Assembly (NCBI GenBank): GCA_963728565.1
Contig: CAVSLC010000011.1
Location: forward strand, 96,001 to 160,000
Source: an uncultured delta proteobacterium
GTDB lineage: Bacteria; Desulfobacterota; Binatia; UBA9968
DNA: 64,000 nt
Direction of reading: 5' to 3'
Shown here: one piece after another, positions 1-64,000 of the stretch
Layout: each line of letters starts with the position of its first letter
Numbering within the stretch: the first letter of the stretch is position 1
The notes under the pieces: model-generated
Databases searched by the model: none
What the model was told of the DNA's origin: nothing
The model's input: only the letters and a program-made list of their open reading frames with translations
Translations under genes and position numbers: made by a program

Positions 1-142
1 CCTGATATAGTCCGCGCGCTTTTTTGTTGTCCCAAAGGCTGTTGGGGACCGTGACCCAGCCGGTATCGTGAAGCTGGTCAAAATCTTCGGCCAGATATGG
101 ATATGCCATGAAATGCCAGCAGAATAATTGAACAGGTTGCAT
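1..142 (-). CDS. LLM-class flavin-dependent oxidoreductase, N-terminal part (runs off window)
   Basis: Not in ORF track. AGGAG RBS then ATG at 142: MQPVQLFCWHFMAYPYLAEDFDQLHDTGWVTVPNSLWD..., resembling the luciferase-like monooxygenase N-terminus (HxMxYP..W.T.PN). Confidence 0.6.
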   Translation of the reverse strand, partial: MQPVQLFCWHFMAYPYLAEDFDQLHDTGWVTVPNSLWDNKKARGLYQ

Positions 143-777
143 TGGCTCCTCGATTAGGATGCGAGACTATCGTGAATTCTTTTTCAGAATAGTGAGGTCA
201 TACTATAAAGCAATGGAATGCCGCAAGAAGAGAATCTCCGTCGTGCTTAGCGTTCGATGCGCTAGTATTCGGAGCGTATTGACACGTCGATAATCTTAAG
301 GAGCGTGCCAACGCCGTCGCGCCCAGGTTAATTTCGTCGCGATGGCTGGCGGGATTTGCAGGCTCAGTAGCTGAATTGTTCGAAAAATAGATCTGCCTCG
401 GACTATGCAGAACCAAGGAAACTGAACTCTTTTACCTCTGTACTTTCACGTTCCAGGCACGCGGTTCACCCGTCGACAAAACTACTGCAGTTTCCGGGTG
501 GCAGGGTGCGCGCCGCGCCTCAATATCGCCTTTTCCTCGTCTTCGCGAGATTATGTCGCGCGCCCGGCGCCTGGACGAAGACCTGAAATTTCTAAACGGC
601 ATAAGGTAGGCGCTGCATTGCCACATGACCGGGCTATTGAAATTGGCTACACCCTAATAGAACTCCCGAAGGCGCCACATCTGCAGCCGGTGACATGTGG
701 TGTGAGGCAAAAACGATCTTCCTATTGATCTTGTCACCCTACAGCTTCTGGAGCATATGACGTTTCCTGTGCAGCGA

Positions 778-1002
778 TCACGGGCCAGTGCGAATGCGAA
801 CGTCGCGCGCCTTGAAATCATCGGACGGGGTGAGCACAATCCGATTGCTCTTTTTGGAACGAATCACTGCGTCGATACTCGGGCTTGCCAAAGGATTGCT
901 CCTGCGAACTGGATCGGCGCCGAAAAGCTCTCCCGCAATAAACACTCCCAATATCATTGCTAAACCAGCATAAATGGCACTGATGGATTTCGTTGCTTTC
1001 AT
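778..1002 (-). CDS. small exported hypothetical protein
   Basis: AAGGAG RBS before ATG at 1002; signal-peptide-like MKATKSISAIYAGLAMILGVFIAG. Confidence 0.5.
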   Translation of the reverse strand: MKATKSISAIYAGLAMILGVFIAGELFGADPVRRSNPLASPSIDAVIRSKKSNRIVLTPSDDFKARDVRIRTGP

Positions 1003-1232
1003 GTGTGCTCCTTCTTTGACGATAACTTTTGCTGGTTTAGATGTTGGCCATCTGAAAAAGGATGCCTGAAAGCGAATTGGTGCAGGGTGCGCTAAATACG
1101 TTGTTATCGCTTGTTCCCAGAAACTCTGTGTCATGCGCCCCAAGGCCATCACCCGATGTGGATACTTCAGGGAGAGTCGTGCTGCAGATTCGGCGATTGA
1201 CGGCTGCAGGACCGATTGATCACTTCACGTGG

Positions 1233-2561
1233 TTAGCTTTCCGATGTGTGCTTTTTCCTTTGCCAGAGCTCGAGGCGCTCTTTGATCTGCTTCTCGTACC
1301 CGGAATCTGACGGAACATAATATTTTCGTGTTTTCAGTTCCTCCGGTAGATGCTGTTGCTTGACCACATGATCGGGAAAGTTGTGGGCGTACTGGTAGTC
1401 CTTGCCGTATCCCAGTTTTTTCATCAGGCCAGTCGGCGCATTGCGAAGATGGAGAGGAACAGGCAGAGCGCCGCGTTGCTCAACATCCTGCGTTGCTGCC
1501 AGCATTGCCAAATAGGAGGCATTGGATTTCGGCGCTGTGGCGAGATACGTCGCGGCCTGGGCAAGTGGTATCCTACCTTCCGGCAGGCCGATGAAATGAA
1601 AAGCATCCTTGGCCGCCACCGCGACTTGCAATGCTCCGGGATCCGCATTGCCGATATCTTCGGCGGCGAAGATGACCATCCGACGCGCAATGAACAAAGG
1701 ATCCTCGCCCGCTTCGATCATGCGCATCATCCAATATAAAGCGGCATCAGGGTCGCTGCCGCGCAGGCTTTTGATGAATGCCGAGATAACGTTGTAATGC
1801 TCTTCGCCGGTCTTGTCATACCGAAGCGGTCTTAACTGCAGCGCCTCTTGCACGTGTGTCAGGCTGATTTCATTAACTTTCGCGCTATGCGCCAGAGCCG
1901 CGGCGGTTTCCAAGGTATTTAGAGCGATGCGGCAATCGCCTTGGGAATGCTCGATCAGGAAGTCCCGACCTTCCGGCGAAATGTTTAGATGCATGTTCCC
2001 TAGCCCGCGCTCATTATCTTGCAAGGCACGATCGACGATCGCACCGATCTCCTCAGTCGACAAGGTTTTGAGCACCAAAACCTGAGTCCGAGAAAGCAGG
2101 GGAGAGATGACCTCGAAGGATGGGTTCTCAGTGGTGGCGCCGATCAAAACAAGCGTGCCGCGCTCGACGTAAGGAAGAAAATTATCTTGTTGTGACTTGT
2201 TAAAATGATGGATCTCGTCGACGAAGAGGACCGTATTCTTGCCCGCACGACCGAGCCGTTCGGCCTCGTCTATAATCTTCTTCAGGTCCTTGACGCTCGA
2301 GGAGACCGCCGAGAAATGGACGCATCGCGCACCTGTCTTGCTGGCAAGAATTTGCGCCAAAGTTGTTTTGCCGCTGCCCGGCGGACCCCAAAGAACTAAA
2401 GATCTGAGCTGGCCGCTATCAGCCATCTCGGTTAGAATTCGTCCCGGCCCGAGGAGATGCTTTTGTCCGACGAATTCACCCAGGTTTCGCGGGCGCATCC
2501 GTTCCGCGAGCGGCGCGCGAGCCGATTGCTCCTTCGATCGATCGGATTCGAACAAATCCAT
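1233..2561 (-). CDS. rarA: replication-associated recombination protein A (MgsA/RarA AAA+ ATPase)
   Basis: PLAERMRP, Walker A GPPGSGKTT, DEIHHF, GATTENPSF, SAFIKSLRGSD, EDIGNAD. Confidence 0.96.
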   Translation of the reverse strand: MDLFESDRSKEQSARAPLAERMRPRNLGEFVGQKHLLGPGRILTEMADSGQLRSLVLWGPPGSGKTTLAQILASKTGARCVHFSAVSSSVKDLKKIIDEAERLGRAGKNTVLFVDEIHHFNKSQQDNFLPYVERGTLVLIGATTENPSFEVISPLLSRTQVLVLKTLSTEEIGAIVDRALQDNERGLGNMHLNISPEGRDFLIEHSQGDCRIALNTLETAAALAHSAKVNEISLTHVQEALQLRPLRYDKTGEEHYNVISAFIKSLRGSDPDAALYWMMRMIEAGEDPLFIARRMVIFAAEDIGNADPGALQVAVAAKDAFHFIGLPEGRIPLAQAATYLATAPKSNASYLAMLAATQDVEQRGALPVPLHLRNAPTGLMKKLGYGKDYQYAHNFPDHVVKQQHLPEELKTRKYYVPSDSGYEKQIKERLELWQRKKHTSES

Positions 2562-2841
2562 ACTGATATGCTAGCACAATTGCCTGGCGCCGTTGTAGCC
2601 GGCGCAATTCAGCATTAACAAGAAGCGTTCGACGTAAGCTCACGAGATCAATCCCCGCGCCGATACTTACCGCCAAAGCTAGATTCCCGCAGCGGAAATT
2701 TCCTGACCTAGCGATCACGATGGCGGCGGTGGCTTTGTCAGACGATCGCGTCTTGATGGAATCTCGCTAGCGAAAATGTCGGTGTCACTTTCGGTCCCAG
2801 GCAAGGGATGCTATCCTAAGCGCCATTTCAGGATTGCAGAC

Positions 2842-3210
2842 ATGGCGGAAAAGTCAGTCAACGAAGGTACACCTCCTCTTGTTCAAGGGGCCGTGCGCAC
2901 AGTTTTATTTCCAGACTCAGCGATTTCCGGGCGACTGAGCTATGATTTGCCGGTTAAAATCGACAGCAAATTCACTGGCGAGGTCAAGGCTAGTGATCTC
3001 TTGGTGGTCGGCGCCAACGCGCACGTGGAAGCGCGGGTCGCCGCGCGCAATCTCCAATTAGAAGGGAAGTTGATCGGCAGTGTTCAGGTGGTCGGTTGCT
3101 TTGAAATAATGCCGGGAGGACATTTCAAGGGCGACGCTCAAGCCGCGGAGCTTAGAGTTCATCCCGGGGCGACCTTTGATGGTCAAGGGAAAATAACCGG
3201 CGAGGCGTAA
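2842..3210 (+). CDS. bactofilin / polymer-forming cytoskeletal protein
   Basis: beta-helix pattern ISGRL..KIDSKFTGEV..LVVGANAHVEARV..LQLEGKLIGSV..GATFDG; start chosen at ATG 2842. Confidence 0.8.
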   Translation: MAEKSVNEGTPPLVQGAVRTVLFPDSAISGRLSYDLPVKIDSKFTGEVKASDLLVVGANAHVEARVAARNLQLEGKLIGSVQVVGCFEIMPGGHFKGDAQAAELRVHPGATFDGQGKITGEA

Positions 3211-3218
3211 AGCAGTGT

Positions 3219-3575
3219 TTATCGGCTGCCGGATCGGTCGTCGGAAAAAAGCCGAGCAGCCTTTCCTGATCTTTCCCGCAAATAATAAAGCTTTGCGCGC
3301 CGCACTCTGCCGCGCGAGACGACTTCGACTTTATCGATTCGTGGAGAATGGAACGGGAAGATACGTTCTACGCCCACTCCATAAGATATTTTGCGAACGA
3401 CGAAATTTGCGCGATTGCCTTTCCCGCCGATGCCAATGACAATTCCCTCAAAGACCTGAGTTCGTTCTTTTTCACCTTCGACAACTTTAACATGCACCCG
3501 CACCGTTTCTCCGGCTCGGAGCGCCGGAATTTCCTGCTTGGATTGCTGGGTTTCGAGTTTATCTAGAATATTCAT
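3219..3575 (-). CDS. rplS: 50S ribosomal protein L19
   Basis: [34 protein letters not shown]; last gene of the trmD operon. Confidence 0.98.
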
Positions 3576-3597
3576 GACTACTCCTGTTTCTGTAAAG

Positions 3598-4872
3598 CTA
3601 ACGTCCCAGAAGACGATCCAGAATAATCGCCGCTGCCGATCGAACCGAGAGATGGTTGTAATCGGTCCATCCTTCGAGCGCCTCTAAAACGTAATCTGAT
3701 TGAGAGATTATTGTCTCAGTGAGTCCCCAGCCCGTGCCCAAAATGATCAGGAAAGGGTGAGTGGTATTTATTAACATGTCTTGGAGCTGGGCGAAAGAGG
3801 TCCGCTGACCTCCGGGCCTTGCGGACGTCACGACAATTCGCGGCTTTACGCCGTATTCCTGCTCCAAGTCGATCAAGACGTCATCGAGCGTGTCTTTAAC
3901 TCGGGCCAGCGCCAGCGCCTCTTTTCGGGTCGCGTTGTACTGACTGCCGTAGCCGCGCTCCCAATGATCAATGATCTTTAACGCGAGCCTTTGCAGCGCT
4001 TTAACCGGGATCACCACAAAAAAACCTTTGATGCCGTATGTTCTTCCCGAACGCGCAATATCATGGATGTCCATGTTGGTAACCGCTGTAGTGACAATCT
4101 GACGGTTCTTATCATAGACCGGGTAGTGAAGCAGGGCGACGTAGACAGGCGCCCGGTGATTGCAAATCAGCTCCTTTTCTTCCGAAGATAGATCAACGCT
4201 GCCAATTAAATCCGGTCGCCGCTTTTGAGTTTGCTGAACGCTCATCCGACGCCGCCATTGCCGTATCCTTTCATGATCGCCTGACAGCAGCGCTTCTGGC
4301 ACCTTCGCGCCGCGAAATTCCTCGGGCCGGGTATATTGAGGATATTCGAGCAGCCCATTGCTGAAAGACTCATCGCCGGCAGACTCGGCGTTGCCCAACA
4401 CGCCAGGGACCAAGCGTGACACCGCGTCAATGACAACTATCGCCGCGGGCTCGCCGCCGCTAATGGTGTAGTCGCCAATCGAAATTTCGTCGTCGATAAA
4501 ATCTTTGACCCGCTCATCGACTCCCTCATAGCGCCCGCAAATCAGCACCAGTTCTTCTTCCTTGGCCAGCTCAGCGGCCGCGGCTTGATTGAAGACACGG
4601 CCCTGAGGCGATAGAAGAATGACCTTGGCTCGCGGCATTCTAGTCTTAACGTCCTCGATGGCCGCGACCAACGGCTCCGGTTTCATCACCATGCCTTGGC
4701 CGCCGCCGTATGGGTAATCATCGGTGATGCGATGGCGGTCAGTCGTGTAGTCTCGCGGATTGATCAAAACAATCGAAATCAGCTCTTTCTCCTGGGCCTT
4801 TTTCAGAATGCTGTGGTTCAAAGGCGATTCCAACATGGCCGGAAAAAGAGTGACGATGGTGAAGTTGAGCAT
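3598..4872 (-). CDS. trmD: tRNA (guanine37-N1)-methyltransferase fused to a C-terminal Tm1570-like SPOUT methyltransferase
   Basis: TrmD motifs [43 protein letters not shown]; extra ~185 aa domain [34 protein letters not shown]. Confidence 0.95.
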
Positions 4873-4898
4873 GAATAAGCGGGCAGACGAGGGTCTGC

Positions 4899-5411
4899 TT
4901 AGAGATCCAGTAGACCGGCAGGAAGATCGACGATCATCCGGCCAGCTGCCAAATCTACTTCGGAGATAATCTCTTTCACAGCCGGAATGAGATGTTCTTT
5001 ATCAACCCCGGCGACCACGTATAACTCGCTACCGGGCGTTGACCAGATCTGTTTTAGGATGCCAATCCGCGCGCCGCTGGTATCGAAGACCTCGAGGCCA
5101 ATCACTTGATAATGGTAGTATTCGCCAGGCGCCGGAGCCGTCAATGATTCTTCGGGCACAGCGAGGGTCGATCGTACCCAAGGACGGGCGCTTGCAATAT
5201 CATCGATCCCGCGCAGTTTCAGCAGAATTTGTCGCCTGTGCGGTCGGACCGATTCCACCTCGACCGCGGTGCGAGCTCCGTCTTTTATTAGAATGACTTC
5301 GCTGAGAACGGAAAAAAGAGGACTCTCAAGATTATAAGGATTTAGCTTAAGCCATCCGCCAAGTCCGTGCGTCGTAGCGATTTCCCCTAATGCGATGATT
5401 CCGTCAGGCAC
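4899..5411 (-). CDS. rimM: ribosome maturation factor RimM
   Basis: GEIATTHGLGG, GEYYHYQVIGLEV, HLIPAVKEII; operon position. Confidence 0.93.
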   Translation of the reverse strand: MPDGIIALGEIATTHGLGGWLKLNPYNLESPLFSVLSEVILIKDGARTAVEVESVRPHRRQILLKLRGIDDIASARPWVRSTLAVPEESLTAPAPGEYYHYQVIGLEVFDTSGARIGILKQIWSTPGSELYVVAGVDKEHLIPAVKEIISEVDLAAGRMIVDLPAGLLDL

Positions 5412-5432
5412 TCCCTTAGCCTAACAGACTGC

Positions 5433-5669
5433 CTACTTTTCTTCCACGATTTCCAGAACGACTTTGCGGTTGGTCTTTGAAGCTGCTGCATTGAGGAGCG
5501 TGCGGATTGATTTCGCAGTCCGGCCCTGCTTGCCAATGATTCGGCCCAAATCGTCTTTGGCAACTCTTAACTCATAAACAGCCGCGTCCTCTACTGCGCT
5601 CTCTGATACTTCGACGGCATCCGGATTACTCACCAGGGATTCGGCCAAGTATTGAACGAGTTGCTTCAT
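5433..5669 (-). CDS. khpA: KH-domain RNA-binding protein
   Basis: DLGRIIGKQGRTAKSIRTLL; between rpsP and rimM. Confidence 0.92.
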   Translation of the reverse strand: MKQLVQYLAESLVSNPDAVEVSESAVEDAAVYELRVAKDDLGRIIGKQGRTAKSIRTLLNAAASKTNRKVVLEIVEEK

Positions 5670-5691
5670 AGTTGGCGCTCCTTGCCGAATC

Positions 5692-5937
5692 CTAGCTGGC
5701 TTTCTTTTGTTTCGCGATCAGTTGGGAAACGGTCCGCGTCGGTTGCGCCCCGCGCTTGATCCAAGTTTCGGCTTTTTCCTGATTGATCTTGAATGTTCCG
5801 CCGCCCGCGGTCGGATCATAGGTGCCGATCTGCTCAATGTACCTCCCGTCACGGGCAAAACGTTGGTCGCTGACAACGATCCGATAAAAAGGTTTCTTCT
5901 TCGCGCCATGCCTGCTCAAGCGAATTCTCACACTCAT
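5692..5937 (-). CDS. rpsP: 30S ribosomal protein S16
   Basis: [35 protein letters not shown]. Confidence 0.98.
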
Positions 5938-5953
5938 ACGTCTTCCTTCTCCT

Positions 5954-7294
5954 CTAGTGAAACGGGTTGGCCATTCGACCAAAGAGCGATTTCATTCCGC
6001 CCTTGCTCACCCGCTGCATCATTTTTTTCATTTCCAAAAACTGCTTCATCAAGCGATTCACATCGGCCACGCTGGTGCCGCTGCCTTGGGCGATTCTGCG
6101 CCGCCGGCTGCCGTTTAAGATTGCCGGACTGCGCCGCTCCTGAAGAGTCATCGAATTGATGATAGCGTCAACCCGCTTCAATTCCTTCTCGGCTTTGTCG
6201 GCATCCACTTGGGAAGCTAGCTTCTTGCCGCCTGGAATCAGCTCAAGCAAGCTGCCCATAGATCCCATTTTTTTGATCTGCTGCAATTGAATCTGAAACT
6301 CCTCGAGCGTGAACTGTTGCTTCTGAATGACTTTCTGGAGGCGCTCGGCCTCCTTCTGCTCGAAATTTTGCTGAACTTTGTCGATCAACGAAAGAACGTC
6401 GCCCATGCCGAGAATTCTTGACGCAAGCCGGTCGGGGTAAAACGGTTCGAGCGCGTCGAGTTTCTCGCCCATCCCGGCGAACAGAATAGGTTTCCCGACC
6501 ATCTGACGAATCGATAACGCGGCGCCGCCACGCGCGTCGCCGTCAAGTTTCGTCAGGATGACGCCGCTAATTCCAAGCTGCTGATCAAAGCCCATCGCTT
6601 GATTAACTGCATCTTGACCCGTCATCGCATCGGCTACGAACAAAATCTGATGCGGGTTAACGGCGCTTTTGATCAGTTTGAGCTCCTGCATGAGCTCTTC
6701 ATCGATATGTAGACGGCCAGCCGTATCAATGAGCAGCAAGTCACAGAATCGCCTTTTCGCTTCATCGAGTGCTTGTTTACAGATGGCAACCGGCGAGGTC
6801 TGAGGATTCGACTCATACACCGGCAGCTCGACTTCAGCGCCAAGAATCTTAAGCTGTTCGATCGCGGCAGGGCGATATACGTCCGCTGGAACCAGATAGG
6901 GAGTTCTCTTTTGATCTCTTTTTAAATGCCTGGCGAGCTTGGCTAGCGTCGTCGTCTTACCAGATCCTTGCAGGCCGACGAGCATGATAACAACTGGCGG
7001 CGCCGCTTTGAGGTCGAGTTTACGATGCTCGCCACCGAGGAGGTCGGTTAGCTCATCACGGACGATTTTTAGGAACTGTTGCTCGGGAGTTAAACTTTGA
7101 AGAACCTCTTGGCCCAGTGACTTCGCCTTGACCGAATCGAGAAAAGTCTTAACGACTTTGACATGAACATCGGCCTCCAAGAGCGCTAAGCGGACCTCGC
7201 GGAGCGCGTCATCGATGTTTTTCTCGCTGATTTTGCCTTCGCCACGGAGCCTTTTGAATGTGAGTTCTAATTTTTCGGTCAACGACTCGAACAT
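5954..7294 (-). CDS. ffh: signal recognition particle protein
   Basis: [25 protein letters not shown], Met-rich M domain with [11 protein letters not shown]. Confidence 0.98.
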
Positions 7295-7379
7295 CGCGGG
7301 AATCACCCTAAGCTATGATATTAAAAGGAGAAATTAACGCTAAACCCTAGTACTAAGCGAGCGACTTGTCAAGCGGAGT

Positions 7380-7423
7380 AAAAAGAAAGGCCCGTTACGC
7401 CATGGCTGCGGCGTAACGGGCCT
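7380..7423 (-). terminator. intrinsic terminator after groEL
   Basis: 14-bp stem AGGCCCGTTACGCC/GGCGTAACGGGCCT followed by a T-rich tract on the minus strand. Confidence 0.85.
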
Positions 7424-7444
7424 GGATCGTTACAGCTTTTCTAC

Positions 7445-9419
<1,975 letters not shown>

Positions 9420-9530
9420 CTTTTGCCTCCTTTCCTGTTTAAAGTAATTCCTGTTTAAAAGTAATGCGAATTGCGATCAGGCGTTCCGGCTCTGCGTCAG
9501 CGGCAACATTCGACCGCCCAAAGCGCGATC

Positions 9531-9558
9531 AATCTAAGCATGAATCCCGCCGTGTCAA
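9531..9558 (-). promoter_or_regulatory. sigma70-type promoter for groES-groEL
   Basis: TTGACA-16 bp-TAGATT on the minus strand. Confidence 0.55.
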
Positions 9559-9605
9559 GGTAATCCGGGCGATAAATTGATTGTTTGATTACAAGAATCG
9601 CAACA

Positions 9606-9884
9606 TCATTTATTTTTCTGCCGTCTCATCTCTTCCTCGAGATACTTACGATACAATACGTCCCATTCTCGGCTTCCCGGTGGGATATGCCGGGATAAAG
9701 ATTGGATTTTTTGCCGAACTATTTCGTCGAACTGATCTTCCCGTTCGAAAAACTCGTGCAAGACGCGTTTAGTTTCAGAAAGCACCCGGCCCTCGTTCGG
9801 GAACTCGGCCAAATCGTTGCCTTTGAGTCCGCTAACGACCAGATGAGCAAGGTGGGAGATGCGGCTTTCGGAAAGTCGGCTCAT
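9606..9884 (-). CDS. DUF507 family protein
   Basis: RLSESRISHLA..PGSREWDVLYRKYLEEE; paired with adjacent paralog. Confidence 0.75.
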   Translation of the reverse strand: MSRLSESRISHLAHLVVSGLKGNDLAEFPNEGRVLSETKRVLHEFFEREDQFDEIVRQKIQSLSRHIPPGSREWDVLYRKYLEEEMRRQKNK

Positions 9885-10156
9885 AGAATAAAGCCCTTCT
9901 TGGCTGCCAACTTCTGTTTGGCGATCAGAAACATTTTAAAGTGATCCATTTCCCGAGTTGCCTGAGCATGGGCCGCGAGCATCTTGCGCGCCTCATCTTC
10001 TATAGCTTCCTCTTCCGCAAAGTTCTGACTGATCAGGCCCTTGATCTTGGCCAGGATTGTCGTGTCTTCGCGCTTAGGCTTTATCAATTCCTTAGCCCGA
10101 TAGTTTTCAAGAAGCAGTTTAGCTAGCTTATCGAGTTGTTCCGGCTTGAGTTTCAT
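9881..10156 (-). CDS. DUF507 family protein
   Basis: MKLKPEQLDKLA..EE.IEDEARKML..KMFLIAKQKLAAKKGFIL. Confidence 0.75.
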   Translation of the reverse strand: MKLKPEQLDKLAKLLLENYRAKELIKPKREDTTILAKIKGLISQNFAEEEAIEDEARKMLAAHAQATREMDHFKMFLIAKQKLAAKKGFIL

Positions 10157-10159
10157 GGC

Positions 10160-10454
10160 TGTGGAAAAGGCTGTTAATAAGTTGCGAACAGCTAGTTTGA
10201 AGACCGGGCAGAAGCAGTGAACCAGTTGATTTCTATCCGCGTTAGCCGGGGATGTCAACCCGAACGAATCCCCGCATCTGATAACTCCGGTTACCGCCTG
10301 ATCTGGAAAAATTAGCTTGTGAAATTAAGGGTTTTTTGTCACTATGTTCGATACTCATAGGCTTTCCTGCCGGCAGTTCTAGCAAACCGATGCGTAGTTA
10401 TCCACAAGCAAAACAGCGTACGGCTTTGAAGAGTGCGCGAGAGGTTGTGAACAA
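10160..10454. promoter_or_regulatory. cluster of DnaA-box-like 9-mers
   Basis: TGTGGAAAA 10160, TGTTAATAA 10172, TTATCCACA 10398, TGTGAACAA 10446 in one divergent intergenic region. Confidence 0.5.
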
Positions 10455-10458
10455 GTAA

Positions 10459-11370
10459 GTGACGCTTAGAAAACCGGCCAGGTTACGGCCAGGGCACCGC
10501 ATCGGCGTTATCGCTCCGGCCGGCTGCGTTGAACAAGATGCTCTGCTTAGAGGAGTACAGGCGATTCGAGACCGGGGCTATGAAGTCGAATTAGCCTCCC
10601 GGATTCTCGACAGCAAGGGCTATCTTGCCGGAGACGAACGGAACCGGGCCGATGACCTAATCAATTTTTTTCAACGAAGCGATATAAGCGCCATCTTATG
10701 CGCTCGTGGCGGGTTTGGTTCAGCACAACTTTTGCCCTATTTGATACAGTCAAATTTTCGTCCTGCTCCGAAGATTTTTGCCGGGTATAGCGATGTTACG
10801 TTTCTGCTGAACTGGATCAATAGCCGGTTTGGCATGGTAACATTTCACGCGCCGATGGTTGCGATGGAGTTGGCGCGCGGACTTAGCGACCGTACGCAAG
10901 AGGGTTTCTGGGGCTTGTTGACGGGCGCCAAATCGGAATGGAAAATCGAGTTAGGCGAGGTCATACGCGCGGGAAAAGCCGAGAGTGAGATGATGGGGGG
11001 CTGTTTGTCAGTTTTAGTAACAACCCTCGGGACGCCTTACGAGATCAGAACCGATGGCAAACTGCTGTTTTTAGAAGACGTTGGTGAACGGCCTTACCGA
11101 ATAGAGCGAATGCTGACGCATTTGAAAATGGCCGGAAAACTCGATCACCTCGCTGGGTTGGTTTTTGGCGACTTCACCAACTGTGAAGCCGAAGGGCCTA
11201 GAAGCGTGGTGCAAATCATTGCTGAGATGTTTGCGCAGGCTCCATATCCGGTATTGATGGGCATGCCGGCCGGACACGGAAGCGAGCACATAACTCTGCC
11301 GTTCGGGGTCAAAATGATACTCGACGGAAACCGCCGATCTCTTTCGTTGGTCGAATCGCCAGTGGCTTGA
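10459..11370 (+). CDS. ldcA: LD-carboxypeptidase (peptidase S66)
   Basis: ARGGFGS, GYSDVT, LFLEDVGE, PAGHG (Ser-Glu-His triad). Confidence 0.9.
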   Translation: MTLRKPARLRPGHRIGVIAPAGCVEQDALLRGVQAIRDRGYEVELASRILDSKGYLAGDERNRADDLINFFQRSDISAILCARGGFGSAQLLPYLIQSNFRPAPKIFAGYSDVTFLLNWINSRFGMVTFHAPMVAMELARGLSDRTQEGFWGLLTGAKSEWKIELGEVIRAGKAESEMMGGCLSVLVTTLGTPYEIRTDGKLLFLEDVGERPYRIERMLTHLKMAGKLDHLAGLVFGDFTNCEAEGPRSVVQIIAEMFAQAPYPVLMGMPAGHGSEHITLPFGVKMILDGNRRSLSLVESPVA

Positions 11371-11423
11371 GATTAAAAAGCATTTCCCTAGCCGCGCCCG
11401 GCCAAAGAAAGTCGACTTATTTA

Positions 11424-12554
11424 ATGACCATCGATTTTCATGCCGTTGAGAACGCGACTGAGGAAGCAATCAAGCAGGGCGTATTTCCCGGCGCCGTACT
11501 GCTAATCGGTCGTGGAGAAGATATAATTTATGAACGAGCTTTTGGATGGCGCAGTTTGCTGCCCGATAGGACTCCTATGCGCTCATCGACGATTTTTGAC
11601 CTCGCATCCTTAACCAAACCTTTAGCGACGACGCTCGCAATCATGCTCCTGGTCGACGACAATAAAGTACGACTTGACGATCAGGTAAGTCAATTTGTGC
11701 CGATCTTTCGTCCGGTCGTAAACACCCGAACAAAAATACGCCACTTGCTAAATCATACATCCGGCCTGCCTGCCTGGAAACCCTACTATGAGGACGTGAT
11801 CCAATGCGAAATGAGTGGAAGAACCGGATTTATCGGAAGCCGGGCGGCTAAAAACTACATTCTGGAACAAGTCCACCGGGAAACCCCTTTAAGTGAGCCG
11901 GGGACCCAAGCCGTTTACAGCGACCTTGGATTCATGGTCCTCGGCGAAATAATCGAAACGATCAGCGGCTCGCAGTTGGACGCCTTCTTTCATGAGCGGA
12001 TCTCCCAGCCGTTTCAATTACGTTCGACAACTTTTCTCGGCTTGACGCAATTTGCAACATGGCGAATCCATCCTAAAGAGGATGAGTTCGCACCGACAGA
12101 ACTTTGCCCTTGGCGGAAGAAAGTTCTCTGTGCCGAAGTGCACGATGATAACGCTTTTGCAATGGGCGGGGTTGCCGGGCACGCCGGTTTGTTCTCCTCC
12201 GCGCACGACATTCATACACTTGTGGCTCGGTTGGATCGATGTCTGCGCGGTTGCGATTCATTCCTGCCGCAGCGGTTGGTGCAAGAGTTCTTTACCAAGG
12301 ATGATTCCGTACGTTTCACCCACGCATTGGGTTGGGACACTCCTTCGCCGAAAAACTCCTCAAGCGGAATGCACTTCTCGCGCAGGTCCGTCGGGCACCT
12401 TGGATTCACTGGTACCTCGCTCTGGTGGGACTTGGAGAAGAATTGTCATGTGATTCTATTGACCAATCGCGTTCACCCGAATCGAAACAATGAAAAAATC
12501 AAACAGTTTCGACCGAAGATTCACGATCTGATTATGCAGGCAATCCATCCATGA
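11424..12554 (+). CDS. serine hydrolase, beta-lactamase/PBP-like family (possible AmiE-like muropeptide amidase)
   Basis: FDLASLTK (SxxK), LLNHTSGL, YSDLGF, GHAGLFS, GHLGFTGTS, LLTNRVHP; alternative TTG start at 11367. Confidence 0.85.
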   Translation: MTIDFHAVENATEEAIKQGVFPGAVLLIGRGEDIIYERAFGWRSLLPDRTPMRSSTIFDLASLTKPLATTLAIMLLVDDNKVRLDDQVSQFVPIFRPVVNTRTKIRHLLNHTSGLPAWKPYYEDVIQCEMSGRTGFIGSRAAKNYILEQVHRETPLSEPGTQAVYSDLGFMVLGEIIETISGSQLDAFFHERISQPFQLRSTTFLGLTQFATWRIHPKEDEFAPTELCPWRKKVLCAEVHDDNAFAMGGVAGHAGLFSSAHDIHTLVARLDRCLRGCDSFLPQRLVQEFFTKDDSVRFTHALGWDTPSPKNSSSGMHFSRRSVGHLGFTGTSLWWDLEKNCHVILLTNRVHPNRNNEKIKQFRPKIHDLIMQAIHP

Positions 12555-13972
12555 ACGAACTACCAGCCACAGGAAGTCACATACATTTAATAGCCATATG
12601 CGGAGTCGGGATGGCGTCACTCGCGGGTCTTCTTAAAGATCAGGGGTATCGTGTCACCGGCTCGGATCAGAATGTTTATCCGCCGATGAGCACCTATCTG
12701 GCGCAAGCCGGAATCGATGTACAAAATGGATTCAACGCGCAACATCTTGCCGATCGGCCTGACTTGGTGATTATCGGCAACGCTGTTTCGCGCGGCAATC
12801 CTGAAGCAGAAGCTGTTCTGGACGGCAAGATCCCCTATCTGTCATTCCCGCAAGCTCTCGGAAAATTCTTGATTGGCGCGCGCCAGTCTATCGTTGTCAC
12901 TGGCACACACGGCAAAACGACCACGACGGCTTTGGCGGCTTGGGTGCTTAAATGCGCCGGCAGTAATCCGGGGTTTTTTGTCGGCGGCGTGCCGCTTAAT
13001 TTTGGCAGCGGCTGGGATCCAGGTGAGAGCGACCAGGTGGTTCTGGAGGGCGACGAGTACGACAGCGCCTTCTTTGATAAAGGCCCCAAGTTTCTCCACT
13101 ATCGCCCGCAAAGCGTTATCCTTACCAGCGTAGAATTTGATCACGCAGACATCTATCGCGATTTGGATCACCTGAAGGAAGCTTTTCGATCTCTGGCTCG
13201 GCTCATTCCCGCCAGCGGGATGCTAGTTGCCTGCTACGATTATCCTGCAGCGCGAGAAGTCGTGAAAGCCGGTTCCTGCCGGATCGTATCATATGGCGAT
13301 GACGAAGATTGTGATTGGACGGTGCGCACCATCCGAACCGAAGGGCGTCGGAGTTACTTTGATCCCTGCTTTAGAAAAATAAGTGAGGGCACGGTTGAGC
13401 TCGGCGCCATCGGCCGGCATAACGTGAAGAATGCCTTGGGTGTCTATGTTTTGGCCCGAGAATTAGGAATGGACCGGAGCAAACTGCTCGAGGGCTTCGC
13501 CTCTTTTTCCGGCGTCAAACGGAGGCAGGAGTTTAAAGGCGAGAGTCGCGGCGTTTTAGTCATAGACGACTTCGCGCATCACCCGACCGCGGTTGCGGAA
13601 ACCATCAAAGCCGTGAAGGACGCCTTCGCCGGGCGACGAGTGTGGGCGGTTTTCGAACCACGGAGCAACACCAGCCGGCGCAACATCTTCGAGCGGGAGT
13701 TTGCACTGTCATTGTCCCTGGCGGACCGGGTTGTCGTTTCCGGCCTTCATCAGCCAGAGAAGATTCCCGAAGCAGACCGATTATCGGTGGAGCGTGTTGT
13801 CGAGTCAATCAATCGATCCGCCGGGCACGAGCAGGGGATAGTAATCAACGGCGCGGATAACATTGCCGCTCACGTCGCGGCCCATGCCAGCGCGGGCGAT
13901 ATCATACTGGTGATGTCAAACGGCGCGTTTGACGGGGTGCAGGACAAAATTTTATCGCGGCTAGCCAGTTAG
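12551..13972 (+). CDS. mpl: murein peptide ligase
   Basis: IAICGVGMASLA, GSDQNVYPPMS, GTHGKTTT, EGDEYDSAFFDK, DDFAHHPT, EPRSNT, MSNGAF. Confidence 0.92.
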   Translation: MNELPATGSHIHLIAICGVGMASLAGLLKDQGYRVTGSDQNVYPPMSTYLAQAGIDVQNGFNAQHLADRPDLVIIGNAVSRGNPEAEAVLDGKIPYLSFPQALGKFLIGARQSIVVTGTHGKTTTTALAAWVLKCAGSNPGFFVGGVPLNFGSGWDPGESDQVVLEGDEYDSAFFDKGPKFLHYRPQSVILTSVEFDHADIYRDLDHLKEAFRSLARLIPASGMLVACYDYPAAREVVKAGSCRIVSYGDDEDCDWTVRTIRTEGRRSYFDPCFRKISEGTVELGAIGRHNVKNALGVYVLARELGMDRSKLLEGFASFSGVKRRQEFKGESRGVLVIDDFAHHPTAVAETIKAVKDAFAGRRVWAVFEPRSNTSRRNIFEREFALSLSLADRVVVSGLHQPEKIPEADRLSVERVVESINRSAGHEQGIVINGADNIAAHVAAHASAGDIILVMSNGAFDGVQDKILSRLAS

Positions 13973-14233
13973 ATGCAATGCAGCGCATTTCTCACTACAG
14001 TAGTAATTTCCTTTTCGTAGTAACGCCTCGCTCTTTGGAACATAGCTTTGGCATTGCGGATCCAACACCATCTCTTCTCCCTTAGGTTTGGCCAAGTTTG
14101 GGTTGCGCGTAGAGCTCTTGCGGGCGACCCAATAGGCTCGCATGGCGGTAATGACAATCCACGCGGCCACGACAAATAGAAGCAAGCGAAGTAACACTGC
14201 GGTTTGTCTAACAGGCCCCGGCTCCACTCTCAA
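13961..14233 (-). CDS. small membrane protein with C-terminal TRASH/YHS-like Cys motif (PP0621-like)
   Basis: N-terminal TM helix; MVLDPQCQSYVP..YYCSEKC. Confidence 0.65.
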   Translation of the reverse strand: MRVEPGPVRQTAVLLRLLLFVVAAWIVITAMRAYWVARKSSTRNPNLAKPKGEEMVLDPQCQSYVPKSEALLRKGNYYCSEKCAALHLTG

Positions 14234-14733
14234 GGGTGAAAAAGATGGATTTTTTTGTCGTCTTTGACATTGACAAGTAGCTCTGAGATCGTGACCCCGA
14301 GCTCGGGGTGAATTACTTGAGGGGCGATTTCACTGAGCGGTATCAAAACGAATTTTCGGTTCGGCATCTCGGGGTGGGGTATGTGCAAGTTCTTTTTCTT
14401 CATCACCAATCCATCGTAGAGCAAGATATCCAAATCGATGATGCGAGCGCCCCAGCGTTTCCTGACCTTCTTCCGTCCCATGGCCCGTTCAATGTTTTTG
14501 AATTTGTTGAGCAGCATCTCGGGTTTGAATTTAGTTTCTATTTCGATGGCGCCGTTAACATACCAATCTGTGGAATCTCCCAAGGGCTCACTTTCATAAA
14601 GAGAAGATTCCTTCAGGATTTTCGTATCGGGAAGCTTCGCTAGCCGGTCCAGCGCCTCGAGAAAGTTGTCTTTCTTCTTGCCGAGGTTGGAGCCGATCCC
14701 GATGTAGACCTGATGAGCGACCGCAGTTGCCAT
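14230..14733 (-). CDS. folK: 2-amino-4-hydroxy-6-hydroxymethyldihydropteridine diphosphokinase
   Basis: YIGIGSNLG, SSLYESEP, WGARIIDLDIL, IPHP..RKFVLIPL. Confidence 0.95.
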   Translation of the reverse strand: MATAVAHQVYIGIGSNLGKKKDNFLEALDRLAKLPDTKILKESSLYESEPLGDSTDWYVNGAIEIETKFKPEMLLNKFKNIERAMGRKKVRKRWGARIIDLDILLYDGLVMKKKNLHIPHPEMPNRKFVLIPLSEIAPQVIHPELGVTISELLVNVKDDKKIHLFHP

Positions 14734-14753
14734 GATCCCTTGGTGGAACAATC

Positions 14754-15926
14754 CTAAAGATTCACCTGCCGGATTCTTTCCGCGACCTCCTTCAAACGTT
14801 GCTGATCGACACATACCGTAAAGCGGACATAACCCTCACCAGCATCGCCAAAGCCGTTTCCGGGAGTGGTTACGACGGCCGCTTCGTCCAGTAGCTTGGC
14901 CGTAAATTCAGCGGAAGAGACACCCTTCGGAGTAGTCACCCAGACGTAGAAGGTCGCGCGAGGTTTTTCGCAGTCCAATCCTACCGCGCGCAGTCCAGAA
15001 ACGAGTATGTCGCGCCGCTCTTGGTAAATTTTCCTGGAGGGCTCGATGATGCTGTCGCCCAGTTTCAACGCCTCGATACCGGCTTCTTGGATCGCCTGAA
15101 AAATACCTGAGTCCAGATTGGACTTCGCTTGTGCCAACCCGCTGACGATGTCGGCGTTACCGACCGCCATACCGATGCGCCATCCGGTCATATTGAAAGT
15201 CTTTGACAATGAGTGGAATTCAATACCGACCTCTTTGGCCCCGTCGACTTCGAGAAAACTCATCGGCCGATATCCGTCGAAACCCATTTCCGTGTATGCA
15301 GCATCGTGGCAGACGATGACGTCGTTCTTGGTGGCGAAATCGATGACTCTTTTATAGAAATCCCGGTCGGCGACCGCCGCAGTGGGATTGTTGGGATAGT
15401 TGATCCAAAGGAGTTTGGCCTGTTTGGCGATGTCATCGGGGATGGAATCCAAGTCGGGTAGAAACTGGTTCTCTTTTTTCAGCGGCAAAAAGTAGTTTCG
15501 GCCGCCGCTAAACGCTGTGCCAATATGGTAGACCGGATAACAGGGACTGGCCACTAGGACAATGTCGCCGGGATCGACGTAGGCTACAGCCATGTTTCCG
15601 ATCCCCTCTTTGGAGCCTATGAGTGATACGACCTCTTTCCCGGCATCCAGCTTTACACCGAAGCGCCGCTGATACCAATTCGCCACTGCTTGACGAAACT
15701 CAGACAAACCTGAACTATTCGGATAACGATGGTTTACCGGAACAGTGGCCCTTTCGATCAGCTTCTCGACAACCGCCGCCGGAGTGGGGATGTCTGGATC
15801 CCCGATGCCTAAGTCGATTAGGTCGACGCCCCGGGCTAGCGCCTCACGTTTTCGCCGGTCGATTTCGGCAAACAGATAAGGCGGTAAATCGTTGATTCGC
15901 TTTGCTTTTTTAATCAAAATGGGCAA
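14754..15926 (-). CDS. dapL: LL-diaminopimelate aminotransferase
   Basis: LPPYLFAEID, DLGIGDPD, IGSKEGI, NYPNNPT, SLSKTFNMTGWRIG; TTG start with GGAGG RBS. Confidence 0.82.
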   Translation of the reverse strand: MPILIKKAKRINDLPPYLFAEIDRRKREALARGVDLIDLGIGDPDIPTPAAVVEKLIERATVPVNHRYPNSSGLSEFRQAVANWYQRRFGVKLDAGKEVVSLIGSKEGIGNMAVAYVDPGDIVLVASPCYPVYHIGTAFSGGRNYFLPLKKENQFLPDLDSIPDDIAKQAKLLWINYPNNPTAAVADRDFYKRVIDFATKNDVIVCHDAAYTEMGFDGYRPMSFLEVDGAKEVGIEFHSLSKTFNMTGWRIGMAVGNADIVSGLAQAKSNLDSGIFQAIQEAGIEALKLGDSIIEPSRKIYQERRDILVSGLRAVGLDCEKPRATFYVWVTTPKGVSSAEFTAKLLDEAAVVTTPGNGFGDAGEGYVRFTVCVDQQRLKEVAERIRQVNL

Positions 15927-16032
15927 CTTCCGTAATCCTCCATGGTAAAATCGCACTGGTTTTACCTGGTTTTTCCAATTTTGACAACCATTTCGAAAAT
16001 CCTCTAATCGTAAGTGTAGTAGGGTTATTTCC

Positions 16033-16521
16033 ATGAACATCATCGTCGACGGATACAATCTGATCGGTAGCGAGCGCGGTTTAAGAGGTGACCTCGAGCA
16101 CCAAAGAAACTGGCTGCTTCAACGCCTTTCGGTTTACCAACAAGTTCGGGGTCATACCGTCGTTGTGGTGTTCGATGGCTGGAAAGCGGGCTTGATGGAC
16201 GAGGTCTCGGAAAATAGACACGGACTCCGAATTGTTTTTTCGCGGCAAGGAGAGAAGGCCGACAGCGTCATCGTGCGGCTGGCGCGAGCAAAAGGAAGCG
16301 GATGTGTTGTAGTTACTTCCGATCGTGAGGTGCGGAGGGCGGTGGAAAAGTTCGGCGCAGCCGCAGTTTATGCAGATGAGTTCAGCCGAATCCTGCGCAA
16401 TCTGGAATTAATCGCAGATGGCGGCAGCCACGAAGGCGAGCGCCGACCGAACAAGAAGGGAAACCCAAAGCGGCTTGGCAAAACCGAACGACAACGTCAA
16501 GGAATACTGAAAAAACTCTAA
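16033..16521 (+). CDS. YacP/Rae1-like NYN domain ribonuclease
   Basis: IIVDGYNLI, VVFDG, ADSVI, VVTSDREV. Confidence 0.85.
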   Translation: MNIIVDGYNLIGSERGLRGDLEHQRNWLLQRLSVYQQVRGHTVVVVFDGWKAGLMDEVSENRHGLRIVFSRQGEKADSVIVRLARAKGSGCVVVTSDREVRRAVEKFGAAAVYADEFSRILRNLELIADGGSHEGERRPNKKGNPKRLGKTERQRQGILKKL

Positions 16522-16544
16522 GTTCCGACCTGTGACGCAGCAAA

Positions 16545-17261
16545 TCAACGCGTGGTTGTTTTCGTCCTTTCTAAGCGATTGAGCGCGCCGTTGCGGAATA
16601 TCAGCAGGGTGCCGTCCGGATAAAACCAATGCTCCTCGCTTGTATGTTGCGGACCTTTAATGCGACTTACCCGTCGGGGATCACCAACAACTCTTTTGAC
16701 CTCACCTACGGTCATCCCAGGCACGGCTTGACCTTTGATGGCCGATTCCTTTACAGCTGCCGACCAAGGCTGACTCTGGATCCATTCTATTCGAGCCTTT
16801 TCCGCTTGGTTCTTTTCCTCCAAAGCCTTTTTTTCGTCAGCTAGCGGATCCGTCGTGAGGATTGTGGCGTTAAACTGTTCGTGAAAAGCTTGCGCATGAA
16901 TGTATCCCTCCGCTCCTGATTCGAACTTTACTTTGTAATAAGGATTTCTAGCTTTTCGCCCGACCAGTTCAGTAATTTCAAAGGATTCGTTGACTCCCGG
17001 ATGGAATGCCGATGCATTAGAAGTCGGAGATCTCACGAAGGACGGGAGCTTTCCTTCGACCGCCGATATCCAGAAGATTTTGCCGACTCGCGCCTCCAGC
17101 GCATCAATCTGCTTTTCCGTATAGTGGTTCGATGCTGCTGCAGGTGTGGCAAGAATCAGCAAAATCCATATGGCAAAAGCGGTGACCCTATAACCTATAG
17201 AAAGCAAGCGTTCAATCCGATTGAGATAGCGGGAAGTTAGATCCCGAATGAGCTTGTGCAT
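16545..17261 (-). CDS. exported hypothetical protein with C-terminal SmpA/BamE-like motif
   Basis: signal-like hydrophobic stretch; GMTVGEVKRVVGDP..EHWFY..LIFRNG. Confidence 0.55.
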   Translation of the reverse strand: MHKLIRDLTSRYLNRIERLLSIGYRVTAFAIWILLILATPAAASNHYTEKQIDALEARVGKIFWISAVEGKLPSFVRSPTSNASAFHPGVNESFEITELVGRKARNPYYKVKFESGAEGYIHAQAFHEQFNATILTTDPLADEKKALEEKNQAEKARIEWIQSQPWSAAVKESAIKGQAVPGMTVGEVKRVVGDPRRVSRIKGPQHTSEEHWFYPDGTLLIFRNGALNRLERTKTTTR

Positions 17262-17286
17262 CAGGCTTCGCCGCTTATTTTGAATG

Positions 17287-17313
17287 AAAAAAGGAGGCTC
17301 ATGGAGCCTCCTT
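17287..17313 (-). terminator. terminator after tRNA-Met
   Basis: AAGGAGGCTC-ATG-GAGCCTCCTT hairpin followed by a T-run on the minus strand. Confidence 0.85.
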
Positions 17314-17316
17314 GCA

Positions 17317-17393
17317 TGGTTGCGGGGCCGGGATTTGAACCCGGGACCTCAAGGTTATGAGCCTTGCGAGCTGCCAGACTGCTCCACCCCGCG
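17317..17393 (-). tRNA. initiator tRNA-fMet (CAT)
   Basis: CGCGGGGTGGAGCAGTCTGGCAGCTCGCAAGGCTCATAACCTTGAGGTCCCGGGTTCAAATCCCGGCCCCGCAACCA; C1:A72 mismatch, encoded CCA. Confidence 0.96.
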
Positions 17394-17456
17394 ATAAATG
17401 GTATCGGATATTGGTTGTACCTTGCGATTTCCGAGGAGTCAAGGTAGGCATTGCTT

Positions 17457-17882
17457 ATGAGTGAAAAACCTCGAACCCCATTGACGACGGTGGATACAAT
17501 CATCGAAATCTCCAGCGGCGGAATTGTCTTGGTTGAAAGAAAAAATCCGCCGCACGGCTGGGCGCTGCCCGGTGGCTTTGTCGATTATGGAGAGTCTCTG
17601 GAAGTTGCCGCGGTGCGGGAAGCCAAAGAAGAGACTTGCCTTGATATCACTCTCGTCGAGCAGTTCTACACTTACTCCGATCCGCAAAGGGATCCGCGAC
17701 ATCACACGGCCTCAACTGTCTACTTGGCGATCGCCGACGGGGTCCCACAGGGAGAGGACGATGCTCAAGATGCCAAAGTATTCATGGAAAACGAGCTTCC
17801 TAGTCCGATAGTTTTCGATCATTCAAAGATTTTGGCGGATTATTTCAGATTTAAAAAGACCGGAAAGCGGCCCAAACCCTAA
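17457..17882 (+). CDS. NUDIX hydrolase
   Basis: [26 protein letters not shown] Nudix box; YSDPQRDPR. Confidence 0.92.
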
Positions 17883-17897
17883 ATAGCCGCTGGTGCG

Positions 17898-19094
17898 CTA
17901 ATGAATCTTCGCGAACGCGTCGCGCATGCGCCGGCATCCCTGTTCAACGTTCTCCAAGGACGTCGCATACGATAATCGAATGTGCGCGTTGGAGCCGAAA
18001 TCTTCGCCTGGAACCACGGCGACTTTCGCTTCTTCAAGCAGATAATCTGCGATATCGCATGGCGAAGTCAGGCTTTTACCGTTCACATTCTTGCCGATGA
18101 AAGCAGCGATATTCGGAAAAACATAAAAGGCGCCTTGCGGCTTGAGGCATTGTACGCCGCTGATGGCATTAAGGCGCTCGACCACAACATTTCGCCGTTT
18201 CGCAAATTCGCCGACCATCATCGCCACATCTTCCTGCGGACCCTGGATCGCCTCGAGAGCAGCGGCTTGAGCTATGGAGGTCGGGTTTGATGTGCTCTGG
18301 CTCTGAATCTTGGCCGCAGCGTCAATGATATCAGCCGGACCAAGCGCGTAACCGATGCGCCAACCGGTCATGGCATAGCTTTTTGATACTCCGTTTACGA
18401 TAACAATTCGGTCGCGCAACGATGGCGCCAGCGTGGCAAGGTTTCGGATGGTGAACCCATCGTAAACGATTTTATCGTAGATATCGTCGGTAACAATGAG
18501 ACAATTGTGTCTCTCGAGAACCTTTGCAATGGCCATCAGTTCAGTCTCTTCGTAGCTCGCCCCAGTGGGATTGCTGGGACTGTTCAGAACGAAGATTCGT
18601 GTACGCGAAGAAAGTGCTTTGGCGAGTTGTTCCGCGCCGATGCGAAATTGGGTCGCCTCGCTGGTCTGAATGATCTTGGGCACACCGCCCGCCAGCAGTG
18701 CCATATCCGCGTAACTCACCCAATAAGGTGCAGGAACAAGAATCTCATCGCCGGGATTCACTACTGCTTGGAAAAGATTATAGAGGGAGTGTTTGGCGCC
18801 GCAGCTAACCAATATTTCGCTCATTTGATATCGGAGCCCGTAGTCGCTCAGGTATTTTTGCGCAATGGCTTGCCGCAGCGGTTCAATGCCTCTGACATCG
18901 GTATACTTGGTCATTCCTTTTTTTAGAGCTTCGATAGCAGCCGCTTTGATTCTATCAGGAGTATCAAAGTCCGGCTCTCCGGCGGAGAAATTGATCACAT
19001 CGATGCCTTGGGATCGAAGTTTTCCTGCTTTTGCGGCGATTGCCAAAGTCACCGAGGGTTTGATGAGTAGAGTTCTTTCTGCCAGCGTAGTCAT
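17898..19094 (-). CDS. aspC: aspartate aminotransferase (class I PLP)
   Basis: AGEPDFDTP, GAKHSL, NSPSNPTG, NGVSKSYAMTGWRIGY. Confidence 0.85.
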   Translation of the reverse strand: MTTLAERTLLIKPSVTLAIAAKAGKLRSQGIDVINFSAGEPDFDTPDRIKAAAIEALKKGMTKYTDVRGIEPLRQAIAQKYLSDYGLRYQMSEILVSCGAKHSLYNLFQAVVNPGDEILVPAPYWVSYADMALLAGGVPKIIQTSEATQFRIGAEQLAKALSSRTRIFVLNSPSNPTGASYEETELMAIAKVLERHNCLIVTDDIYDKIVYDGFTIRNLATLAPSLRDRIVIVNGVSKSYAMTGWRIGYALGPADIIDAAAKIQSQSTSNPTSIAQAAALEAIQGPQEDVAMMVGEFAKRRNVVVERLNAISGVQCLKPQGAFYVFPNIAAFIGKNVNGKSLTSPCDIADYLLEEAKVAVVPGEDFGSNAHIRLSYATSLENVEQGCRRMRDAFAKIH

Positions 19095-19592
19095 CTACTT
19101 TTCCTGCCTAAACTTCCAGTTGAGGTTCTTAAGAACATTATCAGGAACTAGTCCTTCGACGTTGCCGCCCAAACTGACGACTTCCTTGACCAGGCGTGAG
19201 CTGATGTAGAACTCGGATTCGCCGGTCATCATGAAGAATGTTTCCACGTTGGGTTTGAGTCGGTGATTCATCATAGCCATCTGGAACTCGTATTCAAAAT
19301 CCGATACCGCCCGCAACCCTCGGATAATGACCGGAGCTTGCTTGCGTTCAGCATAATCCACCAGCAGCTTTTGGAAAGAATCCGCCTCTACGCGATCCTT
19401 TAGAGTTTCGAAGACTCCACGGATCATCTCCAAACGTTCTTCAACCGAGAAAAGGGAAGTATCCTTACCCGCGTTAGTGGCAATAGCGACTACTACTTTG
19501 TCGAAGACGCGCAGGGCGCGCTTGACGAGGTCGACGTGGCCGTTGGTGATCGGATCGAATGATCCAGGATAGATTGCAGTGTTTTGTGTCAT
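19095..19592 (-). CDS. coaD: pantetheine-phosphate adenylyltransferase
   Basis: YPGSFDPITNGH, RGLRAVSDFEYE, ISSRLVKE. Confidence 0.97.
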   Translation of the reverse strand: MTQNTAIYPGSFDPITNGHVDLVKRALRVFDKVVVAIATNAGKDTSLFSVEERLEMIRGVFETLKDRVEADSFQKLLVDYAERKQAPVIIRGLRAVSDFEYEFQMAMMNHRLKPNVETFFMMTGESEFYISSRLVKEVVSLGGNVEGLVPDNVLKNLNWKFRQEK

Positions 19593-19609
19593 CTCCTAGG
19601 TGCCCCTAT

Positions 19610-20179
19610 TCAGCTGAGATCCTTGGACGCTTTATGTTCAAAGAAGGAGAGCCAAGTGTCGCCGTAGTTTCGCTGATCTTTCAAAATCAGCGAGCCATAT
19701 TCCGCCTCGGGTTGTTCGCGGGCACTGTGTTCCACCACCAATGTTCCGGACGCCCGCAACAGGTTTCCGCGCGCGATCGCCTCTAGAGAGGCTCGAACCC
19801 AGTTGCGTTGGTAGGGCGGGTCGAGAAAAATCATATCGAAGGATTCCCCGCGCCGCGCCAGCGAGTGTAAGGCTCGGGAGACTGGCGCAATCCGAACACT
19901 AGCACGATCCGCGAAACCTAGTCTGCGGAGATTCTCGCGGATCACCTTACCAGATTTGTCCGACGAGTCTATCAAAATTGCTTCCGCAGCTCCGCGGCTG
20001 ATGGCTTCGATGCTGACGTTTCCCGTACCCGAGAAGAGATCCAAAAGTTTGATGCCGGAGAGATCGTGAGGCAGGATGTTAAACAGCGATTCCTTCACCC
20101 GATCCGATGTCGGACGCACGGCTTGTCCCTTCGGTACTTTCAGACGCCTCCCTCTTGCTTTTCCGCCTATGACTCGCAT
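19610..20179 (-). CDS. rsmD: 16S rRNA m2G966 methyltransferase
   Basis: MRVIGG..GRRL, RPTSDRVKESLFN, LDLFSGTG, FLDPPY. Confidence 0.95.
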   Translation of the reverse strand: MRVIGGKARGRRLKVPKGQAVRPTSDRVKESLFNILPHDLSGIKLLDLFSGTGNVSIEAISRGAAEAILIDSSDKSGKVIRENLRRLGFADRASVRIAPVSRALHSLARRGESFDMIFLDPPYQRNWVRASLEAIARGNLLRASGTLVVEHSAREQPEAEYGSLILKDQRNYGDTWLSFFEHKASKDLS

Positions 20180-20615
20180 CCTGGATCAGCGCTTCTCTCT
20201 CGGCCATCTATCTTTGCCATCGTGCGACTTATCACCATGCACAAGATGATTTTGCCGAAGCCAACGTCAAAGTTTGTAACACGAATGGCCGGGCGACCAC
20301 TGTCCTGGCGCGATCCGCGGCCGAATACCATGCGCAAGGCTAATCTCAAAGGATTCGCTGCAGTTATAGATACCGTTCAAATTCAATTGACCAAGCGTAG
20401 TGGAGATCTAGCATAACGACTCGCTCATAGTATCGGCGGTCGCCATCGGCTTCGTAGCAAAGCAGGTCCATGATGCCATGGGCGTTGAACTAAACTGCTT
20501 TCACAAACCTCGAACAGCTTCTTGTTCGCTAGGAGGTATCTGAATGGTTAAAGCAACCACCGAGTTCGATAGCAGTGTCGCTGGAATCGGGCCTTCGCCT
20601 TCGCTGAAGCTTATG

Positions 20616-20969
20616 TCACGCGGAAAACGATGTGCCGCAGCCGCAGGTTCCGGTTGCGTTCGGGTTGGCGAATTTAAAGCCGCCGCCATAGAGTCCTGAG
20701 ACGAAGTCTATAACTGTGCCTTGGAGGAAGGGGATACTTTCAGGATCAATGTAAACAGTCAGGCTTGTGCAATCTAAGGTGATGTCGCCTGGTTTTGGTT
20801 GTTTCTCAAAATTGAGCTGGTAGGAAAAGCCCGAACAACCGCCATCAGAAACCGAGATTCTTAATGCACGATCGATATACTCGCTACGAGCAAGCAATGA
20901 CTTTACTTGCTCAACAGCCTTGGGAGTTAGCTTGAGATCAACCGCGCCTTTGTCACTCGTTTGCGTCAT
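20616..20969 (-). CDS. A-type Fe-S carrier (HesB/IscA/ErpA family)
   Basis: GGCSGFSY, NPNATGTCGCGTSF. Confidence 0.93.
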   Translation of the reverse strand: MTQTSDKGAVDLKLTPKAVEQVKSLLARSEYIDRALRISVSDGGCSGFSYQLNFEKQPKPGDITLDCTSLTVYIDPESIPFLQGTVIDFVSGLYGGGFKFANPNATGTCGCGTSFSA

Positions 20970-21039
20970 TTTAGCCTCTGAAACCAGAGCTTAAATCGTA
21001 ACGACGACCTCGCCTCATGTCAAGTCGGCAACGCGTGCT

Positions 21040-21963
21040 TTATCTCTCGAAGAGCGCCTCGACGAAGCGCTCAGCCTCAAATGGCTGTAGATCTTCCACG
21101 TCTTCGCCTACCCCGACGTAGCGCACCGAAATCCCAAGCTCCTCCTGAATGCTAATGATGACTCCGCCTTTGGCCGTTCCGTCCAGTTTGGTCAAAACAA
21201 TACCGTCAATCTCAGTGGCTTCTTTGAAGATTTTCGCCTGCTGGAGACCGTTTTGGCCGGTGGTAGCATCGAGCACCAGGAGTGTTTCATGCGGCGCCCC
21301 CGGCTGTTCGCGTGCGATCACCCTCCGAATCTTTTTCAATTCCTCCACCAGATGCACCTTGGTATGAAGACGGCCGGCGGTATCGATGAGGAGTACGTCG
21401 ATACCTCTGCTCTTTGCAGCCTGCATCCCATCGTAGACGACCGCGGACGGATCGGAACCCGCTCGATGTTTAATCAATTCCACACCGGCTCGGCGGCCCC
21501 AGACTTCGAGCTGTTCGACGGCCGCCGCGCGAAACGTGTCGCCCGCGACTAGGAGAACCTTCTTGCCGTCGGCCTTATATTGAGCAGCAAGCTTTCCGAT
21601 GGTGGTGGTTTTGCCCACGCCATTGACCCCGAGAAACAACACAACCCAAGGCCGCACGGACAATGCCACCAGCCGCGGCGCTGCGGCAGAGTCTTGCAGC
21701 AGCTTTACCATGGCCTGCTGCAATTGTGATGACATGTCCCGTGCCGGATCCTCGCTGCCGCTAGGAGTCAGGCCGCGCAACCTCTCCATCAACTTCTGCG
21801 TTGCTTTAACCCCAACATCAGCAGTGAGCAGATTCTCTTCCATCTCCGCGAGCGATTGCTCATCCCATTCGCGATTCTGAAAGATGGATCCCATTTTTTG
21901 GACCCAGGTTTCCCGGCTCTTGGTAAGCCCGTCCTTTAATCGTTGAAAGAAAGAACCTGCCAC
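21040..21963 (-). CDS. ftsY: SRP receptor FtsY
   Basis: [37 protein letters not shown]. Confidence 0.97.
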
Positions 21964-22034
21964 TTCTGAATCCTTGGGGCGCTTGCGAGGGGAGAGGACA
22001 GCAGTTGATGCCGGCGACGCGCGGAGTTTCGCTG

Positions 22035-25000
22035 TTAGCTCATCCTTACTGAAACCACTTTAGATACCCCTGGCTCTGCCATGGTAATCCCATAGAGAAC
22101 CTCGGCGGCTTGCATGGTCTTTTTGTTGTGTGTGATCAGCACAAACTGTGAAAATTCGCTCATTTCTTTAATCAGCTCATTAAAACGATCAACGTTGGCG
22201 TCGTCGAGGGGAGCGTCGACTTCGTCAAGGAAGCAAAATGGACTTGGTTTGGTAAGAAAAATCGCAAACAGCAAGCTGACCGCCGTCAACGCTTTCTCAC
22301 CGCCCGAGAGCAGTGTGATCGATTGCAGTTTTTTCCCGGGCGGTTGAACCACGATGTCCACGCCTGTTTCAAGATAGTCATTTTCATCGGTCAACACCAG
22401 CCTGGCTTTGCCGCCGCGGAACATGCGCGGAAAAATCGATTGAAACTTCTGGTTGATCTCTTCGAAGCTCTCCTTGAAACGAACGCGACAGACACGGTTG
22501 AGCTTGACAATTGTTTGCTGAAGATCGGCGATCGATTTCTCCAGATCTTCCTTTTGCCGGTTCATGAACTGAAAGCGCGTAGTCAGTTCTTCGTACTCCC
22601 CGATAGCCGCCATGTTAACGTCGCCCATACGTTCGATGCGCGCGCGCAGGTCTTCGATTTCGATCATCAGCTCATTTGACGCGGCCGCGTTGCCATCCGG
22701 GGCCTCTACCGATCCGAGATCGACGCCGTACTTATCGCGCACGCCATCGGCAAGATGCTGCAGATTGAGCCGCTTCTCGGTAAGTGTCACCTGAAGCCGG
22801 TTCTTTTCCTCCTGACACGTTTCGGCGCGAGGTCGCAGCTCTTTTATCAACTCGTCAATTTCCGTCAGCTGTTTCGAAATCTCTCGATATCTCTGGCGCT
22901 CGTTCTGCAGCTTTTCCTCTAGCTGCTGCACCGTCGCGCGGCTCGAGGCCACTGTTTGCTTCCGTTTGCGTAAGCGCATTTTGGATTTCGCCTCTCCGCC
23001 GCTGGATATCGGCAATTTGTCCGCGGCGGCTACCAATTTGCTCGCCGGCTTCCTCCTGAAGCTTGATCCGGTTATCAAGATTCACATGAGTATTTTCGCG
23101 TTTTTCGCCTAAAGCGGCAGCGCGAATCCGCGACTGTGTAACCGCGGCTTCGACGGACTCCAATGACTTCTTGCGTTCCAGGAATCCAGCTTGGATTTCG
23201 GCGAGCTTCTCCTCCCGTTCGGCCTTTTCAATCGCCCGTTTTTCGCGAATCGCATTATCTTCTTTGATTTCGTCTATCAGATCTTCCAAGGTCGCGTTCA
23301 AATCACGTTGCTCTTGAAGCAGCACGTCAATGGTTTGTCTGAGCCGTTGCGAATCTTGTTGAGTCGAACGATGTTCGTGCTCGTTGCGCACCCGCTCCAA
23401 TTCCAGACGATGAATTTCACTCCCTAAAAGCGTCTTTTTAGCTTCGGCTTGTTGTAGATTAGTTTTAAATTCAACGAGCTCCCGCTCTTCGACTTGCATC
23501 TGACTTTCAAGCTCAGTAAGCAGAAGCCCAAGCTCTTTCATGCGCCGGCGCTGGCTTAAGAAGCTGCCTTCCAGCGAGTCTTCACTGCCTCCGGTGACCA
23601 CTCCCATGGGGTCGATGACCTCTCCTTCGGGAGTCACCAGAGTGCTGTAATAACCATTGCGATGCCATAAGGCCAAACCGGATCGCAGATCCTGCACGAC
23701 AACGACATCCGATAGGAGATATTCGGCGACATCCCGATAGCCTTCTTTGACCGAGATTAATTCCAGCAATGGGGCGACCACTTCCGCCTCCCCCACTGGT
23801 AGCGGACGATCACACTTGCGCGTCATCCGGACCGGAATAAAGCTGCCTCTCCCGGAGGCCTTTTGCTTCAGGAATTCAATGGCCTCGATGCCTTCGTCAT
23901 GACCTTTAACAATCATGTACTGCAGCCGGTCTCCCAGAACCGCAGTCAACGCTTTTTCGTAGATAACGGGAGCCTCGATCACCTCGGTCACCAAACCGTA
24001 GACGCCCTCGGCAGCGGCTTCCTCTTGCCGTTTTAGCATGATGGCTCGGACGCCTTCTTGGTAACCTTCATAGTTTTTTTGTAAATCTTCGAGAGACAAT
24101 AACCGGGAGCGGCTTTCTTGAATCCGTTCTTTGAGAGCTTCGATCGTTTTTTCCTGCTCGTCTTTGCTCCGGGTTAGGCTTTGGATCAGGGCGACGACTT
24201 GCGTATACTCAAGGTTCCGTTCTCCGGATTGTTCCAGAGACGCCTCTAGCGCGCGCTCGGCTTCATTTCTTTTGCTTTCGATCAGCTCCAAAGATGTGGC
24301 CGCGGCCGAGTGCTCCTCCCGGTTTCGCTCCAGAGCGCGATCGGTTTCATCGCGCCGCCGTTCCTTAGCAGTCACATCATTCTTCAGATAAACAAGGTGA
24401 TTGGCGATTTCGATGAGCGCCGCCTTTTCGCTCTCAAGGCCAGACTGCAGAGCCTGGATCTCGGCCTGGAGTTTTTCCAGCTCAGCTTCGTTTTCGCGCA
24501 GAAAACTCTCCTCAAAAAGCGACAACTGGATGAAGCTTTCTTTGGCCTTATTGAGTTCTTCGATCTCCCGGGCGAGCGTTTTGAGCTTGTCATCGAGCTG
24601 CGCTAACGCGGTCAGGGTTTGGGCTTCATTCTCGTTTAGTTGCGACAAATCCTTTTTGAAGAAGTCGATGCGCTGCTCTTCTGATTGAAGCTGCATTTTT
24701 GCCTGGTAAACATTTTCCTGTTGTAAACTGATTTCTTTCTCCAGCTCCATCAGTGAAAAGCGGACCGCTTCGCTCTCGGATTCTTTGCCGTGCAAACTGT
24801 TCAAATATTCAGCCAGGCGATTCTCCGCAACAGCGAGATAGGCTTGCTGGGTGGCGATCTCCTGGTTCAGCGACTGCCGATGCAGGCTTGCGCATAGCAG
24901 ATCCTTCTCTCGAAGCTCCGCTTTAAGGGCCTTGTAGCGCTCTGCCTTTCTCGCCTGTAACTCCATGGTGCGGATCTGTCGTTCAATCTCCCGAACGATG

Positions 25001-25587
25001 TCAGTAACTCGAAACAGGTTCTGTTGCGTGCGCTCGAGTTTCCGCTCGGCTACCAGCTTGCGGCTTTTGTATTTACTAGTGCCGGCTGCCTCTTCGATCA
25101 GAACTCTACGTTCTTCGGGTTTTGAATTGACCAGTTCATCGACTCGGCCTTGCTCGACGATTGAATACGCCTTGCTGCCGACTCCCGTGCCTAGAAACAG
25201 ATCAATAACGTCTTTCAGGCGGCATGGGGTCTTGTTGATTGCGTATTCAGATTCCCCGGAGCGGAAGAGACGCCGGGTAACCATAATTTCGCTGAAGCTG
25301 CTGTATTCAACGGGGCCGCGCGCATCTTCATTGTCGAAGGTCAGCGAAACTTCGGCCATTCCCGTTGCGGACAGGCTGTCGCTGCCTGCGAAGACCACAT
25401 CTTCCATTTGTTGGCCGCGCAGGTGACGCGCGCTTTGTTCGCCCATGGCCCAGCGCAAAGCATCGACTATATTCGATTTCCCGCAGCCATTCGGACCAAC
25501 GATCGCGGTGATTCCGGGGTTGAGTTCCACCAATGTTTTATCGGCGAACGATTTAAAGCCCACCATCTCAAGGCGTTTTAAGCGCAT
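22035..25587 (-). CDS. smc: chromosome segregation protein SMC (one apparent 1-bp frameshift near 22955)
   Basis: GPNGCGKSN Walker A, hinge, LSGGE and DEVDAPLD; two ORFs (22855..25587, 22035..23078) join to ~1180 aa at ..TQTE/TVASS.. Confidence 0.93.
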
Positions 25588-25681
25588 AATCGTTTAATGT
25601 CAGACACTTACGAAGCGACGGAGTGAATCAATGGATTGCTTGGCAATATAGTCCATCAGTGCGGATAACTGTCAAGAAAAT

Positions 25682-25729
25682 TAACCATATAAAGTGGCTA
25701 AAGGCGCGATTCGCTACTATATATAGGAT
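25682..25729. promoter_or_regulatory. tandem NrdR-box-like sites upstream of smc
   Basis: cores CCATATAAAG (25685) and CTATATATAG (25717), 32 bp apart; consensus CwAtATaTwG. Confidence 0.5.
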
Positions 25730-25748
25730 ATAGGAGAAGCGGGGACGC

Positions 25749-26381
25749 CTATTTCTCGAGCAGCTCAGTGTTCCAGTAGGATGCGTCGACGGTGTTCAAG
25801 AAGGGTAGCCATTCCTTATAACGAGAGAGACTGAAGGTTTCCTGCATAAAAGGGGTCCACTGGGGTCTCACTGGCCGGCGCGCCAATGTCATACCCGCCT
25901 GTTGCGGAGTCCGGCCGCCCTTCAATCGATTACAGTCCTGGCATGAACAGACCACATTCTCCCATGTGGATGTGCCCCCTTGCGTCCGGGGTATGACATG
26001 ATCCAGGTTGAGTTCGTGCCGCGGCCGTCTGTGGCCGCAATACTGGCAAGTGCACTTATCGCGGGCATAAATATTATAGCGACTAAAGCGAACCTGACGC
26101 TTGGGCATGCGGTCATAACTGACGAGCAGAATCACCCGCGGGACCCGGATTACCCGATTGACCATGCCCACCGATTCGTCGTGCACAGTGACCGACAGGT
26201 CGCTCCAGCTCTCAAAATCGAAAGTTTGGTATTGTTCATTTACCGCCTTGGCGATTCCCTGGTAAAGGAGGGTAAAGGCGCGGCGCACGGAAGTAACATG
26301 GATCGGTAAATAGGAACGATTGAGAATCAGTACCTTGGTGTTGAGTACGGAATAAACCGGGATAGTAGCGGAATAGTTCAT
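25749..26381 (-). CDS. HNH endonuclease (McrA-like)
   Basis: RD..CQYCG..LNLDHVIPR..GG..WENVVCSCQDCN..KG. Confidence 0.9.
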   Translation of the reverse strand: MNYSATIPVYSVLNTKVLILNRSYLPIHVTSVRRAFTLLYQGIAKAVNEQYQTFDFESWSDLSVTVHDESVGMVNRVIRVPRVILLVSYDRMPKRQVRFSRYNIYARDKCTCQYCGHRRPRHELNLDHVIPRTQGGTSTWENVVCSCQDCNRLKGGRTPQQAGMTLARRPVRPQWTPFMQETFSLSRYKEWLPFLNTVDASYWNTELLEK

Positions 26382-26615
26382 TAAAGCTTTGGCATGGCTC
26401 GACGATTACAGTCCGCGATTACGGCTAAAATACGGGTCAGGTCCGTCAATGTCAAACGAGCGCAAATTCGCGATGCTGCTTGAAGTCGCAACTGATTTCC
26501 TCTATAAAGACACCAGCCGCCCCCGATGACTGTTGGGACTTCCGATGCCGAACGGCACTCCGTTCCCGCATTTCCCGCCTCTTCCGTACATCCCGTCGAA
26601 TTCTATAAGGTATCT

Positions 26616-28127
26616 ATGAAGCAAGAAATTTTTATCAACTCGTCTCCTCAGGAGAGCCGCATCGCGATCATGGAAGACGGCGTTCTCGCCGAATTTTTGA
26701 TTGAACGCAAAGAGGATCGAGGCATCGCAGGCAACATTTACAAAGGGAAGGTCGAGCGGGTTTTGCCCGGAATGCAGGCCGCGTTCGTCGATATCGGCAT
26801 GGACAAAGCGGCCTTTTTACATGCATCGGACTTCTTTAGCGTTCCCGAAGATGTGCAACTGATCTCGCCGTCCGGCGACGACGTCGAGTTCGATGATGTC
26901 CCTAAACCCGCCCCTAACCGGCGGCTGCCGCTTGAGAAGCAGGTTTCACGGGGTGAAGAAATTCTAGTCCAAGTTGCCAAGGACCCATTAGGCACAAAAG
27001 GAGCTCGGATAACCTCGCACGTATCGCTTCCCGGCCGTTATATGGTCTTTATGCCGAACACCAAGCACATCGGTATTTCCAGGCGGATCGAGAGCGAAGA
27101 GGAACGCAAACGCCTCAAGGAGATTGCCCAATCCCTCGGTACGACCGATGGCGGTTTCATCCTCCGAACGGCTTCAGAAGGACAAAGCAAACGGGAAATC
27201 CACCGAGATCTCAGGTTTCTCACCAAGCTCTGGAAAAGAATTCAGGAGAAAGCTGACAAGGCCCCGGCGCCTGCGTTGATTCACCAGGATCTCGACTTGA
27301 TTACGCGCACGATACGGGATTTCTTCACTACCGATACCGAGCATGTGGTCATCGATTCGGCCAAAGACCACCGCCGCATCGCCGATTTCGTCGGCCATTT
27401 CATGCCCCGGCTCAAATCGAAGCTCGTGTTATATCCTGAAAAAGAGCCGCTTTTTGACCGGCACGGGATTGAAGAGAAGATCGAAAAGGCGCTGGACCGG
27501 CGCGTCTGGCTACGTTCGGGCGGTTACATCATCATCGAGAGGACCGAGGCGCTCACCGCTATTGATGTCAATACCGGACGCTTCGTCGGCAAAAGAGATC
27601 AAGAAGAGACCATTCTTAAGACCAACATGGAAGCCACCTCGGAGGTGGTGCGCCAACTTAGGCTACGAAATCTCGGCGGAATTATCATCATCGATTTTAT
27701 CGACATGGAAAAAGAGGGAAACCGCAAGAAGGTCTATGAAGCGCTCAAGAACGCGCTCAAGAAAGATAAAGCCCGTACCAACATCCTGAAAATTTCGGAG
27801 CTGGGTTTGGTCGAGATGACTCGGCAAAGAACCCGCGAGAGTTTGGAAAATCAACTGCTAAGTCCCTGTCCCCATTGTGATGGCCGGGGCCGCATCAAGT
27901 CCTCTGTCACCGTCGCCTACGATATTTTGCGCGCAGTCAAGAAACAGCAGACGAGCTTGGAAAATGGCAAGAACATCGTGCTACGGCTTCATCCAAGCGT
28001 GGCCAATTTTCTTTATGATGAGAAGGCCAACAGCCTGGAGGCGCTGGAGCGGGAAATCAATCACAAAATCATTATCAAAGTGAGCGAGGATTTGGGCCAC
28101 CAGCAATACGAAATCTCCACGACGTGA
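26616..28127 (+). CDS. rng: Rne/Rng family ribonuclease (RNase G-like)
   Basis: GNIYKGKV.RVLPGMQAAFVDIG, AIDVNTG, RLRNLGGIIIIDFIDM, CPHCDGRG. Confidence 0.92.
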   Translation: MKQEIFINSSPQESRIAIMEDGVLAEFLIERKEDRGIAGNIYKGKVERVLPGMQAAFVDIGMDKAAFLHASDFFSVPEDVQLISPSGDDVEFDDVPKPAPNRRLPLEKQVSRGEEILVQVAKDPLGTKGARITSHVSLPGRYMVFMPNTKHIGISRRIESEEERKRLKEIAQSLGTTDGGFILRTASEGQSKREIHRDLRFLTKLWKRIQEKADKAPAPALIHQDLDLITRTIRDFFTTDTEHVVIDSAKDHRRIADFVGHFMPRLKSKLVLYPEKEPLFDRHGIEEKIEKALDRRVWLRSGGYIIIERTEALTAIDVNTGRFVGKRDQEETILKTNMEATSEVVRQLRLRNLGGIIIIDFIDMEKEGNRKKVYEALKNALKKDKARTNILKISELGLVEMTRQRTRESLENQLLSPCPHCDGRGRIKSSVTVAYDILRAVKKQQTSLENGKNIVLRLHPSVANFLYDEKANSLEALEREINHKIIIKVSEDLGHQQYEISTT

Positions 28128-28129
28128 GT

Positions 28130-28777
28130 CTAGCTCTTGGGCCAAGCTCGGATTTCGGATTCCTTCCTTAACTTCCGCGAATCGTACACTTCCAGATGAG
28201 TGAATGCGGCGGGATTGCGCCTCGGCTTTGCGGCGGGCCAACTGCGCGCATGCCCTATGGGCACAACCCATAGAAGGCGCAGGCTGGTTGGAACTTTGAA
28301 CAACTCTCTGAGTTCGGGCTCAACTTCCTCGCGCACGGAGACCCAAACGGTGCCCAAATTCATACTCGCGGCGGCGAGCATCATCTGCTGCACCGCATTG
28401 GCGATGCTGGCCTGAAAGAGCTTCTCGCGGTCTGCCGGTTGCCGCGTCGTCAGATAAACTTGTTTGGTCCTGGCGTCGCCGCAGACCAGGACAATGACAC
28501 TGACATCTCCGACATAGTCCTTCTTCAAGCCTTTGTAGTTGATCGGATCTTCGCGTTTTCTCTCCCGCCATTCATTGTCATAGATCTGCCGGATACGTCT
28601 CATTTTCTCTCGGTCGCGAGTCACCACCAACTCCCAGGGTTGAGTGTTGGCGCCGGAAGGCGCCCAACGAGCTGCTTCCAAGATCGTCTCGAGCTGCTGG
28701 TCAGTGACTTTCCCGCTTTTGTAAACGCGGACACTGCGCCGTGTCTGGATGACTTCAAGTAGATTTTTGGGATCCAT
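28130..28777 (-). CDS. nitroreductase family protein
   Basis: RRSVRVY, ARWAPSGANTQPW, LAAASMNLGTVW. Confidence 0.88.
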   Translation of the reverse strand: MDPKNLLEVIQTRRSVRVYKSGKVTDQQLETILEAARWAPSGANTQPWELVVTRDREKMRRIRQIYDNEWRERKREDPINYKGLKKDYVGDVSVIVLVCGDARTKQVYLTTRQPADREKLFQASIANAVQQMMLAAASMNLGTVWVSVREEVEPELRELFKVPTSLRLLWVVPIGHARSWPAAKPRRNPAAFTHLEVYDSRKLRKESEIRAWPKS

Positions 28778-28908
28778 GAATGACACCTTTGATTTTGCCC
28801 CTTTCGAAAGAATTCGTCGCATAAAAACTCGACAGTAAAAAGCACAACAAGCTTGCCGGAAAATCGAGGTTCAGCTTTCCTCGCTCATGTTTTCGGCTTC
28901 TAGCCGTC

Positions 28909-30650
28909 TTACTGGGCGGAGATCTGACCGCGACGGCCGTACCACCACGCCGTCAGGATCAGCGGCGCAAGAACCACTGTCATGAGCAACGTAACGGCCG
29001 ATGCCTTGTTGATACTGCCGCTGTACCAGTAACTCCAAATGACTGCGGGCAACGTGATGTTGTCATGTACTGCGAGAAAAACCGCCACTGTCAACTCGCG
29101 ATACACCAACAGCGCGGACCAGATCCAAACCGAAAACAGGGTAGGGCGAATTAATGGAAATAGCACACGCCGAGCGGTTCGGAGGGTGGAAAGACCTGAA
29201 ACGAAAGCGGCCTCTTCGAGCTCCCGATGAATTTGCAAGAGCGAGCCGTTGAGCGCGCGAGTGGCAAAGGCGAGGCGGGCAACGACATAGACCACCGCAA
29301 TCAGCCAGACCGAGCCATAGAGCGGGATGCTGTTGCCGAAAACGAACAAGGACAGGAGCAATGCGCCGATCGCGAGGATCACCTCCGGCAGAGCATGAGG
29401 TAGGAACGCGCCAAACTCGAGAGCGTAACGTGCCCGGCTGCGCGACCGCACGATCAGCCATGAGATACTAAAGGCCAGCAACAACACCGCCACTGGAACC
29501 ACTGCTACCAGAATCGCGGTGTTGGCCAAGCCGCGCATGACCAGTTCCCAATCCATGCCGTAGAAATGGCTGAACGAAAGGTTTCCCAGCATCGCCACCG
29601 AAGGCGGAACGAAATAGGGTGTCAGAGCGGCGTATGTAATCAAAAGTAGTGGCAGGAGCTTCGACATCAACGTATAAACGCCGATGAAGCACCACGCGGC
29701 GATCGACCACTTGCCAAGCGGCAAGAGTGTCGGCTTGTATCCTTTTCCGGTTACGACTTCGAAGCGATGACCCTGCCGTAGTACCTGGCTGTACCAAAGA
29801 GTGAGCAGGCCGGCGACAATGATCATGAACGCGCCGACGACTCCGGTAATTCCGTATTCGGGCAAGCCGGCGCCCTGCGGGTGGACTTTCAAATAGATAA
29901 AAGTGCTGAGCATGTAGACTCGATTGCCCAAGCCGAGGATCGCCGGAATGTCAAATGTCGCGATTCCGATAGTCAATATGTAGATCACGGCCGCCAAAAT
30001 GCCTGGGCGGGCCAAGGGTAGGGTTACCGCCAAAGGATTTTACCGAAGCCCATTCCGTGGACGCGCGCCGCCTCCTCGAGAGTTGGATTCATGGCGCGAA
30101 ACATCTGCGCGGTCAGAATGAACGCCAACGCGGAGAGACTCAATCCTTGCACGAAACCCATGCCGATGGGGGTGGCGATATTGATCGGAGCGTCATTCAG
30201 GCTGAAAATATCGACCAGCCAGCGGTTTAAAATCCCGATGCGCGGATGGGCGATCAGCGTCCATCCCATCGCCGTATAGATGCCCGGAATCAGCAGCCCA
30301 AGTGTCATAATCCCATAGATCAGCGTCTTGCCAGGAAGATCGCTTCGTTCCGCCAACCAGGCGATCGGCAAGCCGAATATCAGCGCGACCGCGGTTGCGG
30401 TGATCGTGAAAATTATCGTATTAGCGGCGACACGCAGCACAAAAGGATCGCTGAAAACCTCGATATAATTGCCGAGTGTGTAGATCGCGCTGGGCGTGCC
30501 GACGGCGCCCTTCTGAACGCTGACCCAGAACATCACCATCACCAGCGTCAGGATTGCCGCCATCGGCACAAGGGCGATGGACAAGAGAGCCGAGGAAGTT
30601 TGACCTCTTTGATCAAGGCCGGCAACGAATCGCGATAAGAGTTGTTTCAT
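28909..30650 (-). CDS. FbpB-type ABC permease (apparent 1-bp frameshift near 30027)
   Basis: two EAA loops (LEEAARVHG, LEEAAFVSG); halves join as GFGKILWR-VTLPLARP. Confidence 0.85.
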
Positions 30651-30815
30651 AAGTGTTGGCCTAAAACGAACTCTCTTGTTTAAACGAGTATTTAGTTACA
30701 CCGCCCAATATATCCTGAAGAAAGCAAGCTAAGGAGGGTGAAACTCGCCTCGACATCCTACGAAACCATTTTCAAAACAAAGGCCGAGGGCTCTTAAGCG
30801 AAATTCCGCGCTAGT

Positions 30816-31919
30816 CTACTTGCCGGCATCGCGTAGAATCGCTTCCAGCTCCTTTTGTGTTTCCGCATAGTTCTTAAAAGAGGCGAGCCACTCAGGCGAG
30901 CTGATGATGACCTTGCCTTTGGCGGCGCGGACTGTCTCGAGCTCCCTTTTGGTCTGGGAGCCGGGAAACAAATGCAGGTCCAAACCATCATGCCTCCATA
31001 ATAGTTCTTGCCCTTCCGCGCTCATCAGATAGTTGATCAGCAGCGCGCCGGCGTTAGGCGAGCGTGAATTTTTTGGTACGGCGGCGTATCGCATGTGCAG
31101 CACGGTGCCTTCCTCGATTACCGTGTGACCCAGAGGGGCGCCGGCGCGCTTTAAGACATTGACGTCGTTGCCGCCGCAGGTGAAGGCCAGCATGAGGAAT
31201 TCACCGCTGGTGATCCGCTCTGCCTCGCCGCATCGCATCAATCCGCCAATCTGCTTGGATAGTTTTCTGGTGAAATCGATCATTTTTTCGCGGCCCAAAA
31301 AATCGGGTGTGGCAAATTCCCGCATGCCCGCCGCATAGGGAGTCGAAGCGATCTTGCCTTTCCACTTCGGATTGAGGACGTCTTCGAGGCGCCGGGGAAT
31401 GTCGGCGCCTTTTACCAGAGAGGTATTGTACTGAATTCCGACCACGGCTGTGGCGATCGCCACATGGGTGCCGTCAGCGGCTATGGCGTTAAATTTTCCT
31501 TCGGGACTGGGTTTGTCTGCGATAAAGGTGTTATAAGTCATGGGCTTTAGCAGGCTCGACTTCAAGCCATCGAACATTGCCTGAGCGTTGCCCAGATAGA
31601 CGTCCGTGCTGGCCGGTTGGCCAGCGGCGTTTTCCTGGATAATGCGCAGCATCAAACGCTGCATGTCGGGGCCTGGCGTGTACTGGCCTTTCAGGTCAAG
31701 CTTGTACTTTTTGTTCATGCCGGCGAGAATCTCTTTAAATCCTTCGCTCCCGCCAAAGCTGTTTTGGCCCCACTGACCGCGCAACATGCCTTCTTTCCTG
31801 GCACCCTCGATGATCTGGGCCAGTGTCTCGGCCTCGGCCAGCGCAGCCATGGTAGCTAGCGTGATCATCACTGTCAGTGCCCAAGTTGAGAGCCGCGCCA
31901 TTGAGTTGTGCACGATCAT
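30816..31919 (-). CDS. ABC transporter substrate-binding protein (AfuA/Fe3+/thiamine-like cluster)
   Basis: signal peptide; YNTSLV..P..EDVLNPKWKGKI; PNAGALLINYLMSAEGQ. Confidence 0.8.
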   Translation of the reverse strand: MIVHNSMARLSTWALTVMITLATMAALAEAETLAQIIEGARKEGMLRGQWGQNSFGGSEGFKEILAGMNKKYKLDLKGQYTPGPDMQRLMLRIIQENAAGQPASTDVYLGNAQAMFDGLKSSLLKPMTYNTFIADKPSPEGKFNAIAADGTHVAIATAVVGIQYNTSLVKGADIPRRLEDVLNPKWKGKIASTPYAAGMREFATPDFLGREKMIDFTRKLSKQIGGLMRCGEAERITSGEFLMLAFTCGGNDVNVLKRAGAPLGHTVIEEGTVLHMRYAAVPKNSRSPNAGALLINYLMSAEGQELLWRHDGLDLHLFPGSQTKRELETVRAAKGKVIISSPEWLASFKNYAETQKELEAILRDAGK

Positions 31920-31971
31920 ATAAGCCTCCTTCGGTTTACACATTTGATCACAAACAAGTCGATCGCCGGGT

Positions 31972-33048
31972 TTATACTCGGGACGGAAACACCATGATGT
32001 CGGAAGGATTCACATGACATGATGTCGCGCCGCCGGAACTTTCCGGAACCGTGCGGCTTTTTCCAAACAGTTGATGCTCGTTTACCACCGCCGTGTAGAC
32101 AAATTGATCCCCGAGAAACGTGCTCGAACCGATCTTGGCGCGAAAGGTATTGCCATCGAGTTGCGCCCCAGGATCGAACAATGACAGACACTCGGGACGA
32201 AACCCCAGCAACACTTTCTCGCCGATCTTCGATGAGCTCTCGATTTTTAATTTGCCGATGGCTGAATCGGCTACGCCGAATTCGACCACTTGAGCGTCCA
32301 ACCAATTTACCGAGCCGAAAAACTCGGCCACGTCGGCGCAGCTGGGCTTGTGATAGATTTCCAAGGGCGCGCCTACTTGCAGAAGTTCGCCGGCTTGCAT
32401 GAGAGCAATCCTGTCGGCGATCGCCATAGCCTCGATTTGGTCGTGGGTGACGTAGAGCATCGTCGAGCCGAGCTGCTTTGCCAGCTCGCGGATTTTACCG
32501 CGGACTTCTTCTCGCAGCCGCGCATCCAAATTACTTAGCGGCTCGTCCATCAATACGATCCGCGAATTCACCGCGATGGCGCGCGCCAACGCGACCCGCT
32601 GTTGCTGCCCGCCGCTGAGCAAAGTCGCGGGTCGATCGGCTTGTTCTTCCAATTGCACCAGCCGTAAAGCTTCCTTGACCCGTTGGGCGACTTCCCGGCG
32701 AGGAATCCGCTGCGATCCCTCAGCCAGAGGTAACGCGATGTTCTCGCAAACGGAAAGGTGAGGCCAGACTGCGTAGGACTGAAAAACCATGCCCAGCTTG
32801 CGCTGCTGCGGAGGGATCCAGGTTGGAGGATTGTCAGAGGAGACGACTCTGTCGCCGATGCGGATTTCGCCGGAATCAGGAGTTTCCAGGCCGGCAATGC
32901 AGCGCAGTAGAGTGGTTTTTCCCGAGCCGCTGGCGCCGACGATGACGAAGAGTTCACCCTCCGCTATTTCAAGATCGAGAGACCTGATGGCTGCGATGAC
33001 GCCGTCGCTAACGTCGAAACGTTTCTGCAAACGGCGGATTGAGATCAT
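31972..33048 (-). CDS. ABC transporter ATP-binding protein (FbpC/PotA type)
   Basis: GASGSGKTT, LSGGQQQRVALARA, DEPLSNLD, C-terminal TOBE-like region. Confidence 0.93.
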   Translation of the reverse strand: MISIRRLQKRFDVSDGVIAAIRSLDLEIAEGELFVIVGASGSGKTTLLRCIAGLETPDSGEIRIGDRVVSSDNPPTWIPPQQRKLGMVFQSYAVWPHLSVCENIALPLAEGSQRIPRREVAQRVKEALRLVQLEEQADRPATLLSGGQQQRVALARAIAVNSRIVLMDEPLSNLDARLREEVRGKIRELAKQLGSTMLYVTHDQIEAMAIADRIALMQAGELLQVGAPLEIYHKPSCADVAEFFGSVNWLDAQVVEFGVADSAIGKLKIESSSKIGEKVLLGFRPECLSLFDPGAQLDGNTFRAKIGSSTFLGDQFVYTAVVNEHQLFGKSRTVPESSGGATSCHVNPSDIMVFPSRV

Positions 33049-33219
33049 AGAATGAGGCTAGCTAATTGCTGTGTTGGTCTCGGCGCTAAGTGTCAATCGT
33101 TATCTGTCGTGCCATGCGCGAGGATTATCGGCGCAGGTTTTGGCGAAATACCTCCGGAGATCACTACCGTGTCGATGGTCGAAACAAGTCCGGCCAGACG
33201 AGCCAATCTTTTGAGAGCT

Positions 33220-33729
33220 TCAGCGATATTCGGCGCCCGGTAAGGGATTGGCAACCGCCTCTTCCAGGGTAGTTGCGCGCCGCCACTCGTTTGCCGGACG
33301 GCTTCTCCCGTCTTCGCCAATCTGGTCCATGGAAGCGTAAATTTCGATTTGATAACCGTCCGGGTCAAGAAATTCGACCCCGGGATTTCCGCCCGGCCCG
33401 CGGCGGCCCTCATATGTAATGGTCACACCCTTTGATTTCAGAAAATCACGAATTTTGAAGAGCTCTGAAACGGTTGCGACCTCGAGGGCAAAATGATCGA
33501 ACCCCACTTGGCCCCGTTTCGGCAGCGGCGTGTTTTCCTTGGCTTGCATCAACGCAACCGTGTGATGATCGGTTGCGTTGCGAAAGAAGACCATGCCGGT
33601 TTCATTACGATCCGAGAATTTGAAGCCCATGATCTCAGTCCAGAATTTACTGGTCCGTTCCAAGTCGCTGACCGTGTAAACCACATGGCCGATTTTTTTT
33701 ATTTTGATTGGAGATTGTTCGTCCGCCAT
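33220..33729 (-). CDS. VOC/glyoxalase family protein
   Basis: IGHVV, DHHTVAL, DHFALEV, EFLDPDGYQIE. Confidence 0.88.
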   Translation of the reverse strand: MADEQSPIKIKKIGHVVYTVSDLERTSKFWTEIMGFKFSDRNETGMVFFRNATDHHTVALMQAKENTPLPKRGQVGFDHFALEVATVSELFKIRDFLKSKGVTITYEGRRGPGGNPGVEFLDPDGYQIEIYASMDQIGEDGRSRPANEWRRATTLEEAVANPLPGAEYR

Positions 33730-33748
33730 AAGTCCTCCTTGCCCTAGT

Positions 33749-33904
33749 CTAGCATGCTGCTGAAAACTCTGATTGCAGGCTGCTCAAAAAGATCCAGACG
33801 CGAGGGCGCGCGGAAAATCGACGAGCGGAGGCGTACTTACAGTACGTTGCAGCGAGGCGATTGAGCGCAACGAAGCATACGGGTCTTTTTCAGCAGCCTG
33901 TTAG
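33749..33904. mobile_element. MITE-like element with IS5/IS1182-type ends
   Basis: CTAG-CATGCTGCTGAAAA and internal CAGGCTGCTCAAAAAGA versus TCTTTTTCAGCAGCCTG-TTAG; no ORF. Confidence 0.65.
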
Positions 33905-33975
33905 CTGAGCGTTGTCTATCACGGTTAAACATTCAAGGCAAAACCTAAAGCAGCGCCGCCATGCCGGTGTTTTGC

Positions 33976-34347
33976 CTACTTAGCGCGTAGTTTGTCGACC
34001 ATTTTTCGGCTGTAGTTTCGCACCGAGCGCAATGGCATGGAGCGCCGCTTGAGCATGTCCAAGCGGATTAGCTTGAACTGGATACTCTTGGCCAAAGCGC
34101 GCCGCTCGCCTTCATCTTCTACATGCTTCAAAAGATCTTCGATGGTGTGGATGTCTTTTAGCAGTTGGGCTTCAGGCGGCAGCACATGGGCGTTCTTGAG
34201 AACCAAATAGCCGATGCGCAAATCCTCGGGCACCCAGCTCAGATCCTCGAGGTCCAGCGGTTTGCCCTTGCCCGGCAGATTGTCGAAAGCGCCCGTTCGT
34301 TGAGCTTCCTTTATCCGCTCTTCGGCGAGGCGCCAGAAGTAACTCAT
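33976..34347 (-). CDS. DUF1992 (DnaJC28-like) protein
   Basis: AEERIKEA..GAFDNLPGKGKPL..LKNAHVLP. Confidence 0.85.
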   Translation of the reverse strand: MSYFWRLAEERIKEAQRTGAFDNLPGKGKPLDLEDLSWVPEDLRIGYLVLKNAHVLPPEAQLLKDIHTIEDLLKHVEDEGERRALAKSIQFKLIRLDMLKRRSMPLRSVRNYSRKMVDKLRAK

Positions 34348-35594
34348 GCGGGGCTCCTTTCCACGGCGGGTTGCTGGATCTCCTCCGGCGGCCTGATGTG
34401 GCGAAACATCAGATAAAAGGCGACATCGTTGATTAATTGTAACCCGCCGCCGATGAACAACGGAAGAGTCAGGGATACGCTTTGCATCAGATAGGTGGAG
34501 ATGGTTGGGCTGATGCCGAATGGAACGATGCGCGCTAGACTGGTGACTCCGGCCGCCGAACCTCTCTCACTCGACCGCACCATCGCCATAGTAAAAGAGG
34601 AACGCAGCGGGTTGTCCATGTAAGCAAAATAAGAGCGCACAGCAAGCATGGTCGCCGCGATCTTAAATGTGGGCGCCAGCGGGATCAGAAGATAAATAAT
34701 CGATGCCAAGCCATGGGAAAACGCCATCGTTTTAACCAGCCCGATGTAGCGCGCGATGATCGGCGCGCTCAAAAAAGACAACGCCGCCAGAAAATAGGAA
34801 ATAAAGAACAACAAGCCGAGAGACTTCAACTCCACGCCGTAACGCAGGAAAAACCAGTACGACACCAATGATCCGGCCAGGCCGGCGCCGAAATTATCGA
34901 CGAACGACAACAGCGACATTTTGGTTACGAAAACACCTGTGGCCTTGGAGATTTTTTTTACGGTCTTATGCGGCTGATGCTCTTCACCGATCGCGCTGTA
35001 AACATAGAGCAGGATAACGCTGAAGACGATCGTCAGGATGAAGAGCGGCTTGTAGGATGAAACGGCGGTCCAGCCTCGGATCTCCTGCAGGTACTGCGGC
35101 AAGCCGGCGCCGAGCGCGCCAACCGAGCCCATGATCGAGCCAACAAACGAGTTCATGGCAAACACCTGATTTCTGTTCTCCGGCTTACATTTCTCGGCGA
35201 GCAACGCCTCTTCGACCGGATTGAACGGTCCGCCGCCGGAACCACCGCCGCCGGAGCCGCCCGCGCCGACATTGGCGATGACGACCGCCAGCAAGATAAA
35301 CACCAGGCCGCTGAAAAAAATATAAATGCCATTGGAGATAATCGTCAGCACGGCTAACAGCATTAGAATTTTTCGGCGCCCGTAACGGTCCGATAGGTAG
35401 CCCCATACCGCCGTCAGGAGCGCCCCGGCCAGGTAGGCGACAGAGAAGATAATGCCGATCATCACCGGGGTATAGCCTAGCTGATCCAGATAGATGGCGA
35501 ACACGACGTTCAAATAAGAAAAAGCGAAGGATCGGATACCGCGCGATGCCATGAGCAGCTTGGCGTCGTGGTGCAGATCTGTAAAAAATTTCAT
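34344..35594 (-). CDS. MFS transporter
   Basis: GYLSDRYGRRK motif A; about 12 hydrophobic segments. Confidence 0.9.
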   Translation of the reverse strand: MKFFTDLHHDAKLLMASRGIRSFAFSYLNVVFAIYLDQLGYTPVMIGIIFSVAYLAGALLTAVWGYLSDRYGRRKILMLLAVLTIISNGIYIFFSGLVFILLAVVIANVGAGGSGGGGSGGGPFNPVEEALLAEKCKPENRNQVFAMNSFVGSIMGSVGALGAGLPQYLQEIRGWTAVSSYKPLFILTIVFSVILLYVYSAIGEEHQPHKTVKKISKATGVFVTKMSLLSFVDNFGAGLAGSLVSYWFFLRYGVELKSLGLLFFISYFLAALSFLSAPIIARYIGLVKTMAFSHGLASIIYLLIPLAPTFKIAATMLAVRSYFAYMDNPLRSSFTMAMVRSSERGSAAGVTSLARIVPFGISPTISTYLMQSVSLTLPLFIGGGLQLINDVAFYLMFRHIRPPEEIQQPAVERSPA

Positions 35595-36059
35595 CAAGCC
35601 GCCGATCTCGGTTCGCAATTCTGTTCCTCGGGCGGTTTAACTCCGTGGAACAGATAATAAAAAACACAATCATGAAAGAGTTGTAAAAAACCGCCCAAGA
35701 AGATCGGCACGTTCAATGAAAATGCCTGCATCATGTACGCCGACATAGTCGGGCTCACCGCCATGGGAACATGGCGCGATAGCGTGGTGATCCCGGGCGC
35801 GACACCGCGAGCTTCGGGTCTTACGGCGAGCAGGATGAGAATCTTCCGGCGGCCGAAACGGTCCACAGATAACCACACAAAGCTGTCAGCAGGGCGCACT
35901 AGCATAAGCTGTTGAAATAACCAGTCGCACCGTTACTGTCGAGTAACCTAACTGAGACAGGTAGATTGCGAAAATTACGTTTAAATAAGAGAACGCGAAG
36001 GCTCTGACGCCGCGTGAACCCATGAGCACGGCCGCATCCCGGTGCAATTCTTTGAACAT
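35594..36059 (-). pseudogene. internally deleted, frameshifted paralog of the adjacent MFS gene
   Basis: MFKELHRDAAVLMGSRGVRAFAFSYLNV.. then DRFGRRKILILLAV fused directly to C-terminal RPEARG..PIFLGGFLQL..KPPEE. Confidence 0.8.
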
Positions 36060-36067
36060 CAAATCCG

Positions 36068-37027
36068 CTAAGCTTTCTGGGCCCGGTAGTATTCACGCTC
36101 GGAATCCAACTCGGTCTTGATGCCGATTGCGTGCAAAGCGACGTTTGCCTGATCGAGAGAGGAGCTGCCGTAGACTGCTCGAGCGGGGCGCGAAAGGGCT
36201 TCGAACAGTTTACTTGCCGAAATGAAAAAGGTTAGAGCGCTCAATGGTGTGAGCTTCACGCGTCTGCTGCCCTCGCGAATTCCGCTTTCTCCCGACGCGC
36301 CGCGGAAGCCCTGGACCGGGATCGCGCTCGCTTCTGTGGGAACTGTTTTGATCGCCGCTTCGAGCTCCGCCGCGGTTTTGGGAGTCAGTGACCACGCGCC
36401 CAACAAGCCACCGGCGCTCGCTAGTATGCTCAGCGCGGCTTCGATTTCGTCGACGGTTAATTCACCGTCGCTGCCATAGCCGAATACTCCCCAAAGCACG
36501 CGATAGCCGCGCTTCTCCAATTCGACGAAGCCTGCCAGCATCACGGAATCCGCCAATGGGCTACGCAAGCCCGGTTCGGTGCCTTGTGCCAGCGAATCGC
36601 CGCCGACATCCAGGCCGACGAGCAGGTCGGTTTGCAGTTCTTCGATCGCGCGCTCCACCCCCGCTACGACTCCTTGGACGCCGCCGCTGATATCGACGAG
36701 TAAGACCTCTTTCGCTAAAAATTCCGCCATCCTCGACTCGGCGAAGTAAACGCCGGTCTTGGTTTGGCTCTCGCGATTAGCCATCCATGCGTACTGATGC
36801 AAAGCGCGAACATTCTCGACTTCGCTCAGCATGCGGGGGCCCGGTAGCGGGTCGAAAACCCGGCGCTCCCAGGAAAGACCGCCGAGGATGAATTCCAAGC
36901 CGCAGAATTCGAGAAACCTGGCCGTCGCCAGTGCGCCGGCAACATCGCCGCCGCCACCGATGCCGATTACCAGGCTGCGCGAAGATTCGCCTATGATATC
37001 CTCGAGAGAAGGAGAGGCGGAACTCAT
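36068..37027 (-). CDS. DUF1152 family protein
   Basis: GIGGGGDV, LDVGGDSL, SPLADS, GYGSDGEL. Confidence 0.8.
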   Translation of the reverse strand: MSSASPSLEDIIGESSRSLVIGIGGGGDVAGALATARFLEFCGLEFILGGLSWERRVFDPLPGPRMLSEVENVRALHQYAWMANRESQTKTGVYFAESRMAEFLAKEVLLVDISGGVQGVVAGVERAIEELQTDLLVGLDVGGDSLAQGTEPGLRSPLADSVMLAGFVELEKRGYRVLWGVFGYGSDGELTVDEIEAALSILASAGGLLGAWSLTPKTAAELEAAIKTVPTEASAIPVQGFRGASGESGIREGSRRVKLTPLSALTFFISASKLFEALSRPARAVYGSSSLDQANVALHAIGIKTELDSEREYYRAQKA

Positions 37028-37578
37028 TTCGGAAGGTGAGTGTCCTGACCGGGGACGGGATGAGCGATAGCTTCCTCCAGCGATTTCACACCATGCCATT
37101 CATTTTGCGGCCGCACCCGACCATCGCTGCCGATTTGATCGACGCCCCAGTAAATTTCCACCGAGTGGTTGTCCGGATCGCGGAACTCTACGGCGATCTG
37201 GCAACCGGCCCGGCGGCGTCCTTCAAAATCGATCCGAACATGATTGGCGCGCAAGCGATCACGAGCCCGAATGACTTCGGCGAGTGTCGGGACTTCAAAG
37301 GCGAAGTGATGCAGCTCTTGGTTAGCCGCTTGTCGCTCCCCGGCCCCGACCAACGCCAGGCAATGATGGTCCGTGTTGCAGCGCAGGAAAACCATCCCGC
37401 CAGGCATCATCGTTTCGGGATAAACATCGGAGACTCTCAGGCCGAGCACTTGGGTGTAAAAAGCGGTGGACCTTTCCAGGTCGCTGACCTGCAGCACGAT
37501 ATGACCGAGTTTACCGATATGAAAGTCCATTCCATGGGGAGGATGCATGCTCTTTAATTTATCTATATTGATTGTCAT
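37024..37578 (-). CDS. VOC/glyoxalase family protein
   Basis: LGHIV, DHHCLAL, HHFAFEV, EFRDPDNHSVE; paralog of 33220..33729. Confidence 0.88.
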   Translation of the reverse strand: MTINIDKLKSMHPPHGMDFHIGKLGHIVLQVSDLERSTAFYTQVLGLRVSDVYPETMMPGGMVFLRCNTDHHCLALVGAGERQAANQELHHFAFEVPTLAEVIRARDRLRANHVRIDFEGRRRAGCQIAVEFRDPDNHSVEIYWGVDQIGSDGRVRPQNEWHGVKSLEEAIAHPVPGQDTHLPK

Positions 37579-37635
37579 GTTCCTCCTCTCGCCGTTCAGG
37601 CGCGGCGCAGGGGTGAGAAGCGCAGTGGAACTCTT

Positions 37636-38430
37636 TCAACTCGGCGAACTCGGCAGGAGACGATTGGCGCGCAAGAATTCAATGACCAACTCATCGAAGC
37701 CGGCTGGATCTTCGATGCAGCAGGCGTGGCCGGTCTTGGGCAAGATCCGGTGCATGGCGCCCGGAATCAGCGAGGCGGTGCGTTGGCCGGCCTTGAGAGA
37801 GTTGTCGTATTCACCGTTGATCACCAACGTCGGCACCCTCATCGATCCAAGCCGCGGCGTCATGTCGGTCCCGCCCCGGGCGCGAAAGATCTGGGCAATG
37901 GATTCTCCGGAGAGCCACGGATCCCTCTCGACGTAGGTGTTGAGCAGATATTTACCGAGTTTGGTTTGGGGAAAATCCGGCGCCACCAGTTCCTTCAGGT
38001 GTTGAATGTGGTATTTCTCGATGCCGATTTTGGTATAACCCTGAATTCGCTCATCGATGGCGCCGCCGGGACCACTGCTGCCGCCGACCAGGATCAGAGC
38101 CTTGAACAGTTCCGGATAATCCAGGCCAAGCAGAAGCGCCATTCCTGAGCCGACACTCACGCCGCCCAATATGGCTTCCGTGACGCCCTCATCGCGGCAC
38201 ACCCCGAGAACATCGTCGGCCATGTCTTTTAGTGTGAAGGGTGTGCTTGGCTTGTCCGAACGACCGTAACCGCGAATATCGATGGCGATGACTTTGAAAT
38301 AGGTCGAGAAGTGCGCGATCTGGTACATCCACAAGTTATGATCGAACGGATTGGCATGGACCATGACGAAGGGAAATCCCTCGCCGGAAACTTCGTAGTA
38401 GATTTTGAGACCGTTGGCCGTGCTGTACAT
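37636..38430 (-). CDS. alpha/beta hydrolase
   Basis: DIRGYGRS, nucleophile elbow GVSVG, GEYD, TGH. Confidence 0.9.
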   Translation of the reverse strand: MYSTANGLKIYYEVSGEGFPFVMVHANPFDHNLWMYQIAHFSTYFKVIAIDIRGYGRSDKPSTPFTLKDMADDVLGVCRDEGVTEAILGGVSVGSGMALLLGLDYPELFKALILVGGSSGPGGAIDERIQGYTKIGIEKYHIQHLKELVAPDFPQTKLGKYLLNTYVERDPWLSGESIAQIFRARGGTDMTPRLGSMRVPTLVINGEYDNSLKAGQRTASLIPGAMHRILPKTGHACCIEDPAGFDELVIEFLRANRLLPSSPS

Positions 38431-38444
38431 TAGCCGGAATACTT

Positions 38445-38558
38445 CCGTTCAAATGTTCAAGCCGTTCAATCGCTGCGCTCCGTTCAAATCGTCGGGACAC
38501 GTTCTGTCAGCTCCTCTGACGTTTTGAACGTTTTGAACGTCTTTGAACGGCTTGAACA
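38445..38558. repeat. palindromic GTTCAA/TTGAAC repeat element
   Basis: 4x GTTCAA left arm, 4x TTGAAC right arm. Confidence 0.75.
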
Positions 38559-39272
38559 CTTCTTTATTTCGCGTTTGCGCGGCCGCTCCTGTTTGATCTT
38601 TTCCTTTACTTCGTCGAGCTTCATCACGTCGCAGTACTTGTGATGCATATCGAAGAGGTTGACCTTGTGCGATAGCGGACTGCGATCAAAGACGCACTCT
38701 TCGACAATCGAAACGTGATATCCCAGCGAATAACCGTCGACTGAGCTGGCGCGGACGCAGCCGCTGGTGCTTTCGCCACAGACGATCAGGCTGTCGATCC
38801 CTTTCTGTGTCAAATGAGCGATTAGCGGCGTGCCGAAGAAGCCGCTGGCGCGCTCCTTGAAGATGACCACGTCATTGGCTTCGGGTTTGAACTCTTCGCG
38901 GATTTCGAAGGCTTGCGGATCGATCTTAACCCGCTGCCGGTTGGTTGCATAAACCTTATCAGGATTGGCTTCCTTGCGAGTTTCCGTCGTGGTGTAGAAG
39001 ATCGGAATCTTTAGCGAACGCGCCAGCGCAAACAGTTCCTGTGTCGGCTTGATGGCGTTGTAAGCGTAGACGCCGCAGGAGCTCTTATGGGTATCGACCA
39101 GCTCATGAGGCTCTTTAGGGCCGCCTTCATAGGCGAGGTTATAAAGGTCGATGGCCAGCAGCGCCGGTCTCTGGCCGATATAGGTCTCGCGATGATACGG
39201 GGTGTAGGTCTTAAGAATTTCCGGGGTGACAACGTCTTTCCAACAATGATCCTCAAAATTATCCACTGCCAT
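38484..39272 (-). CDS. isochorismatase-family cysteine hydrolase (NicF-like)
   Basis: AID, FKERASGFFGT, GESTSGCVRAS (Asp-Lys-Cys triad); C-terminal tail runs into repeat element. Confidence 0.85.
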   Translation of the reverse strand: MAVDNFEDHCWKDVVTPEILKTYTPYHRETYIGQRPALLAIDLYNLAYEGGPKEPHELVDTHKSSCGVYAYNAIKPTQELFALARSLKIPIFYTTTETRKEANPDKVYATNRQRVKIDPQAFEIREEFKPEANDVVIFKERASGFFGTPLIAHLTQKGIDSLIVCGESTSGCVRASSVDGYSLGYHVSIVEECVFDRSPLSHKVNLFDMHHKYCDVMKLDEVKEKIKQERPRKREIKKCSSRSKTFKTFKTSEELTERVPTI

Positions 39273-39481
39273 GGAGCTTCTCCTTAATCGATTAGATGGT
39301 TTGTTCTATCGCCTCGATTAAAGCCTTGTCAAGGAAGACCCGTGACAGAGATATTTCCGCATAAGCGGTGATCGGCAGCGCGGCACAAATGGGGTATCGG
39401 ACCATACTATATCGATTGACACTCAAGTTCGAGGTTAGTTATATGGATGCCGACAATCGTAGCGGTCAGGGAGGATACTCG

Positions 39482-41209
39482 ATGTCAGACCAGAACAAGA
39501 AATCGGCTAGGAATACCCGCGGGAACCTGAGCCGGCGGCATTTCATCAAATTGGCCGGCACGAGCGCGGCCGCGCTGGGCACTCTGCCGTGGCCGAAAGC
39601 GCCGCTCTTTGCCGCTCAGCCCGCGCGAAAAAGAATTATCATTCATGGCGAGCGTCAAGTGACGAGTCTCGGCTATCACAATCGTCGCGAGACGGAGCAT
39701 GTGTCCATGGTGGATGCCGGCCTGGTCGGTCAAAACCCTGCGACTCTCGAACGCGTACCGGTGCTGGCCGAGGAACTGCCGTCGGTCAAGAAGGGAACGT
39801 GGAAGATCGATCCTCAGAAAAAAACCATGATCACGGTCTATAAGCTCCGTCCTAATCTCAAGTGGCATGACGGCAAGCCGTACACTTCCAAAGATTTCGA
39901 GTTTGGCTGGCAGATTGCGAAACATCCGCAATTTCCTATGCCGGATCGGCTCGTGCCGGAAATGATTTCAAAGATCGAAACGCCAGACGATCGCACCCTC
40001 GTGATTCATTGGAATGATCTCTACAACGAGGCTTATGCGATCCAGTACACTCACGTGCGCGCCTTTCCGCGCCACCTGTTGCAGGAAGCCTTCAACGCCG
40101 GCGATATGAAGGCATTTGCCAATTTGCCTTATTGGAACAAAAACTTTATCGGCGCCGGGGCATACCGGGTTGTGGAATGGGACGCCGGCAGCCGCATGGA
40201 GCTCGAAGCTTTTAATGACTTCGCGCTCGGCAAGCCCAAGATCGACCGGGTGACTTACAAAACCGTCGAGGACAACAATACCAATCTTGCGGCGGTGCTG
40301 GCCGGAGAAGTGGACCTGTGCATGCGCAGCACTATTTCTTTCGATGGCGCGATGATCCTGCGCGATCAGTGGGAGAAGGCGGGAAAAGGCAAAGTCCATA
40401 TCAGCCCTGCCTCCTGGACCTGGCTCAACCTGAGCCGCGACAACCCTCTGTTCAGTGATGTCAGTGTGCGCCGTGCGTTGCTGCATGCCATAGACCGCGA
40501 CGCGATGGTGCAGAACATGTTTAGGGGAGAGAAAGTGGTTTCGGATATTCCGCTATCGCGGGTCCGCAAGACTTACAAAAAAGCCTTATCGACCGTGACC
40601 CTCTATAAGTACGACCCGGAACGGGCAAAAAAACTTCTCGCCGAGGCCGGCTGGAAGCCCGGCTCTGACGGAATTTTGACGAATGCTAAAGGCGAGCGGA
40701 TGGAGTTCGAATTCCGTGTCACCGCGGAACGGCGCGATCATGAGCAGGCCCAGGCGATCATCGCCGATTACTGGAAGAAGATCGGCGTGCGCGGCACTAT
40801 CAAAAATCTGCCGAACCGGTTGCTCAACTCAGCGGATAACCGCAATCGTTGGCCGGGCGCGTTCATCGGTTCGCACAACGTTACAGTGGAAGAATGGCCC
40901 GAACGGTTTCACACCAAGAACATTCCCACGGCCGAGAACAAGTATGCTCCCGAAAACGTCTCCGGCTGGAATGATCCGCGTAAAGACGAGATTCTGGACG
41001 AGATCAATTCGATCATCCCGGAGGCGCGCTCCGAACAGCTGCAACTGGACTTTCTCAGAATGTTTACTGAAGCGCTGCCGCACCTGCCGCTGTACTACTC
41101 GCCGGAAATTCTCGTGGTGAAAAGAGGCCTTACCGGAGTGACGCCGCGGCAGGAAAGCGGCGGGCAAAACTCTAGCAGTTGGAACATGCAGCAGTGGGAT
41201 AAGACTTAA
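39482..41209 (+). CDS. peptide/nickel ABC substrate-binding protein (family 5), Tat signal
   Basis: LSRRHFIK; LRPNLKWHDGKP; VRRALLHAIDR. Confidence 0.9.
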   Translation: MSDQNKKSARNTRGNLSRRHFIKLAGTSAAALGTLPWPKAPLFAAQPARKRIIIHGERQVTSLGYHNRRETEHVSMVDAGLVGQNPATLERVPVLAEELPSVKKGTWKIDPQKKTMITVYKLRPNLKWHDGKPYTSKDFEFGWQIAKHPQFPMPDRLVPEMISKIETPDDRTLVIHWNDLYNEAYAIQYTHVRAFPRHLLQEAFNAGDMKAFANLPYWNKNFIGAGAYRVVEWDAGSRMELEAFNDFALGKPKIDRVTYKTVEDNNTNLAAVLAGEVDLCMRSTISFDGAMILRDQWEKAGKGKVHISPASWTWLNLSRDNPLFSDVSVRRALLHAIDRDAMVQNMFRGEKVVSDIPLSRVRKTYKKALSTVTLYKYDPERAKKLLAEAGWKPGSDGILTNAKGERMEFEFRVTAERRDHEQAQAIIADYWKKIGVRGTIKNLPNRLLNSADNRNRWPGAFIGSHNVTVEEWPERFHTKNIPTAENKYAPENVSGWNDPRKDEILDEINSIIPEARSEQLQLDFLRMFTEALPHLPLYYSPEILVVKRGLTGVTPRQESGGQNSSSWNMQQWDKT

Positions 41210-41215
41210 AACGCT

Positions 41216-41369
41216 CGTTCAACAGTTCAACCGTTCCAACGTTCAACGTCAGATTAAAACGGGCCAGATGGGTTCCAAATGTTCCAATGGAAATGTCTTG
41301 AACTTTGAACTATCGAACCAGGCCTATTACTGAGTCACGTTGAACCGTTGAACGTTTGAACTGTTGAAC
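41216..41369. repeat. nested palindromic GTTCAA/TTGAAC repeat element
   Basis: outer arms GTTCAACAGTTCAACCGTTCCAACGTTCAACG / CGTTGAACCGTTGAACGTTTGAACTGTTGAAC plus inner arms. Confidence 0.75.
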
Positions 41370-41379
41370 CAAGTTTTTT

Positions 41380-42351
41380 ATGGTTTTGTATATTTTCCGT
41401 CGTCTGATCCAGCTCGTGCCGCTGCTCTTCTTCGTCTCCGCTCTGATTTTTTTCCTGCTCTATTCCATGCCAGGGGATCCGCTCTACCGGATGCTCGAGG
41501 GAATCCCCAACCTCCGTCCGGAAGATTATGAACGCCTGCGCAAGCTCTACGGCTTCGACGATCCTTTCTACATTCAGTATTGGAAGTGGCTCTGGCAACT
41601 GCTGCAGCTGAACCCCGGTTATTCGCGCGAATATGGACAGCCGGTGATCGATATCATTATTCCGGCTTTGAAAAATACTCTGGTGCTGACGATCACGGCG
41701 GTGGTCATCGGCAAACTGATCGCGATTGCCTTGGGTATTTTTTCGGCGGTTCGGCAATATTCCGTCGGCGATTACCTGCTGACGGCGCTGACCTTTGTCG
41801 CCTATTCGGTCCCGGCGTTCTGGCTCGGGTTGATGATGATCATCCTTTTTTCCGTGAAACTCGGCTGGTTGCCTACTTCCGGCATTGTCAATCCCGACCT
41901 GACGCCGGGCACCTGGGAAGCGACGGTCGATTGGATGAAACATCTCATATTGCCGGTGTCGGTGCTGGCGATTTCGGAGATCATTCAGGTGCAGCGATTT
42001 ATGCGTTCAAGTTTGTTGGAGGTGCTGCGGCAGGACTATCTGACGACGGCCCGGGCCAAGGGGTTGAGCGAACAGACCGTGATCGGCCGTCATGCTCTGA
42101 AGAATGCGCTCATTCCCGTAGTCACCATCATCGCGGTAACGATGCCGCGGGTAATCGGCGGTTCGACTGTGGTCGAAACTGTTTTTGCTTACCCCGGAAT
42201 GGGCCGGCTCCTCTACACTTCGGTGATGGGCAATGATTATGTCATTGCCATGACGGTGGTCATGATTCTGGCCGTGGCGGTGGTGTTCTTTAATCTGCTG
42301 GCCGACATTCTCTACGGCTGGCTTGATCCACGCATCCGCTACCAAAATTGA
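41380..42351 (+). CDS. peptide ABC permease (OppB/DppB-like)
   Basis: PGDP, SVPAFWLG, QDYLTTARAKG, HALKNALIP, LDPRIR. Confidence 0.93.
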   Translation: MVLYIFRRLIQLVPLLFFVSALIFFLLYSMPGDPLYRMLEGIPNLRPEDYERLRKLYGFDDPFYIQYWKWLWQLLQLNPGYSREYGQPVIDIIIPALKNTLVLTITAVVIGKLIAIALGIFSAVRQYSVGDYLLTALTFVAYSVPAFWLGLMMIILFSVKLGWLPTSGIVNPDLTPGTWEATVDWMKHLILPVSVLAISEIIQVQRFMRSSLLEVLRQDYLTTARAKGLSEQTVIGRHALKNALIPVVTIIAVTMPRVIGGSTVVETVFAYPGMGRLLYTSVMGNDYVIAMTVVMILAVAVVFFNLLADILYGWLDPRIRYQN

Positions 42352-42355
42352 CCCG

Positions 42356-43225
42356 ATGGAGTCGACCCCGCCCCCAATAGGAAACTGGCGCATCGTCTGG
42401 CGACGCTTTAAACAGCACCGCGTCGCCTATGTGGGATTTTTTTTCTTTGTTTTTCTTTTGCTTCTGGTGATTGCCGGTCCTCACCTTCTTCCGTACGAGC
42501 TTGATCAAGTTTCGCTCGCGGAGCGCATGCATGGACCGTCGGCGACGCACTGGTTCGGCACCGATGAGCTGGGGCGCGATACCTGGGTCAGGATCATGCA
42601 CGGCGGCAGAGTCTCGCTCGCGGTAGGCCTGATCGTCGGGTTGAGCACGGTAGTTCTGGGCGGACTGATCGGCATTCTCGCAGGTTATGTCGGTGGAACT
42701 CTGGACAACATCCTCATGCGCATGGTGGATACTATTTACACGGTTCCGCGTATCGTCCTGTTACTGGTGCTGTCTAAAGTAGCCGGGCCCGGGCTTTTGA
42801 ACATCATCATCATCCTGGTCGCACTGGAATGGACCAATGCCGCCCGGCTGGCGCGCAGCGCGGTGCTTTCTTTTCGCGAGCAAGAGTTCGTGGTGGCGGC
42901 GCACTGCCTGGGAGCCTCGCGCTGGCGCGTTATGCTGCGTCATCTGCTGCCAAATTCTCTGGCGCCGCTAATTGTCGCCGCCACCCTCGACGCCGGCGCT
43001 GCCATTCGCGCCGAAACCACCTTGAGTTTTCTCGGCCTCGGCATTCAGCCGCCGACGCCAAGCTGGGGAAATCTCCTCACCAATGCCTCAACCAACATCT
43101 TCATCGCCCCGCTGCAAGTCTTCCTACCCGGTATCTTCATTTTCTTCGCCCTGATGAGCTTCAATCTGCTCGGTGACGCGCTCCGGGACGCGCTGGATCC
43201 GAGGTTATCTAAAAGACAAGGATGA
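42356..43225 (+). CDS. peptide ABC permease (OppC/DppC-like)
   Basis: HWFGTDELGRD, RHLLPN, LSFLGLG..PSWG, GDALRDALDP. Confidence 0.93.
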   Translation: MESTPPPIGNWRIVWRRFKQHRVAYVGFFFFVFLLLLVIAGPHLLPYELDQVSLAERMHGPSATHWFGTDELGRDTWVRIMHGGRVSLAVGLIVGLSTVVLGGLIGILAGYVGGTLDNILMRMVDTIYTVPRIVLLLVLSKVAGPGLLNIIIILVALEWTNAARLARSAVLSFREQEFVVAAHCLGASRWRVMLRHLLPNSLAPLIVAATLDAGAAIRAETTLSFLGLGIQPPTPSWGNLLTNASTNIFIAPLQVFLPGIFIFFALMSFNLLGDALRDALDPRLSKRQG

Positions 43226-43830
43226 ATGATGAAGCGGAAAGCTGATTCAAACGGAGATGAATGTCTGAAAGCGCAACTATGCGCTGCAATACTCGAACAA
43301 AGGGATACGGATGAGTTTTGAATGGAAGGGTGAAAGGAGATCTGAAAGTTAGGACGAAGGAATTTGCGCTGGCAGTTGTTCGGCTATATTCGACCTTGCC
43401 AAAAAGACGGGAATCTCAGGAATTGGTGATCAGGTGTTAAGATCAGGAACCTCCGTAGGCGCGCACTTCCGAGAACCACAACGGCGAAGTCAAAACCAGA
43501 TTTCATAAGCAAAATCGAAGGCGGTATGCAGGAGCTGGAAGAGACAGCCTACTGGCTTGAACTTCTTGAGGAAACCGGCTTTGCGACTACAGACACTTTG
43601 GAACCTGAAAACTGAAGCTGACGAATTGATGGCGATCTTTGTTACGATCGCTAGAAAAACAAAAGCGCAATTAGAAAAATAGTTCGTTCGATCGGTTCAT
43701 ATGTGTTAGTTTGCAGTGATTGTCCCTTCTCTATGGTTTCAATGTTCGTCCTTAAGTCCGCTTTGATAATTCATTTTTCCCTCGGCAATCAGCCGGCTTT
43801 TATTTCCGCTTTCCGCTTTCATAATTCATC
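43221..43830. mobile_element. inverted-repeat-bounded cassette carrying a four-helix-bundle gene
   Basis: GATGAATGATGAAGCGGAAAGC (43221-43242) versus reverse complement of 43808-43830, GATGAATTATGAAAGCGGAAAGC. Confidence 0.6.
43330..43682 (+). pseudogene. four-helix-bundle protein (23S rRNA IVS / Avd-like family), about 3 frameshifts
   Basis: DLKVRTKEFALAVVRLY..QVLRSGTSVGAHFRE..SKPDFISKIEG..ELEETAYWLELL..EADELMAIFVTI pieced across frames. Confidence 0.8.
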
Positions 43831-43838
43831 TTTCTCCC

Positions 43839-44906
43839 ATGTCTGAAGAGTTCGTCACGACTCAGGAAATCATCACCCAGGCGAGACGCAATCTAAGCCA
43901 GCATGTCTGGCATTACTTGACTGGCGGCGCCGAGTCGGAGACGACCATGTGCCGGAACCGCCTCGCGCTAGATAGTCTCGCATTGCGCCCGCGCGCGCTC
44001 GTCGAAGTGTCGAAGATCGATCCGTCGACAATGTTTCTCGGCACCAGGCTCAGAATTCCAGTCATGCTGGCGCCGATCGGTTCGCTGCAGATTATGACGC
44101 CTGAAGGCGCCGTGGCTGTCGCCAAAGCCGCGCACGAGTTCGGCACGCTTAACTTCGTCAGCTCGGTTACCCAGCCGAACTTCGAGGAGACCGCCGCGGC
44201 GACGCCGCACCCGAAAATTTTCCAGCTTTACGTCCAAGGCGATATGAGATGGGTGGAGACTCTTCTGGCCCGGGTCAAGACTGCGGGTTATCAGGCTCTC
44301 TGTTTGACTGTCGATACCGCATACTACGGCAGGCGCGAGCGCCAGATGATGGATCGCTGGCTGCCGCCGAGTCGGCGCTTATCGGGTTACCAGCACCGCT
44401 CGGCGATCACTTGGGAGACAGTGGTCGCGATCAAAAAGTTCGCCGGTCTGCCATTTATTCTCAAGGGAGTTGCGACCGCCGAAGACGCGGCATTGGCTGT
44501 CGAACATGGCGTCAGCGCAATCTATGTATCCAATCACGGCGGACGCCAACTCGATCACAACCGGGGAACGCTCGAGATGCTGCCGGAAATCGTCGAAGCC
44601 GTGGCCGGCAGAGCCGCGGTGGTTTTGGACGGCGGCATCGTGCGCGGCAGCGATGTGTTGAAAGCGCTCGCTCTTGGCGCGCAGGCTGTGGCCATCGGCA
44701 AGCTTCAGGGCTGGGGCCTCGGAGCGGGGGGACGGCAAGGCTTGGTGCGGGTATTGGAAATTCTCGAAAGCGAGATCATCACCTCGATGGCGCTTCTCGG
44801 CGTAACCCGCATCGATCAGCTAAAGCCCGAGTATTTATGTAAATCTCAGCCCATCGCGCTGAGCCACGAGATGAGCGCGTTTGCGCACATGCCGAGATTA
44901 TTTTAA
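43839..44906 (+). CDS. FMN-dependent alpha-hydroxy acid oxidase/dehydrogenase
   Basis: LTVD, ILKGV, VSNHGGRQLDH, LDGGIVRGSDVLKALALGA. Confidence 0.92.
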   Translation: MSEEFVTTQEIITQARRNLSQHVWHYLTGGAESETTMCRNRLALDSLALRPRALVEVSKIDPSTMFLGTRLRIPVMLAPIGSLQIMTPEGAVAVAKAAHEFGTLNFVSSVTQPNFEETAAATPHPKIFQLYVQGDMRWVETLLARVKTAGYQALCLTVDTAYYGRRERQMMDRWLPPSRRLSGYQHRSAITWETVVAIKKFAGLPFILKGVATAEDAALAVEHGVSAIYVSNHGGRQLDHNRGTLEMLPEIVEAVAGRAAVVLDGGIVRGSDVLKALALGAQAVAIGKLQGWGLGAGGRQGLVRVLEILESEIITSMALLGVTRIDQLKPEYLCKSQPIALSHEMSAFAHMPRLF

Positions 44907-45000
44907 TCGCCGCTATTGCGGCATGGTGCGCCGCGGGATTGGGAATTTTAAAATGCGCTGCGCTCGTTAGTGGCTTAATTCCGCAGTAGAAGGGATGATC

Positions 45001-46024
45001 ATGAGAAGAATAGTTCTTTGTTTTGACGGCACCTGGAACAAACCGGCCGATGAGAACTTGGCTGCCGACGAGCAGGTCGAAACCAACGTGTGCCGTTTTT
45101 ACAAGTCTGTCAACGGACGCCGGCGCAGACGGGGCGCAGCAGCTCAAATGGTACGATGAGGGCGTCGGCACAAAATGGTACGATCGGTTTATCGGCGGCG
45201 GGCTTGGAGTCGGACTCGAGAAGAATATTCTCGATGGCTACAAATTTCTCGCCCAAAAATATCGTGAAGGCGATGAAGTTTACGTGCTTGGTTTCAGCCG
45301 CGGCGCTTATACCGCGAGAAGTCTCGTTGGGATGATTCGAAACTGCGGCTTGGTGAAGAACAAGCAGTTGCCTTTACGAATCGCCATGGCGTATGGCATT
45401 TACCGCACCCGAGACGATGGCCCAGATTCGCCCACAGCAGTGCAATTCAAAGACCGGTTCTCGCGCGAAATTAAGATAAAGTTTCTGGGAGTTTGGGATA
45501 CTGTGGGGGCGCTCGGCATCCCATTGGATTTGTTGAAGCGCTGGAATATGCATTTTTATGAGTTTCACGATACCCGACTCAGCACGATCGTTGAAAACGC
45601 CTATCACGCCATCGCCGTCGACGAGCACCGAGTCGATTACGATGCCTGCCTGTGGAATCCCGAAGTAAAGCCGGAGCAGGCTTTGCAACAACGATGGTTT
45701 CTTGGCGCGCACTGCGACGTCGGCGGCGGCTACAAAGATCGCCGTTTGTCCGACCTCGCGCTGCGCTGGATGCAAGACAACGCCGCCGCCGCGGGGCTGG
45801 TACTTGACTCGGTCAATATCGGGGCAGATAACTACCGCGGCGCCTTTACCGATTCTTACGGGGAATTCCTCGGTGGCGTGTACGCCAAGAAAAACCCGCG
45901 TCACTATCGCGTCATTGGCGCAAGTCGATTCGGCAATGAAAGTGTGGATGAATCGGTGGGCAGGCGGCGCAAAGAAGATCGCGATTATGAGCCGCAGAAT
46001 GACGGGCTACCGCCGCTGACGTGA
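45001..46024 (+). CDS. DUF2235 (Tle1-like alpha/beta hydrolase) protein, apparent 1-bp frameshift near 45113
   Basis: MRRIVLCFDGTWN..TNV in one frame; YDEGVGT, GFSRGAYTAR, GVWDTVG, AVDEHR, WFLGAHCDVGGG in the next. Confidence 0.85.
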
Positions 46025-46051
46025 GATTATTGGAGCCGGGCAGGAGGCCGA

Positions 46052-46471
46052 ATGAGAATTTACAACACCGAACTATTTTATCCGATGCTGCTGATGTTTC
46101 TGTGGACGGTTGTGGTGATGTTGCGAAATCTGCAAGTCAGAGTCGTAGCCGTCAAGCGAGGAGAACTCACGAACAAATATTTCGAACTTTTTAGAGGAGC
46201 CGAGCCACCCGAAACCGTTCAAAAAACCGGCAATCATTTCCGCAACCTGACGGAGCTGCCGCCGCTCTTCTATATCATCTGTCTTGCCATCATGTTCATG
46301 GGCCGCACCGATGTAAATTTCATTGTGCTCGCCTGGAGCTATGTCGCGTTGCGGGTTGGGCACAGTCTGATCCACCTGACGGTCAACAGGGTGCCGCCGC
46401 GCTTTTTTCTCTTTGCCGCGAGTAATATCGTGCTGCTGATCATGTGGGTGCGGTTGGCAGTGGTGCTGTGA
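46052..46471 (+). CDS. MAPEG family membrane protein
   Basis: NHFRNLTELPPLFY, LAWSYVALRVGHSLIH. Confidence 0.85.
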   Translation: MRIYNTELFYPMLLMFLWTVVVMLRNLQVRVVAVKRGELTNKYFELFRGAEPPETVQKTGNHFRNLTELPPLFYIICLAIMFMGRTDVNFIVLAWSYVALRVGHSLIHLTVNRVPPRFFLFAASNIVLLIMWVRLAVVL

Positions 46472-46562
46472 GCACGGGTCCGAGGCCGGCTTTCCTCTAC
46501 ACATCTCAAGAGTTCATGGAAAAGCTGCATCTGGGATCTCCAAAAAAGAAGGGGAGGAATTC

Positions 46563-48485
46563 ATGGGCCTTTGGCAAGTAGCTCCGTATGGCTCGTGGAA
46601 GTCGCCGATTGCCGCGGACCTTGTCGCTCGCGGTGAGGTTGGGCTCGAGCAGGCAAAGATCGATGGTGATGATGTGTACTGGATCGAACGACGGCCTCAG
46701 GAAGGCGGGAGAAAGGTCGTTGTGCATTATTCACCCGACGGCACAGTCACCGATGTGACGCCTTTGCCATTCAACGCTCGGACGCGGGTGCACGAATATG
46801 GCGGCGGAGACTTCGCGGTTTTAGCCGGAACGGTTGTGTTCGCGAATTTTGCCGATCAGCGGCTCTATCTGCAACGTGCCGGGAGCGGGCCCAACTCTCT
46901 GACGCCGGCGGGAGAGCTGCGTTATGCAGATGGTGTGATTCACCCGAATGGAAATCGGTTGTTTTGCGTGCGCGAGGACCATAGCGTCCCTGGCCAGACG
47001 GTTAATACCTTGGTGAGCGTCGAGCTCGATCACGAAAACTCGGGAAGAGTTTTGGTTTCTGGAAATGACTTTTACTCTTCGCCACGGTTGAGCCCGGACG
47101 GTTCGAGACTCGCTTGGCTGACGTGGAATCATCCCGCCATGCCGTGGGACGGTACTGAACTTTGGGTCGGGGAGTTGAGCCCCGACGGTTCGGTGAATCA
47201 GGCAAGACGAGTTGCAGGCGGGCCGGCGGAATCCATTTTTCAGCCGGAGTGGTCGCCGGGAGGGACGCTTTACTTTACTTCTGATCGCACCGGCTGGTGG
47301 AATCTATGTCGCTGGGAAGACCGAGTAGAAGCAGTGTGCCCGATGGAAGCGGAGTTTGGTCAGCCGCAGTGGGTATTCGGCGGTTCGCTGTACGCCTTCT
47401 CCGAATCAAAAATTATCTGCAGCTATTCAAAATCCGGCTGCTCGTACTTAGCCGAGATCGATACCACGACGGGCGCCCTGGCGTCATTGGAAGTACCGTA
47501 TTCGGCAATTTCGCGGGTTCAAGCAGCGGCTGGTCGAGCCGTGTTGATCGCCGCATCTGCGACTGAGCCAACCTGTGTTGTCGAGGTGAACCTAGCTACG
47601 CGCGCTCTCAAAGTACTGCGCCGCTCCCGAGAGGCCGAGCTAGAGCCCGAATACTTCTCCACGCCGCGGCCCCTGGAGTTTCCGACCGAGAACGGCGAGA
47701 CGGCCCACGCAATTTTCTATCCGCCGCAGAATCGCGACTACGTGGGCGGTGAAAATGAAAAGCCGCCGCTGCTGGTGATGAGTCATGGCGGACCAACCTC
47801 GGCCGCCTCGACGTCGCTGCAATACTCAGTTCAATATTGGACCAGTCGAGGGCTTGCTGTGCTCGACGTCAATTACCGAGGCAGCTCGGGCTATGGGCGC
47901 GCCTATCGAGAACTGCTGAAAGGCGGGTGGGGAATCGTCGATGTCGATGACTGCGTCAACGGCGCTCGATATTTAGCAGAAACCGGCCAGGTCGATGGCA
48001 ACCGGCTGGCGATCAGAGGGGGCAGCGCCGGAGGCTACACGACGCTATGCGCTCTGACTTTTCGCGACACGTTCAAAGCCGGGGCCAGCCACTATGGCAT
48101 AAGCGATTTGGAGGCGCTGGCCAAGGACACGCACAAATTCGAATCGCGCTATCTTGACGGGCTCATCGGTCCCTATCCAGAGCGGCGTGATCTCTACATC
48201 GAACGATCGCCGATTTATTTCACCGAGCGTCTGGCTTGTCCGATGATTCTGTTGCAGGGCTTGGAAGATAAGATTGTGCCGCCGAATCAAGCGGAGATGA
48301 TGGTCGAGGCAGTGCGTGCCAAGGGACTACCGGTGGCGTATCTTCTATTCGACGGCGAGCAGCACGGGTTTCGCAAGGCGGAGAATATCAAGCGAGTCCT
48401 GGAGGCCGAACTCTACTTCTATTCGAGAGTATTCGGGTTCGGTTTGGCCGATGCCGTCGAGCCGGTACAAATCGATAACCTTTGA
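46563..48485 (+). CDS. S9 family peptidase
   Basis: APYGSWKSPI, HGGPT, GGSAGG, QGLEDKIV, GEQHGFR. Confidence 0.93.
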   Translation: MGLWQVAPYGSWKSPIAADLVARGEVGLEQAKIDGDDVYWIERRPQEGGRKVVVHYSPDGTVTDVTPLPFNARTRVHEYGGGDFAVLAGTVVFANFADQRLYLQRAGSGPNSLTPAGELRYADGVIHPNGNRLFCVREDHSVPGQTVNTLVSVELDHENSGRVLVSGNDFYSSPRLSPDGSRLAWLTWNHPAMPWDGTELWVGELSPDGSVNQARRVAGGPAESIFQPEWSPGGTLYFTSDRTGWWNLCRWEDRVEAVCPMEAEFGQPQWVFGGSLYAFSESKIICSYSKSGCSYLAEIDTTTGALASLEVPYSAISRVQAAAGRAVLIAASATEPTCVVEVNLATRALKVLRRSREAELEPEYFSTPRPLEFPTENGETAHAIFYPPQNRDYVGGENEKPPLLVMSHGGPTSAASTSLQYSVQYWTSRGLAVLDVNYRGSSGYGRAYRELLKGGWGIVDVDDCVNGARYLAETGQVDGNRLAIRGGSAGGYTTLCALTFRDTFKAGASHYGISDLEALAKDTHKFESRYLDGLIGPYPERRDLYIERSPIYFTERLACPMILLQGLEDKIVPPNQAEMMVEAVRAKGLPVAYLLFDGEQHGFRKAENIKRVLEAELYFYSRVFGFGLADAVEPVQIDNL

Positions 48486-48594
48486 TTCTGGATTGGCTTT
48501 ATTGCCTGGTGCGCGGCCCGCGCGGCCAGCCCGGTAGGTCCCCGTTGTTACGTTCTTCAGAGCACCGGTTCACGAAGGCCGCAAGGAGCTTCGA

Positions 48595-49290
48595 ATGATG
48601 CAAGCGGAAACCAGGACGATACTTGAGCATTTACTTGTGGCTCTCGCAGCAGGCGCACTGATCGGCCTCGAGCGGAGCTACCACGGCCGCCCGGCGGGTT
48701 TCCGGACCCACACTTTGGTCTGCATCGCCTCCAGCACTTTGATGTTGGTGACGATGTACCCCGGACGATGGTTTCCTGATCCTGTATCGGGCAGCGTTAG
48801 TGTAGATCCGACACGCATGGCGCAAGGCATCATGACCGGCATTGGCTTTCTCGGCGCCGGGGTAATTTTCAAAGAGGGGTTGACCGTACGCGGCCTGACG
48901 ACCGCGGCTTCAATCTGGATCACCGCAGCAATCGGCATTCTCGCCGGCATTGGCTTCTACTTTCCTGTCATCGTCACCACTGTGCTAACGTTGGGCACTC
49001 TTTCCGTATTCAGATGGATCGAAGCCAAGATGCCCGTCCAGTTCTACGCTCGCTTAGAAGTGAAACTCCCTCGCGATGCGGTGGACTCTGAAGAAGAACT
49101 GCAGCGCTTGATCGGCGAGCACGGCTTTACGATTGCCAATATGAACTATCATCATGATAAAAACATGGGATTCTCCGAGTACGGCATGGTGATTCGAACC
49201 GACAATCCTGCCAATGTGCAGCGCCTGGTGAATACGCTGCATAACATGGTCACGGTTCAGGAGTTCAAAATGTCCCCGATGGGCGACTGA
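48595..49290 (+). CDS. MgtC/SapB family protein
   Basis: IGLER..AGFRTH, GIGFLGAGVI, GLTTAASIW. Confidence 0.92.
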   Translation: MMQAETRTILEHLLVALAAGALIGLERSYHGRPAGFRTHTLVCIASSTLMLVTMYPGRWFPDPVSGSVSVDPTRMAQGIMTGIGFLGAGVIFKEGLTVRGLTTAASIWITAAIGILAGIGFYFPVIVTTVLTLGTLSVFRWIEAKMPVQFYARLEVKLPRDAVDSEEELQRLIGEHGFTIANMNYHHDKNMGFSEYGMVIRTDNPANVQRLVNTLHNMVTVQEFKMSPMGD

Positions 49291-49746
49291 TCGGGGCTCC
49301 TTATTTCGGCATCTCGGCTCTCGATCGTTGCTTCAAAAAGAGGGCATTATGCGAAAAGTTTTTAGTCCCGGTGCCGGGCGGCTTTTTCTATCGAGCCGTC
49401 GTCCACGAGCCGATAACACGTCGCATTGTTCGCTTAGGTGTTCGCCACTTGCGGGCTACGCGCCGTTTCCGGGCGAAGCAGAAAGACAGGCTAAAGGTGA
49501 AAGAGCGGGAGCGGAGCCACCGTAGGTATGCAGCAAAAGAGGGACGGAAATCGGGTGCAAAGACGAGGATCGAGAGAAGGCCACGGACAAGATACCAACC
49601 TAATTCCGACGGTGATTCTCTACCGCTGGTGTCTTCTGCATTGCGAAGAATCGCTCAAATATGCGTCATAAGCAGTCAGAATTCCGCCAGAGAAAGTGTT
49701 CAATACTATACAGACAACACATCTGCAATTACGGTAATAGTCGAAA

Positions 49747-49983
49747 ATGCAGCACCACTATAAAGATCATACTGTTCTGATCAGCACCTGGGCTAGACTT
49801 GAGCCTTACGGGTACACGCCAGAGTATCGCGTCAGTACGAAGGCTCGCATGGTCCAAACCCTCAAGCTAAACCAAGTATTTGCTACCAGGGAAGAAGCTG
49901 AAGGGTGTGGCTTGCAGGCGGCGAAGACATGGATTGACCACAAGATTCTGCTAGGATTTATGTCACGTACGTCTGTCGCATAA
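49747..49983 (+). CDS. small hypothetical protein
   Basis: 78 aa ORF with plausible composition (FATREEAE..AAKTWID); stop codon lies inside the dif-like site. Confidence 0.5.
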   Translation: MQHHYKDHTVLISTWARLEPYGYTPEYRVSTKARMVQTLKLNQVFATREEAEGCGLQAAKTWIDHKILLGFMSRTSVA

Positions 49984-50000
49984 TGCAGGTCATGCGATGT
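49973..50000. repeat. dif-like 11-6-11 site, copy 1
   Basis: CTGTCGCATAA TGCAGG TCATGCGATGT. Confidence 0.55.
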
Positions 50001-50309
50001 GGGCGAGATCACTATTGAGGTTTAAACGGTATCAGGAAGACAAACCAGCGAAATGGCTACCGTCGCCGTTACCTTTCCTTTTTACAGTTGCTCCGACCAC
50101 CTCTCTGCCCTGCTTCCTTTGACTTTCGAGAATGAAGTCAAGCGAATTTTTACAGTTGGCTTCCTGACCATAAGCATTCAAAGGTTCGATTTCAATTTTC
50201 TTATCGTTGATGTAGTGCTGTTGCCACAGAACCCACGCGCAGAGAGAAAACCAGTGAAAAGTGTTTTCATGAGACCTCCCTGGTGTTTCGTCTTGCATAT
50301 AATGCGCCT

Positions 50310-50708
50310 TTAATCGACGCGCCTTCGCTTGGTGGTTTTCTTCCTTTTCTCCTGAGCTGCGGCGTTTATATCAGCGATCTCTCGGCGAAGTTTCTCAAGC
50401 TCTGGTTGCTTCTTCTCCAACTCAATACTCGCGTGGGTACTCTTTATCGGTTCTTTGCGCCACATAACAACCGTCGTGACTATGAATCCGATGAGCGTTG
50501 TAAAAGAAATTACAAAGAAGCCAAGTGCCAGCACCATCTCGGCCTTAAGAGGCGAGTACATCCTATTATCATCAGGCAGAGGATAACCACTCGGAGCATC
50601 CGGCATCAGCGCAACAGCTAATAGAATCGCGGAGACTAAAAATGATCCGACAAACCCCCATCCGAACCAATGGCGGTATGTCTTGATTCGTTCCACAGAC
50701 AAGGTCAT
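50310..50708 (-). CDS. two-TM membrane protein with coiled-coil/basic tail
   Basis: two hydrophobic helices then ELEKKQPELEKLRREI. Confidence 0.6.
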   Translation of the reverse strand: MTLSVERIKTYRHWFGWGFVGSFLVSAILLAVALMPDAPSGYPLPDDNRMYSPLKAEMVLALGFFVISFTTLIGFIVTTVVMWRKEPIKSTHASIELEKKQPELEKLRREIADINAAAQEKRKKTTKRRRVD

Positions 50709-50725
50709 TTCACTGCCCTCGGTTA

Positions 50726-50753
50726 AGGTCGCATAATGCAGGTTGTGCGACTC
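50726..50753. repeat. dif-like 11-6-11 site, copy 2
   Basis: AGGTCGCATAA TGCAGG TTGTGCGACTC; 16 bp identical to copy 1. Confidence 0.6.
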
Positions 50754-50760
50754 GCCCGGC

Positions 50761-51555
50761 CTACCCGCGCGGCTTTTTCTTTAATAGTTGGTCAAAGTCC
50801 TTTATATCTATCGCCTCCCTTCCGAAGGCCGTCGCAAACGCTGATTTTTGAGAAACTAGGTAGTTGAATAGTTCTCGGTCACAAAAAATGGTAGCGGCAA
50901 GAATAAAAGTAGTAATGCCCCGGTCGAAGTAGTACCAGATTTGTTTTTCATGAGGCTGCATTTGGTCGGTTCCGAGCATACTATAGACATAGAAGCGGGG
51001 CGGATTGCCGCCATACATCTCCATAATCTGCGGTGAAGCACAGTGTACATACCCCGAGAAAGCCTTGGTAAGCGTCCTAGCAACTTCCTTGCTGTCGCTT
51101 GGATTACCGACTGCCAGTTTAATCTGAGCGATATAAGCTTGAATTCTTTGCCGTGGTACCATTAGTCGCTTTTGAATTGAGTTGAAGGGGCTCTCGGGAT
51201 CATCGAATTCTTCTTCGTAAAATGATTCGAGAAACAACTTATGCCACTTACTTTCCAAGTCACCATGCAAGATTCCATAGAATAAGAACAGCACGTCCTC
51301 TGCAAGCTCGTCCAGAATACGTTCAATGGCACCATGTTCCTGAAGTAGTCCATTTCTTAAAAGCAGAAGGGCGGCACGCAGCCCTGTAATAATCCGGGCA
51401 AGTTTTTGAACTATAGCTTGTTGAGCTGTTCGCTCCACATAGCGAAAGACGAAACTGCCGGCAAAGGGTACTTTCTGGGGTGGCGGCACTTTACTCGCCA
51501 CCTTCTCCAACGTAATCGCCATGTCGTGTAACAACTGTTCGTAAGCGTCGGCCAT
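50761..51555 (-). CDS. helical hypothetical protein, DUF5677/HEPN-like
   Basis: R...E helix (AIERILDE) and SGYVH motif; lower GC than surroundings. Confidence 0.55.
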   Translation of the reverse strand: MADAYEQLLHDMAITLEKVASKVPPPQKVPFAGSFVFRYVERTAQQAIVQKLARIITGLRAALLLLRNGLLQEHGAIERILDELAEDVLFLFYGILHGDLESKWHKLFLESFYEEEFDDPESPFNSIQKRLMVPRQRIQAYIAQIKLAVGNPSDSKEVARTLTKAFSGYVHCASPQIMEMYGGNPPRFYVYSMLGTDQMQPHEKQIWYYFDRGITTFILAATIFCDRELFNYLVSQKSAFATAFGREAIDIKDFDQLLKKKPRG

Positions 51556-51746
51556 ACCGGCCCGTATATCATAGCGCCTGATGCATGAGCTAGACGTTTA
51601 TCCCCACCGCCTTGCCGAACGGCTTGGTAGAATGGAGCATGAAACACGAACAGCAAGTCACCACCTTCGAACTATCGAAAGGCCTTAAAGAGCTTCCCGT
51701 TTGACTTCAGGTTGAGACAAACCGCCAGCAGAGTTAAACTTTATAC

Positions 51747-51896
51747 ATGGCCGTTTATCTCGCCAGAAATTGCCCCAAGTGCGGTAGCTACTTCGGCGTA
51801 GTGATCGCTAAGCCAAGTGATAGTGGCTACCAGCCGATTCACGGGCGCTGCGGCATCTGCGGTTACGAAATCGCCTGGGCGCTCTTCACCACGTAA
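51747..51896 (+). CDS. 49-aa zinc-ribbon microprotein
   Basis: MAVYLARNCPKCGSYFGVVIAKPSDSGYQPIHGRCGICGYEIAWALFTT; two CxxC; ends 9 bp before the ligase start. Confidence 0.6.
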   Translation: MAVYLARNCPKCGSYFGVVIAKPSDSGYQPIHGRCGICGYEIAWALFTT

Positions 51897-51905
51897 CCCG
51901 TCCAA

Positions 51906-52901
51906 ATGCCCAAAGCACAAAAGACGAAACCCGCTACAAGAGCGGCTACGGTTCAGTTTGTCGAGCCAATGTACGCTCAGCTCGTCCAGCAGCTACCCGA
52001 AAGCAAAGACTGGCTGTATGAAGTTAAGTTCGATGGCTATCGCTGCCTTGCTGGAAAAGACGGCACAGGAGTTACGCTGTGGTCTAGGCGCGGCAATGAT
52101 CTGACGGCGCAATTCCCGAATATTGCTAAAGCGTGCGAACAGCTCCCACCCCGTACACTTATCGACGGTGAACTCGTAGCCATCGACGAGAACGGGTGTA
52201 TTTCATTCAATCTGCTTCAACATCATCGCTCGCGAGCACAAGCATTGCTGTTCTATGCGTTTGATGTGCTGATTTATCGCGGGATCAACCTGCTTAACGA
52301 ACCGCTCTCCAAACGCCGCGAAGTCCTGAGCGACCTGATCAAACCGCTCATCCAAAGAGCAACCGCAATCTCGTTATCAGAGAGCATCGATGCAACTTCC
52401 GCCGAACTGATCCAAGTCGTCAAAGAGTTTGGCTTCGAGGGTGTGATCGCCAAGCGCAAAGACTCCTTATACGAATACGGCAAGCGCAGCGGCGCATGGC
52501 TGAAATACAAGGTCAACAAATCACAGGAATTCGTTATCGGTGGGTATACGCCGGGCAATCCGCTCGATGCAGTGATCGTCGGTTACTATGACGGCGATAA
52601 GTTCATCTATGCAGCTAAAGTGAGAAATGGCTTCGTCCCGCAATTGCGTCGTGATGTCTGGCAGAAGTTGAAAGGATTGGAGATCGCCACCTGTCCGTTC
52701 GCCAACCTACCTGAGAAGAAACGCACGCAGTTTTCGCTCACCCGCGAAGAAATGAAGAACTGCATCTGGCTCAAGCCGCAGTTAGTTGCGCAGGTTGAGT
52801 TCACGGAATGGACACCTGATGGTCACCTACGGCACTCGAAGTTCGTTGGATTGCGAGATGATAAAGACCCACGTTGGGTAGTGAAGGAGGAACGCGGGTA
52901 A
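51906..52901 (+). CDS. ATP-dependent DNA ligase (stand-alone LigD ligase domain)
   Basis: EVKFDGYR, IDGELV, YAFD, EGVIAKRKDSLYE.GKRS..WLKYK, QVEFTEWT..GHLRH. Confidence 0.92.
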   Translation: MPKAQKTKPATRAATVQFVEPMYAQLVQQLPESKDWLYEVKFDGYRCLAGKDGTGVTLWSRRGNDLTAQFPNIAKACEQLPPRTLIDGELVAIDENGCISFNLLQHHRSRAQALLFYAFDVLIYRGINLLNEPLSKRREVLSDLIKPLIQRATAISLSESIDATSAELIQVVKEFGFEGVIAKRKDSLYEYGKRSGAWLKYKVNKSQEFVIGGYTPGNPLDAVIVGYYDGDKFIYAAKVRNGFVPQLRRDVWQKLKGLEIATCPFANLPEKKRTQFSLTREEMKNCIWLKPQLVAQVEFTEWTPDGHLRHSKFVGLRDDKDPRWVVKEERG

Positions 52902-53009
52902 CGGAATAGAAAGACCGTGAGTGTTAGTTTTCTTTTTACGAGACACCGGTTATCGAGCCAGACTTTGATCTTGGGTCCATTTGAAGCCGTTACGGTGCTC
53001 AATCTCTTA

Positions 53010-53327
53010 CTATTGCCCTGTGAGCACGGAAAGTGACGCGACCTGCTTCCCCTCGGTATCGTAAACAAACAGGGCCTTACCACCTGCTGCCTTCCAAGTC
53101 TGCGCCCAATTATTCACCAACAACTCTTTTTCGGACTTCTTCAGAGCATCCCACTCATTATTCACATGTATGTCTACAGAGCCAGAGACCCATCCGCTTC
53201 TTTCGACTTTCGCTACGATCGGCTGTTCTTCAAGCCAAGACATAGCGCCCCCATTGCTCAACTGTGCCTCCGAATACGCCGTCACTAATAGGATCGACAA
53301 TGTAAGACATACGAACAGTTTTTTCAT
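53010..53327 (-). CDS. small exported hypothetical protein
   Basis: signal peptide MKKLFVCLTLSILLVTAYSEA; GGAGG RBS. Confidence 0.65.
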   Translation of the reverse strand: MKKLFVCLTLSILLVTAYSEAQLSNGGAMSWLEEQPIVAKVERSGWVSGSVDIHVNNEWDALKKSEKELLVNNWAQTWKAAGGKALFVYDTEGKQVASLSVLTGQ

Positions 53328-53643
53328 AGTTCCTCCAAACAGGCGAGATTATGCCTATCCCGTTTAAAAATGAGCGCGGGGCGAGACGGGAACCCTGAAC
53401 CGCAATGAAGATGCCAATGAGATTTGCGGAATGATTTGTTTATTCAGAGGAAAGTTGCGAACGATAGGCCGCAAATTACGCTCGCAATAGGCCCCGCGTA
53501 CGAAAATTCGTAGCCACAGATCGTTATTGTTGCTTCCTGAAAATTTTCAGTATAGTCGCGCGAATAGACGACTCACCGCCTGAACAGTACAACGGGTTCT
53601 TAGCCGATGGCTCAGTCACGATTGCCCATCCACACTACAATTC

Positions 53644-54006
53644 GTGGCAGTCGGTTTCGCGGAGGATCGTGGCGGCAACAGTATTGAGGTGCGCTTCAAT
53701 GGGAGGAAAGAGAACCTGCACTCGCTGTGGGACACCGCGCTTGTTGAGTTGGAGCAAGGCACTCCCGCAGAGATCGCGGCCCGAATCCAAGCTGCGGTCA
53801 CCGACGATGATCGGCAGCAATTGGAGCAAGGATACCTGCGGATTGGGGCTTGAGTCGTGGGGATAGTCAGGGCGCAAGGTATCGGCTACCTGCATCTGGC
53901 GAGATTACTGCAAGCTAACGTCGAAGCGGCACTCGCTGTGATTCGGACTCGGTTAGCGCACGCGGGAGCGTGACTGGGATTGCTGCTTAATCAGAACTTT
54001 CAGTAA
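53644..54006 (+). pseudogene. S1/P1 nuclease C-terminal remnant
   Basis: DRGGN..NLHSLWD..WALES..RLAHAGA*LGLLLN with frameshifts and an internal stop. Confidence 0.75.
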
Positions 54007-54093
54007 CAGCGGGGTAAGGGTCCTCGTTACTAAATTTTGAATACCCAAAAACTTTCTGGACAGGCTATATCGAACAGCGGTAAAAATCAGCGC

Positions 54094-55080
54094 ATGAAGA
54101 CTATTCTATTGATGATTAGTTTTGTCTTAGCGACTTATCAATTTGCCGAGGCGCAGCAGGCGACGAAAGTTCCCCACATCGGATACTTAGAGGGCGGTCC
54201 CCTTTCCGCTCACACGTCCCGCATGGAGGCGTTCCGTCAGGGATTGCGCGAGCTTGGCTACGAAGAAGGGAAAAACATTCTTATTGAGTGGCGATTTGGC
54301 GACAGCAAACTCGATCGCCTCCCGGCGCTTGCGACCGAGTTAGTGGGTCTCAAGGTAGCTGTCATCGTTACGGGTGGTACGGCACCGACCCGTGCTGCTA
54401 AGCGAGCAACCTCTATGATTCCCATTGTGATGGCACAGGATAATGATCCAGTTGCAAGCGGAGTCGTCGAAAGCCTTGCGCGACCCGGCGGAAATATCAG
54501 CGGGCTGACTAACTTTGCCCCAGAGCTAAGCACCAAACGACTGGAGATGTTGCGAGAGGTCGTCCCAAAGCTCTCCCGTGTCGCCGTCCTCGGGGTGTCG
54601 ACCGGCCCATCGACCGGCCCAACCAGCGCACTAGTAATTAAAGAGCTGGAACTCGCCGCAAAGCTCCTGGGAGTGAAGCTTCAATATTTAGACATTTTAG
54701 AACCTAAGGATGTTGAGACTGCATTTCGAGCCGCAAACGAGGGGCGTGCAGACGGAATCACGACGGCTCCTAATGTCATGGTTGTTTCTCAGCGAGCACA
54801 GATTGTAGAACTTGCGGCAAAGAACCGGCTTCCCGGGATTTATCACAATAGCCAGTTTGCGGAGGCCGGTGGGCTGATGTTTTATGGCGTTAACGTTTTC
54901 GACTTGGATCGCCGGGCGGCCGCCTACGTGGACAAAATCCTTAAGGGAGCCAAGCCTGCTGACCTCCCCGTGGACCAGCCAACGAAGTTCGAGTTCGTGA
55001 TCAATCTCAAAACCGCAAAGCAAATCGGCCTGACCATTCCTCCGAACGTGTTGGCGCGAGCGGACAGAGTCATCAAATAG
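54094..55080 (+). CDS. orphan ABC substrate-binding protein (ABC_sub_bind, Trp/Tyr-like)
   Basis: AFRQGLRELGY.EGKNI, SLARPGGNISG, ILKGAKPADLPV.QPTKFEFVINLKTAKQIG. Confidence 0.9.
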   Translation: MKTILLMISFVLATYQFAEAQQATKVPHIGYLEGGPLSAHTSRMEAFRQGLRELGYEEGKNILIEWRFGDSKLDRLPALATELVGLKVAVIVTGGTAPTRAAKRATSMIPIVMAQDNDPVASGVVESLARPGGNISGLTNFAPELSTKRLEMLREVVPKLSRVAVLGVSTGPSTGPTSALVIKELELAAKLLGVKLQYLDILEPKDVETAFRAANEGRADGITTAPNVMVVSQRAQIVELAAKNRLPGIYHNSQFAEAGGLMFYGVNVFDLDRRAAAYVDKILKGAKPADLPVDQPTKFEFVINLKTAKQIGLTIPPNVLARADRVIK

Positions 55081-55488
55081 GAGTCACGATGGCAGAACTC
55101 GACAAAGGCAAAACCGATCACTCCAAGGACTCAGGGTCTCAACCCTCGCCATGACAGATGCACTCGCAAAGCTTCTGATCGAGGTAGAGAAGCGCCGTAG
55201 ATAAGGTCAGCTCCTATCTCAAACCGACCCAAATCCGTGCAACGTGATTTTGTCACGGTAGAGAATCACCCGAGCGTTAAACAGGGTGAGTATCTCAAGA
55301 AAGATTTAACGGTGATTTGGGCGGGCTGGTATCATTCGTATTGCGGATGGAGTGCTGTGGAACACGCAAGTCAGCGCACAAGATGAACCAGCAGTTGCTG
55401 GTCACCGATGATTGACCTTCTTAAATTTTCAGCAGCCGCGAGATTGGATCCGCCACAACATTAAGAGATGTCAAAAGCTTCGATCTAA

Positions 55489-55711
55489 CTCTACTCGGCT
55501 TCGCCTTCAGCCGCCGCCTTGAGGCGGCGCTGGCGAACGGCATCGTGCGAGATCCTCTACCAATTTACGGGTGTCTTCCCAGCCGACACACGCGTCTGTG
55601 ATGCTTAAACCGTAGACGAGTTCTTTGCCCGGCATCAGATCTTGACGGCCTGCTTTGAGATGACTTTCGATCATAACGCCGAAGATGCGAGCATCGCCGT
55701 CGGCAATTTGG
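55489..55711 (-). pseudogene. displaced 3' fragment (~73 codons) of DAHP synthase; direct repeat of 62969..63190
   Basis: QIADGDARIFGVMIESHLKAGRQD..; 10 substitutions and 1 indel versus the intact gene. Confidence 0.92.
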
Positions 55712-55819
55712 GTTGCTTCAAAAAACCTTTGCGAAAAGTTTTTAGTGCGTGGGATGGGTGTCCGTCTGAAACACTTATGCTCGTCGTTTCGCAAAGAGGG
55801 AGGCCAGTGATTAACCGAA

Positions 55820-58800
55820 TCAATTTAATGCTCCTGCGCCGATCCTGAGCAGGTGATAGCGCCCCCGCGGATTTCCGCTCGGTGCAGGGGCCAAACTGAC
55901 CGGCGTGCCGGTCGAAATCAGAGACGTGTCTTTGCTGTGAAACTTGAAATCGCTGGTATTGTACAAATAGGACGGATCCAACAAGGCATAGTCGAACAGG
56001 AGCTGATTCGAAAACAAAGTTACGCTTTCGGTCAAAAAGTCGACCAACCTTGAGTTGTTGTTTGTGCCAATAGTTAGAAAGAGGCCTGCGTCACGGCTCA
56101 CCGTCGTAAGCACATGCAGTCCCTCGTCGGTAAATTCTTTCACAGCATCAATACGAGATAGCTCGGGATTCCATGCCACCAACTTTGTCCGCTGGCTGGA
56201 AGTCGAATCGCTCTGGGCTTGGCTCATAAGAAATACCAGCTTCTCAGTTGCTGCCGTAGGTGTGGTTCGCAGCACGCCGGCACCAAACTCGCCGATGTTG
56301 TTAGGCGCAAATCTTGGCCCGGGAGCCACAACAATGCGAAAGCCCTGGACCGGATTATCGGCATCACCACAGTCGACAGGAAAGTTTAGGAGACTGCCGG
56401 AACTCGACGGCGCCGAGCCGAATTCGAGTTGAGCGATCTCGGCACGGTTCTGCGTTAGCTGGGTTTGAACATGAGGCGGGCTGACCGATTGGCTGGCAAG
56501 CACATGCATTGCATTTAGCCGTTCCACTGTACAGAAATTTTGGTTATGGCCCGGAGAAGTAGCAAAATCACCTGCGGTCCATGGCGTAATAGCGCCATCC
56601 TGTGGTCCGCCAACATACTGCGTCGTCGACAATACTCGATACGTCATCGTCGCGCTCGTCGGATTGGGCTGATAAACCGTTCGACCGTTGCTGTGATTCA
56701 TCACAATAGTGGGCGGAGCGGTATTCGCCAAAATCTGGCCAGTTGTTACATCGACTAATGCCCAGATCGGCCCAAGTTCTGGCAAGGCGAACGGAACCTG
56801 CACTGAAGGTAGGTCAATGATCGAAGGGCCGGCGCTTCCGCTCCCTCCCGCGCCAAGTGTCCGTGAAGAAAAGGTGGCGATCCCAAGATTGTTGGTCGTA
56901 AAATTAATTTGGACAAGCGCCAGAGGTCTCCCGTCGGCGGTGAGATGGATACTCCAGATGTTCCAATTGTACTGAGACGCACCACTGCCGAAGGCGTGAG
57001 AGGATTCATTCAACAAGAGCGGGTAACTAAGACTGGCGGACTTTATTTCATCGACAAGTAGGCTTATCCCGTAGGTGACTTGAGAAGGCCCAAGGGTGTA
57101 GAAACCCGCCGTCGGATTGTCTACCTCCGTTGGCACCCAGGTTTGAACACCCTTGATTTGTTTCCACAGCAGATGTTGCTTGTAAGGCAACGTATGCGAA
57201 AACTGCGCGTTGGTGCCAATGTCTACACCCATGGGAAACGAGTACTGCTGTATGCTCTGAATATCCACCTCATTGTTCGCAGCGAGTGGGATATGCGTCG
57301 CTCCGACGAGTCGATTGATTCTGAATGTGTAAAATAAGTTCGGCTGCCCTGGTCCTATACGGCTCCGCCCCACAAGCGTGTTACCGCTATCGCCCCACTG
57401 GAGATCGTCGAGGTTGGATTTCAAGAGTGGCAACGGAAACGCGCCGCTGGAATTTCTAAGGTACCAACGGATCGAATCCGAAAAGATTTGCTCAACCCGC
57501 TGCGGGCTAAGAGACCTTCCCGATAACAGCGCCGGGAAAATCGTCTTGTGGCGCTTCGTCGCCAAGTTTTCCCTTGTAAACGGCCATTAACTTGTCGCTA
57601 TTACCGGGCAATCTAAAAACAGCCGATATCGGCTGGCCGGGGTTTGCCGTTACCGTATTTGTGCCAACTGGTGTAGCCGCAATTCGTGCTCCGTTAGAAT
57701 CTTCGCTGTAGAGTTCGAGAGTTCCGCCATCGAGTTTGTCGGTCGAACCGTTGGTTCCCTCAACCCGCACCAGTGACATATCGGTGGGATCGTTTGATAC
57801 GTCGACATTGAGCTTGCCGCGAAAGAAATAGTCGAGCAGGCTCGCCGAATACCCGACCGCGCGGGGAAGAAGAAATCTCGCGTAATCCGCATGAACACGG
57901 TCGTCCAAGACCCAGCTACTTGAGATTCCTGGAGATAGGTTGAAGGCTCGTAACGACCTTCTCAGCATGCCCTCGCGGACGAAGCGAGTCACTGTTTCTC
58001 CCGTTAGTAGTGGCCTCGAGAAATACCTTTGCACGCGCCCGTCGACGATTTCATCGATCGGTTGTTCCAAGACGAGATCGCTAGCGCGGGGTAATGCGAA
58101 ATCACGAAAGATCGTGCTCCTGCTCAAGAAATTTCCATTGGTAATTTCAGTAATTCCCAGCGCTGGGTCGGACAGAATGCCAGAGTTTCCGGCTTCCAAC
58201 CGATCGGTATCGAACAATCGAGCGACAGGAGAGGGTGCCCGACCGTTACCCGTAGCGCTAAATATGGATAACGGCGGTGCCTTGGGGGCCAAACTGATAA
58301 TAGCATTTACGGGACCCTGATTGTTTAGTGCCCATGTTTCGTAGCCATCGGGAGTCGGAAACTGAAAATTTGTAAAAGGTAAAATTACATTCAGGTGAGG
58401 ATCCTCACGTACATGCGCCGGCACGGTTGCGTCCTGCAATAAATGTGTGCCCTGCCCAAGAGATCGGAATAGATTGGCAAAGGCCCTTTCTCTTTGACTT
58501 TCGGTGCTTCCCGCCAGCGCTTCAAGATACTGCTTTCTGGCGTTTTGCCAGGACCAGCTCCCGGTGCCCGCCAATAAATAACCATCCTGACGTGAGTCCT
58601 GATTCCACAGGAGGGACGACTCGCCGAGTTTAATTCCAAAAAGTAGTCCTGATTCCGCCCAAGGTCGCAAAGGATTATGAAAATGATGTCGGACTCTCGT
58701 AGCAGGAATGTCCTCAGTTCGCGCTCCCAAGGTAATCCAATCGTTCACGGATCGCCCTAAAATAAGCTCATCAACTCCACGTACCAGCCCCAAATCCTGT

Positions 58801-58967
58801 CGCAAATATGACTGCAGTAAGGAAACGCTCACTGCCCGTTCCGTAATCACCTGGTGGGTTGGAAGATCATACCCATAAAGTCGCGTTCCGTTGATCGTAA
58901 GTGACATTGTCGACAAAAAAACCAGGACCCCAAATGCTTTTACTTTATCCACATCGCACTCCTTCAA
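55820..58967 (-). CDS. secreted protein with N-terminal zinc-dependent phospholipase C/P1-nuclease-like domain and long beta-rich C-terminus (apparent 1-bp frameshift near 57512)
   Basis: signal peptide then YDLPTHQ, TED, HHFHNP, GTHLLQD, PAH, YE; ORFs 57507..58967 and 55820..57565 join as GAVIGKV-LSPQRVEQIF. Confidence 0.7.
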
Positions 58968-59581
58968 TTAGGGTAGGGCTCGAGCCCCAATGTGATACGC
59001 TCTCGATTAACGGAATCGAGGTATTTCATCATGCGATCGGATGGTACACCGTGAGGCCGCGTCGAGCGTACGAATTCCAATCTTTGTTCACTGGTTCTTA
59101 TTAGCGGCAACTCCAACACGGTCCCCTCGGCGGTAAATCGCCGCCATTCGGCTCGAGTTCGTTCGGCGCTGACGATCGCATCTTTGAGACCCCAGCTGTC
59201 GAAATCGCGAAATTGCCAGCGCCCGTAACCGGACTTAAAGATAAAGAATTCAGGTCCGTAAATCTCACTAAACGGATTAACCGTCCATGTCTGTCGTGCC
59301 CGGATGACGAATCGCCCTTCCGCATCTGTCACGACCTCTTCCGAGTCGTAGTATTCATTACCACCCATTTCGCCGACGAAACTTGCGTAGCGCTTTTCCC
59401 ACCGGGCCAATACAACTGCTCCTTCCAAGGGCTTGCCAGTTTCTTTGTCGACAACCTGCCCTTTCCATGGGCCGGCGGATTCCGACATAACGGGAAAGCA
59501 AACGCTTGCGATCAACAGCGTCACAACAAAGGCTCTGAGTGACGTGAATGTTCCTGATAATCTCGACATTTTCTCGTTCAT
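58964..59581 (-). CDS. exported protein with carboxypeptidase-regulatory-like beta-sandwich
   Basis: GQVVDKETGKPLEGAVV..VTDAEGRF..FIFKSGY; overlaps the next gene by 4 bp. Confidence 0.75.
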   Translation of the reverse strand: MNEKMSRLSGTFTSLRAFVVTLLIASVCFPVMSESAGPWKGQVVDKETGKPLEGAVVLARWEKRYASFVGEMGGNEYYDSEEVVTDAEGRFVIRARQTWTVNPFSEIYGPEFFIFKSGYGRWQFRDFDSWGLKDAIVSAERTRAEWRRFTAEGTVLELPLIRTSEQRLEFVRSTRPHGVPSDRMMKYLDSVNRERITLGLEPYPN

Positions 59582-59661
59582 AAACCTCAACTCCAGCAAA
59601 AGTTCTTAGCCGGGATTATAATCGTTCAGATTGTCCATGTCTCTCTGGACCAAAGATCCAG

Positions 59662-62232
59662 CTAGAATGACGCGACCCGCCAGAAGCCGTCGACATCCAT
59701 CGCAAATCTCACTTCAAAGGACATCACTATCCCGTCATCGGTGCGCGCTGCTTCATAGACCGCTTCGTTATCGCCGATTCGCACAAGCGATACGGATGTA
59801 AGGATTTCATCGATAAGGGGTAGCTGCGCAGAAATGATTTGGAATCCTTCCTCGTATATCGGCCGTGCTCGAGCGACAATCTGCGACACCGCAGCAGGGA
59901 TATCACCGGAGCGCAGAGCATCTTTCATTGCGAGCCATCTTGCTTGCAGGATCCCATCCAACTGGGTTGGATCAAGCACTTGGACGACCGCATTTGCGGC
60001 TAGCTGATTACCCTGAAGATCGGTAGCATTGGCGGTCGCGACATATATGCCGGGCTGGGCGAACGTGAATGACTGCTGTGTCAAACGTGCTCCTGTGAAA
60101 TCGACATTACCGTCGCCATTCGCATCAAGGGCCACCTGTAGAAACTCAACATCACCAAAGAGTGAGAACGTCGCAGTAAGCGGCGCCGGTCCGTTTGTCG
60201 GCAAGACATGAAGAATTGTTGGTGACGGCGCGGCAGTAAGTATTGTGATGGGAATGGTCTGGGTGGCGCTGTTGCCGTTTTTAGCAGTGACTATGGCAGT
60301 GAGGCTGGTAGTTTCCGGTGACAAAAACACTAACCCGACAAACGCATTTTGCTGAATGGCAGTGGGAACACCATTCACCGTCACGCCTACCTCACCTCCA
60401 GTGAGATTTGTTATCGATCCACGCACAATGAGCTGGCCTGACGGCACGGTCGCGCCATGGGTCGGAGTCGTGATGCTGATCGCCAGCCCAGCTGTCACGG
60501 TGATTCTTACGCTCTCTGATGCCGCCCCGCCTTTGCCATCGCTTACGGCTACGGTGAGACTGAATGAGCCTACTTGGCTTGCAACCGGTGTGAACGCGAA
60601 TACTCGCGTGCCGGGATCGAACGCAGCGTTTGCCGGTAAAGGCGCAACGGAGTAGATCAAAGGGTCATCGTCCGGATCGCTTGCGCTGACGGTGATTTGA
60701 AGAGTGCTTCCAACCATGACTGTTCTGTCGCCAACGGATGAAAGCACCGGCGGCTGGTTTGGTTTGGTAACTGTAATGTCGACGCTTGCCGAGCTATCTA
60801 CCAAGCCGTCGCTGACCGTGAGTTGAAACGTCAGAATCGTCAGTCCTTGAACCGTTGGCGCTGTCAATACCGGGCTGGCGGCAGTAGGATTTGAAATTGT
60901 CACGCCGGGACCAGCCGTCTGTGTCCAGTGATGGCTAATCGAATCGCCGTCAGGATCGAAGCTGTTAGTACCGTTGAGACTGACGATCGTGCCGGATGTC
61001 ACTGTCATTGGTTGCCCGGCGTTGGCCACTGGCGACTGATTGGCGATCAGATATTCGTGAGCGCCGATATCAAACTGTGCATGATTTCCGCGTTTTCCGA
61101 TTCTCGGGCGGGTGAGATCGATATAGTAGTCGGCCTCTAAGATCGAGTTAAAGAGCGGGCTTAGGCCCAGAATGCGGGAGTCTAGGCCGCTGTCGAGTGC
61201 AGGTGAAACGATGGACAACCTATAATCGTCGTCTCCCGTGTTTGCGATACCATCAGGACCTTTCATATCTGCCAGCACATTCTCCGCGTTGTTGCAGCCC
61301 GCGCTGGAACCAAAGCCTGAGCCCTCAGTTCCCTGCGGCGAGAGATTGCCGGAATCCGAACTATCCAGAGCTGGTCCAAAAATCTCTCCCTGCTGATTCC
61401 CGCAAACCAGGTTATTCAGCAGATGAACGCGCTCAGGTGTTGGCCCGCTCGAGCTTTCAATCTGAACGCCGAAACGGCCGCCACTATTCCCCGAGCCAGT
61501 CCCGTTCTGATTGATGATATTGTTGACGAGAAATACGTCCCTGCCCGATGCGATAGAGACACCGTTCCATTGGTTGGCGAATATGGTGTTGTTGATGATG
61601 TAGTGAGGACCGCCGTCGCCATCGACCATGGCTATTCCGTTGCGTCCATTGGCGTGTATCAGGTTATTGACGATAAGCGTCTCCGGGTTGCCCCGAGCGA
61701 TACTGATGCCGCCATTACATGAACTACTACCGTTCCCGTAAATGCGGTTTTCGACGATATTTATGCCCTGATTACCATTAGTCCCACCCATCATGAAGAT
61801 TGCTTCAGCGCCGGTGCCGGTGATGGTTAGGCCTCGAATCGTAACAAACTTAGAGCGCCTGATACGTATGGCAAACCGGTTAGTACATTGGGCACCCGCG
61901 GATCCAGTCAATACAACCGCGCCGGGAGCGCTCGCCGGGTCGGCCTCGACAACAATGCGATCCAACTCCCGCGCACTGGTAAAATCATTCTTTTGAATGT
62001 TGAGCTGTTCGGGATACGTTCCAGCCTGTATCCGGACCGTGTCACCCGACCCCGAGACGTCAATCGCCGTCTGAATTGTCGCGTAACAGGGAGACTTGCC
62101 GTTGCAGGTCCTGTCAATTTTGTTGACGTAGAGGATTCTCCCGAGTTGTTGTGCTGGTACAACGCGGGAGAGAACAAGCGAAAGTAAGGCAGAAATCGCA
62201 ACAGTGAAGCAGAAGCAAAGCTGTCTTGTCAT
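59662..62232 (-). CDS. large secreted protein: right-handed beta-helix, PKD/Ig repeats and C-terminal alpha/beta domain
   Basis: TIQTAID, NN-rich parallel beta-helix repeats, DIGAHE, NQSPVANAG, NQPPVL, DPDDDPLIYS, W.AMKDALRSGD..DVDGFWRVASF. Confidence 0.8.
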   Translation of the reverse strand: MTRQLCFCFTVAISALLSLVLSRVVPAQQLGRILYVNKIDRTCNGKSPCYATIQTAIDVSGSGDTVRIQAGTYPEQLNIQKNDFTSARELDRIVVEADPASAPGAVVLTGSAGAQCTNRFAIRIRRSKFVTIRGLTITGTGAEAIFMMGGTNGNQGINIVENRIYGNGSSSCNGGISIARGNPETLIVNNLIHANGRNGIAMVDGDGGPHYIINNTIFANQWNGVSIASGRDVFLVNNIINQNGTGSGNSGGRFGVQIESSSGPTPERVHLLNNLVCGNQQGEIFGPALDSSDSGNLSPQGTEGSGFGSSAGCNNAENVLADMKGPDGIANTGDDDYRLSIVSPALDSGLDSRILGLSPLFNSILEADYYIDLTRPRIGKRGNHAQFDIGAHEYLIANQSPVANAGQPMTVTSGTIVSLNGTNSFDPDGDSISHHWTQTAGPGVTISNPTAASPVLTAPTVQGLTILTFQLTVSDGLVDSSASVDITVTKPNQPPVLSSVGDRTVMVGSTLQITVSASDPDDDPLIYSVAPLPANAAFDPGTRVFAFTPVASQVGSFSLTVAVSDGKGGAASESVRITVTAGLAISITTPTHGATVPSGQLIVRGSITNLTGGEVGVTVNGVPTAIQQNAFVGLVFLSPETTSLTAIVTAKNGNSATQTIPITILTAAPSPTILHVLPTNGPAPLTATFSLFGDVEFLQVALDANGDGNVDFTGARLTQQSFTFAQPGIYVATANATDLQGNQLAANAVVQVLDPTQLDGILQARWLAMKDALRSGDIPAAVSQIVARARPIYEEGFQIISAQLPLIDEILTSVSLVRIGDNEAVYEAARTDDGIVMSFEVRFAMDVDGFWRVASF

Positions 62233-62970
62233 TAGCGCCCTCGGTGTCGCGTCGAGTAGTTATTAATCGTGGGGCAGTCATAGAGCCGTTGAAGTGTTAG
62301 CTGCGACGGGGCGACTTATTCGAAATGAAAGTGGATGTCAAGCAGTGGCTGCGTATTGCAGAGTTTAGCTATATCTTTGTTCACCTCATAAAAAGCAACT
62401 CAATAATGCGATTGGCTGCTCACTGACAACAAGTATTGTGCGGGCTTATCGCAACATGATAATCCCCGGTGGAAATCATCATCAGTGAAAAGGATTGAGA
62501 GTATCTCAAGGAGTCTAACCGTGATTTGATCGGCACGGAATTATTTGGTTGGATGGCAACGTCGGACGGGCAAGTCACAGGACAAGATCAAGCACTCGCG
62601 GGTTAATTATCCCGCGGATTCCGCAGTTGCGATTGACACAAAAGCGCGAGGCACAATCCTTCCGCAGCGAAGTCGATGGGTTTCTGCCTCTGAGCAGACA
62701 TCGCTCAGCGGTGCTTCGAGGGGGATGTTTAAGCCTCATAGCAACGACGTGCGAGAGCGCAAAACCACTTTGAAACTTCACAGTCGGACGCCTTCGCTGC
62801 TCCAGGATTCCACCTCGCTTCCGGCATTTTTAGTTCGACTGCGGAATCCGGGATTATCAGTGACATCGCTACGATAGGATAAAACACCGGGGAATCTGAT
62901 ACTGAAGGAAAACTAGTTGATTCGTTCTTGCGGGGACCTGGAAGCAGCTACGCGCCTTCTAGCTTTGGCT

Positions 62971-64000
62971 CTACTCCGCTTCGCCTTCAGCCTCCGCCTT
63001 GAGGCGACGCTGGCGAACGGCATGTGCGAGGTCCTCTACCAACTTGCGAGTGTCTTCCCAGCCGACACACGCGTCTGTGATGCTTAGACCGTAGACGAGT
63101 TCTTTGCCCGGCATCAGATCTTGACGGCCTGCTTTGAGATGACTTTCGATCATAACGCCGAAAATGCGGGCATCGCCGTCGGCAATTTGGCTGGCAACCT
63201 GACGACCGACCTCGACCTGTTTTTCCGGTTCTTTGCCGCTGTTGCCATGGCTGCAATCGATCATAATTTTCGCCGGTATGCCGGCTTCCGCCATGCCCTT
63301 GGCCGCTGCATCGATGTTTTGTGCATCGTAATTGGGATTACGACCACCCCGCAGAATGACATGGCAATCTTCGTTGCCGGTGGTTGAGACGATCGCCGAA
63401 TGACCGTCCTTGGTTACGGAAAGAAAATGATGCGGAGCTTGAGCGGCGCGGATGGCGTCAACGGCGATGCGGACGTTACCGTCAGTGCCGTTTTTGAAAC
63501 CGACGGGACAGGATAGGCCGGAAGCAAGCTCGCGGTGCACTTGACTCTCGGTGGTGCGCGCGCCGATGGCTCCCCAGGAAACCAGGTCAGCGACATATTG
63601 CGGGGTAATCATGTCGAGAAACTCGGAACCCGCCGGAACCGCCATTTCGTTAAGATCGAGCAACAATCGACGGCCAATACGCAAGCCGTCGTTGATACGG
63701 AAACTGCCGTCGAGTTGGGGGTCGTTGATCAGCCCCTTCCAACCGACAGTGGTGCGAGGTTTCTCGAAATACACACGCATCACCAGCAGTAGATCACTGC
63801 TGAGTCGGTCCTTAACTTCTCTGAGCTTGCCCGCATACTCTTTAGCGGCGTTAACGTCGTGAATCGAACATGGGCCCAATATAACCAGGAGACGGTCATC
63901 AGCACCGTGCAAGATGCGGTGGATCGCTTGGCGCGTCTGGTATACCGTCTGCGCGGCCTTGCTCGTTATCGCGATATCGCGCAGTACTTGCGCCGGCGGC
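62971..64000 (-). CDS. aroG: 3-deoxy-7-phosphoheptulonate synthase, class I-alpha (AroF/G/H), 5' end outside window
   Basis: GPCSIHD, RVYFEKPRTTVGWKGL, IGARTTESQVHRE, DCSHGNS, SITDAC; paralog identity F/G/H cannot be resolved. Confidence 0.93.
   Translation of the reverse strand, partial: PPAQVLRDIAITSKAAQTVYQTRQAIHRILHGADDRLLVILGPCSIHDVNAAKEYAGKLREVKDRLSSDLLLVMRVYFEKPRTTVGWKGLINDPQLDGSFRINDGLRIGRRLLLDLNEMAVPAGSEFLDMITPQYVADLVSWGAIGARTTESQVHRELASGLSCPVGFKNGTDGNVRIAVDAIRAAQAPHHFLSVTKDGHSAIVSTTGNEDCHVILRGGRNPNYDAQNIDAAAKGMAEAGIPAKIMIDCSHGNSGKEPEKQVEVGRQVASQIADGDARIFGVMIESHLKAGRQDLMPGKELVYGLSITDACVGWEDTRKLVEDLAHAVRQRRLKAEAEGEAE

What the first reader, a model, noticed from the sequence alone, without database searches (positions are those of the whole stretch)
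49973..50753. Symmetric dif-like sites delimiting a gene cassette
Seen: two directly oriented 28-bp sites 753 bp apart with an identical 6-bp spacer, GTCGCATAA-TGCAGG-T(C/T)(A/G)TGCGA(T/C). Both lie at gene boundaries: one supplies a stop codon, the other sits between two genes. A third half-site (TTTCGCATAA-TGCCCT, minus strand near 49340-49356) is inside the element's left motif. Known: the 11-6-11 layout and the CGCATAA arm resemble the XerC arm of dif, but here both arms are XerC-like with no TTATGTTAAAT XerD arm. Inference: a pdif/integron-like cassette system run by a single tyrosine recombinase.
Basis: partly seen in the sequence, partly recalled or inferred. Interest (0 to 1): 0.7.

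Follow-up and report, generated by a model that had tools for sequence, protein, structure and literature searches.

The report
Conserved 24-bp gene-junction box
A rare, sharply bounded 24-base near-palindrome marks the joints between swapped accessory genes in a few soil Binatia genomes; it is real, but it is neither the chromosome's dif site nor an integron site, and how it works is still open.

Summary
Two direct copies of GTCGCATAA-TGCAGG-TTGTGCGAC lie at 49975-49998 (three mismatches) and 50728-50751. The genome has only one more copy, and conservation covers 24 bp, not 28.

The same box occurs in 3 related genomes (7 in 4 including this one) and 17 metagenome contigs. On the window's minus strand it reads GTCGCACAACCTGCAT-NN-TGCGAC. 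In 15 of 21 contexts it lies 1-11 nt after the stop codon of a co-directional gene, from about 13 families, some defence-like. It lies 17-24 nt before the start of a small membrane-protein gene ("B") in 11 of 11 B loci. Both flanks assort independently, with homology ending at the box.

The dif/integron reading is not supported. The lineage's real dif, on another contig, has a different spacer and a canonical XerD arm. The genome also has a real integron with about 80-nt attC sites. No recombinase lies near any box.

My best reading (0.35) is an intergenic punctuation element that also acts as a short-homology recombination patch. A trans-acting site-specific recombination site (0.3) is not excluded.

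The parts
50728..50751 (-). Box copy 2, canonical. On the minus strand it reads GTCGCACAACCTGCATTATGCGAC. It lies 9 nt after the stop of the 264-aa gene and 19 nt before the ATG of gene B.
49975..49998 (-). Box copy 1, degenerate in this genome (3 mismatches) but perfect in the near-identical metagenome contig L061. It lies between a decayed minus-strand ORF and the convergent gene A, whose TAA stop falls inside it.
50310..50708 (-). Gene B: a 132-aa protein with predicted membrane helices, a coiled-coil-like ELEK...LRREI stretch and a basic tail. It matches no Pfam or NCBIfam family. A box or box variant precedes every B locus found.
50752..51597 (-). Variable module of 846 bp holding the 264-aa gene 50761-51555. 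It is missing in one contig of soil run X1, which joins 50751 directly to 51598, and different DNA replaces it in relatives.
49747..49983 (+). Gene A: a 78-aa member of a multi-copy small-protein family (weak CV_2116-domain likeness). Here it is convergent on box copy 1; in other loci it lies downstream of B.
50032..50298 (-). An 88-aa open frame between B and box copy 1. It is not kept as a frame in the 92%-identical contig L061 (indels and a stop), so it is probably a decayed small gene.
49344..49354 (+). Inverted 11-nt half-match to the box (GCATTATGCGA), inside a conserved sequence downstream of mgtC. It is probably partly coincidental.

Best explanation
The box is a discrete 24-bp cis element of lineage-specific accessory (partly defence-like) gene clusters. 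It sits in the short gap after an upstream gene's stop codon and, where gene B is present, just ahead of B's ribosome-binding site, always in one orientation relative to transcription. I read it as intergenic punctuation. It would be transcribed within X-box-B messages, able to form a short imperfect hairpin (a 6-bp GUCGCA/UGCGAC stem, an inner mismatch, a CCUGCA loop), and read by an unidentified sequence-specific factor as DNA or RNA. That factor would set the boundary between the upstream gene and B by processing, attenuation or a roadblock. Because the identical 24-mer stands at many loci, it would also serve as a short patch of homology where recombination joins unrelated modules. This would produce cassette-like shuffling without a dedicated recombinase, as described for the PeSL regulatory cassettes of T4-type phages (PMC2839356, abstract read). 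Shown: the position, orientation, sharp boundaries, linkage to B, flank shuffling and absence of a linked recombinase. Inferred: transcription through the box, the trans factor, and homology-driven exchange.
For: Conservation is confined to 24 nt in 21 contexts. The orientation relative to genes is fixed: a co-directional open frame of 45 aa or more stops 1-11 nt before the box in 15 of 21 non-redundant contexts (17 of 26 sites). The B start lies 17-24 nt after the box in 11 of 11 B loci. B loci found by protein alone carry the box in 6 of 6 cases: 4 canonical, 1 with a 1-nt deletion and 1 diverged. The sequence upstream of the box is not conserved, so B shows no conserved promoter of its own, and the consensus scan found no excess of promoters (4 found against 2.7 expected). 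Both flanks assort independently. B-type downstream flanks at 83-91% identity have at least 5 unrelated upstream flanks, and the HEPN-like 163-aa gene plus box is shared by G005 and L035/L050 at 85% with unrelated downstream DNA. No recombinase is near any box: for whole-genome PF00589 hits in G000 and G005, for about 6.5 kb around the third copy and three G005 places, and for window ORFs, none of which gave a recombinase family.
Against: The RNA hairpin is weak (-6.2 kcal/mol alone) and no compensatory changes support it, since the stem never varies. No U-tract follows it, so it is not an intrinsic terminator. Twelve of the 21 contexts have no B downstream, and for most of the 13 non-B sites checked no RBS-preceded co-directional gene starts within 200 nt. 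Two contexts lie between convergent genes. Sixteen contiguous invariant bases are more than most protein-binding or hairpin elements need. Twenty-four bp is at the lower limit for homologous recombination (recalled). No trans factor has been identified.
Confidence: 0.35

Rival explanations
1. The box is a simple core-type site (9-6-9) for a tyrosine recombinase acting in trans: the host XerC (or XerC/D), or an enzyme not yet assembled or identified. Exchange within the invariant centre swaps whatever lies upstream and downstream. This is a weakened form of the first reader's idea.
For: The box has two inverted arms around an invariant asymmetric 6-bp centre. In the TAA variant the left arm GTCGCATAA matches the host dif XerC-side arm GTCTGATAA at 7 of 9 positions, and the conserved arm GTCGCACAA matches at 6 of 9 (my comparison of sequences). 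Homology between relatives ends at the box edge. The variable dinucleotide at box positions 17-18 follows the downstream module while positions 1-16 are invariant, which fits a crossover 5' of position 17. Two direct copies flank a 729-bp segment in the window and in L061. Diverse genes end right at the site, as in cassette systems.
Against: No recombinase is linked at any locus. All non-Xer tyrosine recombinase genes found in G000 are fragments or carry stops, though the assembly is only 80.55% complete. There is no XerD-like arm, and the spacer matches the dif spacer at 1 of 6 positions. Most loci have a single site, never more than two. The 846-bp module abuts one box only, and the 'empty' contig joins 50751 to 51598 with no second site. 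The module shared by G005 and L035 has no site at its 5' boundary.
Confidence: 0.3
2. The box is a low-copy REP-like or IS200/IS605-type hairpin that a Y1 (HUH) transposase recognises as single-stranded DNA and mobilises. That would account for identical copies with sharp edges in unrelated extragenic places just 3' of genes.
For: It is an extragenic imperfect palindrome with a constant mismatch and loop, sharply bounded, next to stop codons. Y1_Tnp (PF01797) genes were found in 5 of 5 box-bearing genomes searched.
Against: There are only 3 copies per genome, against more than 100 usually reported for REPs (PMC2817692, abstract in the search listing). The constant linkage to gene B across B types with about 50% protein identity is not what a recently spreading repeat predicts. 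No box-like hairpin lies beside the one Y1 gene inspected, G000:C7. The box starts with GTCG, not the GT[A/G]G I recall for REPs. Y1 genes were not compared with box-free genomes.
Confidence: 0.1
3. The box is a double-stranded DNA operator for a dimeric transcription factor that controls gene B and a few other genes.
For: It has dyad-symmetric ends GTCGCA/TGCGAC, there are few sites per genome, and it always lies upstream of B. The diverged G001 variant keeps GTCGC...GCGAC.
Against: There is no conserved promoter around it. The centre is invariant and asymmetric, and the orientation relative to transcription is fixed. Some sites lie between convergent genes (window copy 1 and G005:C3) or have no downstream gene. 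No regulator gene is adjacent in any locus.
Confidence: 0.1
4. The box is a member of a known system: a pdif/dif-module site or an integron attC.
For: It has the 6-bp spacer layout and lies 3' of cassette-sized genes.
Against: The defining features were tested and not met: see the membership table.
Confidence: 0.03

Closest known systems
pdif sites and dif modules of Acinetobacter plasmids (XerC/XerD)
   Same: Both are short sites with two arms and a 6-bp spacer. They stand between small accessory modules that are found in different combinations, no recombinase gene is linked, and exchange is thought to need identical spacers (PMC13141974, passages read).
   Different: pdif sites have distinct XerC and XerD arms resembling the host dif, and modules are bounded by inversely oriented sites that alternate C/D and D/C. 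The box has two mutually inverted arms, no XerD-like arm, a spacer unlike the host dif, direct orientation where two occur, and usually one site per locus.
Integron attC sites (including clusters without an integrase)
   Same: The box lies a few bases after the stop codon of diverse small genes, in one orientation relative to the gene, and some of those genes are defence-like.
   Different: attC sites are bipartite imperfect palindromes with RYYYAAC/GTTRRRY boxes (lengths and consensus recalled). This genome's own attC sites are about 80 nt and have exactly these boxes. The box is 24 bp, has no such boxes, is on another contig than intI, and never forms long arrays.
PeSL regulatory cassettes of T4-type phages
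   Same: Both are conserved intergenic regulatory motifs in regions rich in small non-essential genes. Recombination between copies shuffles modules and can give mini-circles without a dedicated recombinase (PMC2839356, abstract read; PMC4122927, search listing only).
   Different: PeSLs are a strong promoter plus a terminator stem-loop in phage genomes. The box has no recognisable promoter or terminator, is shorter, and is chromosomal. It was found in 0 viral contigs.
REP elements and RAYT transposases
   Same: Both are extragenic imperfect palindromes close to the 3' ends of genes with sharp boundaries, and Y1 transposase genes are present in the same genomes.
   Different: REPs usually number more than 100 per genome (PMC2817692, abstract in the search listing). 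The box has 3 copies per genome and is tied to one gene family.

Membership tests
Xer/dif-type site (dif, pdif) | Distinct XerC and XerD binding arms (11-6-11) resembling the host's chromosomal dif | tested here: not met
   Host dif is TCTGATAA-GATATA-TTATGTAAAC (C13:166129-166152), found in 28 of 31 related genomes. The box has no XerD-like arm and its spacer matches at 1 of 6 positions. Its arms match the XerC-side arm at 6-7 of 9. Conservation ends at 24 bp.
Xer/dif-type site (dif, pdif) | Modules bounded by inversely oriented sites that alternate C/D and D/C (PMC13141974) | tested here: not met
   The two window sites are direct. Most loci have a single site.
Xer/dif-type site (dif, pdif) | Recombined by XerC/XerD | not testable with these tools
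   This needs binding and strand-exchange assays.
Integron attC | Bipartite imperfect palindrome with R''/L''...L'/R' boxes (RYYYAAC...GTTRRRY), tens of nt long | tested here: not met
   The box is 24 bp. B's RBS and ATG follow within 17-24 nt, which leaves no room for a distal half. Genuine attC sites with GCCTAAC...GTTAGGC exist elsewhere in the genome.
Integron attC | Array next to intI/attI, or a cluster of several attC sites | tested here: not met
   intI (truncated; TIGR02249, 288.9 bits) is on contig C19, whereas the boxes are on C11. There are at most 2 boxes per locus.
Integron attC | Lies just 3' of the cassette ORF, in the same orientation | tested here: met
   15 of 21 contexts have a co-directional stop 1-11 nt upstream.
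REP/RAYT | High copy number, dispersed through the chromosome | tested here: not met
   There are 3 copies in 4.53 Mb, all on one contig.
REP/RAYT | The same palindrome flanks a Y1 (RAYT) gene | tested here: inconclusive
   Only 1 Y1 locus (G000:C7) was inspected, of 4 matches in G000. No box-like hairpin was found there.
PeSL-like regulatory cassette | Promoter plus terminator stem-loop | tested here: inconclusive
   A consensus sigma-70 and terminator scan shows nothing at the boxes. The promoter types of this phylum are unknown.
PeSL-like regulatory cassette | Copies lie at the joints of shuffled modules | tested here: met

The most novel reading that the evidence does not exclude
The box is the core site of a previously undescribed simple-site gene-exchange system in Binatia. 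It would have two XerC-like arms around an invariant TGCAGG centre and be used in trans by the host XerC or an unknown recombinase. The system would swap small, partly defence-like genes in front of a fixed B platform, and would run in parallel with, and independently of, the classical integron present in the same genome.
Probability: 0.25. Interest if true: 0.8.

Novelty: new variant of a known kind. Interest (0 to 1): 0.5.

Why it matters
Conserved short sequences that sit exactly at the joints of shuffled accessory genes are how integrons and dif modules were first recognised. Here such a joint occurs in an uncultured soil phylum. It lies next to genes with TIR, HEPN and DUF4145 domains, in a genome that also has a classical integron and a normal dif. 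If the box is a recombination site, it would be a third, independent way of exchanging small genes. If it is a regulatory hairpin that recombines by homology, it would extend the phage PeSL principle to bacterial chromosomes. Either way it gives a precise 24-mer to test by binding assays, and a marker for finding these islands in soil metagenomes.

Tried and rejected
- **Rfam:** a scan of 47000-54000 at E up to 1 gave no match.
- **tRNA-linked integration:** the only tRNA in the window is at 17317-17393, far away.
- **CRISPR-like solitary repeat:** my k-mer scan found no CRISPR-type arrays in G000.
- **Guide-like partial copies:** 10-12-mers of the invariant 16-mer occur at chance level elsewhere in the genome.
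- **Sigma-54 and sigma-70 readings:** I rejected these by eye because of spacing and the variable positions. The consensus scan gave no signal.
- **RNA fold:** it shows only a weak hairpin and no consistent pairing with B's ribosome-binding site.
- **Viral origin:** the box pattern matched 0 viral contigs. The B profile gave only one weak partial hit, 40 residues.
- **Atlas search for B:** there were no named relatives; the best score was 0.83, below the useful range.
- **Pfam and NCBIfam:** no family for B, the 264-aa protein or the 163-aa protein.
- **Public reads:** all four runs laid were contigs. Bins from 49381 to 50271 had no cover, apart from one short X3 contig piece at 49900-49933. 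The proposed 753-bp circle or a box-to-box deletion could therefore not be tested, and run X8 gave nothing.
- **Relatives of the HEPN-like 163-aa gene without a box:** the search found only the one broken copy in G005, so the test 'does the gene travel with its box' could not be made.
- **The half-site as a recombination relic:** downgraded.
- **Dropped rows:** of the 41 metagenome loci I kept 17 (18 sites) that share ATGCAGGTTGTGCGA. I set aside 24 with other right arms as chance or unrelated conserved sequences. Of the 10 genome-contig loci I kept 4. G090 (a mismatch in the centre) was also set aside.
- **Timed-out script:** one search was replaced by a BLAST search.
- **No structure or complex prediction was run.**

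Full report
**1. The observation**

The window holds two direct copies of a 24-bp near-palindrome.
- Copy 1 is at 49975-49998 (GTCGCATAATGCAGGTCATGCGAT).
- Copy 2 is at 50728-50751 (GTCGCATAATGCAGGTTGTGCGAC).
- They are 753 bp apart, start to start. The 100 dinucleotide-preserving shuffles gave no match at all.
- Copy 1 contains the TAA stop of a 78-aa ORF, gene A (49747-49983, + strand).
- Copy 2 lies 9 nt from the stop of a 264-aa ORF (50761-51555, minus strand) and 19 nt from the ATG of a 132-aa ORF, gene B (50310-50708, minus strand).

The assembly that holds the window is 4.53 Mb in 28 contigs and 80.55% complete. It has exactly one further copy, at C11:53846-53869, about 92 kb away on the same contig. 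In a position-weight scan three hits scored 32-40 bits and the next best scored 20.

**2. Distribution**
- Among 61 related genomes, 4 carry the box, this one included. The three relatives hold 3, 1 and 1 copies.
- Among 90 genomes of the family, 5 do. The fifth has a mismatch in the centre, and I treat it as chance.
- A scan of about 185,000 species genomes gave 10 loci. Four come from two relatives, one titled Candidatus Binatia bacterium. The other six come from unrelated taxa with different right arms, and I read them as chance.
- The metagenome scan gave 41 loci. Seventeen of them (18 sites) share the full right half ATGCAGGTTGTGCGA. I set the other 24 aside.
- Contig L061 repeats the window's two-site arrangement. 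There copy 1 is perfect, so the window's copy 1 looks like a decaying copy.
- No viral contig has the box.

**3. Anatomy**

Read on the strand on which the neighbouring genes are transcribed (the window's minus strand), the box is GTCGCACAACCTGCAT-NN-TGCGAC. Across 21 non-redundant contexts, information content is about 1.9 bits per position inside the box. The exceptions are positions 17-18 and, to a lesser degree, 1, 7 and 24. It falls to about 0 immediately outside the box. The element is therefore 24 bp long, not 28, and sharply bounded.

**4. Relation to genes**
- A co-directional open frame of at least 45 aa stops 1-11 nt before the box in 17 of 26 sites, which is 15 of 21 contexts once near-duplicates are removed.
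- The six contexts that lack this are window copy 1 (33 nt), G005:C8 (its upstream gene is degraded), and four contigs where no such frame was found; two of these have under 150 nt upstream of the box.
- These upstream genes belong to about 13 unrelated families. They include two with a CAP12/Pycsar-type TIR domain, one with DUF4145, a weak HEPN match, and a 163-aa protein with an RNxxxH motif.
- Gene B starts 17-24 nt after the box in 11 of 11 B loci.
- B loci found by protein search alone have the box in 6 of 6 cases: four canonical, one with a 1-nt deletion, and one diverged to GTCGCACACCGTGCAACGCGAC.
- B was found only in this genus among the 61 relatives (4 of 61 genomes) and in none of 400 other genomes of the phylum. 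It has 230 relatives at E <= 0.001 among the 8,000 candidates scored, largely from metagenome sources, and none of the 120 listed has a family.
- Twelve of the 21 contexts have no B downstream. For most of the 13 non-B sites checked, no co-directional gene with a ribosome-binding site starts within 200 nt.
- Two contexts, window copy 1 and G005:C3, lie between convergent genes.
- Gene A belongs to a multi-copy family present in 29 of 61 related genomes. It is not specific to the box (the tally includes the unpublished genomes G012 and G018).

**5. Mosaic joints**
- Between the window and the syntenic locus of relative G005, homology covers 48609-49368 and 50310-50752, and it stops at the outer edge of box copy 2.
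- An all-against-all comparison of 500-nt flanks shows B-type downstream flanks at 83-91% identity joined to at least five unrelated upstream flanks.
- The reverse also occurs. An upstream module, the 163-aa gene plus box, is 85% identical up to the box edge in G005 and L035/L050, with unrelated downstream DNA.
- That shared module starts 1 nt before the gene's ATG, and there is no box at that boundary. Gene order in these islands therefore also changes at joints that have no box.
- In public soil contigs, one contig of run X1 joins 50751 directly to 51598, skipping the 846-bp module with the 264-aa gene. Only 24 letters, the box itself, fit on the shorter side. Several contigs of X4 break at 51595-51598. 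No second box or half-box is visible at 51598.
- The 88-aa frame between B and copy 1 is broken in L061.

**6. Not dif**

I ranked ATAA-N6-TTAT sites against a recalled E. coli-type dif consensus. This pointed to C13:166129-166152, TCTGATAA-GATATA-TTATGTAAAC. That sequence occurs, mostly once, in 28 of 31 related genomes across three families, with 0 control hits. Two of the 28 are the unpublished genomes G012 and G018; without them the count is 26 of 29. This is the lineage's dif.

The box shares 6-7 of 9 positions with the XerC-side arm of this dif. It shares nothing convincing with the XerD arm, and 1 of 6 spacer positions. pdif modules, as described in PMC13141974 (passages read), need distinct C and D arms and alternating inverted sites. 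The box meets neither condition.

**7. Not an integron site**

The genome has a real integron on contig C19.
- An ORF scores 288.9 bits against the integron-integrase model TIGR02249 (cut-off 265). It covers only profile positions 1-219 of 315, so it is truncated.
- Beside it are at least three attC sites of about 80 nt with textbook GCCTAAC...GTTAGGC-type boxes and strong folds.
- A second integrase-like fragment lies on C5. That reading is mine, from the sequence.

**8. No linked recombinase**
- PF00589 gives 9 matches in G000, none on C11. Apart from two Xer-like genes they are fragments or carry stops.
- G005 has 13 matches, and none lies within 20 kb of its four box places.
- Pfam scans of ORFs within about 6.5 kb of the third G000 copy and of three G005 places found none. 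Pfam scans of window ORFs and of 74 ORFs from the other box-bearing loci also gave no recombinase family, apart from one rve fragment.
- Serine recombinases were not found in G000, G006 or G001.
- Y1 (HUH) transposase genes occur in all five box-bearing genomes searched. The one locus I inspected has no box-like hairpin.

**9. Interpretation**

Four facts must be explained together:
- (a) a 24-mer that is identical in many unrelated contexts and sharply bounded;
- (b) a fixed orientation and close apposition to the stop of the upstream gene;
- (c) constant linkage to B at a fixed distance, across B types that share only about 50% protein identity;
- (d) no linked recombinase, one site per locus as a rule, and an 846-bp module that abuts a single site.

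| Reading | Fits | Does not fit | Confidence |
|---|---|---|---|
| Punctuation element that recombines by short homology, like phage PeSL cassettes (PMC2839356, abstract) | b, c, d and the mosaic joints | weak on a; no factor known | 0.35 |
| Dedicated or Xer-type site-specific system | a, b and the architecture | d | 0.3 |
| REP/HUH-type hairpin | a, b | c and the copy number | 0.1 |
| Plain duplex operator | c | b, and the sites without a downstream gene | 0.1 |
| Member of the pdif or attC families | little | defining features not met | 0.03 |

I place the punctuation reading first. The RNA hairpin it invokes is weak (-6.2 kcal/mol) and shows no covariation.

**10.

The box loci lie in a region where gene content turns over.
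- A roughly 40-bp imperfect direct repeat at 49327-49366 and 55712-55746 is present only twice in the genome. It brackets 6.4 kb.
- In G005 the corresponding sequence is continuous.
- A 3' fragment of a DAHP-synthase gene at 55507-55794 duplicates the end of the full gene at 62971-63912.
My comparisons agree with that.
- The box is absent from the mgtC locus of G006.

**11. Verdict**

The element appears to be undescribed. My two literature searches bearing on it were 'Binatia' with 'integron' (0 papers) and the pdif search, and neither describes it. I did not search further. I rate interest at 0.5.

Noticed in passing
outside the window: G000 contig C13:166129-166152: The lineage's chromosomal dif site, TCTGATAA-GATATA-TTATGTAAAC. 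It is found, mostly as a single copy, in 28 of 31 related genomes across three families (two of these genomes are unpublished).
   Followed up: yes
outside the window: G000 contig C19, about 245605-250950 (locus L117 12606-17951): A classical integron: a truncated integron-integrase gene (TIGR02249, 288.9 bits, profile positions 1-219 of 315) followed by at least three attC sites of about 80 nt with GCCTAAC...GTTAGGC-type boxes. A second integrase-like fragment lies at C5:214808-214969.
   Followed up: partly
window 49327-49366 and 55712-55746: A roughly 40-bp imperfect direct repeat, present only twice in the genome, brackets 6.4 kb (genes A and B, the 264-aa gene, the ligase, a secreted 105-aa protein and an ABC substrate-binding protein). 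In relative G005 the sequence is continuous, so the region has been rearranged.
   Followed up: partly
window 55507-55794 (minus) and 62971-63912 (minus): A 3' fragment of a DAHP-synthase (aroG-type) gene duplicates the end of the full gene 7 kb away. Between them lie large ORFs of 581, 486, 211 and 856 aa; the first three match no Pfam family.
   Followed up: no
window 51906-52901 (+), with a 49-aa zinc-ribbon-like ORF at 51750-51899: An ATP-dependent DNA ligase (LigD-type ligase domains) borders the variable region. In relative G005 the orthologous ligase is split by an insertion.
   Followed up: no
outside the window: locus L117 6610-10256 (G000 contig C19): Clusters of 9-nt TTGAAC/GTTCAA-containing repeats lie in at least five short gaps between co-directional ORFs upstream of the integron integrase. 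They are unexplained.
   Followed up: no
locus L004 (G020:C543), compared with L039: The TIR-domain gene upstream of the box in G020 is disrupted by an internal inversion of about 316 bp relative to its metagenome homologue.
   Followed up: no
window 45023-46024 (+): An ORF with a T6SS Tle1-like phospholipase catalytic domain (PF09994, E 1.9e-68) lies next to a MAPEG-family membrane protein.
   Followed up: no
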